IMG/VR virus record: IMGVR_UViG_3300034101_003866
Span: 32,001 to 96,000 of that record
Direction: 5' to 3' (one strand)
Source of the DNA: a virus
Length of the DNA: 64,000 bases
Part shown: positions 1 through 64,000 of the stretch, piece after piece
Numbering within the stretch: position 1 is the first letter of the stretch
Layout of the letters: each line of letters opens with the position of its first letter
Made by a program: the position numbers and the translations under genes
The notes under the pieces: generated by a model
Seen by the model: the letters and a program-made list of their open reading frames with translations, nothing else
Told to the model about the DNA's origin: nothing
Databases searched by the model: none

Positions 1-1
1 A

Positions 2-499
2 GGACATGGTATAGGATATTTTGACAGAGCATCAGAGAAGGAGAATCTGCTAAATGAAAATAATATATCTAATTTAGATAGTAAATTTATTTATGCTAAT
101 TTTAATGTTAATACCAATTATAGTCATAGATCAATAGTTAAACAATATTGTATACAATCGTCTTTTATTAATTGGCAAGAACCTAATTTAACTCTGTCAG
201 ATTTTTTTAATACAATACGAGATTATAAGATGGTAGTTTGTCCAGCAGGAAATGGTATAGATACACACAGATTATGGGAAGTTTTATACAGTAATAGGGT
301 GCCAATTACCCTAGTTACTGGAGACTTTAAGATATATGAACTATATAAAAAATTACCAATAATTCTATTAAATCATATTGATCAATTGCTTGATAAAAAT
401 TTTATAACACAAGAATATAATAGGTGTTTGTCTCAGAACTGGGATAAATCATTATTAGATGTAAACTCATGGATTAAAATTATTCAAAATAAAGACTAA
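2..499 (+). CDS. Exostosin/GT47-like glycosyltransferase, 5'-partial
   Basis: Frame of ORF 230..499 is open back to base 2 (GHGIGYFDRA...YANFNVNTN); the motif VCPAGNGIDTHRLWEVLY..RVPI is typical of exostosin-like C-terminal domains. Confidence 0.7.
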   Translation, partial: GHGIGYFDRASEKENLLNENNISNLDSKFIYANFNVNTNYSHRSIVKQYCIQSSFINWQEPNLTLSDFFNTIRDYKMVVCPAGNGIDTHRLWEVLYSNRVPITLVTGDFKIYELYKKLPIILLNHIDQLLDKNFITQEYNRCLSQNWDKSLLDVNSWIKIIQNKD

Positions 500-503
500 C
501 ATT

Positions 504-1349
504 ATGAGTAAAAATATATTAATATTAGGTAATGGGTTTATTGGTAAGAACCTATACGCATATTTTGTTTCTAAATATAATACAACTGTTACTAGTAAAA
601 AAGATGTAGATATCACAAAAATCGAAACTGTTAGAAACTATCTGTCTGATAAAAATTTTGATTATGTTATTTACTCTATCGGAATAAAAGATATTGCTGA
701 ATGTGAGAAATATCCAGATAAAGCATATGCTATTAACTCTAACGGTGTTGCTAATGTTATCAAATCTCTAAATAAAGATACCAAATTTATTTATATATCT
801 ACAGACTATGTATTTGATGGTAACGCAGGAGGATATTCAGAAAACTCTGTATCTCTACCGTCAACCACTTACGGACAATCCAAACTAATAGGAGAACAAC
901 ACTCACTCCAGCACAATAACTCTATTGTTGTTAGAACATCCGGAGTATATGGAGAAAATTGTCTTTGGCTTAAAAACTTATTAATTTCTTTGTCAGAGAA
1001 GAAAGAAACTGTATGTTTTTCTGATGTATATAATACTCCAACATATGCTATCAATTTAGCAGAAATGATTGACGATATTATTAATATTAATTTTGTAGGA
1101 GTTATCCATTTAAGCGGGAATACAAGAAATAATAGATATGAACTATACTCATCTGTGGCTACTATATTTGAGAGGGATCTTTCTCTTTTGTCTAGCGGAC
1201 TATCAGACGGAAAATTTCCTAAAGATATTTCATTAAATAATAATTTGTATAAACAAATAACTAAAAAAATACCAGATTCTGTAACTAGCGGACTAACAAG
1301 ACTAAAAAATGAACATCAATATATTGATCCCGTCAACTTCATCAATTAA
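504..1349 (+). CDS. rmlD: dTDP-4-dehydrorhamnose reductase (extended SDR)
   Basis: ILILGNGFIG Rossmann motif, YISTDYVFDG, YGQSK catalytic YxxxK, VVRTSGVYG, TPTY. Confidence 0.9.
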   Translation: MSKNILILGNGFIGKNLYAYFVSKYNTTVTSKKDVDITKIETVRNYLSDKNFDYVIYSIGIKDIAECEKYPDKAYAINSNGVANVIKSLNKDTKFIYISTDYVFDGNAGGYSENSVSLPSTTYGQSKLIGEQHSLQHNNSIVVRTSGVYGENCLWLKNLLISLSEKKETVCFSDVYNTPTYAINLAEMIDDIININFVGVIHLSGNTRNNRYELYSSVATIFERDLSLLSSGLSDGKFPKDISLNNNLYKQITKKIPDSVTSGLTRLKNEHQYIDPVNFIN

Positions 1350-2202
1350 TACTATTAATAATGGAGCAAATGTTCAAGGGGATGAACTAGTTGCTCGATC
1401 CTGGGCAAAATATCTACAAAAAGATACAAGAGTTTCTAATGTAGATATTAATGGATTTGGCATATATGATATTTCTATATCCTTTAGTCCATTAGTAAAC
1501 CAACAAATGACAGGATATAAAGTACTATATCTACAAAATGTTTTTCCAAAACCCGCTTGGCCCGGCACTATTGAAGTTTATCATCAAATAAAAAATAACT
1601 ATGATGGTTTTATATTTCCGTCTGAAGGACTAATGAACAACTGTGGCGAAGGGCTTGTGTGTCAATTTGCTGTTGATCCTGATTTATTTTTTCCTAAATC
1701 TATAAATGATAATTTATCTCATAACTTGTGTTTTGTAGGAAATAATATTAGAGATCAACAAACATCAGAAAAATATTTATTATGTGCTAAAGATAAAGGA
1801 TTGGCTATATATGGTAATCCAGCAGGATGGAACTCTCCACTATGTAAAGGAAAGATAAGCATAGATGATGAAGCCACATTATACTCTTCTTCAAAAATAT
1901 GTTTAAATGCTCATCTTACTGAACACCTAGATTATGGTTCATATAATTTCCGTATATTTAATATTCTAGCATGTAAAGGTTTTATTATTTCTGACAGATC
2001 TAAATTCTTAGAAACAGAATTTAATGACTGTATGGAATTTACAGACGGAAATGATGATCTTCTTTCAAAGATTGATTATTACTTAAATAATCCAGAAGAG
2101 ACAAATAAATATAGAGAATATGGCTATAATTATATTTTATCTAAACATACTTTCAAACACAGAATGTCAGATCTATTAAACTGGCTAGGAACAAAATTAT
2201 GA
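1309..2202 (+). CDS. CgeB-like GT-B glycosyltransferase
   Basis: FAVDP..F.P, LCFVGN, YSSSKICLN, NFRIFNILACKGFIISD, HTFKHR. Confidence 0.75.
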   Translation: MNINILIPSTSSINTINNGANVQGDELVARSWAKYLQKDTRVSNVDINGFGIYDISISFSPLVNQQMTGYKVLYLQNVFPKPAWPGTIEVYHQIKNNYDGFIFPSEGLMNNCGEGLVCQFAVDPDLFFPKSINDNLSHNLCFVGNNIRDQQTSEKYLLCAKDKGLAIYGNPAGWNSPLCKGKISIDDEATLYSSSKICLNAHLTEHLDYGSYNFRIFNILACKGFIISDRSKFLETEFNDCMEFTDGNDDLLSKIDYYLNNPEETNKYREYGYNYILSKHTFKHRMSDLLNWLGTKL

Positions 2203-3578
2203 AAATATTATTTGCAAATATACCAAATGTAAAATATGTTAATGGACAGATCCATACTGGGCCAAATGCAGGATCACGATGGCCTTGGACTAATCCCGGA
2301 GGACATTTTCATGGCTATGCACCTTTCCCATTTTGGCTAGGATATGCTGCAAAATATGTACAACATCATGGTTTTGAAACGTATTTTTATGATGGCGTTG
2401 CACTAAAACATGCTGATTTAGAAATTACTAAAAAAGTTATTTATGATTTAAAACCAGATATAATTTTTTATGATATATCTACTCCAACTTTTAAACTAAA
2501 TAACGATATAGCATTATGGTTTAAACAAAATATTGGATGTCGAAATGTATATTGTGGACCGCACATGAAAACCTATGCCAATGAATGTATAGAGTTAGAT
2601 CATGTCGATCATTGTATTGTTGGAGAATACGACATACCAGCATTAGACATTTGTCAAAAACTAGATAATGCTAAAGATATCTACAGATTTGAACATTTGT
2701 CAAATATCGATACTCTGCCCAATGGAGACAATTTTTTACCATATAGACCATTAGAATATATTCAAAATTATTATGAACCAACTATGAACACTCCAATGAT
2801 TCAATTAACTGTGAGTGCTTCTCGTGGATGTCCATTTAAATGTACATATTGTCAATGGCCAAATGTTATAAATAATGGTAAATACAGAGCAAGATCAGCA
2901 GAAATGGTTGTTGATGAAATCCAACAAATGAAAAATATTTTAGGAGATAATCTAAGAAGTATACTTTTTGATGATGATACATGGAATCTTGGACACAACA
3001 GAATATCCAAAATTTGTGATGGATTAAAGAATTTTAATATGCCGTGGACAATGATGGGTAGAATAGATACGAGTAAACCAGAGCTATATGATAAAATGGT
3101 GGATTCTGGTTGTGTTGGTATGAGATTTGGTATTGAAACATTTAATCAGGAACTATCTGATAATGTTAAAAAACATATGAATACTAAAACTGCTTATGAT
3201 AATCTAAAATATTTAGTTACTAGATTTTCAAATATGGAATTTCATTTTACTACCATGAAAAATTTTCCAGGAGAAAAAGCAGGATCATGGGCAAAAGATC
3301 AAGAAATACTCCAAGATCTTCAACGAATTGGTAGACAAAATAATAATACTGTTCATTGGCAAATTAGTGATTGCATACCCTTCCCTGGAACAGAATTATG
3401 GGAGGAACTAGTAGAACTCGGACACGGAGATACTCTTAAAGACTTTAGTTTATATGATGGTAGTCCAGAGCATAATGGAGCATTAGAAAAAACTGTAGGC
3501 TGGCTAGGAGAAAATTACAAACCTAAATATTCAGAATACTCTAAGGATGGAAGTCCAACAAACTTTCCAGAACATTAA
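2199..3578 (+). CDS. B12-binding radical SAM protein (HpnJ/class B methyltransferase-like)
   Basis: SRGCPFKCTYC CxxxCxxC, N-terminal cobalamin-binding-like region (PFPFWLGY, GPH, VGEYD), FDDDT, FGIET, PFPGTEL. Confidence 0.85.
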   Translation: MKILFANIPNVKYVNGQIHTGPNAGSRWPWTNPGGHFHGYAPFPFWLGYAAKYVQHHGFETYFYDGVALKHADLEITKKVIYDLKPDIIFYDISTPTFKLNNDIALWFKQNIGCRNVYCGPHMKTYANECIELDHVDHCIVGEYDIPALDICQKLDNAKDIYRFEHLSNIDTLPNGDNFLPYRPLEYIQNYYEPTMNTPMIQLTVSASRGCPFKCTYCQWPNVINNGKYRARSAEMVVDEIQQMKNILGDNLRSILFDDDTWNLGHNRISKICDGLKNFNMPWTMMGRIDTSKPELYDKMVDSGCVGMRFGIETFNQELSDNVKKHMNTKTAYDNLKYLVTRFSNMEFHFTTMKNFPGEKAGSWAKDQEILQDLQRIGRQNNNTVHWQISDCIPFPGTELWEELVELGHGDTLKDFSLYDGSPEHNGALEKTVGWLGENYKPKYSEYSKDGSPTNFPEH

Positions 3579-3580
3579 TC

Positions 3581-4210
3581 ATGAAAGGTCAAATAAATCT
3601 TGATACAAAATTAGGTCAGCATATATATAACATTATTAAAAATTATGATATTAAAACTATATTAGACATAGGAACATGGAATGGATACGGCAGTACAATG
3701 TGTTGCTTACAGTCTATCATAGATAACAATAAAAATTGTAACTTCATTTCAATAGAAGCTAACCATAAACAATTCTTGGAAGCACAAGTAAATCTGAAAA
3801 ACTATATCAAATATGTTCAATTATTTTATGGACGTATAACACATTTAAAGGATTTAGTTTCTTTAAATGATTATGATGAATCTTTTTTTACCTTATTCAG
3901 TAAAAATCTTCAAGAACAATGGTATCAAGTAGACGTAAACCAGCACACCACTGCTCCATATATATATGATACAATTATTTCTATAATGAATAATCATATA
4001 AATTTACTAATATCAGATGGTGGAGAATATTGTTCACATGGAGAATTTAATAAATTAAAAGATATTGTTGATTTTATTATTTTAGATGACACTAATACTA
4101 TTAAAAACTATAACACAGCAGAAATAATTAGAAAATCTCCAGATCAATACGAAATATTAGCAGATGATACTAATGAGAGAAATGGTTTTATGGTGTGTAG
4201 AAAAAAATGA
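3581..4210 (+). CDS. Class I SAM-dependent methyltransferase
   Basis: ILDIGTWNGYGST motif I, SIEAN, DGGEY, IILDD. Confidence 0.7.
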   Translation: MKGQINLDTKLGQHIYNIIKNYDIKTILDIGTWNGYGSTMCCLQSIIDNNKNCNFISIEANHKQFLEAQVNLKNYIKYVQLFYGRITHLKDLVSLNDYDESFFTLFSKNLQEQWYQVDVNQHTTAPYIYDTIISIMNNHINLLISDGGEYCSHGEFNKLKDIVDFIILDDTNTIKNYNTAEIIRKSPDQYEILADDTNERNGFMVCRKK

Positions 4211-4731
4211 ATCATACATTTATTTATAATAAATTAATTTCTGATATAATTTTAATTAAAACTCAAATTTATGAAGATAATCGAGGTACTCTTTATGAAA
4301 CTTATAATAAAGAGTTATTTACTAAAAATGGTATACCAGAGATAGTACAAGAAAAATGTTCACGTTCCGAACATAGAGTACTAAGAGGATTACACTATCA
4401 AAAAGATCCTTACGGACAAGGCAAAATAATTAGATGTAATAGAGGTAAAATTTTTGATGTTGCCGTTGATATTAGAGAAAATTCAACAACATATAAACAA
4501 TGGGTTTCATATGAATTATCAGAATCTAATAAAGATATGGTATATATACCACCAGGATTTGCTCATGGAATATTAGTGTTAAGCGAGGATGGTGCAGACT
4601 TTAGCTACTTTACAACAGAAAAACACTATCCAGAATATGAAACGGTAATAAAATATGATGATCCAACAATAAATATAGATTGGCCAATTAAAGATGTAAT
4701 TCTATCAAATAAGGACAAAGGAAACAAATGA
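4207..4731 (+). CDS. rmlC: dTDP-4-dehydrorhamnose 3,5-epimerase
   Basis: DNRG, VLRGLHYQ, GKIFDVAVDIR, YIPPGFAHG, DDPTINIDWP, LSNKD. Confidence 0.95.
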   Translation: MNHTFIYNKLISDIILIKTQIYEDNRGTLYETYNKELFTKNGIPEIVQEKCSRSEHRVLRGLHYQKDPYGQGKIIRCNRGKIFDVAVDIRENSTTYKQWVSYELSESNKDMVYIPPGFAHGILVLSEDGADFSYFTTEKHYPEYETVIKYDDPTINIDWPIKDVILSNKDKGNK

Positions 4732-5465
4732 AAAATTATAGATGTTCTTCTTTTTGTTCTTTATATAAAGGAGAAAAATTTGTTCAAGGATATATAGAAG
4801 ACATGTTGAAACAGTCTATTTTTAATGATATTGAATTTATCTTTTTAGACTGTGCTTCTCCAGAAAATGAAAAAGACTTTATTTTACCATTAACTGAAGA
4901 ATATTCAAATATAAAGTATCATAGACTAGATAGCGATCCTGGTTTATATGCAGCATGGAATATGGCTATTAAAATGTGCTCATCAAATTTAATAGGAAAC
5001 TGGAATATTGACGATAGAAAAAATATAAATAGTTTTGAAATACTGGTTAAGTGTTTTGATAGAGATCCAGATTTAGACGTAGCATACGGACTAACATACG
5101 TATCAACAATCGCTAATGAAAAATATGAAAATAATGATTACTCTAATTTTTATCCGTGCTTACCTCATTCGTTAAAAAACTTATTAATGAATAACAGTCC
5201 TCATTGTATGCCGTTATGGAAAAAGAATTTACATGATAGATTTGGATACTTTGACGAATCGTATAAGACGGCTTCTGATGGAGATATGTGGTTGCGTTCC
5301 TGCGTCGGAGGTGCTAAGATACAGTTGGTCAATCACCCTGTTGGCTTGTACTACCACAACCCAAAGGGTAGATCGACTGATCAAAAAACGTTGTTGGAGA
5401 TGGTTGCTGAAGTTCAGCAAATGAGAAAAAAATACATACACTATTTGGAGAATGACAATGGATAG
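4728..5465 (+). CDS. GT2 family glycosyltransferase
   Basis: GLYAAWNMAI, NIDDR (DxD-like), FDESYKTASDGDMWLR. Confidence 0.85.
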   Translation: MKNYRCSSFCSLYKGEKFVQGYIEDMLKQSIFNDIEFIFLDCASPENEKDFILPLTEEYSNIKYHRLDSDPGLYAAWNMAIKMCSSNLIGNWNIDDRKNINSFEILVKCFDRDPDLDVAYGLTYVSTIANEKYENNDYSNFYPCLPHSLKNLLMNNSPHCMPLWKKNLHDRFGYFDESYKTASDGDMWLRSCVGGAKIQLVNHPVGLYYHNPKGRSTDQKTLLEMVAEVQQMRKKYIHYLENDNG

Positions 5466-5601
5466 TTTTATTATTTTGTGTTTGGCAATATCCCTAATTG
5501 GCGGAATAATTTCTGGGATCAAAGAAATGACAGATAGATCAGGCTATTCTGTTAAATCATCAAAAAATATATTTACATTTCTGTTTTGCGATAAATATTA
5601 A
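5458..5601 (+). CDS. Small membrane protein, 47 aa (not in ORF track)
   Basis: MDSFIILCLAISLIGGIISGIKEM...CDKY*; fills the gap, and its TAA overlaps the next ATG (TAATG). Confidence 0.6.
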   Translation: MDSFIILCLAISLIGGIISGIKEMTDRSGYSVKSSKNIFTFLFCDKY

Positions 5602-6131
5602 TGGAAAGACTAAAAAATCAAAGAGTATATCTTGCTGGAGCAATGGATAGGGTTCCAGATAGAGGTTCAACATGGAGAGATAATATTACTCCATTTCTTA
5701 ATGAGCTTGGTATAGTAGTGTTTAATCCTATTAGTAAACCAACAGATATAGGATTAGAAGATAAAGACACTCATGCTATAAAAACCAAGCTGAAAGAAAA
5801 AGCACGATACGACGAATTAACTGCCATGATGAAAACTATTCGTTCTGTTGACTTGAGGCTTGTTGATATTAGTGATTTTTTGATAGTTAATTTAGACCTT
5901 AATACTCATCCGTGTGGAACTCTTGAAGAAATTTTCTGGGCTAATCGTCAAAAAAAACCAATAATTATTCATATGGTTCAAGGAAAGAATCATACGCCAG
6001 ATTGGTTATTTGGAACAATACCTCACCAGATGATATTCTCTACATGGGATGAAATTAAAAGTTATTTACAACACATTAATACTTCTGAAAATATAGATTC
6101 TCATAAAAGATGGTATTTCTTTTCGGTGTAA
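5601..6131 (+). CDS. Nucleoside 2-deoxyribosyltransferase-like / nucleotide N-glycosidase
   Basis: VYLAG, VFNP, DLRLVDISDFLIV, GTLEE (catalytic Glu), KKPII. Confidence 0.8.
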   Translation: MERLKNQRVYLAGAMDRVPDRGSTWRDNITPFLNELGIVVFNPISKPTDIGLEDKDTHAIKTKLKEKARYDELTAMMKTIRSVDLRLVDISDFLIVNLDLNTHPCGTLEEIFWANRQKKPIIIHMVQGKNHTPDWLFGTIPHQMIFSTWDEIKSYLQHINTSENIDSHKRWYFFSV

Positions 6132-6132
6132 A

Positions 6133-6336
6133 ATGCCCAAATATTATGTTAAATCTGGTCAAATAAAATTTATTGTAGATTGCACCGATCATATATGCGC
6201 TATATTAGCAGCGTTATCTCACTATAAGGGAAAAGGTATTGTGACTGGGCCAAAAATTTGTGTTAGTGAACAAGGATTTGAAGATTTTAAAAAATGGAAA
6301 TGCTATGATACTGATAAGTATCTAAAGGGAATATAA
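6133..6336 (+). CDS. Hypothetical protein
   Basis: 67-aa ORF tightly coupled to both neighbours. Confidence 0.6.
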   Translation: MPKYYVKSGQIKFIVDCTDHICAILAALSHYKGKGIVTGPKICVSEQGFEDFKKWKCYDTDKYLKGI

Positions 6337-7463
6337 TGCAAAAAATTATAAATGAAATTAAATTAGATTTTGATGATGTTCTAATCAGACCTAAAAGATC
6401 AACACTCAATAGTCGATCAGAAGTTTGTATTCAAAGAGAATTTAAGTTCAAATATTCTCCACGAAAATTACTAGCAGTTCCCGTCATGGTTGCGAATATG
6501 GATACTGTTGGAACTTTTGAGATGGCAAAATCATTAGGAAAAAATCAAGCCATAGTATGTTTGCACAAACACTATAAGATTAATGAATATGTTGCTTTCT
6601 ATACTGATCCTAGTATTTTAAATAAAAATCTTGCATTTTATTCTATTGGAACTAGCCAAAAAGACACAGAAAAACTAATTGAAGTATTCAATCAAATTAA
6701 AAAATTTAATTACCCTACCCCTAATATCTGCTTAGATGTTGCAAATGGGTATACAGAACAGTTTGTTAAAATTGCTCGTAAAATAAGAAATTTATATCCA
6801 GAATCAGTTATCATGGCCGGTAATGTTGTAACCCCAGAAATGACAGAAGAATTAATCATTCATGGTCAGGTTGACATAGTAAAGGTTGGTATAGGATCGG
6901 GCAGTGTTTGTACTACTCGTTTAAAAACTGGCGTAGGATACCCTCAGTTGAGTGCGGTGATGGAATGTACGGACGCTGCTCATGGCCTTGGTGGACACGT
7001 TTGCTCAGACGGTGGGTGTAAAGTGGTGGGGGATGTTTGCAAAGCATTTGGTGCAAATAGTGATTTTGTTATGTTAGGAAGCATATTTGCTGGCACAGAC
7101 GAGTGTGAAGGAGAATGGAAATACGAATATTTAATTGAGGCAGGATCATCTGCTCCTGGATTTTGGCAGCCAATAGATCCAGAAAATAATAGCATAAAAA
7201 GAAAAATATCTTTGCAATACTATGGAATGAGTAGTTCCAAAGCTATGGATAAGCACCATAATGGCGTTGCAGATTATAGAACAGCAGAAGGTAAGTGCGT
7301 TACTGTTCCATATAAAGGAATAGCAGAAGAAGTACTTCAAGATATTTATGGAGGAATACGAAGTGCTTGTACTTACATAGGCGCTAGTAAAATAAAAGAT
7401 TTTGGCAAAAAAACAACATTTATACAAGTCAACAATACCCATAATAAGATATATGAAAAATGA
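6336..7463 (+). CDS. guaC: GMP reductase (type 1)
   Basis: KLDFDDVLIRPKRSTL.SRSEV, ANMDTVGTFEMA, CLDVANGY, KVGIGSGSVCTTR, YYGMSS, YRTAEGK, GGIRSACTY. Confidence 0.95.
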   Translation: MQKIINEIKLDFDDVLIRPKRSTLNSRSEVCIQREFKFKYSPRKLLAVPVMVANMDTVGTFEMAKSLGKNQAIVCLHKHYKINEYVAFYTDPSILNKNLAFYSIGTSQKDTEKLIEVFNQIKKFNYPTPNICLDVANGYTEQFVKIARKIRNLYPESVIMAGNVVTPEMTEELIIHGQVDIVKVGIGSGSVCTTRLKTGVGYPQLSAVMECTDAAHGLGGHVCSDGGCKVVGDVCKAFGANSDFVMLGSIFAGTDECEGEWKYEYLIEAGSSAPGFWQPIDPENNSIKRKISLQYYGMSSSKAMDKHHNGVADYRTAEGKCVTVPYKGIAEEVLQDIYGGIRSACTYIGASKIKDFGKKTTFIQVNNTHNKIYEK

Positions 7464-8518
7464 AAATCAATTATTCAAGTCCAGTTAATAACACAGGTTA
7501 CGGATTAGCCTCGGTCAACATTTTACGAGAACTATCGAAGATAGCAGATGTAACTTACTATCCAATAGGGCAACCATCAGTTAATAATCAAAATGATCAT
7601 GACTTTATACTTTCTTTATTAAAGAAGAGGATGAGTCCTGATATTAATGCTGTTAATTTTAAGATCTGGCATCAATTTGATTTACTAGATCATATTGGAC
7701 GAGGAAAATATATTGCCTATCCATTTTTTGAGTTGGATACATTTAATGAATATGAAAAAATTAATTTGAAAGTTCCAGACAGCATATGTGTTAGTAGCAA
7801 ATGGGGTCAGGAAGTTCTACTTAAGAATGGAATAGATTCTGAATCATTCGTGGTGCCATTAGGTGTTAATAGAAATATTTTTAATAATACTATCAAAAGA
7901 ACTAGATCAGATGATAAATATGTTTTTCTAAATATAGGCAAATGGGAAGTTCGTAAAGGACACGATATTTTATTCTCATTATTTAATGAGGCTTTTCCAG
8001 ATCAAAAAGATGTTGAACTATGGATATTAGCATCAGAAAAAACCAATTCATATTCATCTGCTGATGAGCTAAAACAATGGAAAAATATGTATGGTTCAGA
8101 TAGAGTGAAATTATTTGATGGATTTGAAACTCAAGAAGAAATAGCCCAATTAATAGCAGATACTGATTGTGGATTATATCCATCAAGAGCAGAAGGGTGG
8201 AATTTGGAACTATTAGAAACCATGAGTATGGGAAAACCGGCCATAGCGACCAACTATTCTGCACACACAGAGTTTTGCACACAGGATAACTGTTATTTGG
8301 TCAATATTGACGAGACAGAAAAAGCTTTTGACGGAAAAGCATTTCAAGGTCAGGGGAATTGGGCCAAATTAGGCAATAATCAGATAGAAAATATTATTGA
8401 GCATATGAGATATGTTTATAATAATAAAATAAATACTAATCTGAATGGAATAGAAACGGCCAAAAAGTATTCTTGGGAGAATGCTGCTCAACAACTTGTG
8501 AGGTGTATTTCTAAGTAG
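7460..8518 (+). CDS. GT4 family glycosyltransferase
   Basis: NTGYG, NIGKWEVRKG, PSRAEGWNLELLE (EX7E), YSWE. Confidence 0.9.
   Translation: MKINYSSPVNNTGYGLASVNILRELSKIADVTYYPIGQPSVNNQNDHDFILSLLKKRMSPDINAVNFKIWHQFDLLDHIGRGKYIAYPFFELDTFNEYEKINLKVPDSICVSSKWGQEVLLKNGIDSESFVVPLGVNRNIFNNTIKRTRSDDKYVFLNIGKWEVRKGHDILFSLFNEAFPDQKDVELWILASEKTNSYSSADELKQWKNMYGSDRVKLFDGFETQEEIAQLIADTDCGLYPSRAEGWNLELLETMSMGKPAIATNYSAHTEFCTQDNCYLVNIDETEKAFDGKAFQGQGNWAKLGNNQIENIIEHMRYVYNNKINTNLNGIETAKKYSWENAAQQLVRCISK
8502..8517 (+). promoter_or_regulatory. GGTGTA-N6-AGTA, variant of the recurrent putative phage promoter
   Basis: GGTGTATTTCTAAGTA immediately before an AGGAG SD and ORF 8529. Confidence 0.45.
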
Positions 8519-8528
8519 GAGATACTAT

Positions 8529-9110
8529 ATGCCAATTCCATCACAAGATAAAGACGAAGACAAACAGAAATTTGTATCTCGTTGCATGGGCGACGAGACT
8601 ATGAAAAAGGACTATCCTGACTCAAAGCAGCGAGTTGCTATTTGCTTAGGACAAACAAAGAAAACTAAAAGTAGTTTTGTAGATCAAGTTTTTGAAATTT
8701 TAGGATTTATTACTTTTTTTGACTGCGGAGAGTGTAGTTCTTCAGAAGAATTAACTTCTTTAAACCTGATTGTTCCGAATAATGAGGATTATATCGAGAT
8801 ATCAGAAAATCCAGAAGATTATGATATTTCTCATATATTAGCTTCTGAATATCAAGGAAAAAAAGTAACACTAAACAAACCATTTAGAACTCCTGGAGGT
8901 CCTAAAAAATTTGCAGTATATGTAAAAAATAATAAAGGCAAAGTGGTTATCGTTCGTTTTGGAGACCCAAACCTATCCATAAAAAGAGATGATCCAAAAA
9001 GAAGAAAAAGTTTTAGAGCAAGACACAAGTGTGATCAGCAAAAAGACAAAACAACACCAGCATACTGGTCATGCTATCAATGGAGATCTAATAGTCCGGT
9101 TCAGGATTAA
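8529..9110 (+). CDS. Two-domain phage protein, possibly an internal head protein
   Basis: N-terminal MPIP..K.E.K..F.SRCM...QR.AIC module, acidic linker, and basic C-terminal EYQGKKVTLNKPFR...RFGDP...RRKSFRARH.C...YWSC module recalled from other large phages. Confidence 0.6.
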   Translation: MPIPSQDKDEDKQKFVSRCMGDETMKKDYPDSKQRVAICLGQTKKTKSSFVDQVFEILGFITFFDCGECSSSEELTSLNLIVPNNEDYIEISENPEDYDISHILASEYQGKKVTLNKPFRTPGGPKKFAVYVKNNKGKVVIVRFGDPNLSIKRDDPKRRKSFRARHKCDQQKDKTTPAYWSCYQWRSNSPVQD

Positions 9111-9131
9111 CAACCAATAAGGGTAAAATTA

Positions 9132-9731
9132 ATGATTAAATCAATCTCAGAACTATTGCAAGAACACGAGGACTCAATGGATACAAAAGAACAAACACAG
9201 GAAGAATATATAACCCAAGAAACTAAAACCCCAGAAGCTGAAATACAAGCACAAGAAGTTCCCGACTATACTTCTGATAGTGTTATTGAATTACTAAAAA
9301 AATCACTCAATATTCACTGGCAACAAACAACAGTATTAACAGCCCAAGCAGAACATCTTGAAAGATGGGGCTATACAAAATTAGCTGCCATTATCAAGGC
9401 CGATTCAAGAGAAGAACAAGAACATGCTTCTATTAATATTAAGAGACTCGAATTCTTTGATGCTGATTATCAGCCGCTGACAGTAAGTCCTCCATCATGG
9501 AAAAGACATGACATGGTAGCAATGCTTCAATACAATCTCGATTCTGTTAGAGAGGCTTCCTCTGTAGAAAGAGCAACAATAGTTGCAGCAAGAGCAGAAG
9601 GAGATGAGATAACAGCCAATATGATGATTCCATTACTACAGGGTAGTGAAGACGGCATTGAACTATACGAAGGATATCTAAAGATTATTGAACAGATGGG
9701 TCTGGACAATTTCCTAAGTATCCAGGTCTAA
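9132..9731 (+). CDS. Bacterioferritin-like protein with degenerate ferroxidase centre and acidic N-terminal extension
   Basis: Aligns by eye to Bfr (WGY.KL, EEQEHA, RLEF, GDEIT..MM, IEQMGLDNFL); most metal and heme ligands are substituted. Confidence 0.85.
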   Translation: MIKSISELLQEHEDSMDTKEQTQEEYITQETKTPEAEIQAQEVPDYTSDSVIELLKKSLNIHWQQTTVLTAQAEHLERWGYTKLAAIIKADSREEQEHASINIKRLEFFDADYQPLTVSPPSWKRHDMVAMLQYNLDSVREASSVERATIVAARAEGDEITANMMIPLLQGSEDGIELYEGYLKIIEQMGLDNFLSIQV

Positions 9732-9735
9732 ATAA

Positions 9736-10392
9736 ATGACAAGGAATAAATTACTATCTGAACTGAGTTCTGTAATACCTTCTATTAATATAGATAATAT
9801 CAAATATGCCACAAAGATGGTAGAAGATAAGGAAGTTTCAACGGTAATTGATTTTGATTATAAATCTATTCTTGATAATCCTCCTATAAATAGTAGCGGT
9901 TCTACATTAAAGGAATTAATTTACATATCAAAGATTACCAATAATAGGAACGATGACGATATTGAATTTGTTCATAAAATAGATAAAAATGCAGCGTCTT
10001 TAGTTATTGATTTTTGTGAGAATAAAAATATTAAATTCCCACAATCTGATTTTGATAATTTATATAATATTATTAAACCTCTTGTATTTAATACTAAAAA
10101 CTATTTTAATAGAGCAAGACCTTATCAATTGGCCAAATTTTATGGATTAACAATTGATGTTATTGAAACCGATACTCATCACACTCCATCCTATCCGTCT
10201 GGACACACGGTGTATGCTAGACTAGCAGGCAATCTTGTGTTAAGTTCTCATCCAGAGTTCAAATACGAATTGGATCAAATTGTAAACAAGAGCGCTTATG
10301 CTAGGGTTTTACAAGGCGTTCATTATCCTTCAGACAATTCGGCTTCAATTATTTTTACTGATTTTATTTTTCACAAACTATATAAGAGATAA
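9736..10392 (+). CDS. PAP2-superfamily phosphatase / vanadium haloperoxidase-like
   Basis: K-x6-RP (KNYFNRARP), SYPSGH, R-x5-H-x3-D (RVLQGVHYPSD). Confidence 0.9.
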   Translation: MTRNKLLSELSSVIPSINIDNIKYATKMVEDKEVSTVIDFDYKSILDNPPINSSGSTLKELIYISKITNNRNDDDIEFVHKIDKNAASLVIDFCENKNIKFPQSDFDNLYNIIKPLVFNTKNYFNRARPYQLAKFYGLTIDVIETDTHHTPSYPSGHTVYARLAGNLVLSSHPEFKYELDQIVNKSAYARVLQGVHYPSDNSASIIFTDFIFHKLYKR

Positions 10393-10397
10393 TAATT

Positions 10398-11102
10398 ATG
10401 GACAGAATTTATAATTTATTAAATATTGTCGAACAATCCTTAGTACAAAAAACAAATGAGGATGCATCAGCGTCCAATCTCAACACATCAATAGCAATGT
10501 GCAAACTTAAAGCAGGGGATAAAGTTAAAAATATCAATGCCGCCTGTATGCATTACGGTAGCGAGGGCATTGTTGAAACTATAGAAGAGATGCCAGAAAA
10601 TATAGGATACGTGATTGGTTACAAAACAACAAATGCTGGATCATCATGGACAGTGGATCAATATTTAAGAAAAACAGAAGACCAACTAAGCCTAGTAGAT
10701 TCTATTGATGATTATGGTCTGGCCGAAGAAGAAATGGAATCTCCAGAAGAAGAACTAAATGAATATAAAGAAGATTTTTTTGAAATGAGTGTTGGCTCAC
10801 TTAGAGCAATAGCCACACATGCTCAAGAAATAATGAATTCTTTGGACAATCCATCCGTAAAAGAAAACTTGACAGAGAGCTGGTTGCAGGGTAAGATCGC
10901 CATAACTGAGGACTACATGAGAACAATTCATGATTTTGTCATGTATGTCTCAGACTCTGACGATACTATATCTGCTGCTGACAAGCAAGGTCTTTGGGAT
11001 AACATACGAAAAAAGAAAGAGAGAGAAGGAAAGAAGTATAGACCAGCAAAGCCAGGAGACAAAGATAGGCCAGATCCAAAACAATGGAAAAAGCTGACAT
11101 AG
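10398..11102 (+). CDS. Modular phage protein, possibly an internal head protein
   Basis: SH3/KOW-like KAGDKVKN segment, acidic helical segment (ESWLQGKIAITEDYM), basic C-terminal GLWDNIRKKK module. Confidence 0.55.
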   Translation: MDRIYNLLNIVEQSLVQKTNEDASASNLNTSIAMCKLKAGDKVKNINAACMHYGSEGIVETIEEMPENIGYVIGYKTTNAGSSWTVDQYLRKTEDQLSLVDSIDDYGLAEEEMESPEEELNEYKEDFFEMSVGSLRAIATHAQEIMNSLDNPSVKENLTESWLQGKIAITEDYMRTIHDFVMYVSDSDDTISAADKQGLWDNIRKKKEREGKKYRPAKPGDKDRPDPKQWKKLT

Positions 11103-11154
11103 TACGAAGTTAATAGGACTAATTGCTTAATTTATAAACTCAATAAAGGACATC

Positions 11155-11757
11155 TTGATTATGGACAGACAGTACGACAGTCTAGATACATATATTAATC
11201 TAGCAAAGAAGACGATATCAAAATTCTGCCCCAAATTCTATAATGGATTATCAGCAGAAATGCTAAAGAATAATGATGCAATATCTGATGTTGCAACGGC
11301 GATAATGTATGCTGATTGGAGATTCGATCCAACCAGAACAGGTAAAAATGGACAAGCCAAAACCTTGTATTCTTATAGAAATCAATGTGCTATTTGGGCT
11401 ATTAAAACATATGTGACTAATAAATATAAGAAAAATACAGATTCTATTAGTCTTGACTCTAACTCCAAAGTATCAGATTTATCGATGCACTCGACCATAT
11501 CAGATGTAAAGGCGCCCGAACCAATAGAGATTCTAATAGAAGCAGAACAAACTACCAATTTAAAAAATACAATTGGGGATTTATTGTCAAATAGTAATCT
11601 ATCAGAAAAACAAAGAGAACAGATTAGAATGTATTATTTAGAGAATCACACCTTATCTCATATTGGTAAGAAATTTGGAGTATCACGAGAAGCAGTTAGA
11701 CAGAATATCAAAAGAGCCTTAGATATTATTAGATCATATGATAAATGCCAAGTTTAA
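11155..11757 (+). CDS. Phage-encoded sigma-70 family factor (regions 2 and 4)
   Basis: A..RFDP...LYSY...WAI (regions 2.3/2.4); LSEKQRE.I...TLSHIGKKFGVSREAVRQ (region 4.2 HTH). Confidence 0.85.
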   Translation: MIMDRQYDSLDTYINLAKKTISKFCPKFYNGLSAEMLKNNDAISDVATAIMYADWRFDPTRTGKNGQAKTLYSYRNQCAIWAIKTYVTNKYKKNTDSISLDSNSKVSDLSMHSTISDVKAPEPIEILIEAEQTTNLKNTIGDLLSNSNLSEKQREQIRMYYLENHTLSHIGKKFGVSREAVRQNIKRALDIIRSYDKCQV

Positions 11758-12085
11758 TCTAGCCATACTGGTTTTAGACCCCTCTGTTAATAGATACAAA
11801 ATACTATCATCTAAAGCAGATGATTTAGAACTTCCGTATCTTGATATTGAAACTAATCTTGATATTAATTCTTGCTTAGATCATTTAGTATCTACAAAAA
11901 TAGATAAAAATGATTCATATCTTAATTTTAGATTAACAGATGTGGAACTATCAGAAATGCTAGAAATTTATTATCTTGTTTTTATAACCTATGAATCTGT
12001 TGTAAAAGACGGATTTTTACTAGACATACAAACTTCTCTTACAAGACTTCCAAACAATGCTAAGAAAATTCTTACACTACTTTAA
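11738..12085 (+). CDS. Hypothetical protein
   Basis: 115-aa ORF overlapping both neighbours. Confidence 0.6.
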   Translation: MINAKFNLAILVLDPSVNRYKILSSKADDLELPYLDIETNLDINSCLDHLVSTKIDKNDSYLNFRLTDVELSEMLEIYYLVFITYESVVKDGFLLDIQTSLTRLPNNAKKILTLL

Positions 12086-12446
12086 ATTCTTAAAAACAAA
12101 GCAAGAACCAGAGACATTAAGCATTATAATTTCCTTAAAAAGTAATTATGATATTGATATACAATTTAAGTATCCAAACCTTAATAGTACAGATATAAAT
12201 AATATACCAAATATTGCAGAAAAGTATGCAGAATTATTGATCTATATTAACAGCAATCCGCTAAAATATAAATTATTAGATACAATAAAAGATAAATCAT
12301 ATAGGTCAGAAGACATTAAAGAAAAATTATTTTTTGATAATGTTATCTCTTTTTATGACCTAATTAGGCAAGAAATTAAAAAAGCCAATATTATTAATAA
12401 TAACGGCCCACTTATTAATCCAATGTCCGTCTTTGCAACAAAGTGA
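12057..12446 (+). CDS. Hypothetical protein
   Basis: 129-aa ORF in operon context. Confidence 0.6.
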   Translation: MLRKFLHYFKFLKTKQEPETLSIIISLKSNYDIDIQFKYPNLNSTDINNIPNIAEKYAELLIYINSNPLKYKLLDTIKDKSYRSEDIKEKLFFDNVISFYDLIRQEIKKANIINNNGPLINPMSVFATK

Positions 12447-12523
12447 TATTGGAAATCTGGACTTTTGATTTACTATAAGGGGTATAATGTCTTGTTCTAT
12501 CTCTGCTTGACGGGGGTTCCATA

Positions 12524-12964
12524 ATGGATAAAAATAATCTAATTATATGGCAAAAATGGCTAGACCCATTTGGATCAGATGATCCCGATGTTGATGAGTT
12601 TGATCCGTACACAGGCAATTATATAGATAGTGATGAAGATCTTGAGAAAGATGAAGAAGAGAATAGTTATGAAGAAATTACTAAGAAAAAAAATAAAGCA
12701 GTCAGAGTCATTGCTACTCCTATGGGAATAATACCAATGAATGAGAATACTGCTAGTGGAAAACTTTTTAATTTTTGGATGGGGCATACTAATTTTGATA
12801 TATCTAAAAAAATAGCACAGATTATAGAAAGAACAGACGGAGTTGAAACGCTGGATATTTTTACAAGATACAGATTCAGAGTGTCAATAGGCAAAGCCTT
12901 TGATGATTCAGAAACTATGAGAAACATCAATAAAACAATATATAGTGAGTTAAATAATGGCTAG
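12524..12964 (+). CDS. Conserved-looking acidic hypothetical protein
   Basis: W.KW.DP, acidic linker, FNFWMGHTNFDI, GVETL..FTRYRFR..IGK.F. Confidence 0.65.
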   Translation: MDKNNLIIWQKWLDPFGSDDPDVDEFDPYTGNYIDSDEDLEKDEEENSYEEITKKKNKAVRVIATPMGIIPMNENTASGKLFNFWMGHTNFDISKKIAQIIERTDGVETLDIFTRYRFRVSIGKAFDDSETMRNINKTIYSELNNG

Positions 12965-13619
12965 AATAAACACCAGCGATACAGAATTACAGTCTTTACA
13001 CTCATATAATATTGATATAAAGAACAGAGAAATATTTTTACATTCTCATTTTGGATATGATGAAGACGAAGCTGGTGTTGACTACAGATCGTCTGTTACA
13101 TTTGAAAAAAATCTACGCTTTCTAAATCAACAATCCGGAGACCCCGTATTAATACATATGCATTTACCTGGGGGAGACTGGGAGGACTGCTTAAGCTTGT
13201 GTGATACTATAAAATATAGTCGTTCTAAAACAACAATATTAGCATATGCTAAAGTTCAATCCGCTAGTAGTATTATTTTTCAATCTGCTAATCTAAGAAT
13301 ATTAATGCCAAATGTAAATATGCTCATTCATTATGGCTCAATCAGTATAGATGACGAACACAAAGCAGCAATTAGTAGCTTACAATGGAGTGAAAGAGAA
13401 TCAGCAAAAATGCTTGATATCTTTGTTGATAAGTGGATGAGTAGTCCAATGTCAAAAGAAAAGAATTGGAAAAAACCAATAGCACGAAAACATATTCAAA
13501 GTCAATTAGCTACAAAAAGTGATTGGATACTAACAGCAGAGGAAGCGGTGTATTATGGTTTTGCGGATGGTATACTCGGAGATAAGAAATATCCAACCAT
13601 AGAATCATTAAAAAAGTAA
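12957..13619 (+). CDS. clpP: ClpP-like serine protease
   Basis: NREIFL, PGG, VQSAS (Ser), MLIHYG (His), SDWILTAEEAVYYGFAD (Asp); triad appears intact. Confidence 0.85.
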   Translation: MARINTSDTELQSLHSYNIDIKNREIFLHSHFGYDEDEAGVDYRSSVTFEKNLRFLNQQSGDPVLIHMHLPGGDWEDCLSLCDTIKYSRSKTTILAYAKVQSASSIIFQSANLRILMPNVNMLIHYGSISIDDEHKAAISSLQWSERESAKMLDIFVDKWMSSPMSKEKNWKKPIARKHIQSQLATKSDWILTAEEAVYYGFADGILGDKKYPTIESLKK

Positions 13620-13623
13620 GACT

Positions 13624-14286
13624 ATGCATTTAGAATACTGCTATTATGATATAACTCTCAAAGATTCAGAATTAATAGATATTATAAATAAAGTTATTAA
13701 ATTTGATCTAAAGACCATATCTGTTCTTCCATCATATCTTAGACCGCTCAAGTCAATACTCTCAAGCACAGATATCGCAGCATCTGCCCCAATAGATTTT
13801 CCTCTTGGCACAATGGATCTAAAATCCAGACTATCTGTTGCTGAAAACTGTATTAAAAATGGAGCATCCATACTTGATGTTGTATGTCCAACACACTTAT
13901 TATGCAATAGAAAGTATGATAAATTTCGTGAAGACATAAAAGAAATGCAGAGCTTGTGTTCTAATTCAAATTTAGAGATTAGATATGTTCTTGAATATCG
14001 CCAATTTAGTTATGAGTTATTATATAAAGTTGCACAAATATTATATGATTTTAATATTACAACGATATATCCTGCAAGTGGATATCTAATTGACGATATT
14101 TCTGATAATATAACAGCCTCGGCCCTCATAAATAAAAAAGTGCCTAATATTAATATAATTTGTAATGGCAATATCTGGAACGATAATCAGATAAAAATGG
14201 CTAAAAAAAGTAAAATTTATGGTTTAAGAGTCAATTCCTTAAATGCCTTAGAATTGATAACAAAAGAAAACATAATAGAGAATTAA
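13624..14286 (+). CDS. Deoxyribose-phosphate aldolase (DeoC)-fold protein lacking catalytic lysines
   Basis: V.PSY, DFPLG, NGAS.LDVV and YVLE match DeoC; KTSTG appears as YPASG and KASGG as ICNGN. Confidence 0.8.
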   Translation: MHLEYCYYDITLKDSELIDIINKVIKFDLKTISVLPSYLRPLKSILSSTDIAASAPIDFPLGTMDLKSRLSVAENCIKNGASILDVVCPTHLLCNRKYDKFREDIKEMQSLCSNSNLEIRYVLEYRQFSYELLYKVAQILYDFNITTIYPASGYLIDDISDNITASALINKKVPNINIICNGNIWNDNQIKMAKKSKIYGLRVNSLNALELITKENIIEN

Positions 14287-14294
14287 CCTTTTTA

Positions 14295-14310
14295 GGTGTA
14301 CTAGATTATA
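14295..14310 (+). promoter_or_regulatory. GGTGTA-N6-TATA putative phage promoter
   Basis: GGTGTACTAGATTATA, intergenic, upstream of ORF 14351. Confidence 0.55.
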
Positions 14311-14350
14311 GATTTTAAACAATCTTCACAGAACAAAACGGAGATATACA

Positions 14351-14929
14351 ATGGCTATAGCTACATCAGCAGGTGTTAATTACACAATACAACCAAATCT
14401 AACAGGAAGCGGATCCAGAAACAATGGTGGTTCAGCCACTAGAGTTGGAACATCCGCAGAATTAAATAACGTTGCAATTAGCAAAGATACAACCGGAGTT
14501 GTTGGCTCGGTTGTTGTTGACGGAGCAGACACAGACAAGGCAATAAGCGGTGGAACCATCGCACATGATCATGTTAAACCAATTGTTGCTAAGGTCACAT
14601 CAGAAATTGCTGGCCTAGCAAGTACTGCCCTATCAACAAATGCTAATAATCCAGCTCAATTAAGAGCTATTAATAAGGTTGAACGTATCAAGGGTAATGG
14701 AGAGGCCACAGCTATCAGAGCCGGTTACTTTAATATATATACTGGGAAGTTCTCAACCAATCCAACCCCAGTAACAGTTTATCCAACCGGGGTTCCAACA
14801 ACTAACCAAGCATGGGTTGGCACTGACGATGCTGCCACACCAACCAGAAGTGCTCCTGGCGAACTTGTTTTCAGAACTGGTGCTAAGCTACCCGTTAGAG
14901 ACAGAGACTATTCTGCCAAGAACGGCTGA
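14351..14929 (+). CDS. Probable abundant virion structural protein
   Basis: Ala/Thr/Gly-rich 192 aa, GGAG SD, own promoter motif and terminator. Confidence 0.5.
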   Translation: MAIATSAGVNYTIQPNLTGSGSRNNGGSATRVGTSAELNNVAISKDTTGVVGSVVVDGADTDKAISGGTIAHDHVKPIVAKVTSEIAGLASTALSTNANNPAQLRAINKVERIKGNGEATAIRAGYFNIYTGKFSTNPTPVTVYPTGVPTTNQAWVGTDDAATPTRSAPGELVFRTGAKLPVRDRDYSAKNG

Positions 14930-14953
14930 TAGTAATAGAATAAAATCTAAGTT

Positions 14954-14997
14954 AAAAGAGCAAAGCCATCAATTATGTTGTTGGCTTTTTGCTTTTT
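14954..14997 (+). terminator. Rho-independent terminator
   Basis: agcaaagcca...tggctttttgct imperfect stem followed by a T-run, right after the 14929 stop. Confidence 0.7.
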
Positions 14998-15013
14998 AGT
15001 GTATCTAATAATA
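14998..15013 (+). promoter_or_regulatory. AGTGTA-N6-AATA, variant of the putative phage promoter
   Basis: Directly after the terminator, upstream of ORF 15039. Confidence 0.4.
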
Positions 15014-15038
15014 CCGCCACAATAAAAGGGTTTTAATT

Positions 15039-15359
15039 ATGAGTGATACCATAGTTCACTTTTGGGAAAGCATAGCCACTACTAGTATTGGTATCATTAT
15101 TACTATGATTGGTTTTTGGGTGGCAATAGGCAAAAATATGGCCACAAAGTCAGAAGTTGCTGAAATGATAGAAACAAAATCTCCATATTTACATGATAGA
15201 CAGTTTATTATGGAAAGGCTTGCTGTGAACAAAGAAACACAGGCAGCATTAACAAATATGTTGCAACGCAATACAGAAGTTATGAATGAACTTAAAATTC
15301 AAATAGCAACACTTGGTAAAACATTAGAAGCACTAGAAGAAAGAATAGAAAGAACTTGA
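15039..15359 (+). CDS. Single-TM coiled-coil membrane protein
   Basis: N-terminal TM (SIGIIITMIGFWVAIG) and C-terminal heptad repeats. Confidence 0.6.
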   Translation: MSDTIVHFWESIATTSIGIIITMIGFWVAIGKNMATKSEVAEMIETKSPYLHDRQFIMERLAVNKETQAALTNMLQRNTEVMNELKIQIATLGKTLEALEERIERT

Positions 15360-15367
15360 GGTAAAAT

Positions 15368-15559
15368 ATGGCAATCGATATTGAACTAATAAATACTAAT
15401 AATCCAATTAAAAACGGAACAACTGTAACAACCTGTTCGTTCTCTGGTAAATATAATACTATCAATACATATGTTAACAATACTCCGATAATAGCAGATA
15501 TCGAATCCAAATATGATGAATTGTTTGATGATATCACATACTATATACTAGGTAGTTAA
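15368..15559 (+). CDS. Hypothetical protein
   Basis: 63 aa, GAGG SD. Confidence 0.55.
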   Translation: MAIDIELINTNNPIKNGTTVTTCSFSGKYNTINTYVNNTPIIADIESKYDELFDDITYYILGS

Positions 15560-15561
15560 TT

Positions 15562-16785
15562 ATGACTACTAATCGTTTTGCTTTAACGTCTGACATAAAT
15601 GAGCTTCCATCTTCTGTTTCTGTAAGTGGTAGTGATCTATTCGCCTTCTCTGATGATCCCGCCTCTGCAACAGTAACCAGAAAAATTACTTTTAGTGGCA
15701 TAAGAACTTCAATATTTAATCAGCCAACAACTCTTCAATTGAGACAAGGCACAAATACAGAAAGAACATATATTACTCCATCTAGTGGAGAACCAATATG
15801 GACCACAGATAATAAAAAATTATTTGTTGGAGATGGATCCGCAGTTGGAGGAATTCTTGTAGGGCCATATACTCCTCCAGAACTTACAAATGGCAACTCA
15901 AATAGTGGCACTCTTTCTATTATTTGTGGAGGAACAGGCAATAATATAGCTAATGGATCTATATATAGTAATATTAATGGGGGTTTAACTAATTATGGTA
16001 GTGGAGTTTCGTTTTGCATAGCGGGAGGAAGCAATAACAGCATAGGAACAAATGGTTCTTATTGTGCTATTGGTGGGGGTCAAAATAATAATATTCAATC
16101 ACAACATTCTACAATAGCAGGAGGATTATCAAATATAATAGGAACAATCGTCCCATATTCAACAATAGGAGGAGGAATCTCCAACAGGTCTTATGCTACC
16201 GGTGTAACAATATGCGGCGGAGCGCTCAACATTTCCTACAATACATATGGAACCATATGTGGTGGTTTTTCTAACCATATTTATGGTAATTATGCAACAA
16301 TTATAGGAGGAAATTCTGCTAAAGCAACACTTTATGGGCAAGTTTCTCATGCCGCCGGACATTTTGCTAATCGCGGAGATGCTCAACATACTACTTTAAT
16401 AGCACGACAAGAAACATCTGACACAACAGATACTGTGCTAACACTCGACGGTCTAGCCCCATCTGTTGACAACACTATACTGCTCACAGCCAAAACTTGT
16501 TGGATGTTTACAATTAAAGTAAGTGCATATAATGATTCAGACAACATTGGGGCGTCATGGCTCCTAAAAGGAGGAATAAGAAGAAATAATTCCAATCAAA
16601 CAACTTTAGTTGGAAATGTAACATCAGAAAGCTGGATAGAAAGTGGAATGTCTGGAACATCAGTCTCAGTAACAGCAAACAATACCAGTGACACACTAGA
16701 AATAACAGCAAAAGGATTGGCTGGCAAGAATATTCGCTGGGTAGCATTACTTGATATTTGCCAAGCAAGCTATGGTGTTCCATGA
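15562..16785 (+). CDS. Tail fibre / receptor-binding-like protein
   Basis: LQLRQGT..ER...P.SGEP.WTTDNKKLFVGDG (Mtd/hyaluronidase-type N-terminal module), GG-N repeats, C-terminal beta-rich domain. Confidence 0.75.
   Translation: MTTNRFALTSDINELPSSVSVSGSDLFAFSDDPASATVTRKITFSGIRTSIFNQPTTLQLRQGTNTERTYITPSSGEPIWTTDNKKLFVGDGSAVGGILVGPYTPPELTNGNSNSGTLSIICGGTGNNIANGSIYSNINGGLTNYGSGVSFCIAGGSNNSIGTNGSYCAIGGGQNNNIQSQHSTIAGGLSNIIGTIVPYSTIGGGISNRSYATGVTICGGALNISYNTYGTICGGFSNHIYGNYATIIGGNSAKATLYGQVSHAAGHFANRGDAQHTTLIARQETSDTTDTVLTLDGLAPSVDNTILLTAKTCWMFTIKVSAYNDSDNIGASWLLKGGIRRNNSNQTTLVGNVTSESWIESGMSGTSVSVTANNTSDTLEITAKGLAGKNIRWVALLDICQASYGVP
15913..16320 (+). repeat. About 9 protein-level repeats (s/t-I-x-GG-x-x-N, 15-17 aa), probable beta-helix
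   Basis: IICGGTGN, NINGGLTN, CIAGGSNN, AIGGGQNN, TIAGGLSN, TIGGGISN, TICGGALN, TICGGFSN, TIIGGNS. Confidence 0.85.
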
Positions 16786-18041
16786 TGTATGACGCAGTTA
16801 ATGCTCCGGGTAACTGCGGAACTGTCAATAATGATCCTCCACAATACACTATTCGTCAATCAGCAATTGGAGGAGACGATATAAAGATAACTGTCGAACC
16901 ATTTACTCGAATAATATCATCAACAGCATCGTCTTACGTTTTATATGACGCTAATCTCATAAATAATACCAGTACGCTCACAGTTACGGACCACCTCGTG
17001 TCTGTATCAAAAACAAATAATATCTCAGATATTGACATATATAGTTTAAATACTAATGTAGTAAATACTATTAGTTCTTATAATGGAGGTACGATGGTTG
17101 CCTCTGGAGTTAATACTGGCTCCACATCAATAGTTGCTAGCGGAATTAATTTAATAAATAATTTTAGTATTGCTGATGTACAAATCACAAGGATTGGTGG
17201 ACAATCCATAACTTCTTTTTCTTCGTATTTAAATGGAACACTTGGTAAGCACTGTAGTGATGCTATAGATACTAGGATAGTAGGGAAAAATTCATTAACT
17301 ACAAAACCCATTTTTACTACGCAAAATCATTCAAATTCCACATATGTTAGGAATACTAATTGTTGGGCTTATGATTTAGATTTAACTTGCATAAGTCCTT
17401 GGAATACAACTGGAGCAAATACTATGGCTGGAACTTTGATCAGCCCATGTCATATTGTTTTTGCAACGCATTTCCAGATCGATACTGGAGCTAAAATTAG
17501 ATTTATTACTAATAATAATGTTGTTATAGAAAGAACAATGATTGATAAAATTGATATAGCTAATGATATCACATTAGGTATTTTAGATAGCGACGTTCCA
17601 GGCACCATATCTTTTGCAAAAATTTTACCGAGCAATTGGTCAAACTATTTGCCAAACTTATGGGGAAATAGTGCTCATCCGACCAATAACAGCACATTAT
17701 GCAAAGTGCCTATACTTTGTCTTGATCAAGAAGAGAAAGCATTAGTACATGATATGAATATTGGAGGAGGAAATTGCGGATGGAGAGCTCCGATTGCAGG
17801 TGATAGATTGTCTTTTTATGAGCCTATAGTTCTTTATGATAGTGGGAATCCATGTTTTCTAATTGTGAACAATTCATTAGTTTTAATGTCAACATATTCA
17901 TATTCAGTTAGTGGTCCGTTTTATCCTGCATATATAACCTCGATCAACACTGGTATGAATACGCTTTGGACAAGAAATGGAAAATCAGGAAGCTCTTATT
18001 CTATCACAACAGTAGATTTAACTGGATTCACATCATTTTAA
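16782..18041 (+). CDS. Virion-associated trypsin-like serine protease with N-terminal Ig-like region
   Basis: ATG at 16782 overlaps the upstream TGA (ATGA); GTLISPCHIVFATH (His), NDITLGILD (Asp), YDSGNP (Ser). Confidence 0.7.
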   Translation: MMYDAVNAPGNCGTVNNDPPQYTIRQSAIGGDDIKITVEPFTRIISSTASSYVLYDANLINNTSTLTVTDHLVSVSKTNNISDIDIYSLNTNVVNTISSYNGGTMVASGVNTGSTSIVASGINLINNFSIADVQITRIGGQSITSFSSYLNGTLGKHCSDAIDTRIVGKNSLTTKPIFTTQNHSNSTYVRNTNCWAYDLDLTCISPWNTTGANTMAGTLISPCHIVFATHFQIDTGAKIRFITNNNVVIERTMIDKIDIANDITLGILDSDVPGTISFAKILPSNWSNYLPNLWGNSAHPTNNSTLCKVPILCLDQEEKALVHDMNIGGGNCGWRAPIAGDRLSFYEPIVLYDSGNPCFLIVNNSLVLMSTYSYSVSGPFYPAYITSINTGMNTLWTRNGKSGSSYSITTVDLTGFTSF

Positions 18042-18056
18042 TACAAATAGCACTAT

Positions 18057-18073
18057 GGTGTATATTTAATATA
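18057..18073 (+). promoter_or_regulatory. GGTGTA-N7-TATA putative phage promoter
   Basis: GGTGTATATTTAATATA, intergenic before ORF 18090. Confidence 0.55.
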
Positions 18074-18089
18074 ACATGGAGAAATTATA

Positions 18090-18416
18090 ATGATTAAACC
18101 TGGTTATAGAACAAGCGAATTTTGGTTTACGTTAGTAAGTTTCATTTTTAGTGGAGCGTATTTATTTGGAGTATTAGATGATTTTAATCATAAAGAAGAT
18201 CTAATACAAGAAACAAGCAAAGGAGTAGAAGCTGTAATACTAATTATTGGTCAATTAACATTATTATTTAGATATGTAAAAGGAAGAACAGATCTTAAAA
18301 AGACTTGGTGGGATACAGCAACACCAGAAGAGAGAAAAACAGCCGTTAGAAGCAAATCTACTAAATCCAAAGCCAAAAAGAAAATTAAAAAGCCAATTCA
18401 GCCCAAAGTAGAGTAG
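18090..18416 (+). CDS. Two-TM membrane protein with basic tail (holin-like)
   Basis: KPGYRTSEFW start, two hydrophobic segments, Lys-rich C-terminus. Confidence 0.55.
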   Translation: MIKPGYRTSEFWFTLVSFIFSGAYLFGVLDDFNHKEDLIQETSKGVEAVILIIGQLTLLFRYVKGRTDLKKTWWDTATPEERKTAVRSKSTKSKAKKKIKKPIQPKVE

Positions 18417-18444
18417 ACAGGGTTTCTGGGTGTATTATAATATA
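18414..18444 (+). promoter_or_regulatory. Overlapping sigma70-like promoter (TAGACA-N16-TATAAT) and GGTGTA-N6-TATA motif
   Basis: TAGACA 18414-19, GGTGTA 18429-34, TATAAT 18436-41. Confidence 0.55.
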
Positions 18445-18472
18445 TAGGGCGTTTTCAAAAAGGACATTTTTT

Positions 18473-18916
18473 ATGGTAGAAGCAGCTTCAATAGACTCGA
18501 TAAAAATTAAAATGGATGAATTCATGACACAGGTTAAAATCTCTTTAGGAGAGGTTAAATCTGTAGCCATATCTCAAGCATGGAAAATTCTACAACTTGC
18601 TGTTGCTCAAACGGTACAGGTATTAGAGCAGAACGCTAATAATTTGGCTGGTCCAGATAAAAAAGCTATGGCTATGGACTATCTATCAAAATTTTATGAT
18701 AGTGTTTTTACCGTTGTTGACGTTCCTATGATCCCAAACTTCATTCAACCAATTATTCGTCAATACGTAAAAGTATTTCTGATGGCACTAGTCAGTTCTA
18801 GTATTGATGCTATGGTCACCACATTCAGACAAGTTGGAGTCTTTAAAACACAGCCGTTAGTTTCACAATCTATCAAGTCTAACCCCAAAGTTAAAAGAGT
18901 GAGGAAAAAGAAATGA
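18473..18916 (+). CDS. Helical hypothetical protein (G..KK motif, holin-like)
   Basis: LAGPDKKAMA, VDVP.IP, amphipathic helices, basic tail. Confidence 0.5.
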   Translation: MVEAASIDSIKIKMDEFMTQVKISLGEVKSVAISQAWKILQLAVAQTVQVLEQNANNLAGPDKKAMAMDYLSKFYDSVFTVVDVPMIPNFIQPIIRQYVKVFLMALVSSSIDAMVTTFRQVGVFKTQPLVSQSIKSNPKVKRVRKKK

Positions 18917-19296
18917 ATTACACAGAAAGTTTTGAGCAATTTGCTAGCAGAGTCACGCCAACCGATTTAGCCCTATATGCTGGGGCTGGAATTATTCTAT
19001 GGATTCTATTCAAGGATAAACTAAGTCCAGTACAAAAATTCTTAGGAGACTTGGTTGGTGGTCTAAAGTCAAAACTAAATAATGGAGCATCAGTTGTTCC
19101 AGTTGTTGTTCCAGATGTTTCTCCTGTTGAAGTATCTAAAGAGACCAAAGAAGATAATTTTTTCAAGTTAGTTGTTTCTTGGAAACAAACCAGAGATTTA
19201 GCAGTTAAAAGCGGATGCGAAGAAGCCGTTAAGGTTGCTGATCAAATGTTTCCATTCTTAAGCCCCACCGTTTGCTCAAAGGAAAAAAGTGTATGA
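18913..19296 (+). CDS. Single-TM membrane protein
   Basis: LALYAGAGIILWILF TM; ATGA coupling. Confidence 0.6.
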   Translation: MNYTESFEQFASRVTPTDLALYAGAGIILWILFKDKLSPVQKFLGDLVGGLKSKLNNGASVVPVVVPDVSPVEVSKETKEDNFFKLVVSWKQTRDLAVKSGCEEAVKVADQMFPFLSPTVCSKEKSV

Positions 19297-19790
19297 ATCC
19301 CAAACTTAAAACAGGTCTTTTAATACTTGCTCTTGCATTATTAGGAATTGGCATACTAAAACCAGATCTTGGCTTTAATAATCCAGTATCTCCATCTGCT
19401 GTTGTTGAGTTGGACGTTAAGGAACCAGAATCAGTAGAACTTAAAGAAAAAGCAGACGCTGTTATAAAAGCATTATCTGTTGATTCTGATCGTAAAACTG
19501 ATGGTTTGAGATTAGCTTATTTATATAATGATATGGCAACATTAGTTGGTCTTGATGGAGATAGTGAGGTGATTAAGAATACTGAAGAAATTAGACAAGC
19601 TAACAGACTAGCTGGTTTAATGTTAAGACTAGATATTAAGGGCAAATATGAAGACCTACCAGAAGCTGCTCAAGCATTAGTATTAACAGCAATTGGTGAT
19701 GACAATGTTTTATTAAATAAAGACCTTAGAGCTAAAGCTGTTGATGGTTTGAAAGCTTTATCCTGGGCCTGTTTACAAGGAAGCAAATAA
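19293..19790 (+). CDS. Exported or membrane-anchored helical protein
   Basis: ATG 19293 (ATGA overlap); signal/TM LLILALALLGIGIL then a Pro-rich linker. Confidence 0.6.
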   Translation: MNPKLKTGLLILALALLGIGILKPDLGFNNPVSPSAVVELDVKEPESVELKEKADAVIKALSVDSDRKTDGLRLAYLYNDMATLVGLDGDSEVIKNTEEIRQANRLAGLMLRLDIKGKYEDLPEAAQALVLTAIGDDNVLLNKDLRAKAVDGLKALSWACLQGSK

Positions 19791-20716
19791 TGCCAAGACT
19801 TTCACCACAAGAATTATATGATAATTATCGCAAGGGCTTTAGTGGATGCTTGTGGGAGCAGCACATATTTGATGAATTGATGCAAAATAGCAAATATCCA
19901 TTATTTGGTAGTGCTAGTAAAAAAATTAAGAGTAGTGGTAAGGGCAAATTATCAACTCCATATAAGAGTGTGTTAAAGTTTGACAAAAACCCTTATAATG
20001 AAAGACAAACTACTGGAGATTGTGTGAGTCATGGAACACGAAATGCTTGTGATGTTAGTAGAGCTGTCGAAATAGATGTTCATGGAGAAAAAGAAGCTTG
20101 GATAGCAAGAGGAGCAACAGAAGCTATTTATGGTGCTCGTGGTCATGGTGGAGAAGGAATGAGTTGCTCTAGGGCTGCTGAATTTGTTAGTAAGAATGGT
20201 GGCATACTACTAAGACAAAATTATAAGGGGGTAGCCGACTTTACTAAATATAATGGTAATCTAGGAGCCGGTTGGGGAGGACGAGGATTACCAGATAAGG
20301 TTATTGATGCAGCTAATGATCATCAAATTAAAACAACCAGTTTAATAAAAACAGTAGAAGAAGCACGAGATGCTTTAGCTAATGGTTATGGTTTAGCCGT
20401 ATGCTCTAATTATGGATTTTCTAATAAGAGAGACAAGAAGGGCATTGCAAATACTAGCGGAAGCTGGGGCCATTGTATGGCTTGGATAGCATGTGACGAT
20501 ACCGGAAGCGAACCATTATTCTTAGTTCAAAATAGTTGGGGCAAATGGAATGACGGTGGTCATCCAGAATGGGGCCCCATACCAGACGGCAGTTTTTTAA
20601 TACGAGCCGACGTAGCAGCAGGGATGCTTTCACAAAATGGAAGTTATGCGTTTAGTAATTTTGACGGATTCCCTGTTCAAAAGCTACCATCTTACGGTTT
20701 TGAAGACTATCTATAA
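19790..20716 (+). CDS. Papain-like (C1) cysteine protease
   Basis: QTTGDCVSHG (oxyanion Gln, catalytic Cys), WGHCMA (His), VQNSWG (Asn). Confidence 0.9.
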   Translation: MPRLSPQELYDNYRKGFSGCLWEQHIFDELMQNSKYPLFGSASKKIKSSGKGKLSTPYKSVLKFDKNPYNERQTTGDCVSHGTRNACDVSRAVEIDVHGEKEAWIARGATEAIYGARGHGGEGMSCSRAAEFVSKNGGILLRQNYKGVADFTKYNGNLGAGWGGRGLPDKVIDAANDHQIKTTSLIKTVEEARDALANGYGLAVCSNYGFSNKRDKKGIANTSGSWGHCMAWIACDDTGSEPLFLVQNSWGKWNDGGHPEWGPIPDGSFLIRADVAAGMLSQNGSYAFSNFDGFPVQKLPSYGFEDYL

Positions 20717-20746
20717 TATAGCGGTCTAAAAGCTAACCTTAAGTTT

Positions 20747-20763
20747 GGTGTATTATATTTATA
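20747..20763 (+). promoter_or_regulatory. GGTGTA-N7-TATA putative phage promoter
   Basis: GGTGTATTATATTTATA, intergenic before ORF 20780. Confidence 0.55.
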
Positions 20764-20779
20764 CCTTTAGGGTTATGTT

Positions 20780-20974
20780 ATGAAACTATTAGATAGAATT
20801 GCTTTAAATAATCTATTACGAATAATAAGAGAACTTATTATACGAATGGTTGAATTTTTTGAAAAAGAAAATAAGCCAGTCAAACCAGTACCAAAACCAA
20901 GTCCAAATAGACCTCGCCCTTTGAAAAATATTATAGACTTGATACCTGTTCCATGGAGAACAAAAGATGAATAA
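20780..20974 (+). CDS. Small amphipathic, Pro-rich protein
   Basis: 64 aa, overlaps the next gene. Confidence 0.55.
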   Translation: MKLLDRIALNNLLRIIRELIIRMVEFFEKENKPVKPVPKPSPNRPRPLKNIIDLIPVPWRTKDE

Positions 20975-21314
20975 AATATTATTACCAATTTTAGCAGTTG
21001 CTATGATATTTGGGTCATATGGATATCATGGGTCAACAACTTCCGCAGTAACTCTTGTGGGGGGAATTGTTAAGGCTCAACATACTGAAAGTGTGAAAAA
21101 ATACAAAAGAAAAGACTGTCCAATATGCAAAGGCAAAGGATACTATATTAGTGGTGACGGTATTGAAAAAGTTAACTGCGGATATTGTATTCCTGATAAG
21201 AGTGACACTCCAAAAAACCAATTACCAAACACATATCCAAAAGTTATTACTCATCCTCCAGTAACTATTCAACAAAATTGCCCAAATGGCGTTTGTCCAA
21301 TTCCTAAAAAATAA
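20967..21314 (+). CDS. Exported protein with DnaJ-like zinc finger and C-terminal CPNGVCP
   Basis: Signal peptide, CPICKGKG...CGYC, CPNGVCP. Confidence 0.65.
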   Translation: MNKILLPILAVAMIFGSYGYHGSTTSAVTLVGGIVKAQHTESVKKYKRKDCPICKGKGYYISGDGIEKVNCGYCIPDKSDTPKNQLPNTYPKVITHPPVTIQQNCPNGVCPIPKK

Positions 21315-21325
21315 AGGTATAAAAA

Positions 21326-21724
21326 ATGGACGATAATCTCAGAGAAAAATTAAAAGCTATCGCAGAAAAAGTGTTAAAACAAGCCAATGTGCCAAATGAT
21401 GAAAAATTTGGTAGTGTTATTGCTATACTAATGATGATTAGTATAATACTTACAGTAATTAGAGTATTACAAGAATGCAATAAAAATAAAACACAAGGCA
21501 TGACATCAGAAAACAAACAATCACTCTATGCTGAAAATATTAAATCTTATAGTAAAAAACGAGGTTGGTTTACTAGACTAAGAATAAAAAGAATTCTTAA
21601 AAGAGAACTGACCTCAGAAGAATATAATAAATACGGCATTAAATTAACAGAAGCATTGTTAGATATAGGAGAAACCCTCAAGGATGATGAAGTCGCAACT
21701 CTAATGGAGGCAGCAAATGTTTAG
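21326..21724 (+). CDS. Single-TM membrane protein
   Basis: FGSVIAILMMISIILTVIRVL hydrophobic segment followed by QEC. Confidence 0.6.
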   Translation: MDDNLREKLKAIAEKVLKQANVPNDEKFGSVIAILMMISIILTVIRVLQECNKNKTQGMTSENKQSLYAENIKSYSKKRGWFTRLRIKRILKRELTSEEYNKYGIKLTEALLDIGETLKDDEVATLMEAANV

Positions 21725-21971
21725 TATATTAATCTGGTGTGTATATGGTATTTTTGTTGGCGGTATAGCAAAAGCTATAGTTCCTGGAGAAGAAAATTTT
21801 GGTTTTGTTAAGACAGTAGCACTAGGAGTATGTGGCTCCTATATGGGTGGCGCACTATTATACTTACTGGGTAAGTATGAATCGGTGTCTCCTGCTGGAT
21901 TGTTCATGGGAGTCGCCGGTGCTGTTTTAGCATTGGTGCTTTATAACAAACTACAATCATCATCAAAATAA
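21717..21971 (+). CDS. GlsB/YeaQ/YmgE (transglycosylase-associated) membrane protein
   Basis: W..YG..VG.IAK.IVPG....G...T..LG..GS..GG ... V.GAV.. pattern, three TMs. Confidence 0.85.
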   Translation: MFSILIWCVYGIFVGGIAKAIVPGEENFGFVKTVALGVCGSYMGGALLYLLGKYESVSPAGLFMGVAGAVLALVLYNKLQSSSK

Positions 21972-24720
21972 ACTAGCAATAGTTTTATATCTATATCATA
22001 CAGATTTATGGCCAGAGTTTAAAGACTTATTAAGTCGTTTAGACCTGAATTATACTTTGTATTTGGGATTATGTAAAGACAATGATAATTCCGAAATCTT
22101 AAATGATCTTAACTCTTTAAAGTGCCAAACTAAAGTTAGTTATCATGAAAATTATGGAGCAGATATAGCTCCTTTTTTATCTCAGCTTCATGATATAAAA
22201 GAGTCTCTTTTTATTAAAATCCATGGTAAAAAAACCAATATAGGAACTCATAACCATGTGAATTGGAGATCTGTTTTATTAAACGATTTGATTGGTGGCC
22301 CAGATATAATAAATTCAAATGTCTTAGCGTTTGAAGATGAATCAGTCGGTATGATATCCCCAAGACCTTTCATATGGTCCAACTTAGAGGGATCGAACTC
22401 CTCCAAGATACAGAAACTATGTTTAGAACTGAATATAGATTATAACTTAGTTAAAGATGGAAATTTTGTTGCTGGATGTATGTTTATGTCCAGGACAAAA
22501 ATTTTTAAAAGTATTTTTACTAAAAAGAAAATAATAAACATATTAAAACTACTTACTGAAGAAATCAACAAAGTAGAAGATATAGTTACTGGAACATATT
22601 CACATTCTCTTGAAAGAATTTTTGGTTATATTATTAAATTTAAAAACTTAACTATTAGTAATAATATTATAGATAATTATATCTTAATTAAGAACACAGA
22701 CACACAAAAAATATTTCATGCAATAAAACTATATACTAACTTTATTTATCTGCTAGAAGATATGAATGTTTATGGAGAAATATTAAAAGAAACAAATAAT
22801 ACTAAACTAATTCGATGGTATCACTTGAATAGTCCAATAGATCAATCATATGATTTATCGGAAGATGGCTATTTTATTTCCAATGGGAACAATTCCAGTC
22901 TTTTAGATGATTCTAAAATTAATTTTAAGTTTAAAACTCCTAGTAGTATATCGGTATCTATACTTTTATTTTATCCAGAGGAGTTATCTTTAAAATCTAT
23001 TAATAATATATGCTCTATGCTATTTAATAAATGTAATGAGCTAAATCTATTAAAGATAATACTAAATATTAGAAATAATTCATTAAATTATAATTCAGAA
23101 ATTATTAAAAATAATATTTTAAATTTACAAAAATACTATAGTGATTTAAACGATTTAGATGTAGAAATTAATTATTTTGAAAATTTTAACTATGGCTATG
23201 GCCGTGGTCATAATGAAAACTTTAATATTAATTCCAACACAGAATATTTTTTAATCATGAATGACGATATATTATTTCCTAATCTAGATTGGATGAATAG
23301 ATGTTTTAAAGAATTTGATGAACAAGAAAATTTAGCAATTATAGGATCAGAGCAGTCTCCTCAATTTTTAGATAATTTAGCCAACGGAATACTAAGACCT
23401 ATAATCGAAACAAATAATCCAGACTATTCTGAGGGATCGATACTTCTGATAAAATCAGATATTTTTAAACAGATTAATGGATTTGATACTTCTTTAGAAT
23501 ATTGTTATTATGAAGACGTAGATTTATGTTTTAGAGTTAAGCAGCTTGAGTATAAGATTAAAAACATAACTATTAAACATCAGCATTTTAGATCAAGTAG
23601 TTCATCAAAACTTCCAATAATAGCAAGAGAATCCATAAGCGAATTAAATAGAGCAAAATTTTTATCTAAATGGGGTGGATTTATACAAGGAAAAAAAGAA
23701 AATTTATATAATAATATATTAATAAATATAGATTTTGATGGATTTGGTGATATTGTTGACTGTTACTATCCTATTAAACAGCTATTATTGAATAACTTAA
23801 ACAATAATATATATTTATATATTTCATCTAATTTATTTCATTTATATTTGTCTTTAATCTTTTTTCATCCAAATATAACCTTCATAAAAAAAGAAGAAAT
23901 CGATAATATAAATTATGATAGTATATACTCAACAAAAAATTTAAATCTATCTCCACCATATCATACTATGGATATTATTGCATCTAAATTTGGAGTGGTT
24001 GACTTTGATACTGATCCAACGGTCATATGCTCTTATTATAAAGATAAATTAAAACATTCAACAATACTAAAACCAGATAAAAAGTATATTGTTATTCATT
24101 TTGACTCTCAAAGAGCAGGTTTTGAGTCAAGGATGCCCAATCAAGAAATATTAATCCCTATAATTCAAAAATTTAGTAAAGACTATAAATTTATTATTTT
24201 AGGTAAACATCTAGACATATCAAATATTGAATTTGAAAACTTTATATCAATCTTAAAAGACAATAACATTCTTTACGATTATAGAGATTCAGGATCAATA
24301 GAGGATATGTTCATGCTAATTTCAGAATGTTTTATGTTTTTAGGCGTTGACTCAGGGCCAAGTCATATAGCTCAATTATTTAATATTCCCAGCTATATTA
24401 TATATGGCCCAATAAATCCCGCAACTAAAATATATAGATATCACAATTCTGGTTGTTATTATAATTTAAATCATGAGTCTGGTTCTGGAACATATCATAG
24501 ATCATTAAGGCCGTCATATCATTATGACATGAGGAGAGATGAAAATTGTATAAAAGAAATAAATAGTTCTTTTTTGATGGAAGATATTGAAAAATTTATA
24601 TTAAATAATTTTATCTTTGATTGGATTCCTATCTTTGATTCTTTAAGGAGAAATCAGAGAGAGGCACTACTACTACAAATGCATAATCCTCTATATAAAA
24701 ATAAAATTTTAATTAATTAA
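21967..24720 (+). CDS. Tri-domain glycan enzyme: RgpF (rhamnan synthesis F) + GT2 + GT9-like; start codon uncertain
   Basis: Frame open upstream of TTG 22057, giving NKLAIVLYLYHTDLW; ENYGADIAPF, KIHGKK, FVAGCMF, HSLERIFG (RgpF); NYGYGRGHN, MNDD, GFD..YYEDVDL (GT2); GFGD, FLGVDSGPSHIA, YGP (GT9). Confidence 0.8.
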   Translation, partial: NKLAIVLYLYHTDLWPEFKDLLSRLDLNYTLYLGLCKDNDNSEILNDLNSLKCQTKVSYHENYGADIAPFLSQLHDIKESLFIKIHGKKTNIGTHNHVNWRSVLLNDLIGGPDIINSNVLAFEDESVGMISPRPFIWSNLEGSNSSKIQKLCLELNIDYNLVKDGNFVAGCMFMSRTKIFKSIFTKKKIINILKLLTEEINKVEDIVTGTYSHSLERIFGYIIKFKNLTISNNIIDNYILIKNTDTQKIFHAIKLYTNFIYLLEDMNVYGEILKETNNTKLIRWYHLNSPIDQSYDLSEDGYFISNGNNSSLLDDSKINFKFKTPSSISVSILLFYPEELSLKSINNICSMLFNKCNELNLLKIILNIRNNSLNYNSEIIKNNILNLQKYYSDLNDLDVEINYFENFNYGYGRGHNENFNINSNTEYFLIMNDDILFPNLDWMNRCFKEFDEQENLAIIGSEQSPQFLDNLANGILRPIIETNNPDYSEGSILLIKSDIFKQINGFDTSLEYCYYEDVDLCFRVKQLEYKIKNITIKHQHFRSSSSSKLPIIARESISELNRAKFLSKWGGFIQGKKENLYNNILINIDFDGFGDIVDCYYPIKQLLLNNLNNNIYLYISSNLFHLYLSLIFFHPNITFIKKEEIDNINYDSIYSTKNLNLSPPYHTMDIIASKFGVVDFDTDPTVICSYYKDKLKHSTILKPDKKYIVIHFDSQRAGFESRMPNQEILIPIIQKFSKDYKFIILGKHLDISNIEFENFISILKDNNILYDYRDSGSIEDMFMLISECFMFLGVDSGPSHIAQLFNIPSYIIYGPINPATKIYRYHNSGCYYNLNHESGSGTYHRSLRPSYHYDMRRDENCIKEINSSFLMEDIEKFILNNFIFDWIPIFDSLRRNQREALLLQMHNPLYKNKILIN

Positions 24721-24721
24721 T

Positions 24722-25498
24722 ATGTCTACTAAAAAAAATAAAATAGAAATCGTTTTATTTATTAAAAACGAAGAAGAATTAATAGAGTCCTCTATTCTAT
24801 ATCACAAGCAGATTACTGATAAAATAACTATAATAGATAATGGATCTACAGATAAAACATTAACTATAATCAGTAAATATTTAAATGATAATATCTCTTT
24901 GATTATAGACAATAGTAGTTTTGACAACAAGGGTAAAATATGCACAAAACAAATTCAAGATTCCAGTGCAGATATTGTAGTTCCATTAGATGCTGATGAG
25001 TTTTTATTATATGATAATGGATTAATAATTAAGGACAGTCCAAAACTTATTAGAGAATATTTACAACAGCTACCAATCAATGGGCACATGTATAAAATTA
25101 ATAAGGTTTATAACAAAATAGAAAATACTAATAATTATTGTATAGATAAAACTTATAATTCTAATAAAATTATTTTTCCAAAATTAGGATTCATTGAAAC
25201 AGACTGTGGATTTCATTTTGGTAAAGTGTCATCAGATGATAGTGATAATAAAACATATAATATAGACATATCATATTTGCATTTTCACTATTTGTCAAAA
25301 GAGCGTTGGTTAAAAAGCTGCCACCAAAAGTTAAAAGCTAGACTACAAGATAAATTTAATAATTTAGAGAGTATCATAGATTTAGCTGGCACAACAAACA
25401 GGTCAAACCACATAGCGAAAGAAATGCTATATTACTTAGCTTCTAATAGATGGCATAGATTAAAACAAGATATTGTATTTGATACTTATAATATATGA
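24722..25498 (+). CDS. GT2-like glycosyltransferase
   Basis: KNEEE, IIDNGSTDKT, PLDADEF, YLHFHY. Confidence 0.8.
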   Translation: MSTKKNKIEIVLFIKNEEELIESSILYHKQITDKITIIDNGSTDKTLTIISKYLNDNISLIIDNSSFDNKGKICTKQIQDSSADIVVPLDADEFLLYDNGLIIKDSPKLIREYLQQLPINGHMYKINKVYNKIENTNNYCIDKTYNSNKIIFPKLGFIETDCGFHFGKVSSDDSDNKTYNIDISYLHFHYLSKERWLKSCHQKLKARLQDKFNNLESIIDLAGTTNRSNHIAKEMLYYLASNRWHRLKQDIVFDTYNI

Positions 25499-26505
25499 CT
25501 AAGATACTCTCAAAACTAGATTATAATAATATTTGGGAATATTATCTAAATCTATATAAAACATGCTCAAATAACAAAGAATTTATTTCTGCAGTAACCG
25601 AAGAAAATAAAATAGTTTTTTCTAATATGGTTAATAATAAAGATATATATATAAAACATAATATTGATTTAGTATCTAGCTTTAAAAATAATTCTTTAAT
25701 TACTGTCCGTTTAGGTGGCGTAGAGAGCAGATTTTTGGTTAATAATTATTTTTTTAAAACTATTCCAATCAATTTTAAAGACAGTCATCATGCAACTGAT
25801 GATTCACAAATGAAATCAAATGCTGGAATGTATTATATTAAAAATACAGATAAAACAATGGTAAATGATTGGTGGATTTTAAACACAATAAATTTATTAA
25901 AAAATAATAAAGTTACATATATGTCGTGTTTCTTGGTCCTTCATTACGATCTATATATTCTTGCCTTATTAGATATAAAAAATAAAGTAATTGACTCTTA
26001 TACTAGACAAAGCGAGTTAATACAATATTTCTATGATAGAAAAATTCTTGTAATATCTAATGGAATAGAAGATATGCATAGATCATATAAATTAGGTTTA
26101 CAAAGACTATACAATATAGATATACATGAAGAAAAATTAAATATATCATTCATAAAGTGTCCTCAAACTACAGTCGGCATGGAAACACCACATAGTAATA
26201 TGATAGAAACAACACAATCTATAATAGATTTAATTGATAAACGATATAATGATTTTGATACAATATTATTTTGCTGTGGAGCATACTCTTCAGTATTAAT
26301 TAATTTATTATCAAAAATATATATTAATAAAAACTTATTATATTTTGGATCAGAACTATATACTATGTTCGGTCTCTATTCTAACGGAATAGATAAGCCA
26401 ACTACTAGATCCGAAATGTTTGTTATAAATAATTTTTTGCCAATAGAACAGCCATGTCCAAAAAACTGTAAAAATATCGATGACGGTAAGTATTGGAAAA
26501 AATGA
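25495..26505 (+). CDS. Hypothetical glycan-related protein (GT-D-like possible)
   Basis: VRLGGVE, NAG.Y, FD..L..CGAYS; cluster context. Confidence 0.45.
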   Translation: MTKILSKLDYNNIWEYYLNLYKTCSNNKEFISAVTEENKIVFSNMVNNKDIYIKHNIDLVSSFKNNSLITVRLGGVESRFLVNNYFFKTIPINFKDSHHATDDSQMKSNAGMYYIKNTDKTMVNDWWILNTINLLKNNKVTYMSCFLVLHYDLYILALLDIKNKVIDSYTRQSELIQYFYDRKILVISNGIEDMHRSYKLGLQRLYNIDIHEEKLNISFIKCPQTTVGMETPHSNMIETTQSIIDLIDKRYNDFDTILFCCGAYSSVLINLLSKIYINKNLLYFGSELYTMFGLYSNGIDKPTTRSEMFVINNFLPIEQPCPKNCKNIDDGKYWKK

Positions 26506-26518
26506 CATTGGTTGGGTC

Positions 26519-26546
26519 TTGACTTTTTTCGTCTCTTGTTTACAAT
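26519..26546 (+). promoter_or_regulatory. Sigma70-type promoter TTGACT-N16-TACAAT
   Basis: Intergenic; the -10 element ends 6 nt before ATG 26553. Confidence 0.65.
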
Positions 26547-26552
26547 ACCTTC

Positions 26553-27020
26553 ATGAGACCATCATGGACTGATTACTTTTTAGGATTGGCAAAAGTTGTT
26601 TCTCAACGCAGCCATGACACCCAAACTCAGCACGGTTGTGTAATTACAGATAATCATAATAGAATATTGGGTGTTGGTTATAATGGCTTTGCTCGCGGTC
26701 TTGATGATACTAAATTACCAAATATTAGGCCAGAAAAATATCCATGGATGATTCATGCAGAAAGAAATGCTTTGTCTAATTGTATTGTTAGGCCAGATAA
26801 TGGAGTAGCATATGTTACCGGCCAATGCTGTAATGATTGTATCATGGCATTATGGCAGGAAGGTGTGACAAAAGTATTTATGGCCGATGACCACGGAACA
26901 AAATTGTTTGACAGTGAAGCGAAAAATAGATTTGATACATTTGTAGATATGAGTGGTATAGAAATTTTTTATATTAAGCCAGATCTATCTTGGCTCAAAG
27001 GGTTGTGTGGTGTATTATGA
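26553..27020 (+). CDS. dCMP deaminase (ComEB/Dcd family)
   Basis: RPSW..YF, GVGYNG, IHAERNA, CNDC zinc motif. Confidence 0.92.
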   Translation: MRPSWTDYFLGLAKVVSQRSHDTQTQHGCVITDNHNRILGVGYNGFARGLDDTKLPNIRPEKYPWMIHAERNALSNCIVRPDNGVAYVTGQCCNDCIMALWQEGVTKVFMADDHGTKLFDSEAKNRFDTFVDMSGIEIFYIKPDLSWLKGLCGVL

Positions 27021-27154
27021 ATGCATTAGTATATTATATATCATGTGGAATATATTTCTACAACAGGTGGTTTAATGGTAGCTCAGAAACTACAAATCTT
27101 TCTTTTCAAGCCACTGTCTTAATAGGCATAATTGTAATTTTAAATAGGAGATAA
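27017..27154 (+). CDS. Small membrane protein, 45 aa (not in ORF track)
   Basis: MNALVYYISCGIYFYN...TVLIGIIVILNRR*; ATGA-coupled and contains the SD for nrdJ. Confidence 0.55.
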   Translation: MNALVYYISCGIYFYNRWFNGSSETTNLSFQATVLIGIIVILNRR

Positions 27155-27155
27155 T

Positions 27156-29345
27156 ATGTCGGCACTTCAAGAACTTCAGAATTATACATTTGTTAGTAAG
27201 TATGCTCGTTGGATAGAAGATAAGAATCGCAGAGAAACTTGGAAGGAAGCTGTTGATCGCGTCAAGAACATGATGCATACCCAATATCCAGGCGTTAAAG
27301 AAGATATCGATTGGGCATACGATATGATGTATAAGAAGAAGGTTCTAGGTAGCCAGAGAGCGCTCCAATTTGGTGGCGAACCAATCCTAAAAAGACACGC
27401 CAAAATATATAACTGCACAAGCTCTTATTGTGACCGACTTCGCTTTTTCCAAGAGTGTTTCTGGCTACTCTTATGCGGTAGTGGAACAGGATTTAGTGTT
27501 CAAAAGCACCACGTTTCTAAACTACCAACATTAGAACATGAGATTCCTGACAATAACGAAGGAATCAAATATGTAATCGAAGACAGTATTGAAGGTTGGG
27601 CAGACGCTCTAGGTGTTCTTCTTAGCTCGTACTTTAGTAAGCCAATTGAAGAATTCAAAATGTACAAAAATACCTATGTTGTTTTTGATTATTCAAATAT
27701 TCGACCAAAAGGATCATCATTAGCTAGTGGAGTAGGAAAGGCTCCTGGATTCGAGCCACTACAAAATGGACTAGAGAAAATCAGAACTCTGCTAGATCGT
27801 TGTATTGCTAATGGTCAAAAGAAACTACGACCAGTTGATGCGTATGATATTGTTATGCATAGTAGTGATGCCGTTTTGAGCGGTGGAGTTAGACGCTCTG
27901 CTAGTCTTGCTTTGTTTAGTCCTGACGATGAAGAAATGGCAAAAGCAAAAACTGGTAATTGGTATATAGACAACCCACAAAGAGCACGAAGTAATAATTC
28001 GGCACTTCTACTTAAAAACGAAACAACACTGGAAGAGTTTCAAGAATTAATGGAGAGCGTTAAAGAATTCGGAGAACCCGGATTTATTTGGAGCGACTCA
28101 ACAGAAATGACATTTAATCCTTGCGTAGAAGTTGGAATGTGGCCAGTTGATGAAGAGACTGGAAAGAGCGGATGGCAGGGATGTAATCTGTCTACTATCA
28201 ACTGCTCATCTATTGAAGATGAAGATGATTTTTATGAAAGATGCAAAGCCGCTGCTATTATAGGAACTCTACAAGCTGGATTCACTAAGTTAGATTATCT
28301 TGGAGAGATTACTTGCAGAATCTTTGAAAGAGAAGCTCTACTCGGAGTTTCATTAACTGGAACAATGGAAAAGCATGATCTTATTCTTTCAGAAAAGGTT
28401 CTTCGTGCTGGAGCTAAGATTGCAGTTGAAACAAATAAAGATCTTTCCAAAAAGATCAAAATTAATCAAGCAGCAAGAGTAACTTGCTTAAAGCCAGAAG
28501 GAACAAGTTCTAGTATGCTTGGAACAAGCTCCGGTATCCACCCACATCATGCTAAACGATATATAAGACACGTACAGGCCAATGTTTTAGAAGCGCCTTA
28601 CCAACACTTCAAAAAACTAAATCCGCAAGCCTGTGAAAAATCTAGTTGGTCAGCAAACAACACAGACGAGGTAATTAAGTTCCCAATAGAAGTACCAGAC
28701 GGTGCTAAATTAAAGAATCAACTACCGGCCGTTGAAATGTTGTCTATTGTCAAAGACACTCAAAAGAACTGGGTTCAAAGCGGCAAGAATAGATCGTTAT
28801 GTACACAAGAATATTTGAGTCATAATGTTAGCAATACTGTAACTGTTAAGCCAGATGAATGGGACGATGTTACAAAATATATTTATGATAATCGTAAGTA
28901 TTTTGCTGGTATCAGTTTAATTCCACAAAGTGGAGACAAAGACTATACTCAGGCTCCATTCACAACAGTTTATACTAGTCGTGAAATAGTTAAAGAATAT
29001 GGTGACGCTGCACTATGGTGCTCTGGATTAATTGAGTTAGGATTGAATGCTTTCAATAATAATCTATGGGCAGCCTGTGACTATGTTAGTATGAATCAAG
29101 CAAAAGATAATGATAGTCAAGATAAACTTTTATTTATAAATAAAATGAAAACCTTTGCTGGAAAATATTTTGATGGAGATACTAAGCGTCTAACATATTG
29201 CATGAAAGACGTTTACAATTGGAAAGTATACTGTGATCTTTATAATGGATTTAAGAAAGTAGACTATACACAACTATTAGAAGATGAAGACAATACTATC
29301 GGCATAGAAGAAATTAGTTGTGCTGGTGGTGCGTGTTTACTATAA
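27156..29345 (+). CDS. nrdJ: Class II (adenosylcobalamin) ribonucleotide reductase, RTPR-like
   Basis: IYNC, GSGTGFSV, GGVRRSA, RARSNNS, GEPG, FNPCVE, GCNL, KPEGT, C-terminal SCAGGAC; no small subunit adjacent. Confidence 0.9.
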   Translation: MSALQELQNYTFVSKYARWIEDKNRRETWKEAVDRVKNMMHTQYPGVKEDIDWAYDMMYKKKVLGSQRALQFGGEPILKRHAKIYNCTSSYCDRLRFFQECFWLLLCGSGTGFSVQKHHVSKLPTLEHEIPDNNEGIKYVIEDSIEGWADALGVLLSSYFSKPIEEFKMYKNTYVVFDYSNIRPKGSSLASGVGKAPGFEPLQNGLEKIRTLLDRCIANGQKKLRPVDAYDIVMHSSDAVLSGGVRRSASLALFSPDDEEMAKAKTGNWYIDNPQRARSNNSALLLKNETTLEEFQELMESVKEFGEPGFIWSDSTEMTFNPCVEVGMWPVDEETGKSGWQGCNLSTINCSSIEDEDDFYERCKAAAIIGTLQAGFTKLDYLGEITCRIFEREALLGVSLTGTMEKHDLILSEKVLRAGAKIAVETNKDLSKKIKINQAARVTCLKPEGTSSSMLGTSSGIHPHHAKRYIRHVQANVLEAPYQHFKKLNPQACEKSSWSANNTDEVIKFPIEVPDGAKLKNQLPAVEMLSIVKDTQKNWVQSGKNRSLCTQEYLSHNVSNTVTVKPDEWDDVTKYIYDNRKYFAGISLIPQSGDKDYTQAPFTTVYTSREIVKEYGDAALWCSGLIELGLNAFNNNLWAACDYVSMNQAKDNDSQDKLLFINKMKTFAGKYFDGDTKRLTYCMKDVYNWKVYCDLYNGFKKVDYTQLLEDEDNTIGIEEISCAGGACLL

Positions 29346-29373
29346 GAACAATTTTACAACTTATACTTATAAA

Positions 29374-29389
29374 GGTGTATTATTATACA
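29374..29389 (+). promoter_or_regulatory. GGTGTA-N6-TACA putative phage promoter
   Basis: GGTGTATTATTATACA, intergenic before phoH. Confidence 0.45.
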
Positions 29390-29427
29390 GTATTTTAATA
29401 CTCCTTATATAAGAAAAAGGGCACACA

Positions 29428-30159
29428 TTGAGAAAAACCAATAAAAACTCAAAGAAAAAAACTAAGGTTATTGATGCGACAAATAGTTTGGAACCCAAAG
29501 GAGCAGCTTATAGAAATCGATTAAAACCAAGAACAGAAAACCAAAAAGAATACATAAGGACTGTTGCAGAAAATACTATTACGTTTTGTCAGGGCTTAGC
29601 TGGTAGTGGTAAAACACACATTGCTATCGGAATGGCTCTTGAATATCTTTTAGACGAAAAAGTAAAAAAGATTATTATCACAAGACCAATATTAGAAGCC
29701 GGAGAAAAAATGGGATATCTCCCAGGATCAGCAGAAGAAAAATTACATCCTTATCTATTACCAATACTAGATGAAATTGGACACTTCATAAGTTCAGCAC
29801 ATTATGCTTCACTAAGATTGAATAATAAAGTTGAAGTAGTGCCACTTGGACTCATGAGAGGTCGTAATTTTCATAATGCTTTTATTGTTGCCGACGAGTG
29901 CCAGAACGCATCATATGAACAATTAAAAATGTTAATAACAAGAACAGGACAATCTAGTAAAATGGTTTTAACTGGTGACGTTGCTCAGTCTGACCTAAGC
30001 AGACATCTGCAAGGTGGTTTTAGCGATATGATATCGGCCCTTAATGGAGTTGAAGGTATAGGCTATTCTAAATTAGAAGCCTCAGATATTGTAAGAAATC
30101 CAATTATCTCTAAAATCTTATATAGACTTGATGACTATGAGCAGCAAAGCCGAAAATAG
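29428..30159 (+). CDS. phoH: PhoH family ATPase
   Basis: GLAGSGKT, IIITRP, GYLPG, MRGRNF, DECQN, LTGD..QSDL, DIVRNP. Confidence 0.95.
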   Translation: MRKTNKNSKKKTKVIDATNSLEPKGAAYRNRLKPRTENQKEYIRTVAENTITFCQGLAGSGKTHIAIGMALEYLLDEKVKKIIITRPILEAGEKMGYLPGSAEEKLHPYLLPILDEIGHFISSAHYASLRLNNKVEVVPLGLMRGRNFHNAFIVADECQNASYEQLKMLITRTGQSSKMVLTGDVAQSDLSRHLQGGFSDMISALNGVEGIGYSKLEASDIVRNPIISKILYRLDDYEQQSRK

Positions 30160-30727
30160 TAAATGCTTATTATTAAACGCAGACTATGCCCCTCTGAGAA
30201 TAATATCTTGGCAGAGGGCTATAGTTTGGTCTATTAGATATGAAGATAATAAAAATTACGGTATTGAAATATTATCCTATTATGAAGACAAGCATATTCA
30301 AGGATCTGCCGGAAAACAATATCCAGTTCCAGCAGTAGCTAAAACTATTAGGTTCTTTAATATGTATAATAGAAAGATTAGTTTTTCGAGACATAATTTA
30401 TTTATCAGAGATAATCATACATGTCAATATTGTGGAATTCAATTATGCTCCTCACAATTAACATATGATCATATAATTCCTAAATGTAGATTTAATGAGA
30501 ATAAAAAATTATCAACAAATTGGAACAACATAGTGACTGCCTGTAGACCTTGTAATCATAAAAAGGGTAATAGGACTCCAAAAGAAGCAGGAATGAGACT
30601 AATAAATTCACCAATAGAGCCAAATTACTCATTAGAGTACTTGCCTTGGTTTCAGGAAGTCTCTACTATAAGGGGTGGACCTTCGTATGAATTGTGGAAA
30701 CCTTTTATAAATATACAATATGCATGA
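30131..30727 (+). CDS. HNH endonuclease (McrA-like)
   Basis: LLLNADY.PL, RDNHTCQYCG, TYDHIIP, WNNIVTACRPCNHKKG.RTP. Confidence 0.9.
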   Translation: MTMSSKAENSKCLLLNADYAPLRIISWQRAIVWSIRYEDNKNYGIEILSYYEDKHIQGSAGKQYPVPAVAKTIRFFNMYNRKISFSRHNLFIRDNHTCQYCGIQLCSSQLTYDHIIPKCRFNENKKLSTNWNNIVTACRPCNHKKGNRTPKEAGMRLINSPIEPNYSLEYLPWFQEVSTIRGGPSYELWKPFINIQYA

Positions 30728-31127
30728 TTTTATTTTTAATTCCAAACCATCAGACATATCAGAGATGTTTTATTGTTTGAAGGGCAAAGAAGACTTTATT
30801 GATATCGATGGAAATCCCAGAGTATCAGATAAAGACTCTGACATCATAGCTGCTAAATGTATACAAAACAAAAAATCAAAAAGTTTTCAAGCAGCATCAA
30901 ATAATTATAGTTACTATATCAGAACAACCCCAAATGCCGCATTGTTTAATCCAATAGAAAAACTATCTCCAATTAAAGATAAACGACAATTTGATTTTAT
31001 AGATTCTACCTGTAAGGATAAGTGGATGTTTGTTGAGGTTGGGAAAACAACATTTGATAAGTATATAAAATTTCTAGTCACAAAAAACATTTCTTGGCTA
31101 AAGGAAGCCAATAGAGACTTGAAGTAA
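30720..31127 (+). CDS. Hypothetical protein, paralogue of 31816..32193
   Basis: Shares DFIF, YC..G.E, DG.PR, LFNP, FL.TKNISWL..A.R. Confidence 0.7.
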   Translation: MHDFIFNSKPSDISEMFYCLKGKEDFIDIDGNPRVSDKDSDIIAAKCIQNKKSKSFQAASNNYSYYIRTTPNAALFNPIEKLSPIKDKRQFDFIDSTCKDKWMFVEVGKTTFDKYIKFLVTKNISWLKEANRDLK

Positions 31128-31129
31128 TT

Positions 31130-31474
31130 ATGCCGACTTATTCATATGGTTGCGAAAAATGTAGTGCTGAATTTGAGCTATTCTTTTATATTAAAGACTA
31201 TCAAAGCAGCCCCAAATGTTCTGGTTGTGGATCCAAACAGACATACAGATGTTATGTTAAGGATGTAGCAACACAGAATACGTCTGTTAAAAAGTCAGAT
31301 ACAGAATTAAAAACTATTGGAGATTTAGCCAATAGGAATAGAGACAAAATGAGTGAAGACGAAAAGATCGCCTTGCATAATAAACATAATTCCTATAAAG
31401 AAGAACAGTCAGTTAACGAACTGCCAAAAGGAATGAAAAGACTAAAGAAACAACCAAAGATTAAGTGGACATGA
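31130..31474 (+). CDS. FmdB-family zinc-ribbon protein
   Basis: MPTYSY.CEKC..EFE ... PKCSGCGS. Confidence 0.8.
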   Translation: MPTYSYGCEKCSAEFELFFYIKDYQSSPKCSGCGSKQTYRCYVKDVATQNTSVKKSDTELKTIGDLANRNRDKMSEDEKIALHNKHNSYKEEQSVNELPKGMKRLKKQPKIKWT

Positions 31475-31475
31475 T

Positions 31476-31823
31476 ATGAAAGAAATAACACCAGAAGAAA
31501 AAGATAGTATTATTAATGCTCTTGACAGCATTAGAAAGCAGATGAGTGGTCAAGATTTATCAGACTATATTTCTAAAGATAATACTAAGCTCATAGAGTG
31601 TAAGCATGAGATAGTGATTAGTGTTGTTGCTAGTATTTTTGAAGAAGACGATACTGGTAATCTCATTGGAGCTAAAGAAATATCTAAAAAGAACTATCAT
31701 ATTCCAGTTCCGTCAAATAAAAGATATGAAGACTATCTACATGGATTTTTTAACTTTTTAGAAAATTGTATGTCATCATCATTAGAAAAAGCAGAAGAAC
31801 AAGAGGAAACAAAAAATGGATGA
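31476..31823 (+). CDS. Hypothetical protein
   Basis: 115-aa ORF in operon. Confidence 0.6.
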   Translation: MKEITPEEKDSIINALDSIRKQMSGQDLSDYISKDNTKLIECKHEIVISVVASIFEEDDTGNLIGAKEISKKNYHIPVPSNKRYEDYLHGFFNFLENCMSSSLEKAEEQEETKNG

Positions 31824-32193
31824 TTTTATTTTTAGTCCAAAACAAAAAACAGATTCGACAGATACCAACTATTATTGTATGGCTGGATCAGAAAACTATA
31901 CTGATGGAGATGGATTTCCAAGATCAGAAAAAGATGGAAAGAATGTTCTTGCTAAAAGAATATTCAAAACAAATTCTCAACCGCAATATTTTATTAAGAT
32001 ATCCAATAGCAATAAATTATTTAATCCTCTTGGAAGTGGACTAGACGAAAAGTCATATAGTATTGTTGATAATGTCTGTAGACCATCAGACAAGTTCAGA
32101 TCTGTTAATGAAAAAGTCTTTAATTTATATCTGAATTTTTTATCCACAAAGAACATATCATGGTTAACTAGAGCAGAAAGAGAGATTATATAA
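31816..32193 (+). CDS. Hypothetical protein, paralogue of 30720..31127
   Basis: Shared motifs as listed for 30720..31127; GAGG SD. Confidence 0.7.
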   Translation: MDDFIFSPKQKTDSTDTNYYCMAGSENYTDGDGFPRSEKDGKNVLAKRIFKTNSQPQYFIKISNSNKLFNPLGSGLDEKSYSIVDNVCRPSDKFRSVNEKVFNLYLNFLSTKNISWLTRAEREII

Positions 32194-32513
32194 TGCCCAA
32201 GCTAAATAAAACACAAAAATATGCAATACAATGGCTACACTCAACAGGATTAAGTTCCGACGCTATAGCAAAAGAACTAAACGTAACCACAGAACAGGTT
32301 GTTTCATTAATACCAAAAGTAGAAATAGCAGCAAGTCCAACAACAGCGACTATTCCTTCGGCAAAAGACTTGATGATAACACATACATCTGGCAAGAAGA
32401 TTAATTCTATTGCCATAATGACAAAAGAAGCATCACAGATTGGAGACGAATCTAAAAAGGCTGCTCCACAGATTAATGAAGATAAAAAAGGAATCTTTAG
32501 ACCAAAGAAATAA
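32193..32513 (+). CDS. HTH-containing protein
   Basis: GLSSDAIAKELNVTTEQV HTH-like segment. Confidence 0.55.
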   Translation: MPKLNKTQKYAIQWLHSTGLSSDAIAKELNVTTEQVVSLIPKVEIAASPTTATIPSAKDLMITHTSGKKINSIAIMTKEASQIGDESKKAAPQINEDKKGIFRPKK

Positions 32514-32514
32514 T

Positions 32515-32937
32515 ATGTATCCATCAAGATACTCAAATGGTAAAACCGTCTCTGCTGCTCAATACATAACAGAGTTGATATGTGAGCATAAGGCGACAAT
32601 GGAAAAATTAGATCTTCATTATAGATTTTGGACTAATAAAGAATGGTCAAAGTACTATAGAGATCAGATAGCAACAGCAAATAAACTATTAAAAAAATAT
32701 AGTGCCAAAGCTATTATCAGAGCATTAAATGATAAAAAGGCAGAAAGAATCTATTCTTTGCGAGCACCTCATCTATTGGCTATAATAGACCATCATGAAA
32801 CTCTGCTAGGATCAGAAAATACGGAGCTAAAAGAGAATATAGATAGATCAGAGAAAAAAACTTTTAGACATAAAACAAATACAAAACAAGGCATACTTTC
32901 TAAGTTAAAGGAATTAGATGATGGTAACAACTCTTAA
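32515..32937 (+). CDS. Hypothetical protein upstream of recA
   Basis: ATG 32515 (MYPSRYS...) just after the 32513 stop is preferred over TTG 32440. Confidence 0.6.
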   Translation: MYPSRYSNGKTVSAAQYITELICEHKATMEKLDLHYRFWTNKEWSKYYRDQIATANKLLKKYSAKAIIRALNDKKAERIYSLRAPHLLAIIDHHETLLGSENTELKENIDRSEKKTFRHKTNTKQGILSKLKELDDGNNS

Positions 32938-33940
32938 AGAAGATGTAATTAAAAACTTTGGTGATGAAATTATACTATCTGGTAATGCCATGGTAGACAA
33001 GAAAGTATTAACCATTCCTGTTAGTCCATCATTAGACATTGCTTTAAATGGTGGCATACCAGAAGGTAGCTTTGTTGTATTAACAGGACAGCCAAAATGT
33101 GGCAAAACAACAACATCATTAGCATTTTCAGCAACGGCACAAAAAAAAGAATATGCTCATGGCTCATTTAAAGATGGTCGCCAAGTGTACTACCTTAACA
33201 TTGAGGGTAGATTGAAGAAAAGGGATTTAGAAGGAATACCAGGATTAGACCTGAGCAGATTCCATATTATAGGAAGTCAACAAGGCAAGATTTTACACGG
33301 TGAAGAATATTTGCAAATTGGTGAAAGAATTATTAATGAAATACCCGGATGTGTTCTTATTATAGATTCATACTCTGCTCTGTGTACCGAAGCAGAAATC
33401 ACCAGCGATATGGATAAAATGCAAAGAGCAGACGGCGCTAAGCTATTAGCAAAATTTTGTCGCAAAGTGGCTAATGTTATTCCTGTTAATCGTAATATTG
33501 TTATAGGCATCACTCACTTAATGGGTAATCCGACAGGTTATGGAGCAGAGTTTAAGGAAAAAAGTGGTCAAGCTATTGCTTATCAGACTGATATTAAGCT
33601 CAGAGCCAAGACATTTAAACCGTGGATCGTTGGAACAGACAATACTCAAATAGGGCAGGAGATCGAATGGCAGGTGGTCTGTTCGGCACTTGGGCCTCCT
33701 GGCGCTGTGACAACTAGCTTTGTTAGATATGGTCAAGGAATTGATAAGTATACAGAATTGATCAATTTAGCATCTGATGTTGGTATTATCAATAAGGGTG
33801 GTGCTTGGTATACAATAACCGTGCTTGACGATAAGCCAAAATTTCAAGGCACAGAAAAAGTTAGAAATTTTCTATTAGAAAATAAAGAAGCATATGATCT
33901 GGTTGAAAAGTCTGTTAAAGAGGTTTTAGGTATTAAATAA
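32918..33940 (+). CDS. recA: RecA/UvsX-like recombinase
   Basis: SLDIALNGGIP.G, GQPKCGKTT Walker A, NIEGR, LIIDS Walker B, YGQGID, GGAWY. Confidence 0.92.
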   Translation: MMVTTLKEDVIKNFGDEIILSGNAMVDKKVLTIPVSPSLDIALNGGIPEGSFVVLTGQPKCGKTTTSLAFSATAQKKEYAHGSFKDGRQVYYLNIEGRLKKRDLEGIPGLDLSRFHIIGSQQGKILHGEEYLQIGERIINEIPGCVLIIDSYSALCTEAEITSDMDKMQRADGAKLLAKFCRKVANVIPVNRNIVIGITHLMGNPTGYGAEFKEKSGQAIAYQTDIKLRAKTFKPWIVGTDNTQIGQEIEWQVVCSALGPPGAVTTSFVRYGQGIDKYTELINLASDVGIINKGGAWYTITVLDDKPKFQGTEKVRNFLLENKEAYDLVEKSVKEVLGIK

Positions 33941-34360
33941 ATGATAGTTAAAGATCTGAATGGAAATGCGGCAAACTGGAACTTAACCGGACACATAGCG
34001 AAAGGTAGGGTTAAAGAAAAATCCTCCTTTCATTTGGCTGCTAGGAAGATATTAACAGAGATATTTCCAACACTCCAAATCCTAGAAGAAGTTCCTATAC
34101 CTTTAAGGAAATCAGAAACTCTATATTTAGACTTTTACCTTCCACTAATAAAAAGAGCAGTAGAAGTTCATGGTGAACAGCATTATAAGTTTATTCCATT
34201 CTATCATAGTTCTAAAATGAATTTCTTAAAAGCGCAAAAGAGAGACAATGAAAAAAGAGAATGGTGTGAAATAAATGGCATAAGTCACATTGTATTACCT
34301 CATTTTGAAAACGCAAATAAATGGAGAACATTAATAATATATGACAACCAGAACAGCTAA
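33941..34360 (+). CDS. Vsr/DUF559-like PD-(D/E)xK endonuclease
   Basis: LYLDFYLP, AVEVHGEQHY, RD..KREWC..NGI. Confidence 0.75.
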   Translation: MIVKDLNGNAANWNLTGHIAKGRVKEKSSFHLAARKILTEIFPTLQILEEVPIPLRKSETLYLDFYLPLIKRAVEVHGEQHYKFIPFYHSSKMNFLKAQKRDNEKREWCEINGISHIVLPHFENANKWRTLIIYDNQNS

Positions 34361-34838
34361 AGAAGATTTACAGCATTGGGATAATATTCTAGATGAATAC
34401 GAGTCATCAATAGCTCTACCCAAGTATTCTGCTCAATACGGAGTATCAGAGAGTGAGATTAACCAGTATTTAACAATGACACGAGACGAGCTTGAAAAGA
34501 TCTCGCCAGAAGATTGTGCTCAAATATCTTATAGATTAGCCCAATTCTCATTTCATGTTCAAAGAACAATAAATAGAGAAATTGCTAGATGCAATTGGTC
34601 AGAAGAATCTATAAAAGAAACAATAGCTGATGAGATCAATAATTATAAAGGATATGGTTTTATAGAAAAATCTCTACAAGCAATCAAACATAATGACAAA
34701 GCATCAGCATTAAATAGTATAAAGAAGTATGCTAAGCAAAGAATTGACAGATTATCATATATTGCCAATAGTATAAAAAATCTATCTGATATTATGATGG
34801 CTATACAAAGAACAAAGGTGCAACATGGACCCAAGTGA
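34341..34838 (+). CDS. Coiled-coil protein, possibly UvsY-like recombination mediator
   Basis: All-helical, located between recA and dnaB; function inferred from position only. Confidence 0.35.
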   Translation: MTTRTAKEDLQHWDNILDEYESSIALPKYSAQYGVSESEINQYLTMTRDELEKISPEDCAQISYRLAQFSFHVQRTINREIARCNWSEESIKETIADEINNYKGYGFIEKSLQAIKHNDKASALNSIKKYAKQRIDRLSYIANSIKNLSDIMMAIQRTKVQHGPK

Positions 34839-35268
34839 GATTTTAAAAAACCCAGAACAAATCAAGGCACTAATCTCTCTTTTACAGGGGTTGGTTGACC
34901 AAGCAACTCCAGAACAAGAGCCAGAAGAAGAGACCAAAAATAAAAGAGTGGCACCATCCAAATCAGGGTCTACTATAAAAACGAAAGGTGGTCAAAAAGT
35001 AGGAAACAACAAATCGATCAAATCCAAAAAAACACAGCCAACAAATATTAATGCATTTGAAAAAATGGCTGAGTTTAGAATGCACAAGGATGATTGTGCC
35101 ATAGATAAAAAACTATGCTCAAATCAGCCTGTAGCAAGGATGAGGGAATTTGAATTCGTTGATGTTGTTTGTCGTGTTTGTGGCAAAAAGGAAACTATTG
35201 CCCCATCCCTACTATTCGATGCTCCTTCTCGATATAAATGTAATAATTGTTCAACCCAATCTGGCTAA
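34825..35268 (+). CDS. Hypothetical protein with C-terminal zinc ribbon
   Basis: CRVCG...CNNC. Confidence 0.6.
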   Translation: MDPSEILKNPEQIKALISLLQGLVDQATPEQEPEEETKNKRVAPSKSGSTIKTKGGQKVGNNKSIKSKKTQPTNINAFEKMAEFRMHKDDCAIDKKLCSNQPVARMREFEFVDVVCRVCGKKETIAPSLLFDAPSRYKCNNCSTQSG

Positions 35269-35271
35269 AAT

Positions 35272-36741
35272 ATGATTTTGTGTGATCCGTCGGCAGAAAG
35301 AGCCATTCTTAGTGGTATCTTAAAGTATGGTGAGGATGCCTATTTGGATATCGCTGATATCTTGCAGGAATCTTCATTCACCATAGATAGTAATCAAATA
35401 ATATTCAAATGTCTGAAAAATATTTGTGAAAACGAACCAAAGACAAAAATTGATTTAGCATCGGTATATTCATCAGCACAAGAACTAGGTTTGTCTGAAG
35501 TTCTATCAAAAAAGGATGAGGCCCAGCATTTAAAGGCTATATTCGATTTTCCAGTTAATTTGGAAAATATTAGAAAATTCGCCTCCAAAATTAAGAAATT
35601 AGAAATAGCAAGACTTCTTCATAAGGAGATGGATCAGGTACAAGAAAGACTTCTTGATGTAACAGGAAGCGAATCTATATCTAATATTATAGGAATAGCA
35701 GAAGAATCCATATTTAGCTTTTCCTCTTCACTATCTAACGAGAGTGATGCTGCCCCAGCATTTATTGCTGGAGATATTGATAACTATATAGAATTTCTAC
35801 AAACAAACAAGGTAGATCAAATTGGAATATCCACTGGATTTCCTGTTTATGATCAGGCTATTGGCGGAGGATTAAGAAAAGGCACAGTTAATGTTATTGC
35901 TGCCAGACCAAAGGTTGGTAAAACATTACTCTCTGATAATATTGGGTACTATATAGCAAGCAAATTAAAAATTCCAGTTTTGAATATGGATACTGAAATG
36001 ACAAGAGAAGACCATATTCATAGAATTCTTGCTATGTCATCTGAAATTGAGATTAATAAGATTGAGACCGGTAAATTCTCTGATACTCCAAGCACTTTCT
36101 CCAAGATACAAGAGGCTATCAAAGAGTTAAAAGAAAGTCGCTTATATCATAAGAGTATTGCTGGTAAGCCGTTTGAAGAACAACTATCTATAATGCGAAG
36201 ATGGTTGGTCAAAGAAGTTGGACTTAATGACGATGGGACAGCAAAGGATTGCGTTATAATATATGACTATCTAAAGCTGATGGATAGTGCGGGAATAAAC
36301 CAAGACATGAAAGAGTATCAGGTTCTTGGTTTCATGATGACTGCGCTTCATAACTTTGCTATACAGTATAAGGTTCCAATCTTATCATTCATCCAGTTAA
36401 ATAGAGACGGAATCACAAAAGAAAGTACCGACACGGCCAGCGGATCTGACCGTATTATATGGTTGTGTAGCAACTTTACTATTTTCAAAAGAAAGAGCGA
36501 TGAAGAAATCGCTGAAGATGGACAAGACGCTGGTAATAGAAAATTAGTACCCTTAATTAGCAGACACGGAGGAGGACTAGATGACAATGATTATATTAAT
36601 TGTCACATGAAAGGGTGGTGTGCTAAGATAACAGAGGGTAAAACTAGACTAGAATTAATGAGTGGATCGAATAAACAAAAGGACGGTTTCATAGTCGATG
36701 AAAACAATAATGAAGAAGAAAACGAAATACCATTCGTATGA
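35272..36741 (+). CDS. dnaB: Replicative DnaB-like helicase
   Basis: AERAILS, GISTGF..D..IGGG, ARPKVGKT, DTEM, YDYL, QLNR, SRHG. Confidence 0.95.
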   Translation: MILCDPSAERAILSGILKYGEDAYLDIADILQESSFTIDSNQIIFKCLKNICENEPKTKIDLASVYSSAQELGLSEVLSKKDEAQHLKAIFDFPVNLENIRKFASKIKKLEIARLLHKEMDQVQERLLDVTGSESISNIIGIAEESIFSFSSSLSNESDAAPAFIAGDIDNYIEFLQTNKVDQIGISTGFPVYDQAIGGGLRKGTVNVIAARPKVGKTLLSDNIGYYIASKLKIPVLNMDTEMTREDHIHRILAMSSEIEINKIETGKFSDTPSTFSKIQEAIKELKESRLYHKSIAGKPFEEQLSIMRRWLVKEVGLNDDGTAKDCVIIYDYLKLMDSAGINQDMKEYQVLGFMMTALHNFAIQYKVPILSFIQLNRDGITKESTDTASGSDRIIWLCSNFTIFKRKSDEEIAEDGQDAGNRKLVPLISRHGGGLDDNDYINCHMKGWCAKITEGKTRLELMSGSNKQKDGFIVDENNNEEENEIPFV

Positions 36742-37867
36742 TCAATATCAGCTAAAGCATTTATCTGATAAAGTATGCGACGATATTGAAAATCTACTAT
36801 TATCTTTAGGAATAGATTCCTATAAGATGCTAGATAAAATGGTTACGATGAGTTGTCCCATTCACGGAGGAGACAATGATTCAGCATTTAATCTGTATCA
36901 TCAAGGAGATACATATCGAGGAAACTGGAAATGTCGAACACATCAGTGCGAAAATGTTTTTAAGTCATCAATAATAGGATTTATTAGAGGATGCTTATCT
37001 CATCAAGAAGGATGGTCTAAGTCTGGTGATGATATGGTCTCTTTTAATGATGCCTTACAGTTTGCTATAAGCTTTAGTAAGCATGATCCGTCTGACCATA
37101 AACAAACAAGAAAAGCTAAAGAAAAAAATAACTTTATTAATGCAGTTAAGAATATAACCCCAGACAATCAGAATAAGGCTCAACTGGTTCCTAGGTCTTT
37201 AGTCACAAAAGCTCTAAATATACCATCCAAGTATTTTATAGACAGGGGTTTTTCTGAGAATATTCTTATAAAATATGATGTTGGCGACTGTATAGGACAA
37301 GGAAAGGAAATGAGCAGCAGGGCTGTGGTTCCTGTTTATGATAACGATATGATAGGAATGGCAGGATGTACTGGGCGAAGTATATTTGATAAGTGCAATG
37401 AGTGCTCCTGCTTCCATGATCCTGAACAAACATGCCCAAAAGACAAAGAACAATGGCTAAGTTCTAAATGGAAACATAATAAAAACTTTAAGACACAGGA
37501 ATACCTGTATAATTATTGGTTTGCTAAAGATATTATTTTGAAGACCAAAACTGTTATTATTGTTGAAAGTCCTGGGAATGTTTGGAGATTAGAGGAATCT
37601 GGTATACATAATTCTGTAGCTATTTTCGGATCTTCTCTGAGTCATAAACAAAAAATGCTTTTAGACATATCCGGAGCAATGAATATAGTTACCATAATGG
37701 ATAATGATGCTGCTGGCCAAGAGGCTTCCAAACAGATAGAATCAAAGTGTGGTAGAACATATAATATCAAACATATAAAATTATCATCTAATGATGTTGC
37801 AGAGATGTCTCCTGACCAAATTAAACAAGAAATTTTACCACAAATACAGGATTATCAATTATGCTAA
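36698..37867 (+). CDS. dnaG: DnaG-like primase
   Basis: CPIHGGDN...WKC...C zinc domain, YF.DRG, RAVVP, GCTGR, YLYN, TOPRIM IIVES and MDNDAAG. Confidence 0.88.
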   Translation: MKTIMKKKTKYHSYDQYQLKHLSDKVCDDIENLLLSLGIDSYKMLDKMVTMSCPIHGGDNDSAFNLYHQGDTYRGNWKCRTHQCENVFKSSIIGFIRGCLSHQEGWSKSGDDMVSFNDALQFAISFSKHDPSDHKQTRKAKEKNNFINAVKNITPDNQNKAQLVPRSLVTKALNIPSKYFIDRGFSENILIKYDVGDCIGQGKEMSSRAVVPVYDNDMIGMAGCTGRSIFDKCNECSCFHDPEQTCPKDKEQWLSSKWKHNKNFKTQEYLYNYWFAKDIILKTKTVIIVESPGNVWRLEESGIHNSVAIFGSSLSHKQKMLLDISGAMNIVTIMDNDAAGQEASKQIESKCGRTYNIKHIKLSSNDVAEMSPDQIKQEILPQIQDYQLC

Positions 37868-38592
37868 TATTAGGAATTTCTGGAAGGAAGCAGTCCGGAA
37901 AAAGCACAATAGGCAATTTTATACTATCTCTATATCTTGCTAAGCTAGGATATTGTGAAAAAATTTATATGGATGAAGATGGTCAGTTATTGATTTCTGA
38001 TATTCTTGGAGACACTAGATACGAAGGTGTTTTTGATATTAGAAAATTAGTAGACACATATAATGATCCAAGATTTATACAAGCTATTCATAAGCTTAAT
38101 TCAAAAGTAAAAATATACAATTTTGCCGACATTTTAAAAACAGACATCTGTATCAATATGCTAGGATTAACATACGATCAGTGCTACGGAACAGATGATA
38201 ATAAGAATGAAATGACGAACATAGTATGGAACGATAAGAAGCTATCTGCTAGAGACGTTATGCAGGTAGTGGGTACTGATATTTTTAGAAAATTAGACAC
38301 TAATGTTTGGGTTAGGTCCACTATTAATAAGATCATCAGAGACAAGCCAGACCTTGCTGTTATTACGGATTGTCGATTCCCTAACGAAGTAGATTCTATT
38401 AAGCAGAGTGGTGGAAAAGTTATAAGATTAACTAGAAACCCATTTGAGTCAGATCATCTAAGTGAAACAGTCTTAGATAAAGATAGCTATGATTGGTCTA
38501 ATTTTGATTATGTAGTAGATAATTCAGACGTTACGCTTCTTGATCAATTTACTCAGATTAAAAAACTATTAGAGGAGATATTACCATTATAA
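37861..38592 (+). CDS. Deoxynucleoside monophosphate kinase
   Basis: GISGRKQSGKST, FAD.LK, R..MQ..GTD..R, VWV, ITDCRFPNE. Confidence 0.88.
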   Translation: MLILGISGRKQSGKSTIGNFILSLYLAKLGYCEKIYMDEDGQLLISDILGDTRYEGVFDIRKLVDTYNDPRFIQAIHKLNSKVKIYNFADILKTDICINMLGLTYDQCYGTDDNKNEMTNIVWNDKKLSARDVMQVVGTDIFRKLDTNVWVRSTINKIIRDKPDLAVITDCRFPNEVDSIKQSGGKVIRLTRNPFESDHLSETVLDKDSYDWSNFDYVVDNSDVTLLDQFTQIKKLLEEILPL

Positions 38593-39626
38593 TAACATAC
38601 TTTAGGAGTAGCTCCTATAATACTCATAGCATGTGCGAACAACAGTACTTTGGTGAGTACGTACTGGGCTGGAGAGGATTGTCTGGCCAAAAAGCAGATA
38701 AAGGAACTATTACTCATAAAGTTCTTGAAATTTTAGCGGTTATGAAAAAAGCCGAGCAAGATGGACAAACTACTATTGATGACGATCTTATCGGATTAGT
38801 TGATATTAATAATTATGATTTAAATAATTTAATAGAGAAAGTATATACCTATTATACTAATAATGCTCAACACCATAAATGGTCGGCCAAAGATCATAGA
38901 GACTGTAAAGACTGGGTTTATAAGGCTATAGAATTTAATGGCGGGATGTTTGATCCAAGGAAAAGAAATATTCTTTGTCCAGAACAACACTTTGATTTTG
39001 AAATTAAAAAACCCTGGGCTAAATACTCTTATGATATTGGCGGCGAAAAACTTGAGGGTAATCTAGCACTAAAGGGTACTATTGACTTAATAACACTGGT
39101 TAATGATTCTACAATAGAAGTAATAGACTGGAAAACTGGAAAAAGATTAGATTGGGCTACTGGAGAAGAAAAAACCCAAGAAAAACTAGAAAAAGATCCA
39201 CAGTTAAAGATTTATCACTATGCAATAAAACATCTTTATCCTCATATTAAGAATATAATATTTTCAATATATTTTATTAATGATGGTGGACCATTCTCCA
39301 TTTGTTTTCATGATTCTGATCTAGCATCAACAGAAGATATGTTAAGACAAAAATTTGAAGCAATTAAAAGCACTAAAAAGCCAAGGTTGCATAAAAGCTG
39401 GATGTGCAGTAAGTTGTGTCATTTTGGCAAAACAACATTTGATGGAACTCATATTCAGCCAATAGAGGAATATAGAGATGGACAAGTATGCAAATCTGGT
39501 CAAACCATGACAAAGTGCGAACAGATAAAACATGACCTTGATCTTTATGGAATTGACACTACAATTGGGTTGTACAAGAACAAAAATCACTCGTTTGGAA
39601 GTTACAAAGCCCCCGGATCAATATGA
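38586..39626 (+). CDS. Cas4/RecB-like PD-(D/E)xK exonuclease, probable ATT start
   Basis: Frame open upstream of ATG 38631 (IIITYFRSSSYNTHSMC); GT..H, GTIDL, IDWKTG, QLKIY, C-terminal C..LC..C; GAGGAG SD 8 nt before ATT 38586. Confidence 0.8.
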   Translation: MIITYFRSSSYNTHSMCEQQYFGEYVLGWRGLSGQKADKGTITHKVLEILAVMKKAEQDGQTTIDDDLIGLVDINNYDLNNLIEKVYTYYTNNAQHHKWSAKDHRDCKDWVYKAIEFNGGMFDPRKRNILCPEQHFDFEIKKPWAKYSYDIGGEKLEGNLALKGTIDLITLVNDSTIEVIDWKTGKRLDWATGEEKTQEKLEKDPQLKIYHYAIKHLYPHIKNIIFSIYFINDGGPFSICFHDSDLASTEDMLRQKFEAIKSTKKPRLHKSWMCSKLCHFGKTTFDGTHIQPIEEYRDGQVCKSGQTMTKCEQIKHDLDLYGIDTTIGLYKNKNHSFGSYKAPGSI

Positions 39627-41038
39627 CAAAAACATATTCAGTTCTTCATGCTCATTCTCACTATAGTCTTTTAGATGGAATTAGTAAGCCTAGTCAAATA
39701 GCAGAGAGATGTGTTAATGCCGGAATTAAAACCTGTGCAATAACTGATCATGGAACTATTTCCGGATGTGTTCAGTTCTATCAGGCTATGAAAGCCAAAA
39801 AAATTAAGCCAATATTAGGTTGCGAACTTTACATACCTAAAAATGATTCATTCGTTAAAGAGAAAGAGAATAATAATCTGAGTCACTTCTTAGTTCTTGC
39901 TAAAAATTTAGCCGGATGGAGGACTCTTGTAAAAATCATATCTGAAACTAATAGAATAGACAACTTCTATCATAAGCCTAGAATTAGTTTTGATAGATTG
40001 GCACCTATGCTGGACGGAAATATAATAGGATTTTGCGGACATTTAGGATCTAGCATATCCGATTTGGTTGAAGAAAATCCTGATAACTATACTGATAAGA
40101 CAATATCCTTTATAGACTATATGAAAGAAATATTTGGCAAAGATAATTTCTTTCTAGAAGCTCAACTTATGGATCAGGAACTGAATCCTAAACAAAAAGA
40201 AATGACAGATATAATGAGACAATTATCTGTTAAGACTAAAACTAAAATAATAGCCACTCCAGATGCTCACTATTGTGAAAGAAAAGATGCTATTGATCAA
40301 AGGATTTTATTATGTAATAATCTTAAGACAACTTTGATAGACATAAATAAGAAACTCTTGGCTAATGAGGACGTTCCAATGAGTTGTTTCTTCAAATCAG
40401 ATAATTATCATATTCCAGATCCAGAAGAAATGATAGAATGGCATACCAAAGAAGAAATTGAAAATACTTTATATGTTGATTCAATGTGTGAGGAATATTC
40501 TATTCTTAGTAAACCACTACTTCCTGCTTTTGAATGTCCAAATAATTCCAATCCAGAAGAATATCTGAGACAATTATGTAGAGATGGTTGGAGAGAAAAG
40601 ATAATGAATGATATTCCAGAATCTGAGCATACCAAATATGCAGACAGAGTAAAATTAGAATTAGATATTTTACAAAAAGCTGGACTATCTAGTTACTTTC
40701 TTATAGTACAAGATATTGTAAACTATGTTAAAAAGAGCGGGTGGCTTCCAGGCCCAGGAAGAGGATGTTTTGTGCCTGATACGAACGTTAAAATGCACGA
40801 CGGCACAACAAAAAAGATCTATCAAATCAATATAGGAGACATTATAATAGATGCCTATGGAAATCCCCAGGAAGTTTATGATACTTTGCAGTATGATATT
40901 AATGAAGATATTATTGAATTAATATTTGAAAATGAAAAAACTATTAGATGCACTAAAGACCATAAATTTTTAACAAAAAATAGAGGGTGGGTAGAGGCCC
41001 AACATCTATCAAATATAGATGATATTGTAGAAGTTTAA
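39623..41038 (+). CDS. dnaE: DNA polymerase III alpha part 1 (PHP domain to GPGRG, 381 aa) fused to split-intein N half
   Basis: LHAHSHYSLLDG, AITDHG, KPILGCE, LAKN..GW, KPRI, DAHY, YFLIVQD, GPGRG, then intein Cys1. Confidence 0.95.
   Translation: MTKTYSVLHAHSHYSLLDGISKPSQIAERCVNAGIKTCAITDHGTISGCVQFYQAMKAKKIKPILGCELYIPKNDSFVKEKENNNLSHFLVLAKNLAGWRTLVKIISETNRIDNFYHKPRISFDRLAPMLDGNIIGFCGHLGSSISDLVEENPDNYTDKTISFIDYMKEIFGKDNFFLEAQLMDQELNPKQKEMTDIMRQLSVKTKTKIIATPDAHYCERKDAIDQRILLCNNLKTTLIDINKKLLANEDVPMSCFFKSDNYHIPDPEEMIEWHTKEEIENTLYVDSMCEEYSILSKPLLPAFECPNNSNPEEYLRQLCRDGWREKIMNDIPESEHTKYADRVKLELDILQKAGLSSYFLIVQDIVNYVKKSGWLPGPGRGCFVPDTNVKMHDGTTKKIYQINIGDIIIDAYGNPQEVYDTLQYDINEDIIELIFENEKTIRCTKDHKFLTKNRGWVEAQHLSNIDDIVEV
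40766..41035 (+). mobile_element. Split intein N-fragment (IntN, 90 aa)
   Basis: Block A CFVPDTNV..DG..K.I..I.IGD, block B IRCTKDHKFLT, GWVEA..L...D; ends at a stop codon. Confidence 0.95.
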
Positions 41039-41061
41039 AAAGAACCCCTTCCTAGACTTTT

Positions 41062-41077
41062 GGTGTATGTTTATATA
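41062..41077 (+). promoter_or_regulatory. GGTGTA-N6-TATA putative phage promoter
   Basis: GGTGTATGTTTATATA between the IntN stop and the endonuclease ATG. Confidence 0.55.
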
Positions 41078-41087
41078 GAGAAATATT

Positions 41088-41897
41088 ATGAAAAATATAA
41101 CATTCAAATTTCTAGAAAATAATAACTTTAAATTTAAGGGATTCAGTAATACCCCCATAAAGGATCAATGCATAACATGTCAAAAAATATTTGAATATAA
41201 AAAACTTAAAAAATTTCTAAGAAATAGACTATCCTTGCCCACTTCTCAGTGGTGTCAATGTCATAAATGTTTTTTAAAATTTAGAACTATTAATAATCCA
41301 GAATGGATGGAGAGTAATCGAAAAGCACAGCTTATAGCACAAAATAAACCAGAGCAAAAAAAGAAAAATGCTCTAGGAGTGTCAAGAAGCTGGGATAATA
41401 AGAGAAAAAAGAAAGCTTCAATCTATCTAAAAAATAGATGGAAAACAGATCAAAAATTTGCCCAAAAAGCCAGATCAAATTTAAAAATTAATGATACTCA
41501 ACATATAAAAAATACATTTGGAATTGGTGGACTAAAAGGATTTTATAATGAAATATACTATGATAGCGCATTAGAGTTATCGTATTTATTATGGTGTGAA
41601 CAACTTAGTATTCCAATTAAAAGATATGATCTAGATCCAATACAATACGAAATATCAAATAAACAAAAGTTATATTTTCCAGATTTCATTATCCATGAGG
41701 ACATAGTGGTAGAGATAAAAGGTAAGGGCTTGTATTTTGCTAAAAATAAAGAACAAAATTTAGCGAAAACTGCAGAAGCCAAGAAAAAACTAAAAAATAA
41801 ATTTATAATAATATTTGATCAAGACAAAGAAGTTAAAACCTACTATAAAAAAGCCAGAAAATTACATCATGAAATTAAAAAGCAAAAAGATAATTAA
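41088..41897 (+). CDS. Free-standing putative homing endonuclease (TnsA-like PD-(D/E)xK) between the split-intein halves
   Basis: CxxC...CxCxxC, basic linker, YDSALELSY, YFPDFII, VVEIKG. Confidence 0.8.
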   Translation: MKNITFKFLENNNFKFKGFSNTPIKDQCITCQKIFEYKKLKKFLRNRLSLPTSQWCQCHKCFLKFRTINNPEWMESNRKAQLIAQNKPEQKKKNALGVSRSWDNKRKKKASIYLKNRWKTDQKFAQKARSNLKINDTQHIKNTFGIGGLKGFYNEIYYDSALELSYLLWCEQLSIPIKRYDLDPIQYEISNKQKLYFPDFIIHEDIVVEIKGKGLYFAKNKEQNLAKTAEAKKKLKNKFIIIFDQDKEVKTYYKKARKLHHEIKKQKDN

Positions 41898-41976
41898 GAA
41901 TCACACAGGAAAAGTCCACGATATCTCTGTTAAAAATTCTGCATCCTATAATGTAGAGGGGTTGGGAGTACATAAT
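41869..41976 (+). mobile_element. Split intein C-fragment (IntC, 36 aa)
   Basis: Basic N-terminus, block F VHDISV....SYNV, block G VHN followed by Ser+1. Confidence 0.95.
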
Positions 41977-42702
41977 TCTGCTGCAGGATGTTTAGTATCA
42001 TATCTTATTGGTATTACTCAAATTGATCCTATAAAATATGATTTACTGTTTGAAAGATTTTATAATGAGGGCCGTAATACTGCAGATCATATCTCCATGC
42101 CAGATATTGATGTTGACGTTCCAATTAATAAAAGAGAACAGATCATTGAATATATTAAAAATAAGTATGGTTCAGACAAGGTGTCTCAGATGATTACATT
42201 TAATACCATGAAAGGTAGAGGGGCCTTAAAGGAAGTATTAAGAGTATATGATAATATTTCTTTTGAAGAAATGAATAGAATAACAAAGTTCATTCCTGAC
42301 GAAGCAAAAATTGCTGACGAATTACAGGAAATGAAAGAAGATACGGGAGAGGCATCAATTATCAGGTGGGCACTAGAAAACAATGTTGACAAACTGAAGG
42401 AGTGGTGCTATATTAGTGATGATGGTTCTCTTTCTGGGCCTTTGGCGAAAAGGTTTGAACAAGCCATACGACTTGAAGGAACAAAATCTAATCAGTCAAA
42501 ACATGCTGCCGGTGTAGTTATTAGTAGTCAAAGTCTCAGTGCTGTTTGTCCTATGGTTTATGATTCAAAAAATAAACAAGCAATAGCAGGGATGGAGATG
42601 CAAGATTTGGAAAATCTAGGTTTGATTAAATTTGATATTCTAGGAATAGCTTATTTGGATAAAATGATGTGTGTTTCCGATTTACTAAAAAATGGTGTAT
42701 AA
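41869..42702 (+). CDS. dnaE: Split-intein C half fused to DNA polymerase III alpha part 2 (catalytic palm, 241 aa)
   Basis: MKLKSKK...VHN|SAAGCLVSYLIGIT.IDP..YDLLFERF, SMPDIDVD, SKHAAGVVI, GLIKFDILG. Confidence 0.95.
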   Translation: MKLKSKKIIKNHTGKVHDISVKNSASYNVEGLGVHNSAAGCLVSYLIGITQIDPIKYDLLFERFYNEGRNTADHISMPDIDVDVPINKREQIIEYIKNKYGSDKVSQMITFNTMKGRGALKEVLRVYDNISFEEMNRITKFIPDEAKIADELQEMKEDTGEASIIRWALENNVDKLKEWCYISDDGSLSGPLAKRFEQAIRLEGTKSNQSKHAAGVVISSQSLSAVCPMVYDSKNKQAIAGMEMQDLENLGLIKFDILGIAYLDKMMCVSDLLKNGV

Positions 42703-42709
42703 CATTATA
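42694..42709 (+). promoter_or_regulatory. GGTGTA-N6-TATA putative phage promoter overlapping the dnaE part-2 stop
   Basis: GGT GTA TAA CAT TATA; upstream of AAGGA SD and the HNH gene. Confidence 0.55.
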
Positions 42710-42735
42710 TCAATTTTTATAAAGGAAACTACTAT

Positions 42736-43419
42736 ATGAATAAAAAAGACTTAAAAAGAATGTTATATCAGGAAAATAAAACTCAAAGAGAAATTTCTAA
42801 AATTTATCTATGCTCTGAGTCTCTAATAAGCCAAAAAGTAAAGCACTATGGTTTACAAAAAGACATATCAGATGATTATATTGGAAAAAAGTTTCATTCT
42901 CTGCAACCTATTGAATACCTAGGTAAAGACAAAAATAGCCATGCTATATTTTTATGTGTTTGTGATTGCGGTCAAACAAAAACAGTATTAGGAAATTCTT
43001 TAAAGAATGGAAATAGCAAAAGCTGTGGATGCAAGTCTCGTAAAAGAGGAAAAGAACATAAACTATATTCTGGATATGAAGAAATAAGATCAGAATACTG
43101 GGGCAGGGTATTACGCGGGGCTAAAGATCGAGGAATTGATGTAAAAATTACTATTAAAGAAGCATGGGAAATTTTCTTACAACAAGACAGAAAATGTGCA
43201 TTAAGTGGTGAAATATTATATTTTCCATATACAAGAAAAACTTCTAAATATAGCACAGCATCTTTGGACAGGATAGATTCAAATGGACACTACGAAAAAG
43301 ATAATGTACAATGGATTCACAAAAAATTAAATACTATGAAGATGAATATGACAGAACATGAATTTTTAAATTGGTGTAAAAAAATAAGTATTAATAAAAA
43401 ATTATGCAAAGGAGAATAA
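42736..43419 (+). CDS. HNH-type putative homing endonuclease with N-terminal HTH and CxCDCG..SCGC domain
   Basis: TQREIS HTH, IGKKF..L, FLCVCDCG, SKSCGC, KCALSG, ASLDRIDS..HY..DNVQW...N.MK. Confidence 0.85.
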   Translation: MNKKDLKRMLYQENKTQREISKIYLCSESLISQKVKHYGLQKDISDDYIGKKFHSLQPIEYLGKDKNSHAIFLCVCDCGQTKTVLGNSLKNGNSKSCGCKSRKRGKEHKLYSGYEEIRSEYWGRVLRGAKDRGIDVKITIKEAWEIFLQQDRKCALSGEILYFPYTRKTSKYSTASLDRIDSNGHYEKDNVQWIHKKLNTMKMNMTEHEFLNWCKKISINKKLCKGE

Positions 43420-43420
43420 A

Positions 43421-43600
43421 ATGCAAAAACAATTTCATGAACTAGCGATTGGTGATAGATTCACAGTTAATGGTGTTGAATATATTAAAACTGAAGAAGT
43501 TAGAGTTAGCTGTTGCAGAAGTATCAATTGTTATGCTGCTTCTGATGCTAATCAAAAAGGACATTTTCCAGGAAATACAGAAGTTACAATAAATGGCTAA
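43421..43600 (+). CDS. Small 59-aa protein with SCC motif (not in ORF track)
   Basis: MQKQFHELAIGDRFTVNGVEYIKTEEVRVSCCRSINC...ING*; AGGAG SD; overlaps the exonuclease start. Confidence 0.7.
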   Translation: MQKQFHELAIGDRFTVNGVEYIKTEEVRVSCCRSINCYAASDANQKGHFPGNTEVTING

Positions 43601-44288
43601 TCTACAAAAAATTTGTGTCTTTGATTTGGAAACGGACGGAGTTAATCCTGATCTTTGTAGTCCAGTTCAAATTGCTGCGGTTATGGTCGATCCATTAAAA
43701 TTAGAAATAGTTAAAGATTCAGAATTTAACATTACTGTTAAGCCATCGGTTTTAGAAGAGAAACCAGAATACTCTTATTCTGATTCTGATGTTCTAGACT
43801 TTCACGCTAAAGTGAGAGGTAGTACAAAAGATCAAATTTTAGAATCATGGAAGTCATATCAAAAACAAGAACACGGATGGAATATGTTCATATCATACTT
43901 AGATATGTATCATATAAGATCCAACGGAAAGAAATCTTGTTTCACAGCACCAATAGCAGCTGGTTATAATATCAATAGATTTGATCTAAGGATAATAGAA
44001 AGATTAAGTCAAAGATATAATAATCTGAATAAAGAGGGAAGATCATCTTTATTCTATCCTAGAGACGTAATAGATATTATGAATTTAATATTTTATTGGT
44101 TTGAAGGAAATAATGAACTGAAAAACTATACACTAGACAACCTTAGAGATTATCTTGGTATAGACAAAGAAGGTGCTCACGATGCCCTCAAGGATGTTAA
44201 GGATACTGCAAATATTTTAATTAGATTCTTAAAGTTGCACAGGGGACTGTCGAATAAGATTAAGTTTAAATCATCATTTATTGGATAA
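43593..44288 (+). CDS. DEDDh 3'-5' exonuclease (DnaQ/epsilon-like)
   Basis: VFDLETDG (ExoI), AGYNINRFD (ExoII), AHDALKDV (ExoIII). Confidence 0.9.
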   Translation: MANLQKICVFDLETDGVNPDLCSPVQIAAVMVDPLKLEIVKDSEFNITVKPSVLEEKPEYSYSDSDVLDFHAKVRGSTKDQILESWKSYQKQEHGWNMFISYLDMYHIRSNGKKSCFTAPIAAGYNINRFDLRIIERLSQRYNNLNKEGRSSLFYPRDVIDIMNLIFYWFEGNNELKNYTLDNLRDYLGIDKEGAHDALKDVKDTANILIRFLKLHRGLSNKIKFKSSFIG

Positions 44289-44296
44289 ATTAATTA

Positions 44297-45922
44297 ATGG
44301 GTAAGTTTTTTACTTTTGATTGTGGTTGTAAGTTTCCGGTTATAAACGATAATGAGAATTTTCCAAGAATAGATTTTTCTCCAAAATTATCTAATATCAA
44401 CCTTAACTGTGAAAAAACATGGGATTTAATATCTCTTGGTAATACCAAGGGATGTTTTCAGCTAGAGTCCAGACTAGGCCAAACAATGGCCAGAAAACTC
44501 AAGCCCCATAATATTGAGCAGTTATCCGGGTTGATTAGTATTCTCAGGCCAGGATGTCTTGAGGCTATGAGAGATGGTAAAAGCGTATCAAACCATTATA
44601 TTGATAAAAAAAATGGATTGGCGTCTATTGACTATTTCCATACTGCTTTAGAACCTATTCTTAAAGATACATATTCTGAAATGATTTATCAAGAACAGGC
44701 GATGTCTATTGCTAAAGAATTAGCTGGATTTAATCTTAAAGAAGCAGACGATCTTAGAAAAGCAATTGGCAAAAAACAAGCAGATAAAATGGCTAAGGTT
44801 AAAGAACAATTTATTATTGGTTCTAAAAATAAGGGACTAATAAATGAAAAGGAAGCAGAACAAATTTTTGAATGGATTGAAAAAAGTCAAAGATATTTAT
44901 TTAATGCTAGTCATTCTATTAGTTATGCAATGAATGCTTATTTATCTGCGTATGCTAAGGCGCATTTTCCAAGAGTCTTTTTTGCTTCGTATCTTAGGTT
45001 TGCCAAAGATAAAATAGATCCTCAACAAGAGATTAAAGAGTTGGTTAGAAATGCTATTGAAATGGATATTGAAATAAGAATACCAGACTTTAGAAATTTG
45101 AACGAATTATTCATACTCAAGGATAAAAAGATATATTTTGGATTAACAGACATTAAAGGTGTTGGTAACTCAGTATATAAAAAGATTATTGATCTTGTTA
45201 AGAATTGTGATGTTAATGAATTATCTTGGTCACAAACCATGTCTATAGTTCTTTTAAATATAAACTCTATTGCGGCCAAAGCAATGATTAGTTGTGGGGC
45301 ATTTGACTATTTTAAAAAGAATAGATCAGAATTGTTATTTGAATATGAAATATGCAGTGGATTAACAAAGAAAGAGTTGGGGTCTTTTAAGGACTATATA
45401 TCTGTTAACTCTGATGCTGGAATATTAGATATATTAAGATATATATATGACAATACTAAGCTAATAAAAGGCAGGAAAGAGGCTATTAATAATTATATAC
45501 AATCTATGATACGTCCTCCGTATTCTTTGGTTGATAAAATAGAATGGCTATCTGATTCAGAAAATGGCCTACTTGGGGTGGGAATTACTTGTTCCAAATT
45601 AGATGTTTATGATGTAAGTTCTGCGAATTGTAATTGTAAAACTTTTAAAACGTCTTTAATTAAAGATAACATTATATTAGTTGGTGAAATTTCTAATATC
45701 AATGTTACCAAAACAAAAAATGGTAAAAACCCTGGATTAGAGATGGCATTTGTAACGATTGAGGACCAGTTTGGTACGCTAGATACTGTGGTCTTTTTTC
45801 CAGAACCATTTTCTCAATATAGATCGTATTTATTTATAGGAAGCATACTTGTATTTTCTGGTAATCGTAGCAAGTCGAAGGATGGGCTGATTGTGGAGAA
45901 GTGCTTTAATCCAGTTTCTTGA
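44297..45922 (+). CDS. dnaE: DNA polymerase III alpha part 3 (fingers, HhH, OB fold), no intein
   Basis: GNTKGCFQLES, LRPG, IYQEQ.M, LAGF...EADDLRKAIGKK, FNASHS..YA, KAHFP..F, IYFGL..IKGVG, MAFVTIED. Confidence 0.95.
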   Translation: MGKFFTFDCGCKFPVINDNENFPRIDFSPKLSNINLNCEKTWDLISLGNTKGCFQLESRLGQTMARKLKPHNIEQLSGLISILRPGCLEAMRDGKSVSNHYIDKKNGLASIDYFHTALEPILKDTYSEMIYQEQAMSIAKELAGFNLKEADDLRKAIGKKQADKMAKVKEQFIIGSKNKGLINEKEAEQIFEWIEKSQRYLFNASHSISYAMNAYLSAYAKAHFPRVFFASYLRFAKDKIDPQQEIKELVRNAIEMDIEIRIPDFRNLNELFILKDKKIYFGLTDIKGVGNSVYKKIIDLVKNCDVNELSWSQTMSIVLLNINSIAAKAMISCGAFDYFKKNRSELLFEYEICSGLTKKELGSFKDYISVNSDAGILDILRYIYDNTKLIKGRKEAINNYIQSMIRPPYSLVDKIEWLSDSENGLLGVGITCSKLDVYDVSSANCNCKTFKTSLIKDNIILVGEISNINVTKTKNGKNPGLEMAFVTIEDQFGTLDTVVFFPEPFSQYRSYLFIGSILVFSGNRSKSKDGLIVEKCFNPVS

Positions 45923-45946
45923 CAGTCTACGGCGGTGGTTTATAAT
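45919..45946 (+). promoter_or_regulatory. Sigma70-type promoter TTGACA-N16-TATAAT
   Basis: Perfect hexamers upstream of ssb (TAAGGAG SD). Confidence 0.75.
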
Positions 45947-45984
45947 ATGGTAGTTGCGAGTTTTCTTTCTTAAGGAGTTGATTT

Positions 45985-46356
45985 ATGAATATTACGTTGC
46001 TAAAGGGTAATCTTGCTAGGGATCCAGAACTAAGAAATGTAAATACTGGAGGAAAGCAAACATCAGTAGTTAATTTTACTGTTGCTGTTTCTCGTGAGTA
46101 TACAAAGGCTAGTGGAGACAAGGATAAGATTACTTCCTTTATAAATTGCGAAGCATGGGATAGCGGTGCTGAGATGATTGCTGAGTCATTCAAGAAGGGC
46201 GATTTGGTTATGGTCGAAGGATCTCTTAGAAATGATTCGTGGGAAAAGGATGGAGTTAAGCACAGTAGTCTAAAGGTTAGAGTAAATAACTTTTCAAAGA
46301 TTACAAGACTTTCTAAGAATTCCAGACAGGATTCACAAGAGCCGGTGGCATTCTGA
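45985..46356 (+). CDS. ssb: Single-stranded DNA-binding protein
   Basis: GNLARDPELR, FTVAV, FINCEAW, KGDLV.VEGSL...W, short acidic tail ending in F. Confidence 0.95.
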   Translation: MNITLLKGNLARDPELRNVNTGGKQTSVVNFTVAVSREYTKASGDKDKITSFINCEAWDSGAEMIAESFKKGDLVMVEGSLRNDSWEKDGVKHSSLKVRVNNFSKITRLSKNSRQDSQEPVAF

Positions 46357-46381
46357 TAAAGATATTTAAACCCTTTTAAAG

Positions 46382-46414
46382 ATATGGGGGTGCTAATACC
46401 ACCCCTGTATTTTT
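46382..46414 (+). terminator. Rho-independent terminator after ssb
   Basis: atatgggggtg / cacccctgtat stem followed by a T-run. Confidence 0.65.
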
Positions 46415-46422
46415 ATCTTCTT

Positions 46423-48093
46423 ATGACAAAACCAAAACTTAAAATCTTGATGTGTTCTGAAGCCAGTTTCATAAATTCTGGTTTTGGAATTTATACTAAG
46501 GAGCTTCTTAATAGACTGTACGATACCAATAAGTACGATATAGCAGAATTTGCTTCGTATGGATTTGTTAATGATCCAAGAGATACTTCTATAAGATGGA
46601 AGTATTATGCTAATGCCGTAAAGGATGGAGATCCTAGACACAAAGAATATTCTTCTAGGGGAGATAACCAATTTGGAAGGTGGAGATTTGAAAAAGTTTT
46701 GTTGGATTTTAAGCCAGATGTTGTTATTGACATAAGAGATTATTGGATGACGGCTTATCAAAGAACGTCCCCACTACGTAAGTTTTTTCATTGGATACTT
46801 ATGCCAACAGTAGACTCTTCTCCACAACAAGAAGAATGGATTGATACTTTCTTAGACGCAGATGCTATATTTACATATTCTGATTGGGGTGCAAAAGTAT
46901 TACAAGACCAAGCATCTGGTAAAATCAACTATATCGATACAGCATCCCCAGGAATAGACTGTGATATTTTCAAGCCAAAAGACAGAAATACAATCAGATC
47001 AGCTTTTGGAATAAGTGAAAATAGTTTTGTTGTTGGTTCAGTAATGAGGAACCAAAAGAGAAAATTAATTCCTGAACTTTTTTCAACTTTCAGAATTGTT
47101 CTAGATAAATTAGAATCAAATAATAATAAAGAGCTAGCAGATAAAATGTTCCTGTATCTGCATACTAGCTATCCAGATATGGGATGGGATATACCAGAGA
47201 TACTAAGACAAAATAGACTAACCAATAAGGTATTGTTCACATATCTATGCAAAAATTGTGGTAATGTTTCTTGCTCAAAATTCCAAGGACCAACTAAAGT
47301 ATGTGAGAGATGTCTAGCAAAAGCCAGCGGCTTCCCATCTGTTACAGACGGGGTTAGCTCTGAGCAATTAAGTAATATATATAATATATTTGATATGTAT
47401 GTACAGTATTCTATTTGCGAAGGATTTGGTATGCCCCAAGTTGAGGCTGGTGCTTGCGGTGTCCCTATTGCTACAGTAAATTATAGCGCTATGTGTGACA
47501 TAGTAGATAAGTTGAATGCTTATCCTATAAAAATTAAATCAGCATTCAAAGAATTAGAGACCAAGGCTATAAGAGTATATCCAGACAATAATGATCTTGC
47601 TGAATACATTTTAGACCTAGCATCTCAACCAAAACCAGTTCTTAATAAAAAAAGATTTGAAACTCATGAATTGACACATAAATATTATGATTGGAACAAT
47701 GCTTTTAAGAAATGGGAAAAATATCTAGATAGTTTAGATTCCTCCGGCTATAGGTCAAATTGGAATGCTGGAGAATATCTGGAGCCATTAAATACCCAGA
47801 TCAATAATCCTAACAATAGTAATTTTGATAATCTTTTACATATTTTAAACGATAATATGAAAAATGCATCAATGATTGGGAGTCAAAAGATTCTAGAACT
47901 ATTGAACAGTTCAGATTATGGGTTTGTTCAAAATGGACCAACAAGTATTCTTGGATATAGTTTTCAAGATCTTAAAGAATATATTAGAACAAATATAGAG
48001 AATAATAACCAAGCAAAACAAGCCAAAGACAGTGATATTAAATTTGATGAAGATTTTATCTTATATGCAAAATTAAAGAATAAACAACAATGA
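46423..48093 (+). CDS. GT4 glycosyltransferase with inserted zinc ribbon
   Basis: SGFG.Y, RNQKRK, LYLHT, CKNC...CERC, EGFGMPQVEA (EX7E); ATG 46423 lies after the terminator. Confidence 0.85.
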   Translation: MTKPKLKILMCSEASFINSGFGIYTKELLNRLYDTNKYDIAEFASYGFVNDPRDTSIRWKYYANAVKDGDPRHKEYSSRGDNQFGRWRFEKVLLDFKPDVVIDIRDYWMTAYQRTSPLRKFFHWILMPTVDSSPQQEEWIDTFLDADAIFTYSDWGAKVLQDQASGKINYIDTASPGIDCDIFKPKDRNTIRSAFGISENSFVVGSVMRNQKRKLIPELFSTFRIVLDKLESNNNKELADKMFLYLHTSYPDMGWDIPEILRQNRLTNKVLFTYLCKNCGNVSCSKFQGPTKVCERCLAKASGFPSVTDGVSSEQLSNIYNIFDMYVQYSICEGFGMPQVEAGACGVPIATVNYSAMCDIVDKLNAYPIKIKSAFKELETKAIRVYPDNNDLAEYILDLASQPKPVLNKKRFETHELTHKYYDWNNAFKKWEKYLDSLDSSGYRSNWNAGEYLEPLNTQINNPNNSNFDNLLHILNDNMKNASMIGSQKILELLNSSDYGFVQNGPTSILGYSFQDLKEYIRTNIENNNQAKQAKDSDIKFDEDFILYAKLKNKQQ

Positions 48094-49088
48094 ATATCTT
48101 ATATATAGGACCATATCGACAAAAGGGCATCATTGGTATAACCTCTTTGTTTGTTTTAATCAATATATTATCTAAAGCAAATACCAATATTAGTTCAAGA
48201 CCAATCTATATCAATGGTTCTGAACCAATAGATATTGGGGACCCAACCGTACTATCGAGTGAAAAAAACAGATTCGATAATTATGATATGATTATCCAAC
48301 ATGTAGATCCGAAAGACTGCATTAAAATCCACTCTGTACAAAAAAATATAATCATACCAATTCTTAACGAAAGAATATTAGATGAAAATAGTATTAATAA
48401 ACTTACAGATTTTGATCTAGTACTAACAGACACAAAATGTTCTTATTCTAGAATTGCAAATACCACAAATAAGCTCTCAAGCAAAACAAAAAACTATGAT
48501 TATGATATTCCAATGTCCTCAATTCCAAAAAACCAATTCAATATAGGAACCTTGGACAATACTAAAAAATTGTATTTTATTGGGAGCTATAAACATAATA
48601 TAGCCAATATCAATTATCTGTGCAAATCGTTTATTAGAAATGTTATGAATAATGAATGCTCTTTGATATTATTTTTATTCGATATAGATGCAAAAATTAA
48701 AAACGATATTGAAAGTATGATAGCCAATATCTATGCAGAAAACAATATTAAATACGCCATTAACAGAGTCCTAGTTGCACCAATTGATCCGACACTAGAT
48801 AATATAGTTACTGCTCATCAAACTGGTCATATTTTTATTGACCTACAAGACGATAGTGGCAACACAGTGAATAATAAGTTTGCGGCAATTCTTAATAAAC
48901 CAGTTGTTTCATTTGGTTCTGATGACTATGAATATAATTATGACAGAAATCATACTATATATGATACTGGATGCACAGGCGTCTCGTATAAATCAATAGA
49001 GTCAAAAATTAAAAGAGCAATATCGGACAAGACGTATAGTGAACATGTAATCCCAGTTAAAAAACAACATATTAATAAAATCATATGA
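48090..49088 (+). CDS. Degenerate GT-B-like protein
   Basis: MNILYIGPYR, YD..IQH, YFIG, H..GHIFI..., KPV; no EX7E. Confidence 0.55.
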   Translation: MNILYIGPYRQKGIIGITSLFVLINILSKANTNISSRPIYINGSEPIDIGDPTVLSSEKNRFDNYDMIIQHVDPKDCIKIHSVQKNIIIPILNERILDENSINKLTDFDLVLTDTKCSYSRIANTTNKLSSKTKNYDYDIPMSSIPKNQFNIGTLDNTKKLYFIGSYKHNIANINYLCKSFIRNVMNNECSLILFLFDIDAKIKNDIESMIANIYAENNIKYAINRVLVAPIDPTLDNIVTAHQTGHIFIDLQDDSGNTVNNKFAAILNKPVVSFGSDDYEYNYDRNHTIYDTGCTGVSYKSIESKIKRAISDKTYSEHVIPVKKQHINKII

Positions 49089-49960
49089 GTATCACCAATT
49101 CTATTTTAAACATAGCATACGGAACATTAAATAATAGAATTAATATCCTTTATTCTCCTAGTTCTATGTTATTCGATAATATCCTTAATGATATTGATGA
49201 TATTAATTTATTTTTAGATGGAGACGAAGTATCTTCTTATTATTATGATTGTTATTTTTCTAATAATTTTTTAAATCATACAAATCATACTAAAAAACTA
49301 TCAAATCAAGCACACCTAAAAGATATTATAGCTTTTCATTCGCCTCCTCCTCCAAGTTTTAAAAAAGAAGATTTAGTACTATTACAGAATAATACTAGGA
49401 ATATCCATAAAATCTTTTTTGGTGAAGAGGTTATACGATCATGGAGATATCCTAAAGATAACAAAACAACGGTTATGAATTATGGTATTCCTGTAACTGA
49501 GCCATCAATTACAAGACATAAAAACGTTTTAATATTTAATCTAGAAAATAATCCACAAATAGACTCCTTGTATAAATCAGTATCTGCAAATATACCAAAT
49601 ACAGATATTCTTAAAACTATTAATTCAAATATATCAATTGATAATATTGGGAAATTTATATCAGAATATAAGGTCTGTATTGATCTTGGCAATATAGTTA
49701 ATAGTCTTTTTGCAATGTCTTGTGGAGTTGAATGTATCTCGCCAATTACAAATGATAAAGACAACCCACTTATGCACAGTATTAGAGATTTTAATAATAT
49801 ATTGAATATGATAACAGACATCTTATCAAAAAATATAAGCAATCAAGTACGAAACGAAGGCTCTGGCCTAGTTTATGAAAAATATAATTATAGTACATTT
49901 AAAAACAATATGGTGGAATACATGACTAATCTTAAAAACAATGAGATATTTTTACTATGA
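49085..49960 (+). CDS. Degenerate GT-B-like protein
   Basis: YGIP, YKV.I, AMSCG..., G...V.EKYN..F C-terminal GT4 pattern without catalytic Glu. Confidence 0.5.
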   Translation: MSITNSILNIAYGTLNNRINILYSPSSMLFDNILNDIDDINLFLDGDEVSSYYYDCYFSNNFLNHTNHTKKLSNQAHLKDIIAFHSPPPPSFKKEDLVLLQNNTRNIHKIFFGEEVIRSWRYPKDNKTTVMNYGIPVTEPSITRHKNVLIFNLENNPQIDSLYKSVSANIPNTDILKTINSNISIDNIGKFISEYKVCIDLGNIVNSLFAMSCGVECISPITNDKDNPLMHSIRDFNNILNMITDILSKNISNQVRNEGSGLVYEKYNYSTFKNNMVEYMTNLKNNEIFLL

Positions 49961-50373
49961 GCAGACATTATAATATCACACATAAAAACTATGTGCCCAA
50001 TAGTTCTAATAATATAAATATAGAGTTATCTGAACTTGATAAAATCATCAATCACTCGGCTGATGGTATCTACTGTTCCTGCTTAAATTATATAAAGATT
50101 GAAGAAATAGATACTATTTTTCATAAGGTGCTTAACAAGGTTAAGCCAACAGGAGTGATAATATTTAGTATTATAGATGTTAAAAAATATTCAAGCGACT
50201 TTTTACATAGCCAACTTGGTGGACAAGAATTTTTAAGCAAACTTAATGGCGTTCAATCCATACTATCTATAGAAGATGTATATACTAGAATTGATAATAA
50301 TTTTTTCAAAATCAAACAAATCTTACAAGAGGGTGGAACAATTGATGTTGCCCTAGAAAGGATTAAATTATGA
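49957..50373 (+). CDS. Truncated or degenerate methyltransferase-like protein
   Basis: D.I..., LNY, KVKPTG.I.F resemble the C-terminal half of class I MTases; no GxG motif. Confidence 0.4.
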   Translation: MSRHYNITHKNYVPNSSNNINIELSELDKIINHSADGIYCSCLNYIKIEEIDTIFHKVLNKVKPTGVIIFSIIDVKKYSSDFLHSQLGGQEFLSKLNGVQSILSIEDVYTRIDNNFFKIKQILQEGGTIDVALERIKL

Positions 50374-51125
50374 GTAATATTAATACGTCTTGTAAAAAAT
50401 GCTATTTTGCTCAGGAAACATCTTCTGAAAAGTCATGCGAATTTTATATTCCAGAAGCTATAGCTGCCAATAAAAAAATAGAAGTTATTGATAATTATAA
50501 CTATATTCATAACTATCTATGTAAATATGGATTGTCAAAAGACAAAGCCGATGAAATATCAACCAACAAAAGCGAGATTGATCTCAAAGTATATGCAAAA
50601 AGCAGAGTAGCTCCAGCTTATGATTTGTTTTGCATACTAAGTGATAATGATGATATAGAAAATATTTGTGATCATATTATAAAATTAGAGATTAAACCAG
50701 AACGTATAAATCTATCATTTAAACGAGACTATGACATGAAAAGGGCTCAGTCTGTTTGTGAGAAGATACTGGGCAATAAGATGTCTTGGAAATTACATTA
50801 TTTTCTGGAAGACAAACCAGCATATGAAACCTTACATATTGCAACATCCACAGATGATAAATTATCAAGCTGTAAATTTATATGGATAGTTAATCAAGCA
50901 ATATTAGAATCCGCTATCAACAAAGACAGTATCAATAGAATTAATTATATAGTTAATGTAGATCAGCCAGATACTGCTATTCTAATGAGTAAGATATCAG
51001 TAGATTATTTTTATGGGATATTCTTAACAATAGACAATATGAATGGAATATATAAAAATGTCAATCCCAACCTTGGGCAAGCAATAGAAGAATCGTATAA
51101 AGATACTATAGTATATTATGATTAA
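50370..51125 (+). CDS. Hypothetical protein
   Basis: N-terminal TSCKKCYFA..C cysteine cluster. Confidence 0.55.
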   Translation: MSNINTSCKKCYFAQETSSEKSCEFYIPEAIAANKKIEVIDNYNYIHNYLCKYGLSKDKADEISTNKSEIDLKVYAKSRVAPAYDLFCILSDNDDIENICDHIIKLEIKPERINLSFKRDYDMKRAQSVCEKILGNKMSWKLHYFLEDKPAYETLHIATSTDDKLSSCKFIWIVNQAILESAINKDSINRINYIVNVDQPDTAILMSKISVDYFYGIFLTIDNMNGIYKNVNPNLGQAIEESYKDTIVYYD

Positions 51126-51795
51126 TGCTTTAATACTAGTACCAGAAATTACCAAAGGAATGAAGTCGATAGGATCCAAATCCTTACTTGAAATCAAAAA
51201 AAAATTATCGGTATTAGACTATCAAATACAGTCAATTAGAAATATAGATAAAAATATTAAAATATCAATTTGTACAGGATTTGATTCTGAAAAAATTACT
51301 AATACAATTAGTGATAATTATGAAAACATTAATTATATATATAATGAACAATATAAAACAACCAATCAAGCACACTCTATAAAGATATATTTAGAACAAT
51401 ACGATAACTGTGAAAAACTATTAATTGTCTCAAATGGCGTCTTATTCAAAGATAAGTGCATAACTAAAAATATGTTAACTAATGAATGTAAAGTATTCAT
51501 TTTAAATAAAACTCGTGAAAATTTTAATCTTGGATGTTCAGAGCAACAGCATTTTGAATATCTCTTTTATGATCTGCCAGAACTATGGTCGGAATGTATC
51601 TATTTGAATAAAGAAGCATTGACAGTATTACGAAATTTATTTACAAGTAACTATACCACTCAAATGTATCTTTTTGAACTAATCAATGAAATGATAAATA
51701 AAAATATACTATTTAAAAAACAATATATTGATAAAAAATTAATTATGAAAATCTGCAATTTTAAGGATATGGCTAAGGCTAAAAATTTTATATGA
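51118..51795 (+). CDS. Degenerate sugar/choline-phosphate nucleotidyltransferase-like protein (LicC/GlmU fold)
   Basis: A.IL....GMKS.G.KSLL, LDYQI, I.TGF..EKI, YN..Y.TTN..HS; the GxGTR motif is lost. Confidence 0.7.
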   Translation: MINALILVPEITKGMKSIGSKSLLEIKKKLSVLDYQIQSIRNIDKNIKISICTGFDSEKITNTISDNYENINYIYNEQYKTTNQAHSIKIYLEQYDNCEKLLIVSNGVLFKDKCITKNMLTNECKVFILNKTRENFNLGCSEQQHFEYLFYDLPELWSECIYLNKEALTVLRNLFTSNYTTQMYLFELINEMINKNILFKKQYIDKKLIMKICNFKDMAKAKNFI

Positions 51796-52526
51796 CAACA
51801 TTATTAGTTCAAAACTCTAAATCTAAATTTATACAAAGCACTATATATTCTAATATTCCTAATATTAATATTATTGGATCTAATATAGATAATCACCTAT
51901 ATAAGATATACTATTCACATAATCCTACTCATGCTATATTTTGCGCTAACAGACTTACTGATGAAATTATTCAGTTCATATCTGACTTCGCTTCCTCAAA
52001 GATAAAATGTTTTATATATCATGAGAATTTATCTTTTGAGATTCTGGATAAATTAAAAGACCTATCAGTAATTAATATTAGTAGTATCAAGATTAAATCT
52101 GAATATCAATCTGTGTTATTGCCTAAAAATCTAGTTAATAGTCAGTTATTTTATAATAACCCATCCATAGTTAAGAAAGAATCAATAGTATGTTTCATGG
52201 ATAATTATGAGACTATTCCAGAAAGCATAAGCAATTACTTATATCCTAAAACAAATATTCCAATAAAATTATTTAATAATAATAGTATTGCCCATTATCA
52301 AAATCTTGGTCTACTAGACGAATCAAATAAAGCAAATATCTTACAATCTAATAAATATTATGTATCTATAGCAAATAATAAAAATGACTATTCTTTAGAG
52401 GCTAGTCTTTGTGGCAGTATAGTTCTTGATGTTGACCAAATTCAAAATTATGAAACAATAGAATATACAGAACCAAAAGACTATTACGATCTAGCAACTT
52501 TTATTAAAGAAAGTATTTTAATATGA
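51792..52526 (+). CDS. Degenerate GT-B-like protein
   Basis: NLG.L.E..KA.IL, LEA.LCG. Confidence 0.45.
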   Translation: MTTLLVQNSKSKFIQSTIYSNIPNINIIGSNIDNHLYKIYYSHNPTHAIFCANRLTDEIIQFISDFASSKIKCFIYHENLSFEILDKLKDLSVINISSIKIKSEYQSVLLPKNLVNSQLFYNNPSIVKKESIVCFMDNYETIPESISNYLYPKTNIPIKLFNNNSIAHYQNLGLLDESNKANILQSNKYYVSIANNKNDYSLEASLCGSIVLDVDQIQNYETIEYTEPKDYYDLATFIKESILI

Positions 52527-52978
52527 ATGATGTAGGTTTTATTTTGGTTAAACTTTTAAATGATGAAGTTCACGATAATATACTTTCTACTATCAAAGAA
52601 ATTGAAAAAAATAATCCATACGGACAAACTGTAATTTTCAATAGTTATTGCGAGAAGGCCAATCTGTATAATTTGCCAGTATTGCATTTAAGTCAATCAC
52701 AATTCTTTAATGGAACCTTATTTGTATTTGATTTACCTAGTGTTATACTTACTAATAAATTCCCAAATTTAAAGAAAAGAATATTGTATACCAATTCCTT
52801 GCCTTGGTCCAGTAATCCCGGCACCAGATACGAGGAATGGAAATCTCTTTATGATCAAGAGTCATTAGATATTTTAGTAAATAGTACCGACGTATATAAT
52901 ATATATAACATATGCTGGAAAAAACCAATAGGAATATCTGAAAGGTTTAATTATGAAGAAGTCTCAAAATTTATATGA
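52523..52978 (+). CDS. Hypothetical protein (possible GT N-terminal half)
   Basis: FNG.L, KRILY...L.W, IC W.KP. Confidence 0.45.
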   Translation: MNDVGFILVKLLNDEVHDNILSTIKEIEKNNPYGQTVIFNSYCEKANLYNLPVLHLSQSQFFNGTLFVFDLPSVILTNKFPNLKKRILYTNSLPWSSNPGTRYEEWKSLYDQESLDILVNSTDVYNIYNICWKKPIGISERFNYEEVSKFI

Positions 52979-53750
52979 CAGTTTGACAGATTCTGACAAA
53001 CTTGGACTATTACAAACTTTGTATATTGATCAAAAACATAGTTTCGCAGATATAGCGTCGATGCATGGAACTTATGCTAATAAAATCAGGCGAGACGCTA
53101 AAAGACTTAATTTAAATATTAGAGATAAATCAGAGGCCCAAAAGAATGCTTTGAGTACCGGTAAGCATGAACATCCAACCAAGGGTAAAAAAAGAAACGA
53201 CTCTGTTAAACAGAAAATAGGAAAGTCTGTTATGGACTCTTGGGATAATCTCACAAAAACAGAATTAGAACAAAGAAAACAGAAAGCTAAATTAGCTTGG
53301 GAAAAATTAGATGAAGATACTAAGATTAATATGCAGCAATCAGCAATGAAAGCAGTTAGAGAGTCCAGCAAAACAGGATCAAAATTAGAAAAATTCATAC
53401 ATAAAAAATTGTTGAGCTTAGGATATCAAGTTCAGTTTCATAAAGAGCAATCGTTGGTAAATACCAAGTTGCAGATTGATATCTTTTTGCCTACTATTAA
53501 TACGGCCATTGAGGTTGACGGTCCAAGTCATTTTGAACCAGTTTGGGGAGAAAAGAGTTTGGAACGTAATGTTGGATATGATCAAAAGAAAGAGGGCTTG
53601 ATAACTGGAAGAGGATGGCATCTGATTAGAATTAAGCAATTAAAAGATTATTCTCCTTCACGAGCATCATTGGTGGTTGAAAAATTGATACCAATTCTTG
53701 ATAAATGTTCAAATGAAAAAACTCCACAAAAAATAATAATAGAGGACTGA
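52953..53750 (+). CDS. Vsr/DUF559-like endonuclease with HTH and NUMOD3-like DNA-binding region
   Basis: SFADIA...TY..KIRR HTH, HPTKGKKR...K.KI, GSKLE, LQIDIF, AIEVDGPSHF, D.KK. Confidence 0.75.
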   Translation: MKKSQNLYDSLTDSDKLGLLQTLYIDQKHSFADIASMHGTYANKIRRDAKRLNLNIRDKSEAQKNALSTGKHEHPTKGKKRNDSVKQKIGKSVMDSWDNLTKTELEQRKQKAKLAWEKLDEDTKINMQQSAMKAVRESSKTGSKLEKFIHKKLLSLGYQVQFHKEQSLVNTKLQIDIFLPTINTAIEVDGPSHFEPVWGEKSLERNVGYDQKKEGLITGRGWHLIRIKQLKDYSPSRASLVVEKLIPILDKCSNEKTPQKIIIED

Positions 53751-53754
53751 TTTT

Positions 53755-54483
53755 ATGGTTAAAAAGGAAAAGACAGAGAAGGTTGAAGAGGTTAAGTCGG
53801 ATATTGTTGATAAGAAGATTCCAAAAGCTACAGACTTAGAATGGACCGATTATGTTTTAAGCCTATTATCGGAAGATGAAAAAATATCAGGAAATCCAAC
53901 AACCGACGGATTAAGACGAATTTTTGAAATTGCTCTTAATTGTAGAGTGGTTGTTTCTAGTTCTAAGGTTGTACAATCTCCTGATCCAAATAATGAAAAA
54001 AGAGCCACTGTGGTTCATTCTGTTGTGTATCTTTTAAATGATGCCTCTCCTGACAGACCTGAATTTAATACCGTGTCTGTAGATGGAGCAGCGGACGTTT
54101 ATTGGGGGAACTGTGATAAGGTTTATAGGAATCATCCTGTGGCAGTAGCAGAAACCAGAGCAGAAGGAAGAGCTTTAAGGAGAGCACTTAAGCTAAGGAA
54201 AGTAGTAGCAGCAGAAGAATTGGCCAAAGAAATTGAAGATAATCCAGATAACAGTAGTGTTTCTAAGATTAGTAATAATCAGATTAATTTTATTGACGTT
54301 ATGGCTCAAAGACTTAATATAAATGTGGTTAAGTTGTTTAATAATAATCAATTACCCACAGATAATGTCTATTCTGTTTCTCATGATGATGCTGTTAATA
54401 TTATTAGATTGTTATCGAAGTATCAACAAAACATATCAGAGATTGCAGAAGATATTATGGGATACTCTAGCGATTGGAAATAA
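53755..54483 (+). CDS. Rad52/Sak-like single-strand annealing protein
   Basis: GL..., G.AD, AVAETRAEGRALRRAL...AEE, C-terminal IS..Q helical module. Confidence 0.55.
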   Translation: MVKKEKTEKVEEVKSDIVDKKIPKATDLEWTDYVLSLLSEDEKISGNPTTDGLRRIFEIALNCRVVVSSSKVVQSPDPNNEKRATVVHSVVYLLNDASPDRPEFNTVSVDGAADVYWGNCDKVYRNHPVAVAETRAEGRALRRALKLRKVVAAEELAKEIEDNPDNSSVSKISNNQINFIDVMAQRLNINVVKLFNNNQLPTDNVYSVSHDDAVNIIRLLSKYQQNISEIAEDIMGYSSDWK

Positions 54484-54485
54484 AT

Positions 54486-54821
54486 ATGAAAGTTTTATAC
54501 AGAGCGAGTGATAAGTTATCTTTTGAGCTTGAAGGATCTGGTCAAAAGGAAATATTTAAAGAATTAGCACTAATTCAAGAAATTTTTGCTGAAGCGAAGT
54601 GCGGATTGTGTGGAAGCACTAATCTAAGATTTATAGTAAGGAATGTAGAAGGAAATGACTACTATGAGATTAGGTGCATAGATTGTGGTGCTATATTAGC
54701 ATTCGGTCAGCATAAGAAGGGCGGGACATTGTTTCCAAAAAGAAAAGATGATGATGGAAATAATCTTCCAAACAGAGGCTGGCATAAGTGGACAGCTAAA
54801 GATACTAAAGATAAGAACTAA
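54486..54821 (+). CDS. Zinc-ribbon protein
   Basis: CGLCG...YYE..CIDCGA...FGQ. Confidence 0.65.
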   Translation: MKVLYRASDKLSFELEGSGQKEIFKELALIQEIFAEAKCGLCGSTNLRFIVRNVEGNDYYEIRCIDCGAILAFGQHKKGGTLFPKRKDDDGNNLPNRGWHKWTAKDTKDKN

Positions 54822-54837
54822 TTATTCTCTTAATTTT

Positions 54838-54875
54838 CGACAACCCTGCGTTTATATCGGGCGCAGGCGTTGTCG
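54838..54875. terminator. GC-rich hairpin at the convergent gene junction (probable bidirectional terminator)
   Basis: cgacaac-cctgcg ... cgcagg-c-gttgtcg between the + and - stop codons. Confidence 0.7.
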
Positions 54876-54879
54876 TTAA

Positions 54880-57800
54880 TTATTCATATTCGTATGGTAT
54901 CATTTCCCACGGAAAATAACTAGCAGCAACATCTGACTTATTTTCTATTTTGTCAACACTGCCAAAAAATGACCTGAATATCATTTCATTTTGTAGTTTA
55001 AAAAAGTCCGGCAATGTTGTTGGCTCAAGACTAAATGTTGCAGGATTCCTTTGTAGTGCCACCCAAACATACAGACTATTATTTATATTACCTACTTGAG
55101 CATTAACTAAATCTGTTTCGTATGGAACTGGGGGACTTGTAAAACTAGCTGGTCTAAAATCAGACTTTGATCCATATCTATATACTGTGGATAAAATATC
55201 AACTCCTCTTAACATTCTAGGTATTCTTTTTACCATCACAGATATATTATTTGCATTGTCTAGATTCACGATATTACAAACTCTGGTTGGTTTTCCTATT
55301 CTAGTATTGTCTAATGTCATCATGCCTTTTCCTCCTGGACTTCCAATATTCGTTTGACAACTACCAATTCCCGGCAAATCTAAAGTATCACCAGAATTAT
55401 CATTGCCTTGATTTTCATTTGTTAATGGTACTGCATATAGTTCTGTTGATTCTATTGTTATCTCAGCACCTGGACCAAGGATATTATCCATGGTTTGATC
55501 ACCATTAATATTAAAATATCTTAGTTTAGTCAAAGTTTTCCATCCTGTAATAGCAGGATACTGTCTCTGGAATGCGGTTTTTTGTTGATCAATAGCATTA
55601 CTATTTATTGTATATGTAAACTCATCAACATTAGATGTCACATTCTCTGTCGCACCAAAATCAAATTTTATTGTTTGATTAGGTTTAGTTGTAAAGTATG
55701 GACATATATTGTTATCTATATAGGGACTAGCAACACCCAGAACGGGATTAGCTTCTGTGCATTTATATTTTGTTGAAATTAATACTTTTGGATTGCTGTC
55801 AAAATCTTGAAAACACGACTGCTTACTGTCAATATTAATCCAGTAATGATCTTTATTAGCCTCTCTGTAATAAATATAAATTGGACCAGACTGTTCTCCT
55901 TCATTTGCTCCTCGCCAATCAATTCCAGATAATACTGGTTCAATTTTTGGTAGTACGTGCGGAGATATTCTTCTAGGGTCCGTTATTGGTAGTGATGATT
56001 TTAATTTATAGTTAGAGTAATCCGATCTGTTTAATTGGTATGTGGTATTATTTGCAGGAATATCAAAGACTGCTTGTTCGTCTAATAATTGTATTATTGA
56101 ATTTTTTTCTTCTAATAAGTCTTTAATGGTTTTATATGTTCTAGTTTTATTGCATGCTAACACTAACGGCTGATTAGCGATGTCACAGTTGATGGGATCG
56201 TCTTCTAGTTTGTCGTAGTGTTTTTGCAAATATTTTAATTTAGAAGAATTTAATATTGTTGACGTTGATCCTGGAACACCAACCGCTCCTTCAAGCGCAG
56301 TGTCTACTCCTGTGCTCTCAATAGTAGATAATCTGGAAGTAAGCCAACTAAACTCATTACTAGTAATAGATCTCATTGGTTTATATTCATAATACTTATT
56401 CTCTATCTCTAACTCACCAGTACTTATTCCTGAAGTTAATGGATTTAGTCCATCATCTGTTCGTATGATTGAAAAATTACTTGGTATATCATTATATGAA
56501 GATGAGAACTCTATATTTTTAACTATCACATCATGATTAGTGGTATCATCGGTATCGGATTTAATATAATAATAATCCTTATTTTCTTTTTCTTTTCTAA
56601 AGATTGGAGTTAAAACATTCAAATCTTCTTTAGAATATGAGAAGCCATAGCTAGAATTAGAAACAAAACCAGTATTTTCTACCCCACTTACAAAGATTTT
56701 TATCTTGTTATGCTTTATCTTATCGTTATTTCTATTATTAAAAATATCATTAATTTCTTGTAATTGATTATTATGTATGTTATTTGACAATATATTTTTA
56801 TTAACAAACAAAGACATGTCGCCATAAGATCCAACTGAATGAGTTGTTGGAGCAATATCTGTTATATTATTGAATACGTTTTTATTAATATAATCTGATC
56901 CCCATATATTGTATTTTTTACTTGTCTTATCTATAATCGTTGTTTCGTCTTTATATGTTAAGAAAATATTCATTGTATTAGGAACAGACATTAGGTTGTA
57001 TCCAGAAACACTATTCTCAAATACCAGTAAAGAATAGTATTTATTATTTTTATAAATTAATCCCTTTTTACTTATTGTTGCATTAGTTGAGGAGACTCCA
57101 GAACAACTAACTATATCTCCCTTTTTAAATATGTCATAAGGTATTTTGCCTTTGACTAGCACAGCCTTATTGTCTGATAAATCGGTACTAGATAAAGAAT
57201 TAGAAGATCCTAAAATAGCATTATGCTGTAAATAATGGTTTGCTTTAGATAGTGCTGAAGGATCTAGTTTCAGATTTGTCCAAGTTTCATTATTTCTTGC
57301 AATACATATTTGCGATGGATTTTCACATTCATTTCCTGTAAATGCAACCCTAACTATATCTCCTTCGTTGATGAATGAGTCCGATATAGCAGCGGGCAGA
57401 GGTGAACTTGGTAAATTTGATTCACAGCTTAAATTTATTTGTTTAATAAAATTTTGATCAATTAAGTCTTCAATAGAATTAACAAGATCAAATGAGAAAT
57501 CTCCTAATCCATCTACCCCTCCAGATAATTTTATAAACTTGTATCTATCTGGTTTTAGTATTGGGGTGTTATGATATTTAAAAATACTAGCTTCAGCAGT
57601 ATACCATAAAGAGTTAGGCTTTTTAAAGTTTATTAATATTTTTTCTGGTGACCCAAATGGGTATTTTGCATAACTGGGAAAATAAATCTGTCTTCCTTGA
57701 TTTGTTAAATTTTCAGCAAATCGAACTTCTTTAAAATAATCAAAAATAGCATTATAGCCAGGACTATTTACCGCGCCCTCAAGACCAGCTAAAGCGCCAA

Positions 57801-60800
57801 CTAAAGTTCCCCCAGTAGTTGCTCCATAACCAGCTAGAGCAGTCATAATTTGTATTATAGCATAATATGGGAATACTGGTGGCCTAACCATAACCCCCTG
57901 ACCTGTTGGATCATCCTGGGATGTTAAACACGTTGTTGAGTCAGATATGCAGGAGTAGGGAGCATTATAATTAGCTATTGGAAGTAAGTGTTTTTGATCT
58001 GTCAGATCCGTTATAAAACTGTATGATGGATATGATGGATCTTTTTTATAGTCAAATAATGACAAAGCATCATTATTACCATAAGAGGCTAAACTGGGAT
58101 TGGTATTTGGTACTGGATCTCTAACAGAACCAACATGAAGTATCAATTCCCAATTGCATAATGAATTATATAATAAATGTGATTTTGTATTAGTTTCTGT
58201 ACTCTCTAATCCCGACAAATACTGATTATTTATTGTTGAATCTAAAACATTCATATCGTCTTCTTCATCAAGAACCATAATATTCAGAGTAAATGTGGTT
58301 TTTCCATCAAAATCCCCATCTCTTTGTTTTGGCGAGCCCTCTAAACACGGCCCAGATTCTGGAGCTAGATTTTTAAAAAGTAATTCTGAAACGAACTTAC
58401 TAAAACTATTGTTACTAATATTTAATTTATTATGTTTTATAATAGAAGAATATTCACAACACTCTCTATCAGAATATCCTGTTGCGGCTACAGTTGGCAA
58501 TAATTCATCATTTGATCTTATGATATTTTGCATTTTAGAAACTTGACTTGTCATATAAGAATACTGTCCACTTGGATGATAATATCCAGAACCTAACAGA
58601 TTCATATCACAAGGAGTATTATGCTTTGAAGCGTGATCTGAGAATTTCACACTAAAATTATACTTATTATTTTGTATTGTTTCTTGGTTTAATAAAACCA
58701 GTTTAAATGAGCTAGGTGATGCTCCTGATGGACTATTGATTCCAACTAAATCTTTCAGATAATTTTCAATCTTTGCATTATTAAGAGATCCTGTGATTCT
58801 ATTCTGGTTTGTCGAATAATTTCCAAAAAATATCCTAGGATCGAATGTTTGATCTAAAAATTCTGAAGTGCTTTTGAGTGGGGATGGTGGAGGATTGGCC
58901 ATGGAACGAAATCTAGGAACGCCTTCAGCATCACAGTAATCAACATCTAGCCAAACAACCATATTTTTGGTATTAACATAATTTAAAAAGTTTAATTTAA
59001 CCTCAATATCTTTTATTCCAAATCCATTTACTCTTGGAATTCTAAATTGCATTCGTCCATCTGGTAATTGAATTTTTTCTGGCAAAGAATGAGGTCCGGT
59101 AACAGCAAATGAATAAGAAAAATTAGTTTGACCCTGATCGGTTAAAAACTCGTCGTTAGCTATTGGATAATTATTTGTGGCTGTTGGTTCTATGCCTTTT
59201 GGTTCTCCACCAGAAAGTATTCTGTATCCATGATTACTAGAATTATTAACACTTGTGATTTTTGTATCTATATAATTTTTATGTTTTTGATTATTATTAT
59301 ATAATTCAATATCCTGCCCCGGCCTTATATCTGCACAAGAACATAACATATCCCACTGAATTTCTTTTGCTATTCCTAATGTTATTGAACTGGAAAAAGT
59401 TTTTGATTGTATTGTGCTATTCTCAATATTTATTGGTCCAGATCGTAATCTTGTTATTTGTGGGCCTAAGAAACTAAAAGAGTCTCTTGCTCCAGGATTA
59501 AACTTTAATACTGATCCTCTATTTGCATGTATGGAATACTCATTTCCTCCAGAATATGGTATCCATCCACTATTTGGATGAAAAGCCCCTTTAGTAAATG
59601 GCATTATTAAACCGGTGCCACTTACCATTACTGCTTTTTGATAGCATAATTTATATGTTGATGTATCCGGAAAATTACGATAGTTTAATGGAAAACCGGT
59701 TACAACAGGTAGATTTGTTGATGCTCCTTGTCCAGCAACTATTCCTTTATCATTAATTGAGACCTGTGGTTTGGTGAGTCCATTAATATCTACTCCTATG
59801 GAATCTATGAATTTTTTACTATATCCTCCATAGGCTTTAACTTTTGGTGCTTTTTTTGTACTAATCACTGGGAAATTAAAAATACCACTATCTCTAATAC
59901 ATTTTGCTAAATTTCTTGTAGTATCCCACTCGTATGCTCTTAGCTGAAATGCTTCAGGATCCTTATTGGTTCTTGTGGTTTTATTAAAGTCATAATTTTT
60001 TGTGTCTACAATATTTCCATTGCTATCTGAGGTAGAAATTTTAGCATGACTTTTATAACTTCTAATTTTTGGAAAATATAAGCTCAAACATTGAGAACAT
60101 TCGTCTTGATCTGTTCTAATTTTTTCTAGCCAGACCGAATGCAATTTTACTATTGTATTATTAGTTTCAAATATCAAAGTTAGTGGACATGTATCTTTAT
60201 GTGTATAATTTGCACTATAGCTAAAAATATAATCTTTAGATAATGAATATACATCGTCTTGGCTTGCTGAGCCAAATGTTCCTATAAATTCTCTAACAGA
60301 AAAATCTGTTTTTATCGGATAAATCACCCCATGATAATTACTAATTGCTATTTTGTTTATCTTTGATATGTTTGATTTTACTAGATCTTTATCAAGAATT
60401 AATGGAATATTTTCATTCGCAATGTACGATGGAGTAACCGACGGTGGATATACCCAAGATATGTTTTTACTATCCCAATATTTACCATAAGAAATAGCAT
60501 TTTCTTTCATAGCCCCACCCTGACCAATCACTAACTGTCTACCATCAACAATGTATACGGTTTTTTGTTTTTTAAATGTCCCAAACGGACTAGATATTGT
60601 GCATTGAAAAGTATATTTACCAGTATAATTTGCATAGAATGTAACCTCATTAGAGGTTCCAGACAATAGTTCATTTTTACCAAAAGTTCCCTGCGGACCT
60701 TCTAATTGTTCCCAAAAGAAAGAATTTTGACCATTAATATAATTTGTTAAAAGAAGTATGGAGCCCTCATCATAAGATTTCTCTATTTCTGCTATCTCCA

Positions 60801-62607
60801 AAGCAACCAATTGTATACCAGATTCTTGCAGTTGGGTACAATGTGGTCTGGTTGGTTCGTACTGTAGATTAACATCGTCGCCATCATTTACAACAGTAGA
60901 ATAAATATAATCATATATCACTTGATTATTAGCATCAAGATCCTGGTTAGCGGGATCATTATAATTATTATTATCTGATCGATAAAATCTAGGAACATCT
61001 CCTTTATATTCCATTCTGGGAATAAATAATGTTTTAAGATCCTGTGTGATATCTCTAAAACGAGGTTTTCCAACGTCATATAGTGGTATAGTTGTTTTCT
61101 TTGTATTATCGACCAATACGTCTATATTTGCATTAAACTCATTTAGTTTTGTTTGTATCGTTGTATTATCAAAAATAATTCTTTGATTATTATACACTGA
61201 GGTATTTTTTAAAGATTTATTACAATAATTGTCTAGAACTTGTGTTATTGCAATACCTTTATTATCAAATTTTAACACATCAGTCTTTGCAGAGATGGAC
61301 GAGGTTCCTGATAGTTTAAGGTGTGCCCCATATTTTGATATTAATTTATAAAATAGTTGTGAATTATCATTAATTAAATTATTATTAAGGGTTATTGGAG
61401 AAAATTTAGTATCTAAATACAAAGATCGATTATTCCTATCATTAGTTGTATTCTGTAAAAATCTACTAATATCTATTAATAGATTCTTTAAATTTAATAT
61501 CTCAGTATTGATATCAGAAAAAGATTCATTAAGCTTATTTTGTATAAGATTCTTTATCTCTGTAGAATCTAGCGCCTCAATAGAGAAGTCATCAATGAAT
61601 GGACTAGTACTTAGTGCATGGGCTATTCTCTTATAAAATCGGGATGTTTTTAAATTCTTATTACTAAAAGATCTTTTTTCATCAAGTGTTAATATTCTAT
61701 ATATTGATGAATATTTCTGATAAAGAGCGGATGAAACATATGATCTACATGGTATATTATATGTTAATGAAGAAGCTCTTTCAGTATCACTATTATGAAA
61801 GAAAAAACAGTCCCCATCAGGAACCCATAGTATTGGATTCGTATCCATCCTATGTAAAGAAGACGTATTATTATATACATTTTCTGACTTATACATATCA
61901 GCTATTTTAAATAATGGATTAGTGCCTAAAGAGCTAAGTTCCACAATAGTTTTTCCTAATTCCTCATCGAAGACATAGCTACCATTAGTAAGCGTTTTAC
62001 TCTGCTGATTAACCGAATATAATCTAGCATTATTTATTTTAATATAAATATTATTAGTATCTCCACTTTTAACCAATCTTGATCCATTTGGGAAATATGT
62101 TAATGGTTGCTCTTTGCCTCCGTGAATATTAGAATTATTAGTTATGTCCTTTAGTCTAAACCAACAAAGAATTCCATAATATACAGAGTAAGGAGTATTC
62201 TGTCCATTTAAAAACCAGTCAATACACATTTTAGCATTACTAGTTGTCCAGCTTTTAAAGTTTGGGGTGAAAGAGAAAAAACTCTCAATACCTAATTGCC
62301 CACTAGTTAATAAAGGATTGCTATTATAACAGCTACCGTGAGATGACAATAGTTTATTATCAACATATGTATCAGAATTAATAATTAATGGCTGCCATAC
62401 ATCTAATACATCATCAAGAATGGAACCTGCCTGAGCTTGTTGTATCAGAGCATCAAGAGATGGTGAACGAATTAGCCCTCCTCCAGTATTATCATTATAG
62501 GTTAATGCCCCATTGGAGTTGACCGTGTACGGCAATAAGTCATCCAATAATGAATGCTTAATAATATTACAATTGCTACTTTTATCTATAATCCTTGAAC
62601 TAAACAT
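54880..62607 (-). CDS. Giant (2575 aa) virion/tail protein with PKD-like and proprotein-convertase P-like domains
   Basis: FFWEQLEGP...TGKYTFQCT (PKD/Ig-like); IKDIEVKLN...F.D.A...FTL.I...W.L (P-domain-like); Asn/Ser/Thr-rich. Confidence 0.6.
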   Translation of the reverse strand: MFSSRIIDKSSNCNIIKHSLLDDLLPYTVNSNGALTYNDNTGGGLIRSPSLDALIQQAQAGSILDDVLDVWQPLIINSDTYVDNKLLSSHGSCYNSNPLLTSGQLGIESFFSFTPNFKSWTTSNAKMCIDWFLNGQNTPYSVYYGILCWFRLKDITNNSNIHGGKEQPLTYFPNGSRLVKSGDTNNIYIKINNARLYSVNQQSKTLTNGSYVFDEELGKTIVELSSLGTNPLFKIADMYKSENVYNNTSSLHRMDTNPILWVPDGDCFFFHNSDTERASSLTYNIPCRSYVSSALYQKYSSIYRILTLDEKRSFSNKNLKTSRFYKRIAHALSTSPFIDDFSIEALDSTEIKNLIQNKLNESFSDINTEILNLKNLLIDISRFLQNTTNDRNNRSLYLDTKFSPITLNNNLINDNSQLFYKLISKYGAHLKLSGTSSISAKTDVLKFDNKGIAITQVLDNYCNKSLKNTSVYNNQRIIFDNTTIQTKLNEFNANIDVLVDNTKKTTIPLYDVGKPRFRDITQDLKTLFIPRMEYKGDVPRFYRSDNNNYNDPANQDLDANNQVIYDYIYSTVVNDGDDVNLQYEPTRPHCTQLQESGIQLVALEIAEIEKSYDEGSILLLTNYINGQNSFFWEQLEGPQGTFGKNELLSGTSNEVTFYANYTGKYTFQCTISSPFGTFKKQKTVYIVDGRQLVIGQGGAMKENAISYGKYWDSKNISWVYPPSVTPSYIANENIPLILDKDLVKSNISKINKIAISNYHGVIYPIKTDFSVREFIGTFGSASQDDVYSLSKDYIFSYSANYTHKDTCPLTLIFETNNTIVKLHSVWLEKIRTDQDECSQCLSLYFPKIRSYKSHAKISTSDSNGNIVDTKNYDFNKTTRTNKDPEAFQLRAYEWDTTRNLAKCIRDSGIFNFPVISTKKAPKVKAYGGYSKKFIDSIGVDINGLTKPQVSINDKGIVAGQGASTNLPVVTGFPLNYRNFPDTSTYKLCYQKAVMVSGTGLIMPFTKGAFHPNSGWIPYSGGNEYSIHANRGSVLKFNPGARDSFSFLGPQITRLRSGPINIENSTIQSKTFSSSITLGIAKEIQWDMLCSCADIRPGQDIELYNNNQKHKNYIDTKITSVNNSSNHGYRILSGGEPKGIEPTATNNYPIANDEFLTDQGQTNFSYSFAVTGPHSLPEKIQLPDGRMQFRIPRVNGFGIKDIEVKLNFLNYVNTKNMVVWLDVDYCDAEGVPRFRSMANPPPSPLKSTSEFLDQTFDPRIFFGNYSTNQNRITGSLNNAKIENYLKDLVGINSPSGASPSSFKLVLLNQETIQNNKYNFSVKFSDHASKHNTPCDMNLLGSGYYHPSGQYSYMTSQVSKMQNIIRSNDELLPTVAATGYSDRECCEYSSIIKHNKLNISNNSFSKFVSELLFKNLAPESGPCLEGSPKQRDGDFDGKTTFTLNIMVLDEEDDMNVLDSTINNQYLSGLESTETNTKSHLLYNSLCNWELILHVGSVRDPVPNTNPSLASYGNNDALSLFDYKKDPSYPSYSFITDLTDQKHLLPIANYNAPYSCISDSTTCLTSQDDPTGQGVMVRPPVFPYYAIIQIMTALAGYGATTGGTLVGALAGLEGAVNSPGYNAIFDYFKEVRFAENLTNQGRQIYFPSYAKYPFGSPEKILINFKKPNSLWYTAEASIFKYHNTPILKPDRYKFIKLSGGVDGLGDFSFDLVNSIEDLIDQNFIKQINLSCESNLPSSPLPAAISDSFINEGDIVRVAFTGNECENPSQICIARNNETWTNLKLDPSALSKANHYLQHNAILGSSNSLSSTDLSDNKAVLVKGKIPYDIFKKGDIVSCSGVSSTNATISKKGLIYKNNKYYSLLVFENSVSGYNLMSVPNTMNIFLTYKDETTIIDKTSKKYNIWGSDYINKNVFNNITDIAPTTHSVGSYGDMSLFVNKNILSNNIHNNQLQEINDIFNNRNNDKIKHNKIKIFVSGVENTGFVSNSSYGFSYSKEDLNVLTPIFRKEKENKDYYYIKSDTDDTTNHDVIVKNIEFSSSYNDIPSNFSIIRTDDGLNPLTSGISTGELEIENKYYEYKPMRSITSNEFSWLTSRLSTIESTGVDTALEGAVGVPGSTSTILNSSKLKYLQKHYDKLEDDPINCDIANQPLVLACNKTRTYKTIKDLLEEKNSIIQLLDEQAVFDIPANNTTYQLNRSDYSNYKLKSSLPITDPRRISPHVLPKIEPVLSGIDWRGANEGEQSGPIYIYYREANKDHYWINIDSKQSCFQDFDSNPKVLISTKYKCTEANPVLGVASPYIDNNICPYFTTKPNQTIKFDFGATENVTSNVDEFTYTINSNAIDQQKTAFQRQYPAITGWKTLTKLRYFNINGDQTMDNILGPGAEITIESTELYAVPLTNENQGNDNSGDTLDLPGIGSCQTNIGSPGGKGMMTLDNTRIGKPTRVCNIVNLDNANNISVMVKRIPRMLRGVDILSTVYRYGSKSDFRPASFTSPPVPYETDLVNAQVGNINNSLYVWVALQRNPATFSLEPTTLPDFFKLQNEMIFRSFFGSVDKIENKSDVAASYFPWEMIPYEYE

Positions 62608-63998
62608 TATTTAATTGCCGTTAGTGTCCACTTTCCATTTAAGAATGTAAATATAGCTATAACATTAGTTGTTACTGTGAATCCTAGAGGATTATCAAAA
62701 TTAACGGTCATTGTTGGAACAACTCCTGATCGTCTGCCTTGTACATAATGCATATCTATTAGGGCTTGAGTTGCACTAGTAGTCTTGCCTTTAACAACTA
62801 GAGACGGTTTGCTGACTGGTTCATAAAAGCCCGTCTTTTTATTGTATCTGCAAAGCAATTTTGTTCCTCGTGGAGCACAGTATCCTGTTTTATCTTTAAT
62901 ATATATTAATCTTCTATACCCCTGTCGTAAAGGCTCGCTGCTAAATTCAATATCGTCAATATAACCTCTTGTAACATATGTCTCATCAAAATCTGGTTGT
63001 TTAATCAGATCTTCTTCAAGAGTAGCATATATCATTCTATAAATATACTTCTTTTTTGCTTTTTTGTCTAAAAAGCTTTTTAATGTGGTTATATCATTAG
63101 AGTTAGTAAGAATATAAGGAGGATCAATCTCTTCTCCTCCGCCACCACCAGCCCAAACCATTCTGTCTTGATCCCAAATTAGATCAATAGGACCAACTTT
63201 CCATAAGTCAGGACGTTCTGCCCAATTTAGATAAAAATCATTTAATTTAACTTTTTCTGACCATTTACCTGTAAATTTTTGAGTTTTACTAATTATACTT
63301 CCTTTAAATCCCTGAGTATAATCAATTGGATTTCCAGCTGTTGGGGTAGGTCCAGGATCGTATCCGCCATCAACATCCATATTGTCTTCTATCTTAATAG
63401 GAGTAACATCACTATTATTTATTGCTGTTGTACTAAGTGATGACCATGATGATGGTAAATTCTCATAATTAAAAGTTTTAGCAAAAACATTAGTATTTCC
63501 AGATATGGTAAATAGTTCGCCAACAGATAATGAGCTATATTTTTTAGCAGCCCCGCTATTGGTTAATTTAAGTTTAAACCTTTTTGGTCTGCCAAAATTA
63601 TCATATGCTAATGGCTCATCAGCAGCATTAGGAACAGGATAACCATCAGCATCATATCCCCAAGCGTGTAGTGTTAATGGTCCTCGTAATCCAAAAAATC
63701 TTTGGTTGTTTTCATGCAACATATTAAGCGTATCTTGAGCTTGGGATCTAATATTATATAAAGCTTCATCAGTAGGATAATAGTCTAAATTATTAGATGG
63801 AACACCAGCTGGATGATTAGTATGAGCCCTTAGATTTCTACTAGTTTCAAGCTTGTATCCTGCTTGATTTTGTGGAACTGATCCTCTTGCCACAATTTCT
63901 ATGCAATGTCTCAGTCTGTCTCTGAAAATTCTACCCCCAGTAGTTAAACCTCCTATATCGTCGTGTGCCCCGTCTGGATGAGCACCAGTATAGTTTTG
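62607..63998 (-). CDS. Large virion/tail protein, 5'-partial
   Basis: Frame open to the window edge (QNYTGAHPDG...HCIEIVARG); GLRGPL.LH.WGYD.DG.PVPN, W.VGPIDL.WD; TAA overlaps the next ATG. Confidence 0.6.
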   Translation of the reverse strand, partial: QNYTGAHPDGAHDDIGGLTTGGRIFRDRLRHCIEIVARGSVPQNQAGYKLETSRNLRAHTNHPAGVPSNNLDYYPTDEALYNIRSQAQDTLNMLHENNQRFFGLRGPLTLHAWGYDADGYPVPNAADEPLAYDNFGRPKRFKLKLTNSGAAKKYSSLSVGELFTISGNTNVFAKTFNYENLPSSWSSLSTTAINNSDVTPIKIEDNMDVDGGYDPGPTPTAGNPIDYTQGFKGSIISKTQKFTGKWSEKVKLNDFYLNWAERPDLWKVGPIDLIWDQDRMVWAGGGGGEEIDPPYILTNSNDITTLKSFLDKKAKKKYIYRMIYATLEEDLIKQPDFDETYVTRGYIDDIEFSSEPLRQGYRRLIYIKDKTGYCAPRGTKLLCRYNKKTGFYEPVSKPSLVVKGKTTSATQALIDMHYVQGRRSGVVPTMTVNFDNPLGFTVTTNVIAIFTFLNGKWTLTAIK

Positions 63999-64000
63999 AG

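Follow-up and report, generated by a model that had tools for sequence, protein, structure and literature searches.

A 64,000-nucleotide stretch of an IMG/VR viral record (IMGVR_UViG_3300034101_003866, positions 32,001 to 96,000), referred to here as the window, raises the question of how a phage builds its replicative DNA polymerase when the corresponding gene lies in three pieces, and whether both junctions are closed by a peptide bond. A sequence-only reading of the window had proposed a three-gene DnaE locus in which a split intein joins the first two products, a third chain associates with them non-covalently and a proofreading exonuclease is encoded inside the locus. Our analysis indicates that the sole replicative polymerase detected is probably a C-family DnaE made from three translation products, with a trans-spliced N-half and a non-covalently associated C-half.

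Gene layout and identity of the polymerase

Examination of the open reading frames (ORFs) of the window recovered every ORF listed by the sequence-only reading, at the same positions and all on the forward strand. Part 1 (39623..40765, 381 aa) opens with the PHP domain, extends into the first portion of the palm, terminates in GPGRG and continues into a 90-aa intein N-half followed by a stop codon (IntN, 40766..41038), yielding a 471-aa ORF (39623-41038). Part 2 (41977..42702, 241 aa and a stop codon), which runs from SAAG to LLKNGV*, covers palm and thumb and holds the PDIDVD and KFD catalytic motifs, is preceded by a 36-aa intein C-half with an ATG at 41869 (IntC, 41869..41976). Part 3 (44297..45922, 541 aa, starting MGKFFTFDCGCKF) comprises the fingers, an HhH domain and an OB fold. 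Together the three parts total 1163 aa, compared to 1102-1151 aa in fused relatives.

Comparison of the parts with DnaE profiles shows that the Pfam domains are continuous across them, confirming the three-gene locus. PHP (PF02811) matches residues 8-181 of part 1 (E 1.2e-34), the polymerase model DNA_pol3_alpha (PF07733) spans parts 1 and 2, with positions 1-66 in the former and 66-260 in the latter (E 5e-55 for part 2), and the finger (PF17657, 2e-41) and HHH_6 (PF14579, 6e-9) models fall in part 3. The OB match in Pfam is weak and under cut-off, and the AF2 model has a C-terminal β-barrel region. Part 2 aligns to residues 426-625 of Taq Pol III alpha, its PDIDVD and KFD motifs pairing with 'smpdidtd' and 'kmdflg', and part 3 aligns to residues 648-955 of Taq alpha and 587-899 of E. 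coli alpha. The three-ORF polymerase can hence be assigned to the C-family DnaE type by homology but not by single-chain architecture, given that the window encodes it in three ORFs and most relatives in two.

The PDIDVD and KFD motifs are unchanged in 44 of 44 orthologues, with residues D43, D45 and D220 of part 2 invariant, and orthologue alignments of both halves show invariance of all catalytic and dNTP-binding motifs. The dN/dS values of part 2 (0.07), part 3 (0.16) and the exonuclease (0.11) and 59-aa ORF (0.36) encoded between them reveal that these four genes are under purifying selection. It is conceivable that the two halves no longer constitute one polymerase, having adopted separate roles or entered decay while a host or unseen phage polymerase replicates the genome, and the 87% completeness of the 120-kb record, together with the failure to detect a clamp gene in it, leaves some room for such a scenario. 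The low dN/dS of the halves (0.07-0.16), their invariant motifs and the retention of a tight gene order over a very wide radiation nevertheless make it improbable. Furthermore, the same record (87% complete) contains no detectable PolA, PolB or second DnaE and no other polymerase family, and the intein keeps its splicing residues, as would be expected if its host protein is needed. These results favor a single polymerase assembled from the products of the locus.

The split intein at the first junction

At junction 1 (GPGRG|SAAG), IntN, a free-standing nuclease gene (41088..41897, 269 aa) and IntC follow each other in the same orientation, the 3' end of the nuclease ORF sharing 29 nt with IntC. 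This organization identifies the junction as a probable fractured gene, a type reported in 2009. IntN begins with Cys1 (CFVPDT) and contains a TKDH block B motif, and IntC ends in VHN, followed by Ser+1. The matches of IntN to Hint and intein Pfam models are weak (Intein_splicing, 27.2 bits versus a cut-off of 35.8), and its closest PDB sequence in a phmmer search is the NrdJ-1 intein (8ubs, E 7e-7). Cys1, TKDH and HN|S are invariant in 4-6 intein alleles with 58-98% identity, including the contiguous mini-intein P0266, and large contiguous inteins also occupy the GPGRG|S site in relatives.

The distribution of the intein and its nuclease gene is sporadic, encompassing the window and two of 80 related loci (L006 and L058), of which L006, on a 98% identical contig, repeats the intein locus exactly. 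In 69 of the 80 loci the PHP and palm gene is uninterrupted (L003 and L005 are among those devoid of the intein), and the length of this intein-less orthologue, 622 aa, corresponds exactly to the sum of parts 1 and 2 (381+241). Moreover, GPGRG+SAAGCLVSYLIG is identical to the uninterrupted sequence of these 69 relatives. Because the splicing residues are intact and the host motif is exactly restored, we infer that the 471-aa product and the 277-aa product of IntC and part 2 trans-splice at GPGRG|SAAG, in agreement with the sequence-only reading. Association of IntN (90 aa) with IntC (36 aa) would bring both products together, and the ensuing splicing would generate a 622-aa N-half (PHP, palm and thumb), equal in length to the intein-less protein of most relatives. 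This 90+36-aa Ser+1 split intein is also a candidate protein ligation tool.

The nuclease is a putative homing endonuclease of PD-(D/E)XK-like type, as judged from weak Pfam matches to Phage_endo_I (3.8e-4) and PDDEXK_3 (both at E <= 0.01), and it matches PHROG 33911 and PHROG 945 'endonuclease'. Neither Vsr nor GIY-YIG was matched in Pfam at E <= 0.01, where the weak Phage_endo_I and PDDEXK_3 matches stand alone, and a sequence search of the PDB returned no match. Upstream of the nuclease gene, where a hairpin is expected in fractured genes, a predicted stem (41028-41062; -9.5 kcal/mol, z -1.3) was equalled by 21 of 200 shuffled sequences.

The intein-less break at the second junction

The sequence-only reading had placed an HNH gene between parts 2 and 3 and had taken LLKNGV* as the end of part 2. 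Both features are present, but neither is native to the architecture. The window and its 98% identical relative L006 share 97-100% identity up to ~42647 and ~55% over the final 55 nt of part 2; L006 lacks the HNH gene, and identity resumes at 43402. The former part 2 tail, LCKGE*, is now the end of the HNH ORF (42736-43419, 227 aa), which matches PHROG 374 'HNH endonuclease' (3e-25) and has no Pfam match. The HNH cassette (42648..43401) is thus a recent mobile insertion with a co-conversion-like boundary tract; it supplied a new 3' end for part 2 in place of the final ~18 codons (approximately 42648-42702), so that the LLKNGV* tail is of foreign origin. The profile match and the presence/absence polymorphism among close relatives identify its product as an HNH homing endonuclease. 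Like the intein and its nuclease gene, the cassette probably constitutes a selfish insertion over an older two-gene architecture.

A survey of the break after KFDILG found it conserved in every relative sampled. Of the 150 protein clusters (50% identity) closest to part 2, ~140 terminate at this break and 9 correspond to fused forms, and the best 120 homologues of part 3 are 539-544 aa long in almost all cases. The break lies ~15-20 residues after the last palm motif, roughly at residues 575-586 of E. coli alpha, and the N-half stop and C-half ATG are conserved in all loci. The order 59-aa ORF, exonuclease, C-half is maintained in 80 of 80 loci matching part 3 at 59-98%, and the N-half precedes the 59-aa ORF in all 79 viral contigs that extend far enough upstream. 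The exonuclease gene also resides inside the gap in the distant split lineages L088, L092 and L093, the number of gap genes ranging from 1 to 5 among split lineages. In the fused loci L087 and L089 it lies outside dnaE, and the 4.8-kb contig of a third fused locus, L091, has no exonuclease in view. Junction 2 is hence an old split, common to a very large phage group in which it is the norm; a split of this kind, holding the proofreading exonuclease gene, looks undescribed. The predicted non-covalent split is not peculiar to this genome.

The gap genes suggest a polymerase core encoded in one operon. The exonuclease (43593..44288, 231 aa) matches RNase_T (PF00929, 1.4e-11) in Pfam and PHROG 192 'DNA polymerase exonuclease subunit' (3e-25), and its DEDDh residues D11, E13, D131, H196 and D201 (Exo I DxE, Exo II D, Exo III Hx4D) are invariant in 44 sequences, consistent with a 3'-5' exonuclease that would act as the proofreading subunit. 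Its start shares 8 nt with the 59-aa ORF (43421..43600), which occupies the same position in 80 of 80 related loci, presents invariant F14, C31, C32 and N36 residues and is modelled by AF2 as a small β-barrel (pLDDT 91) with generic structural matches alone (SH3/Tudor/KOW-like, Z <= 5). This protein, presumably translationally coupled to the exonuclease, may be an accessory subunit of the clade; no homologue was found in the distant split lineages, and it is therefore not required for the split as such.

The ~25-aa N-terminal extension of part 3 (44297..44371), whose Cys-containing sequence the sequence-only reading had proposed as a possible assembly element, is specific to split forms: it is absent from the 9 fused relatives, and a (F/P/K)CGC head is present in L088, L092 and L093. 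Residues C9, G10, C11, F13 and C38 of part 3 are invariant, and the head is modelled as a β-hairpin (FxFDCGCxF) with pLDDT 76-79. This hairpin, with its invariant CGC and a third invariant cysteine, is likely a new interface element gained by the C-half. The conserved stop and start codons and the split-specific N-terminus also support separate translation of the third chain. Taken together, the conservation of the break suggests that the 622-aa N-half binds the separate 541-aa C-half (fingers, HhH and OB) without a peptide bond.

A more elaborate reading, which we advance tentatively and consider rather doubtful, is that of a large radiation of uncultured phages with a heterodimeric Pol III alpha, whose palm and fingers halves would be held together by a new Cys3 β-hairpin clasp formed by the N-terminal end of the fingers half. 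The clasp might be a metal site to which the partner chain adds the missing ligands; a search of the N-half revealed no split-specific Cys or His that could complete such a site with the CGC hairpin. The proofreader gene would lie inside the split because the three chains would assemble co-translationally into one core, and fused forms nested in the polymerase tree, which is unrooted and poorly resolved, would be secondary re-fusions having lost the clasp.

Two explanations would restore continuity at junction 2. The halves might be ligated post-translationally by an unrecognized chemistry involving the Gly-x C-terminus of the N-half, where ...G(E/V) is kept in most relatives, and the invariant cysteines of the CGC hairpin at the new N-terminus of the C-half. 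This is very unlikely: the extra ~25-28 residues are too short for a Hint fold, neither part 3 nor the part 2 tail has a Hint or intein match in Pfam, in line with the earlier observation that part 3 starts without intein residues, the first cysteine is at position 9 and not terminal, and the N-half tails of distant lineages are variable in both length and sequence. Bridging at the RNA or translation level, through a group I or II intron, trans-splicing or ribosomal bypass, as known in phages from T4 gene 60, would fit the co-orientation of parts 2 and 3 in one apparent operon and the lack of terminator-like sites inside the dnaE genes of the locus, but appears slightly more remote still. A search of 39000-46500 against Rfam yields neither an intron nor another RNA family, even at E <= 1, the gap contains two protein genes under purifying selection and varies from 1 to 5 genes across lineages, and the split-specific peptide begins precisely at the conserved C-half ATG downstream of a conserved N-half stop. 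Finally, even though the window belongs to a viral contig assembled from a metagenome, an artefact of assembly or gene calling is of negligible probability, since 80 independent IMG/VR contigs with the same gene order exclude chance or misassembly, and the layout recurs in assemblies of different samples (Logan, ENA, JGI and NCBI) as well as in 4 MAG contigs, L006 reproducing the intein locus itself. Non-covalent assembly of the N- and C-halves is hence the reading that we retain.

If this reading is correct, a two-chain Pol III alpha conserved in ~140 of the 150 nearest clusters would imply that the palm/fingers boundary tolerates a non-covalent hinge, providing a natural system for the study of palm-fingers communication, exonuclease recruitment and the splitting of essential genes. 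Furthermore, the locus shows, within a single gene family, the proposed stages of gene fracturing: a large contiguous intein, a mini-intein, a split intein with a free-standing endonuclease, an intein-less fracture by an endonuclease gene and a recent HNH insertion next to a co-converted flank.

Comparison with known systems

Dassa et al. 2009 (PMC2677866) described fractured genes in which the halves of a split intein lie on either side of a stand-alone homing endonuclease gene; three environmental DnaE loci were among them. A split-intein fractured DnaE is hence not new; the second, intein-less break does not feature in that paper. Junction 1 shares with those loci the co-oriented succession of N-extein and IntN, stand-alone nuclease ORF, and IntC and C-extein in a phage-like dnaE, and the NrdJ-1 intein, the best relative of IntN, comes from the same work. 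The occurrence of both large contiguous inteins and a mini-intein at the junction 1 site also fits the evolutionary model of Dassa et al. Their nucleases are Vsr-like (EDxHD) or GIY-YIG, and neither type was detected for the nuclease of the window, whose weak Phage_endo_I and PDDEXK_3 matches suggest a canonical PD-(D/E)XK-like signature.

The Ssp and Npu DnaE inteins of cyanobacteria likewise distribute Pol III alpha over two genes joined by trans-splicing, with an IntC of ~36 aa. The insertion site, however, is in the palm (GPGRG|S) in the window and in the fingers in cyanobacteria, where the DnaE halves occupy distant loci instead of adjacent genes, IntN spans ~102-123 aa instead of 90 aa and the +1 residue is Cys instead of Ser; sequence similarity between these inteins is weak (E 0.006-0.5).

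Junction 2 finds its closest parallels in intein-less fractures. For T4-related phages, PMC2677866 cites the gp43 PolB of Aeromonas phage 25, whose two pieces flank a GIY-YIG gene, and a ribonucleotide reductase gene interrupted by a homing endonuclease; an SbcD-like gene in pieces is also described there. As predicted for the window, the T4-related splits yield an essential replication enzyme as two polypeptides that need non-covalent assembly; homing endonuclease genes are frequent at such breaks, and the SbcD-like case presents added residues at the new termini. The window polymerase, however, belongs to family C and gp43 to family B, the break in its gene is ancient and occurs throughout a very large radiation whereas T4-related splits occur in single phages, and the conserved gap occupant in its group is a proofreading exonuclease gene rather than a homing endonuclease. 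Bacterial C-family replicases in two surveys (PMC3919608, PMC12926913) are all single-chain or intein-joined.

The predicted complex resembles the E. coli Pol III core (alpha-epsilon-theta) in combining a polymerase with a DEDDh proofreader, and perhaps with one more small subunit, but alpha consists of two chains in the group of the window. E. coli theta is helical, whereas the 59-aa ORF is predicted to be a β-barrel, and no homology was found between them. PolC likewise carries its exonuclease within the coding sequence of the polymerase, but as a domain inside PHP, whereas in the window it is a separate gene located between palm and fingers.

Organization of the dnaE locus

The dnaE locus (39623-45922, + strand) sits in a replication module (36.7 to 48 kb, + strand) that also encodes a primase, a dNMP kinase-like protein, a PD-(D/E)XK nuclease, an SSB and a glycosyltransferase, within a 120-kb virus record (IMG/VR; estimated completeness 87%, G+C ~31%). 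An ORF reading of the window recovered every gene named in the sequence-only reading at the same position. The observation of a three-gene dnaE is correct, and its interpretation as a split-intein-joined polymerase with a separate third chain is supported, with refinements. Part 1 (381 aa) comprises the PHP domain and accounts for positions 1-66 in Pfam's catalytic model of Pol III alpha, part 2 (241 aa) covers positions 66-260, and part 3 (541 aa) contains the finger, HhH and OB domains, so that the Pfam catalytic model runs continuously over the first two pieces and the fingers fall in the third. Part 2 aligns with residues 426-625 of Taq Pol III alpha, and part 3 with residues 648-955 of the same protein (part 3 residues 34-348) and with residues 587-899 of the E. 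coli enzyme (part 3 residues 32-347). These alignments therefore place the second break, junction 2, at the boundary of palm and fingers, ~15-20 residues past the catalytic KFD.

Directly past the HhH domain, part 3 carries an RSELLF segment (residues 343-348; window 45323-45340) in which R343, L347 and F348 are nearly invariant; it is similar to a QLxLF-type clamp-binding motif, yet a search of the record for a clamp gene found none. A scan of the + strand found a promoter-like sequence of the sigma-70 kind, a perfect TTGACA-16-TATAAT (45919-45946), which overlaps the 3' end of part 3 and lies upstream of the SSB gene, and a terminator with a 16-bp stem (46377-46415) lies 3' of the latter, so the SSB gene may form its own transcription unit. 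The dnaE genes themselves contain no terminator-like site on the + strand.

The break between palm and fingers

We searched part 2 against 1.8 billion cluster representatives and took the 150 best matches (46-83% identity). The break after KFDILG seen in the window recurs in its relatives: ~140 of these matches stop no more than 30 residues from where part 2 ends, with only nine continuing into the fingers, and the same break is present in 80 viral loci matching part 3 at 59-98% identity. The 59-aa ORF and then the exonuclease gene lie upstream of the C-half (part 3) in all 80 of these loci, and the N-half (parts 1 and 2) precedes the 59-aa ORF in each of the 79 that extend far enough upstream; the stop codon of the N-half and the ATG of the C-half are both conserved. 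Among the top 120 homologues of part 3, whose identities go down to 66%, almost all are 539-544 aa long. An exonuclease gene also occupies the gap in all three distant split lineages inspected, whose part 2 is ~50% identical to that of the window, alone in L092 and with other genes in L088 and L093. In two fused relatives (L087 and L089), in which parts 2 and 3 form one chain within the same module synteny, this gene is located outside dnaE; the sequence of another fused locus, L091, does not extend far enough to reveal an exonuclease gene. In an unrooted FastTree phylogeny the fused forms make up two small nested groups, which requires at least two changes between split and fused states. The split at junction 2 is old, conserved and widespread and has no intein, and the gap between the dnaE halves seems to gather replication and repair genes.

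Joining of parts 2 and 3 at the RNA level appears absent on comparative grounds, and an Rfam scan over 39000-46500 at E <= 1 returned no intron and no RNA family. The chains encoded by the N-half and the C-half would be expected, from the same comparisons, to bind one another. No PolA, PolB or second DnaE is found in the 120-kb record, estimated to be 87% complete. Misassembly is ruled out by the many independent contigs that share the arrangement.

We also aligned nine fused relatives with the tail of part 2 and the head of part 3. The split form has ~25 extra residues, which constitute the N-terminus of part 3. Across 43 orthologues, C9, G10, C11, F13 and C38 do not vary, and AlphaFold2 predicts for residues 4-17 a beta-hairpin whose turn holds the CGC (pLDDT 76-79). 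The Cys-containing N-terminus, suggested by the sequence-only reading as a possible means of assembly, does appear tied to the split, being missing in the nine fused relatives and kept, with its CGC...C pattern, in the distant split lineages. No Cys or His was found to be conserved in split yet not in fused N-halves, in a comparison with three usable fused sequences.

Within the gap, the 231-aa ORF encodes an RNase_T-family exonuclease (Pfam) with invariant DEDDh residues, a match to PHROG 192 ('DNA polymerase exonuclease subunit') and a dN/dS of 0.11. In one distant split lineage (L093:8926-10708), a uracil-DNA glycosylase gene stands beside it. The 59-aa ORF, kept in 80/80 loci with F14, C31, C32 and N36 invariant, shares 8 nt with the start of the exonuclease gene and has a dN/dS of 0.36. 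Its product is confidently predicted to be a small beta-barrel (pLDDT 91), with only generic likeness to SH3/Tudor/KOW domains (Foldseek E >= 0.1; Z <= 5). It matched no Pfam or PHROG family, nothing among cultured phages and only unnamed viral clusters in the ESM Atlas; no longer, fused homologue was found, nor any homologue in the distant split lineages or by profile search of L087-L089. The ORF is thus clade-specific, and a guess at the role of its product would be an accessory of the exonuclease. A metal site shared between its invariant CC and the CGC of part 3 is disfavoured, since no homologue was found in L087-L089.

The HNH cassette and the split intein

The HNH gene that the sequence-only reading placed inside the locus is present, but it is a recent insertion rather than a fixed component. 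Between the window and L006, a 98% identical relative, identity is 97-100% through part 2 to ~42647, falls to ~55% for the remaining 55 nt of that gene and resumes at 43402; L006 lacks the HNH gene, and LCKGE*, the earlier tail of the N-half, now terminates the HNH ORF of the window (42648-43419 versus L006:7050-7125). The drop in identity, the absence of the gene from L006 and the relocated LCKGE* thus indicate that an HNH cassette (PHROG 374 match) inserted into the N-half a little short of its 3' end, and that the last ~18 codons of the N-half were exchanged for a divergent copy. The free-standing cassette brought the new tail, LLKNGV*, and the replacement is a co-conversion-like mark left by homing that took place very recently. 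HNH homologues occupy other positions around dnaE in relatives.

At junction 1, the end of part 1 (GPGRG) is followed by a 90-aa IntN with Cys1 and block B TKDH, a 269-aa nuclease ORF (41088-41897) and a 36-aa IntC that ends in VHN ahead of Ser+1 of SAAGCLVSY. The N-half is uninterrupted here in 69 of the 80 related viral loci, and the single 622-aa protein of relatives, exactly 381+241, reads GPGRGSAAGCLVSY across the junction. Intein halves with the nuclease gene occur in only two of the 80, L006 and L058 (61% identical), making the combination of both joining modes a rare overlay (3/81 loci). Large contiguous inteins occupy the site in roughly a dozen relatives, and the splicing residues are invariant across the split alleles and a contiguous mini-intein (P0266; 59% identity to the intein halves of the window). 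Joining of junction 1 by a split intein is upheld by these residues and by the uninterrupted relatives, which together suggest that the predicted intein would splice.

Further fractures were observed among the relatives. Eight of them (L062:5200-6700, L028:5200-6700, L063-L066, L070 and L077) break the N-half a second time at HIS|MPDIDVD, beside the catalytic aspartates and without an intein: the upstream piece ends in ...FPEFSIQTFKNGV*, a free-standing ORF of ~290 aa with LAGLIDADG-like motifs follows, and the downstream piece bears a new N-terminal extension ahead of MPDIDID. Their DnaE would comprise three chains with two non-covalent junctions. Two fused relatives (P0157 and P0249) carry an IntN right after ...RY(Q/S)FN(A/K) in the fingers (~residue 790, adjoining the SHS motif), a further site of dnaE fracturing, and P0229 has a contiguous intein within the fingers.

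Relationship to known fractured replicases

The best solved relative of the IntN is the NrdJ-1 intein (E 7e-7), which derives from an environmental fractured gene (PMC2677866). Because Dassa et al. (2009) described layouts of this sort, three DnaE loci among them (PMC2677866), junction 1 represents one more fractured gene. Its nuclease does not look like the Vsr-like or GIY-YIG enzymes reported from such genes: profile searches detected neither type and gave only weak matches to canonical PD-(D/E)XK families (Phage_endo_I/PDDEXK_3), and the sequence (FPDF...VVEIKGK) reads as a canonical PD-(D/E)XK enzyme. The IntN site of P0157 and P0249 lies near the cyanobacterial DnaE intein site but is apparently not identical to it.

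A contig scan with a protein query returned four loci (L095-L098) with a phage-type replicase module and a part 3 57-61% identical to that of the window, binned in MAGs labelled Alphaproteobacteria, Flavobacteriales, Chitinophagia and 'bacterium'. These are probably mis-binned phage DNA, so the labels provide no reliable host.

The literature searched, a limited library that included DnaE surveys, yielded no description of a palm/fingers split with an embedded exonuclease gene. The main value of the locus lies in this intein-less split, the embedded gene and the Cys hairpin. Cultured phages reach a best identity of only ~30-39% to parts 2 and 3. Cellulophaga phage phiST likewise encodes dnaE in pieces, as two adjacent genes, but its break is at another position and its gap is empty, whereas the gap of the window type holds an exonuclease gene; phiST was therefore rejected as an instance of the same split. 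Junction 2 is a further case of the genes-in-pieces theme, here in a family C replicase.

Follow-up and report, generated by a model that had tools for sequence, protein, structure and literature searches.

The dnaE gene of an uncultured phage is fractured by what is, judged by its sequence, very probably a working natural split intein, and one that is apparently still mobile. The locus (Table 1) lies in a 64,000-nt stretch of IMG/VR record IMGVR_UViG_3300034101_003866 (positions 32,001 to 96,000; hereafter the window), and its three ORFs run on one strand in three different frames, with IntN and IntC 0.83 kb apart. Part 1 of the polymerase, from the PHP domain to GPGRG, would be translated as a fusion with the 90-aa acidic IntN, and part 2, which begins with SAAG and carries the catalytic PDIDVD, as a fusion with the 36-aa basic IntC. 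We infer the association of IntN and IntC into a HINT fold and their trans-splicing, including its rate, which would follow the class 1 route (a thioester at Cys1, attack by Ser+1, and cyclisation of the terminal Asn). By this route, Gly381 would be joined to the Ser, and the nucleotide-binding G-S motif in the palm would be whole again. The PD-(D/E)XK endonuclease gene would occupy the canonical endonuclease-insertion loop of a once-contiguous mini-intein of about 123 aa, and, with the target and cleavage of the enzyme both putative, IntN, endonuclease, and IntC may together form one homing cassette that enters the intein-less dnaE alleles of related phages.

Table 1. Features of the fractured dnaE locus in the window and the basis on which each was assigned.
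Feature	Position	Strand	Basis
dnaE part 1 (N-extein, 381 aa; PHP domain and start of the palm, C-terminal GPGRG)	39623..40765	+	Pfam PHP, E 1e-34; DNA_pol3_alpha profile positions 1-66; translation
IntN, 90 aa and TAA stop (Cys1, block B CTKDH, end at DDIVEV)	40766..41038	+	Translation; NrdJ-1 intein, E 7e-7; family conservation
Spacer, 49 nt, from IntN stop to endonuclease start; holds GGTGTATGTTTATATAG	41039..41087	.	Length within the 27-51 nt range of Dassa 2009
Free-standing endonuclease gene, 269 aa (4-Cys zinc finger, QNKPEQK region, putative C-terminal PD-(D/E)XK domain)	41088..41897	+	Homologues, invariant residues, AF2 model
IntC, 36 aa (MKLKSKK...GVHN); 29-nt overlap with the endonuclease 3' end, in another frame	41869..41976	+	Translation; family conservation
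dnaE part 2 (C-extein, 241 aa, from Ser+1 SAAGCLV...; remaining palm with PDIDVD)	41977..42702	+	Pfam DNA_pol3_alpha profile positions 66-260, E 4.5e-55

At the upstream junction, AGA GGA TGT at 40760-40768 reads R-G-C, which places Cys1 at 40766, and the IntN coding sequence then covers 40766-41035 (90 aa) and is closed by TAA at 41036-41038. At the downstream junction, CAT AAT TCT at 41971-41979 reads H-N-S(+1), with VHN/S spanning 41968-41979. A sequence-only reading made beforehand had proposed a split intein of 90 + 36 aa at GRG/SAA, with Cys1, a block B (CTKDH), a terminal His-Asn (the end of VHN), and Ser+1; all of these were found in the window and the coordinates agree base for base, although that reading had omitted the endonuclease gene inside them, which accounts for the intein being split. 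The opposite charges that it had attributed to the halves are likewise borne out by the computed net values, these being -8 for IntN (17 D+E versus 9 K+R) and +5 for IntC. It had also remarked on a missing block-F His, and this is true of the window copy (NSASYNV), in which the Asp is kept and an Ala stands, at IntC position 25 (-12 from the C-terminus), where by profile alignment the His falls in the Npu DnaE intein and in a BIL domain from Clostridium. Nonetheless, this amounts to ordinary family variation, as His is found at this position in 25 of the 55 representatives and Ala, Ser, Lys, Thr, or Arg in 30.

Inteins of this type are present in more than 100 metagenomic clusters, and the window intein is one member of this large public family. 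Each of the 120 members scanned for IntN has the Cys after GRG and the T-x-x-H of block B (CTKDH in 109), and across the 55 members with IntC the residues V, D, Y, V, H, and N are invariant, with VHN, Ser+1, and the block-F Asp each in 55 of 55. Moreover, the IntN stop falls 89-92 aa past the GRG/C junction in 103 family members, and the IntC start falls 35-36 residues ahead of HN/S in 55 proteins, such a recurrence of stop and start positions being far beyond chance. The intein is also under purifying selection, with a dN/dS of 0.04-0.3 for the family (only for pairs with an estimable dS, synonymous sites being otherwise saturated), a dN/dS of 0.08-0.26 for IntN where dS is estimable (pN/pS of 0.20-0.32 in saturated pairs), and a pN/pS of 0.08-0.12 for IntC (three 36-aa copies with saturated synonymous sites). 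Here, the split positions and catalytic residues that recur family-wide uphold the earlier suggestion of a compact, phage-type natural split intein, and show it to be genuine and conserved.

Once both halves are excised, the sequence reads GPGRG/SAAGCLVSYLIGITQIDP, exactly as does the uninterrupted dnaE of the close relatives L018-L024. In all, we found an uninterrupted GPGRGS... site in 62 IMG/VR loci, and seven of these (L018-L024) are letter-for-letter identical to the window flanks; the GPGRG-SAAG motif, said beforehand to be restored by removal of the halves, is therefore a junction observed in natural intein-less alleles. The GRG and SAA flanks themselves are near-invariant in nature. 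The insertion site corresponds to position 66 of 260 in Pfam DNA_pol3_alpha, in the palm, whereas the cyanobacterial split DnaE intein has its site in the fingers domain (PMC4760082), and the two sites are thus distinct, as had been proposed. When cultured phages (50,697 GenBank phage records) were searched with blastn and tblastn, no DnaE with this intein was returned, the only matches being distant inteins in other genes, and among bacterial and archaeal genomes there were matches to only two short MAG contigs. IntC-like coverage in Gordonia phage RedWattleHog was rejected, this being a single 1064-aa intein-less DnaE.

AF2 modelling of L082:2927-3295, a relative of 123 aa that occupies this site as a contiguous intein, gave a pLDDT of 95.4, and the top Foldseek match was the gp41-1 intein (TM 0.80, 25% identity). 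In all, 64 PDB matches had E <= 0.001, the matches listed being intein, BIL, or Hedgehog HINT domains. By this model, which is of a single chain rather than a two-chain complex and of an intein about 58% identical to the window halves, the window intein is predicted to have a HINT fold. At the sequence level, the window IntN alone matched the NrdJ-1 intein over IntN residues 54-88 (E 7e-7, or 2e-10 with the family profile), the IntC alone had no detectable match among PDB sequences, and similarity to the cyanobacterial DnaE intein was profile-level (E about 5e-6). The compact gp41-1-like type suggested by the sequence-only reading is in keeping with gp41-1 as the nearest solved fold and NrdJ-1 as the nearest solved sequence, and the near-identity to a characterised intein that it had seen as a threat to novelty did not appear, none being close in the sequence, profile, and fold searches. 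Shared with gp41-1 and NrdJ-1 (PDB IDs: 6qaz and 8ubs) are the compact HINT fold, Cys1, Ser+1, halves of about 88-90 + 36-37 aa, and a split in the canonical endonuclease loop, whereas the host protein and site are different and the overall identity to the window intein is low. The sequence-only reading had also put the intein forward as a candidate orthogonal trans-splicing tool. The block B of the window intein is similar to that of NrdJ-1, and so orthogonality to NrdJ-1 is not to be assumed. The cyanobacterial Npu and Ssp DnaE inteins have Cys+1. These resemble the window intein in being natural split inteins of Pol III alpha with Cys1 and an IntC of about 36 aa, but their halves are found at separate loci without an endonuclease, and in the fingers (PMC2677866; PMC4760082), as opposed to the palm G-S motif, adjacent halves, and Ser+1 of the window intein.

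As for its layout, the locus fits the class of fractured genes with split inteins described by Dassa, London, Stoddard, Schueler-Furman, and Pietrokovski (2009; PMC2677866). Alike in both are a host N-terminal part fused to IntN, a spacer (49 nt here, 27-51 nt in that study), a free-standing endonuclease, and an overlap with IntC (29 nt here, 6-69 bp there), all on one strand, as well as a phage origin, the sizes of the halves (IntN 88-105 aa and IntC 33-54 aa in that study), their opposite charges, and a DnaE host at a non-cyanobacterial site. In fact, both the fractured arrangement and the DnaE host were already published in 2009. Because that study includes three fractured DnaE loci (DnaE-1, -2, and -3) at non-cyanobacterial sites (PMC2677866), the GRG/S split site may not be new; among its five complete split-intein pairs there is no DnaE. 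Beyond Dassa et al. (2009), we found no literature on other fractured phage dnaE genes. An RNA hairpin and a late-promoter box ahead of the endonuclease gene were also described there (PMC2677866). In the window, this region contains a GGTGTAT..TATAT motif. The spacer motif GGTGTATGTTTATATAG is found again upstream of five genes in the genome, and the frequency of GGTGTATG in the window is not above chance.

The endonuclease sets the locus apart from those of Dassa et al. Their enzymes were GIY-YIG or Vsr-like (EDxHD) (PMC2677866), the latter with the motif as defined in PMC3239194, whereas the window enzyme displays a classical E...PD...ExK arrangement together with a Zn finger. Its homologues fall into 82 clusters (E <= 0.001), and in each of the contexts examined the gene is flanked by DnaE-N+IntN and DnaE-C. 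Residues E163, D199, E209, and K211 are invariant in 26 aligned homologues, no His of the nuclease domain is invariant, and a Pfam scan returned neither GIY-YIG nor Vsr; the endonuclease belongs to neither the GIY-YIG nor the Vsr-like (EDxHD) type. What Pfam did return were weak matches to Phage_endo_I, Tn7_TnsA-like_N, and DUF7487, with the window copy below the cut-off (20.5 versus 29.1) and relatives above the cut-offs for Tn7_TnsA-like_N (P0267) and DUF7487 (P0268). The best large structural match of the AF2 model (pLDDT 89) was TnsA (Z 7.0, rmsd 3.7, 123 residues aligned), while I-Bth0305I (Z 5.6) and Vsr (Z 5.4) show a fold-level likeness only, and Foldseek with this model gave no match below E 0.03. 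Against PDB sequences, the endonuclease alone found no match and the family profile only T7 endonuclease I (E 0.09). Taken with the model, these comparisons point to the intervening ORF as a putative classical PD-(D/E)XK nuclease of a TnsA / endonuclease I-like kind. It has in common with TnsA and T7 endonuclease I the invariant E...PD...E-x-K, but differs from them in its N-terminal 4-Cys finger, its QNKPEQK region, and the location of its gene inside a split intein; our literature search found nothing on a TnsA-like homing endonuclease within a split intein.

Several other explanations of the locus can be weighed against a working split intein. It is possible, though unlikely, that the halves no longer splice and instead form a non-covalent docking module for DnaE parts 1 and 2, a role described for NrdA, likewise fragmented, in phage Aeh1 (PMC3045599). 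Here, the junction between dnaE parts 2 and 3 (42702 / 44297) is without an intein, and the polymerase therefore already tolerates non-covalent assembly, and the window copy is without the block-F His. Docking, however, has no need of Cys1, TxxH, the terminal Asn, and Ser+1, yet these are invariant over 55-120 diverged representatives, and the break also splits the active-site G-S motif. We give still less credence to the window copy being a decaying, slow, or inactive intein through the change of the block-F His to Ala, with the phage relying on another polymerase. While 25 of 55 relatives keep the His that is replaced here, as do the three contiguous forms that were examined, the non-His residues of the 30 others come from intact, widespread loci on contigs of up to about 150 kb, and in P0134-P0137, L001, and L003, which are close relatives sharing this Ala, every ORF is intact. 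That an assembly error or a frameshift has broken up an ordinary contiguous intein, its endonuclease domain nested within it, can practically be dismissed. Although the genome stands as one metagenome-type contig, the DDIVEV stop, spacer, endonuclease start, and IntC Met are repeated across dozens of mutually independent assemblies of varied origin, and the three ORFs occupy three frames. It does count against a working split intein that the block-F Ala could slow the Asn cyclisation, and that the hairpin of the type described by Dassa et al. is not significant in the spacer here (predicted z -1.19).

For the split intein as a mobile element, we compared the window with its relatives. IntN, the endonuclease, and IntC share 98-99% identity with the cassette of locus L001, as against 92-94% for the flanking dnaE exteins. 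Per 100 nt, mismatches number about 1.6 over 40800-41999 and about 9 over 39700-40599. Another locus, L019, has an N-extein 97% identical to that of the window and no intein, and the intein keeps 50-70% identity even where the surrounding DnaE exteins share only 25-40% with those of the window. From such identities, the cassette appears to have been recently mobile. Contiguous mini-inteins, all with the block-F His, occupy the same site in L082, L085, and L086, and on the L082 intein the window break maps to the loop that leads into the long strand 91-108, separating residue 88 from residue 89. In L002, L011, and L081, the IntN and IntC genes are adjacent without an endonuclease between them, suggesting that the split persists after endonuclease loss. 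A neighbouring, non-allelic intein with the same endonuclease family lies two residues downstream in L089. The balance is about even for a broader reading, in which the endonuclease would represent a third homing-endonuclease family for fractured genes (Zn finger plus TnsA / endonuclease I-like PD-(D/E)XK) that is dedicated to the dnaE G-S motif region, and the intein family would hold every gene-breaking stage at one site, all circulating: the empty site, the contiguous mini-intein, the split with endonuclease, the split after endonuclease loss, and the L089 neighbour.

To our knowledge, no protein-ligation tool is faster than the compact natural split inteins of the gp41-1 / NrdJ-1 class, of which only a handful are characterised. 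The window intein is a complete candidate pair far diverged from all characterised inteins of this class. The dozens of natural variants in this family, including His, Ala, Ser, and Lys at the debated block-F position, make a ready panel for rate and orthogonality. With regard to evolution, the family may provide unusually complete evidence for a free-standing endonuclease splitting a mini-intein, and for the split cassette then homing as a unit.

The window derives from one 120,027-bp contig with 33% G+C for which no close cultured phage was found, GenBank phage matches to its DnaE being at best below 40% identical. Here, a DnaE-type polymerase is spread in three pieces over 39623-45922, and the intein lies at the first of the two junctions, between parts 1 and 2. 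The second (palm/fingers) break, which is without intein motifs, holds a DEDDh exonuclease gene, an arrangement shared by the complete loci that bear the intein (L001-L014). Part 3 opens with a conserved ...CGC.F leader. Between part 2 and the exonuclease gene there is also an HNH endonuclease ORF, missing from the related locus L001 (a ~715-nt gap in a locus otherwise 92-99% identical), which is a second, independent mobile endonuclease of the same polymerase locus. A GGTGTAT-N(2-8)-TATA[TA] motif, which may be a phage promoter element, lies ~15-35 nt 5' of five start codons, those of both dnaE-associated endonuclease genes among them.

Coordinates of the dnaE locus, its intein, and related features (window positions unless a locus is named)
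Feature	Position	Description
dnaE part 1	39623-41038	PHP domain and DNA_pol3_alpha (Pfam) profile positions 1-66, then 90 extra residues
N-extein/IntN junction, R-G-C	40760-40768	
IntN stop, TAA	41036-41038	
Endonuclease ORF	41088-41897	269 aa
IntC ATG	41869	
IntC/C-extein junction, H-N-S	41971-41979	
dnaE part 2	41869-42702	36 extra residues, then DNA_pol3_alpha profile positions 66-260
Palm/fingers break	42702 / 44297	
HNH endonuclease ORF	42736-43419	227 aa; PHROG HNH endonuclease, E 3e-25
DEDDh exonuclease gene	43593-44288	
dnaE part 3	44297-45922	fingers, HhH, OB fold
GGTGTAT-N(2-8)-TATA[TA]	18057, 18429, 41062, 42694; genome position 112596 (- strand)	
Contiguous mini-intein	L082:2927-3295	123 aa
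Contiguous mini-intein	L085:4426-4830	135 aa
Contiguous mini-intein	L086:4618-5052	145 aa

The intein position and boundaries proposed in the sequence-only reading proved exact to the base, and IntN, the intervening ORF, and IntC each use one of the three reading frames. The 90-residue tail of part 1 gave Intein_splicing, Hom_end_hint, and Hint matches, all below the Pfam threshold, and the NrdJ-1 split intein (8ubs) was matched at E 7e-7 (phmmer). The strongest evidence for intein identity and boundaries is the relatives. With residues 375-471 of the N-terminal protein as query, 124 IntN cluster representatives were recovered, 47-94% identical save for one 37% match in another host protein. 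The corresponding query from the C-terminal protein, its first 70 residues, recovered 55 IntC representatives, in which HN|S follows the first 35-36 residues. Moreover, dnaE is uninterrupted at the intein site in 62 related IMG/VR loci, and seven empty-site loci (L018-L024) read VKKSGWLPGPGRG SAAGCLVSYLIGITQIDP, letter for letter the window with both halves removed, so that the claimed restoration of the GRG|SAA junction has its counterpart in natural alleles. Wherever dS could be estimated, dN/dS is 0.04-0.3 for both halves, synonymous sites between diverged copies being at or near saturation. The opposite charges of the halves hold as well (IntN -8, IntC +5).

A contiguous mini-intein occupies the same dnaE site in three relatives (L082, L085, and L086). 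Alignment of these with the IntN and IntC fragments of the window and nine loci (A1) was used to model the L082 intein (pLDDT 95.4). A Foldseek search with this model gave 64 matches in the PDB at E <= 0.001, of which the listed ones are HINT domains of inteins, BILs, or Hedgehog proteins; the gp41-1 intein (6qaz) came first (TM 0.80). On the model, the window break lies between residues 88 and 89, in the loop preceding the long strand 91-108, where endonuclease insertion and splitting canonically occur; the split form thus differs from the contiguous one by a stop codon, an inserted gene, and a start codon. The L085 polymerase has an additional intein at PDID|C (L085:3001-5403). L086 has a 1170-aa downstream gene with two Intein_splicing matches (L086:5466-8274) and, on its 86-kb phage-like contig, an IS200/IS605-type pair of Y1 transposase and Cas12f1-like TnpB directly 5' of dnaE (L086:1399-2816). 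Some relatives have part 3 divided in turn, its pieces separated by a further ORF (L082:7047-9837; L002:8205-10096), and a faint Hint match on the L082 fingers piece suggests a second fractured site.

Homologs of the 269-aa ORF fall into 82 clusters at E <= 0.001. The ORF's own Pfam matches are weak (Phage_endo_I, 20.5 bits, cut-off 29.1), and two relatives pass the cut-off (Tn7_TnsA-like_N in P0267, DUF7487 in P0268). Never varying in 26 aligned homologs are C28, C31, C58, C61, the QNKPEQK region, E163, P198-D199, E209, and K211, of which those from E163 onward make up a classical PD-(D/E)XK site. In the AF2 model (pLDDT 89), the C-terminal domain aligned to TnsA (Z 7.0, 123 residues), I-Bth0305I (Z 5.6), and Vsr (Z 5.4), scores that indicate a shared fold and no more. 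The composite EDxHD motif by which the Vsr-like homing endonucleases are defined (PMC3239194) is absent from this ORF, nor is the ORF of the GIY-YIG type. The remotest homologs (31-43% identity) likewise have a DnaE-N+IntN gene on one side and one for DnaE-C on the other. At the related locus L089 (L089:2072-4789), a different split intein with Cys+1, two residues downstream (GRGSA|C ... HN|CGS), harbors an endonuclease of this family with 31% identity, and so the endonuclease appears to be linked to this dnaE region rather than to any one intein.

Compared with L001, IntN, the endonuclease region, and IntC are 98, 99, and 98% identical, against 92, 94, and 95% for the N-extein, C-extein, and part 3 outside this cassette. 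Mismatches fall from ~9 per 100 nt over 39700-40599 to ~1.6 over 40800-41999, the low-mismatch tract beginning ~150 nt upstream of the junction. L019 has no intein, yet its N-extein is 97% identical to the window's, closer than that of L001. In the wider family, the intein is 50-70% identical although the exteins are just 25-40% identical to the window's. With IntN and IntC genes adjacent and without endonuclease in L002, L011, and L081, one site shows four states: empty, contiguous, and split with or without endonuclease. Judged from these comparisons, the population evidence for ongoing homing is clear.

The insertion falls between Gly and Ser of GRGS, whose G-S we take to be a nucleotide-binding motif acting with the downstream PDIDxD aspartates (Pol beta-like nucleotidyltransferases, Pol III alpha), so the unspliced pieces would hold a divided active site. 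Polymerase activity would require ligation of the two pieces, or their tight association at minimum, and trans-splicing by the class 1 route is very probable. Alternatively, the halves might associate as a docking module without splicing, which we regard as improbable; Cys1 and the block B T-x-x-H are kept in 120/120 IntN family members, and V, D, Y, V, H, N, and Ser+1 are invariant in 55/55 IntC representatives. Slightly less probable still is a crippled copy in the window. The block-F His is indeed absent, as had been noted: the profile alignment places Ala (NSASYNV) where the Npu DnaE intein (DHNF) and a Clostridium BIL domain have His. This position varies among the 55 representatives (His 25, Ala 11, Lys 8, Ser 7, Thr 3, Arg 1), and the missing His can therefore be read as a family-wide polymorphism with no sign of decay. 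That the split is an artefact is scarcely credible, a stop 89-92 residues past GRG|C recurring in 103 IntN representatives, mostly ending ...DDIVEV.

Our literature search for other descriptions of such a locus found none beyond the fractured genes that Dassa et al. described in 2009 (PMC2677866), which fit point by point in spacer, overlap, strand, half sizes, and charge. Three fractured DnaE loci, at sites other than the cyanobacterial one, are already part of that set, whose five full-length pairs include no complete DnaE pair. In Novikova et al. (PMC4760082), five cellular Pol III alpha intein points (a-d, g) are within a 75-residue fingers stretch, and further points are in the PHP domain. 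The related protein P0082 has a further intein within its PHP domain. The sequence-only reading stands as an observation, while its interpretation as a candidate trans-splicing tool is supported in part: such value may be plausible. The natural flanks hardly vary (SAA in 51/55, GPGRG in 85/120), and block B resembles that of NrdJ-1. What is new here is the complete, diverged intein pair, together with an endonuclease type unreported for fractured genes and population evidence of homing.
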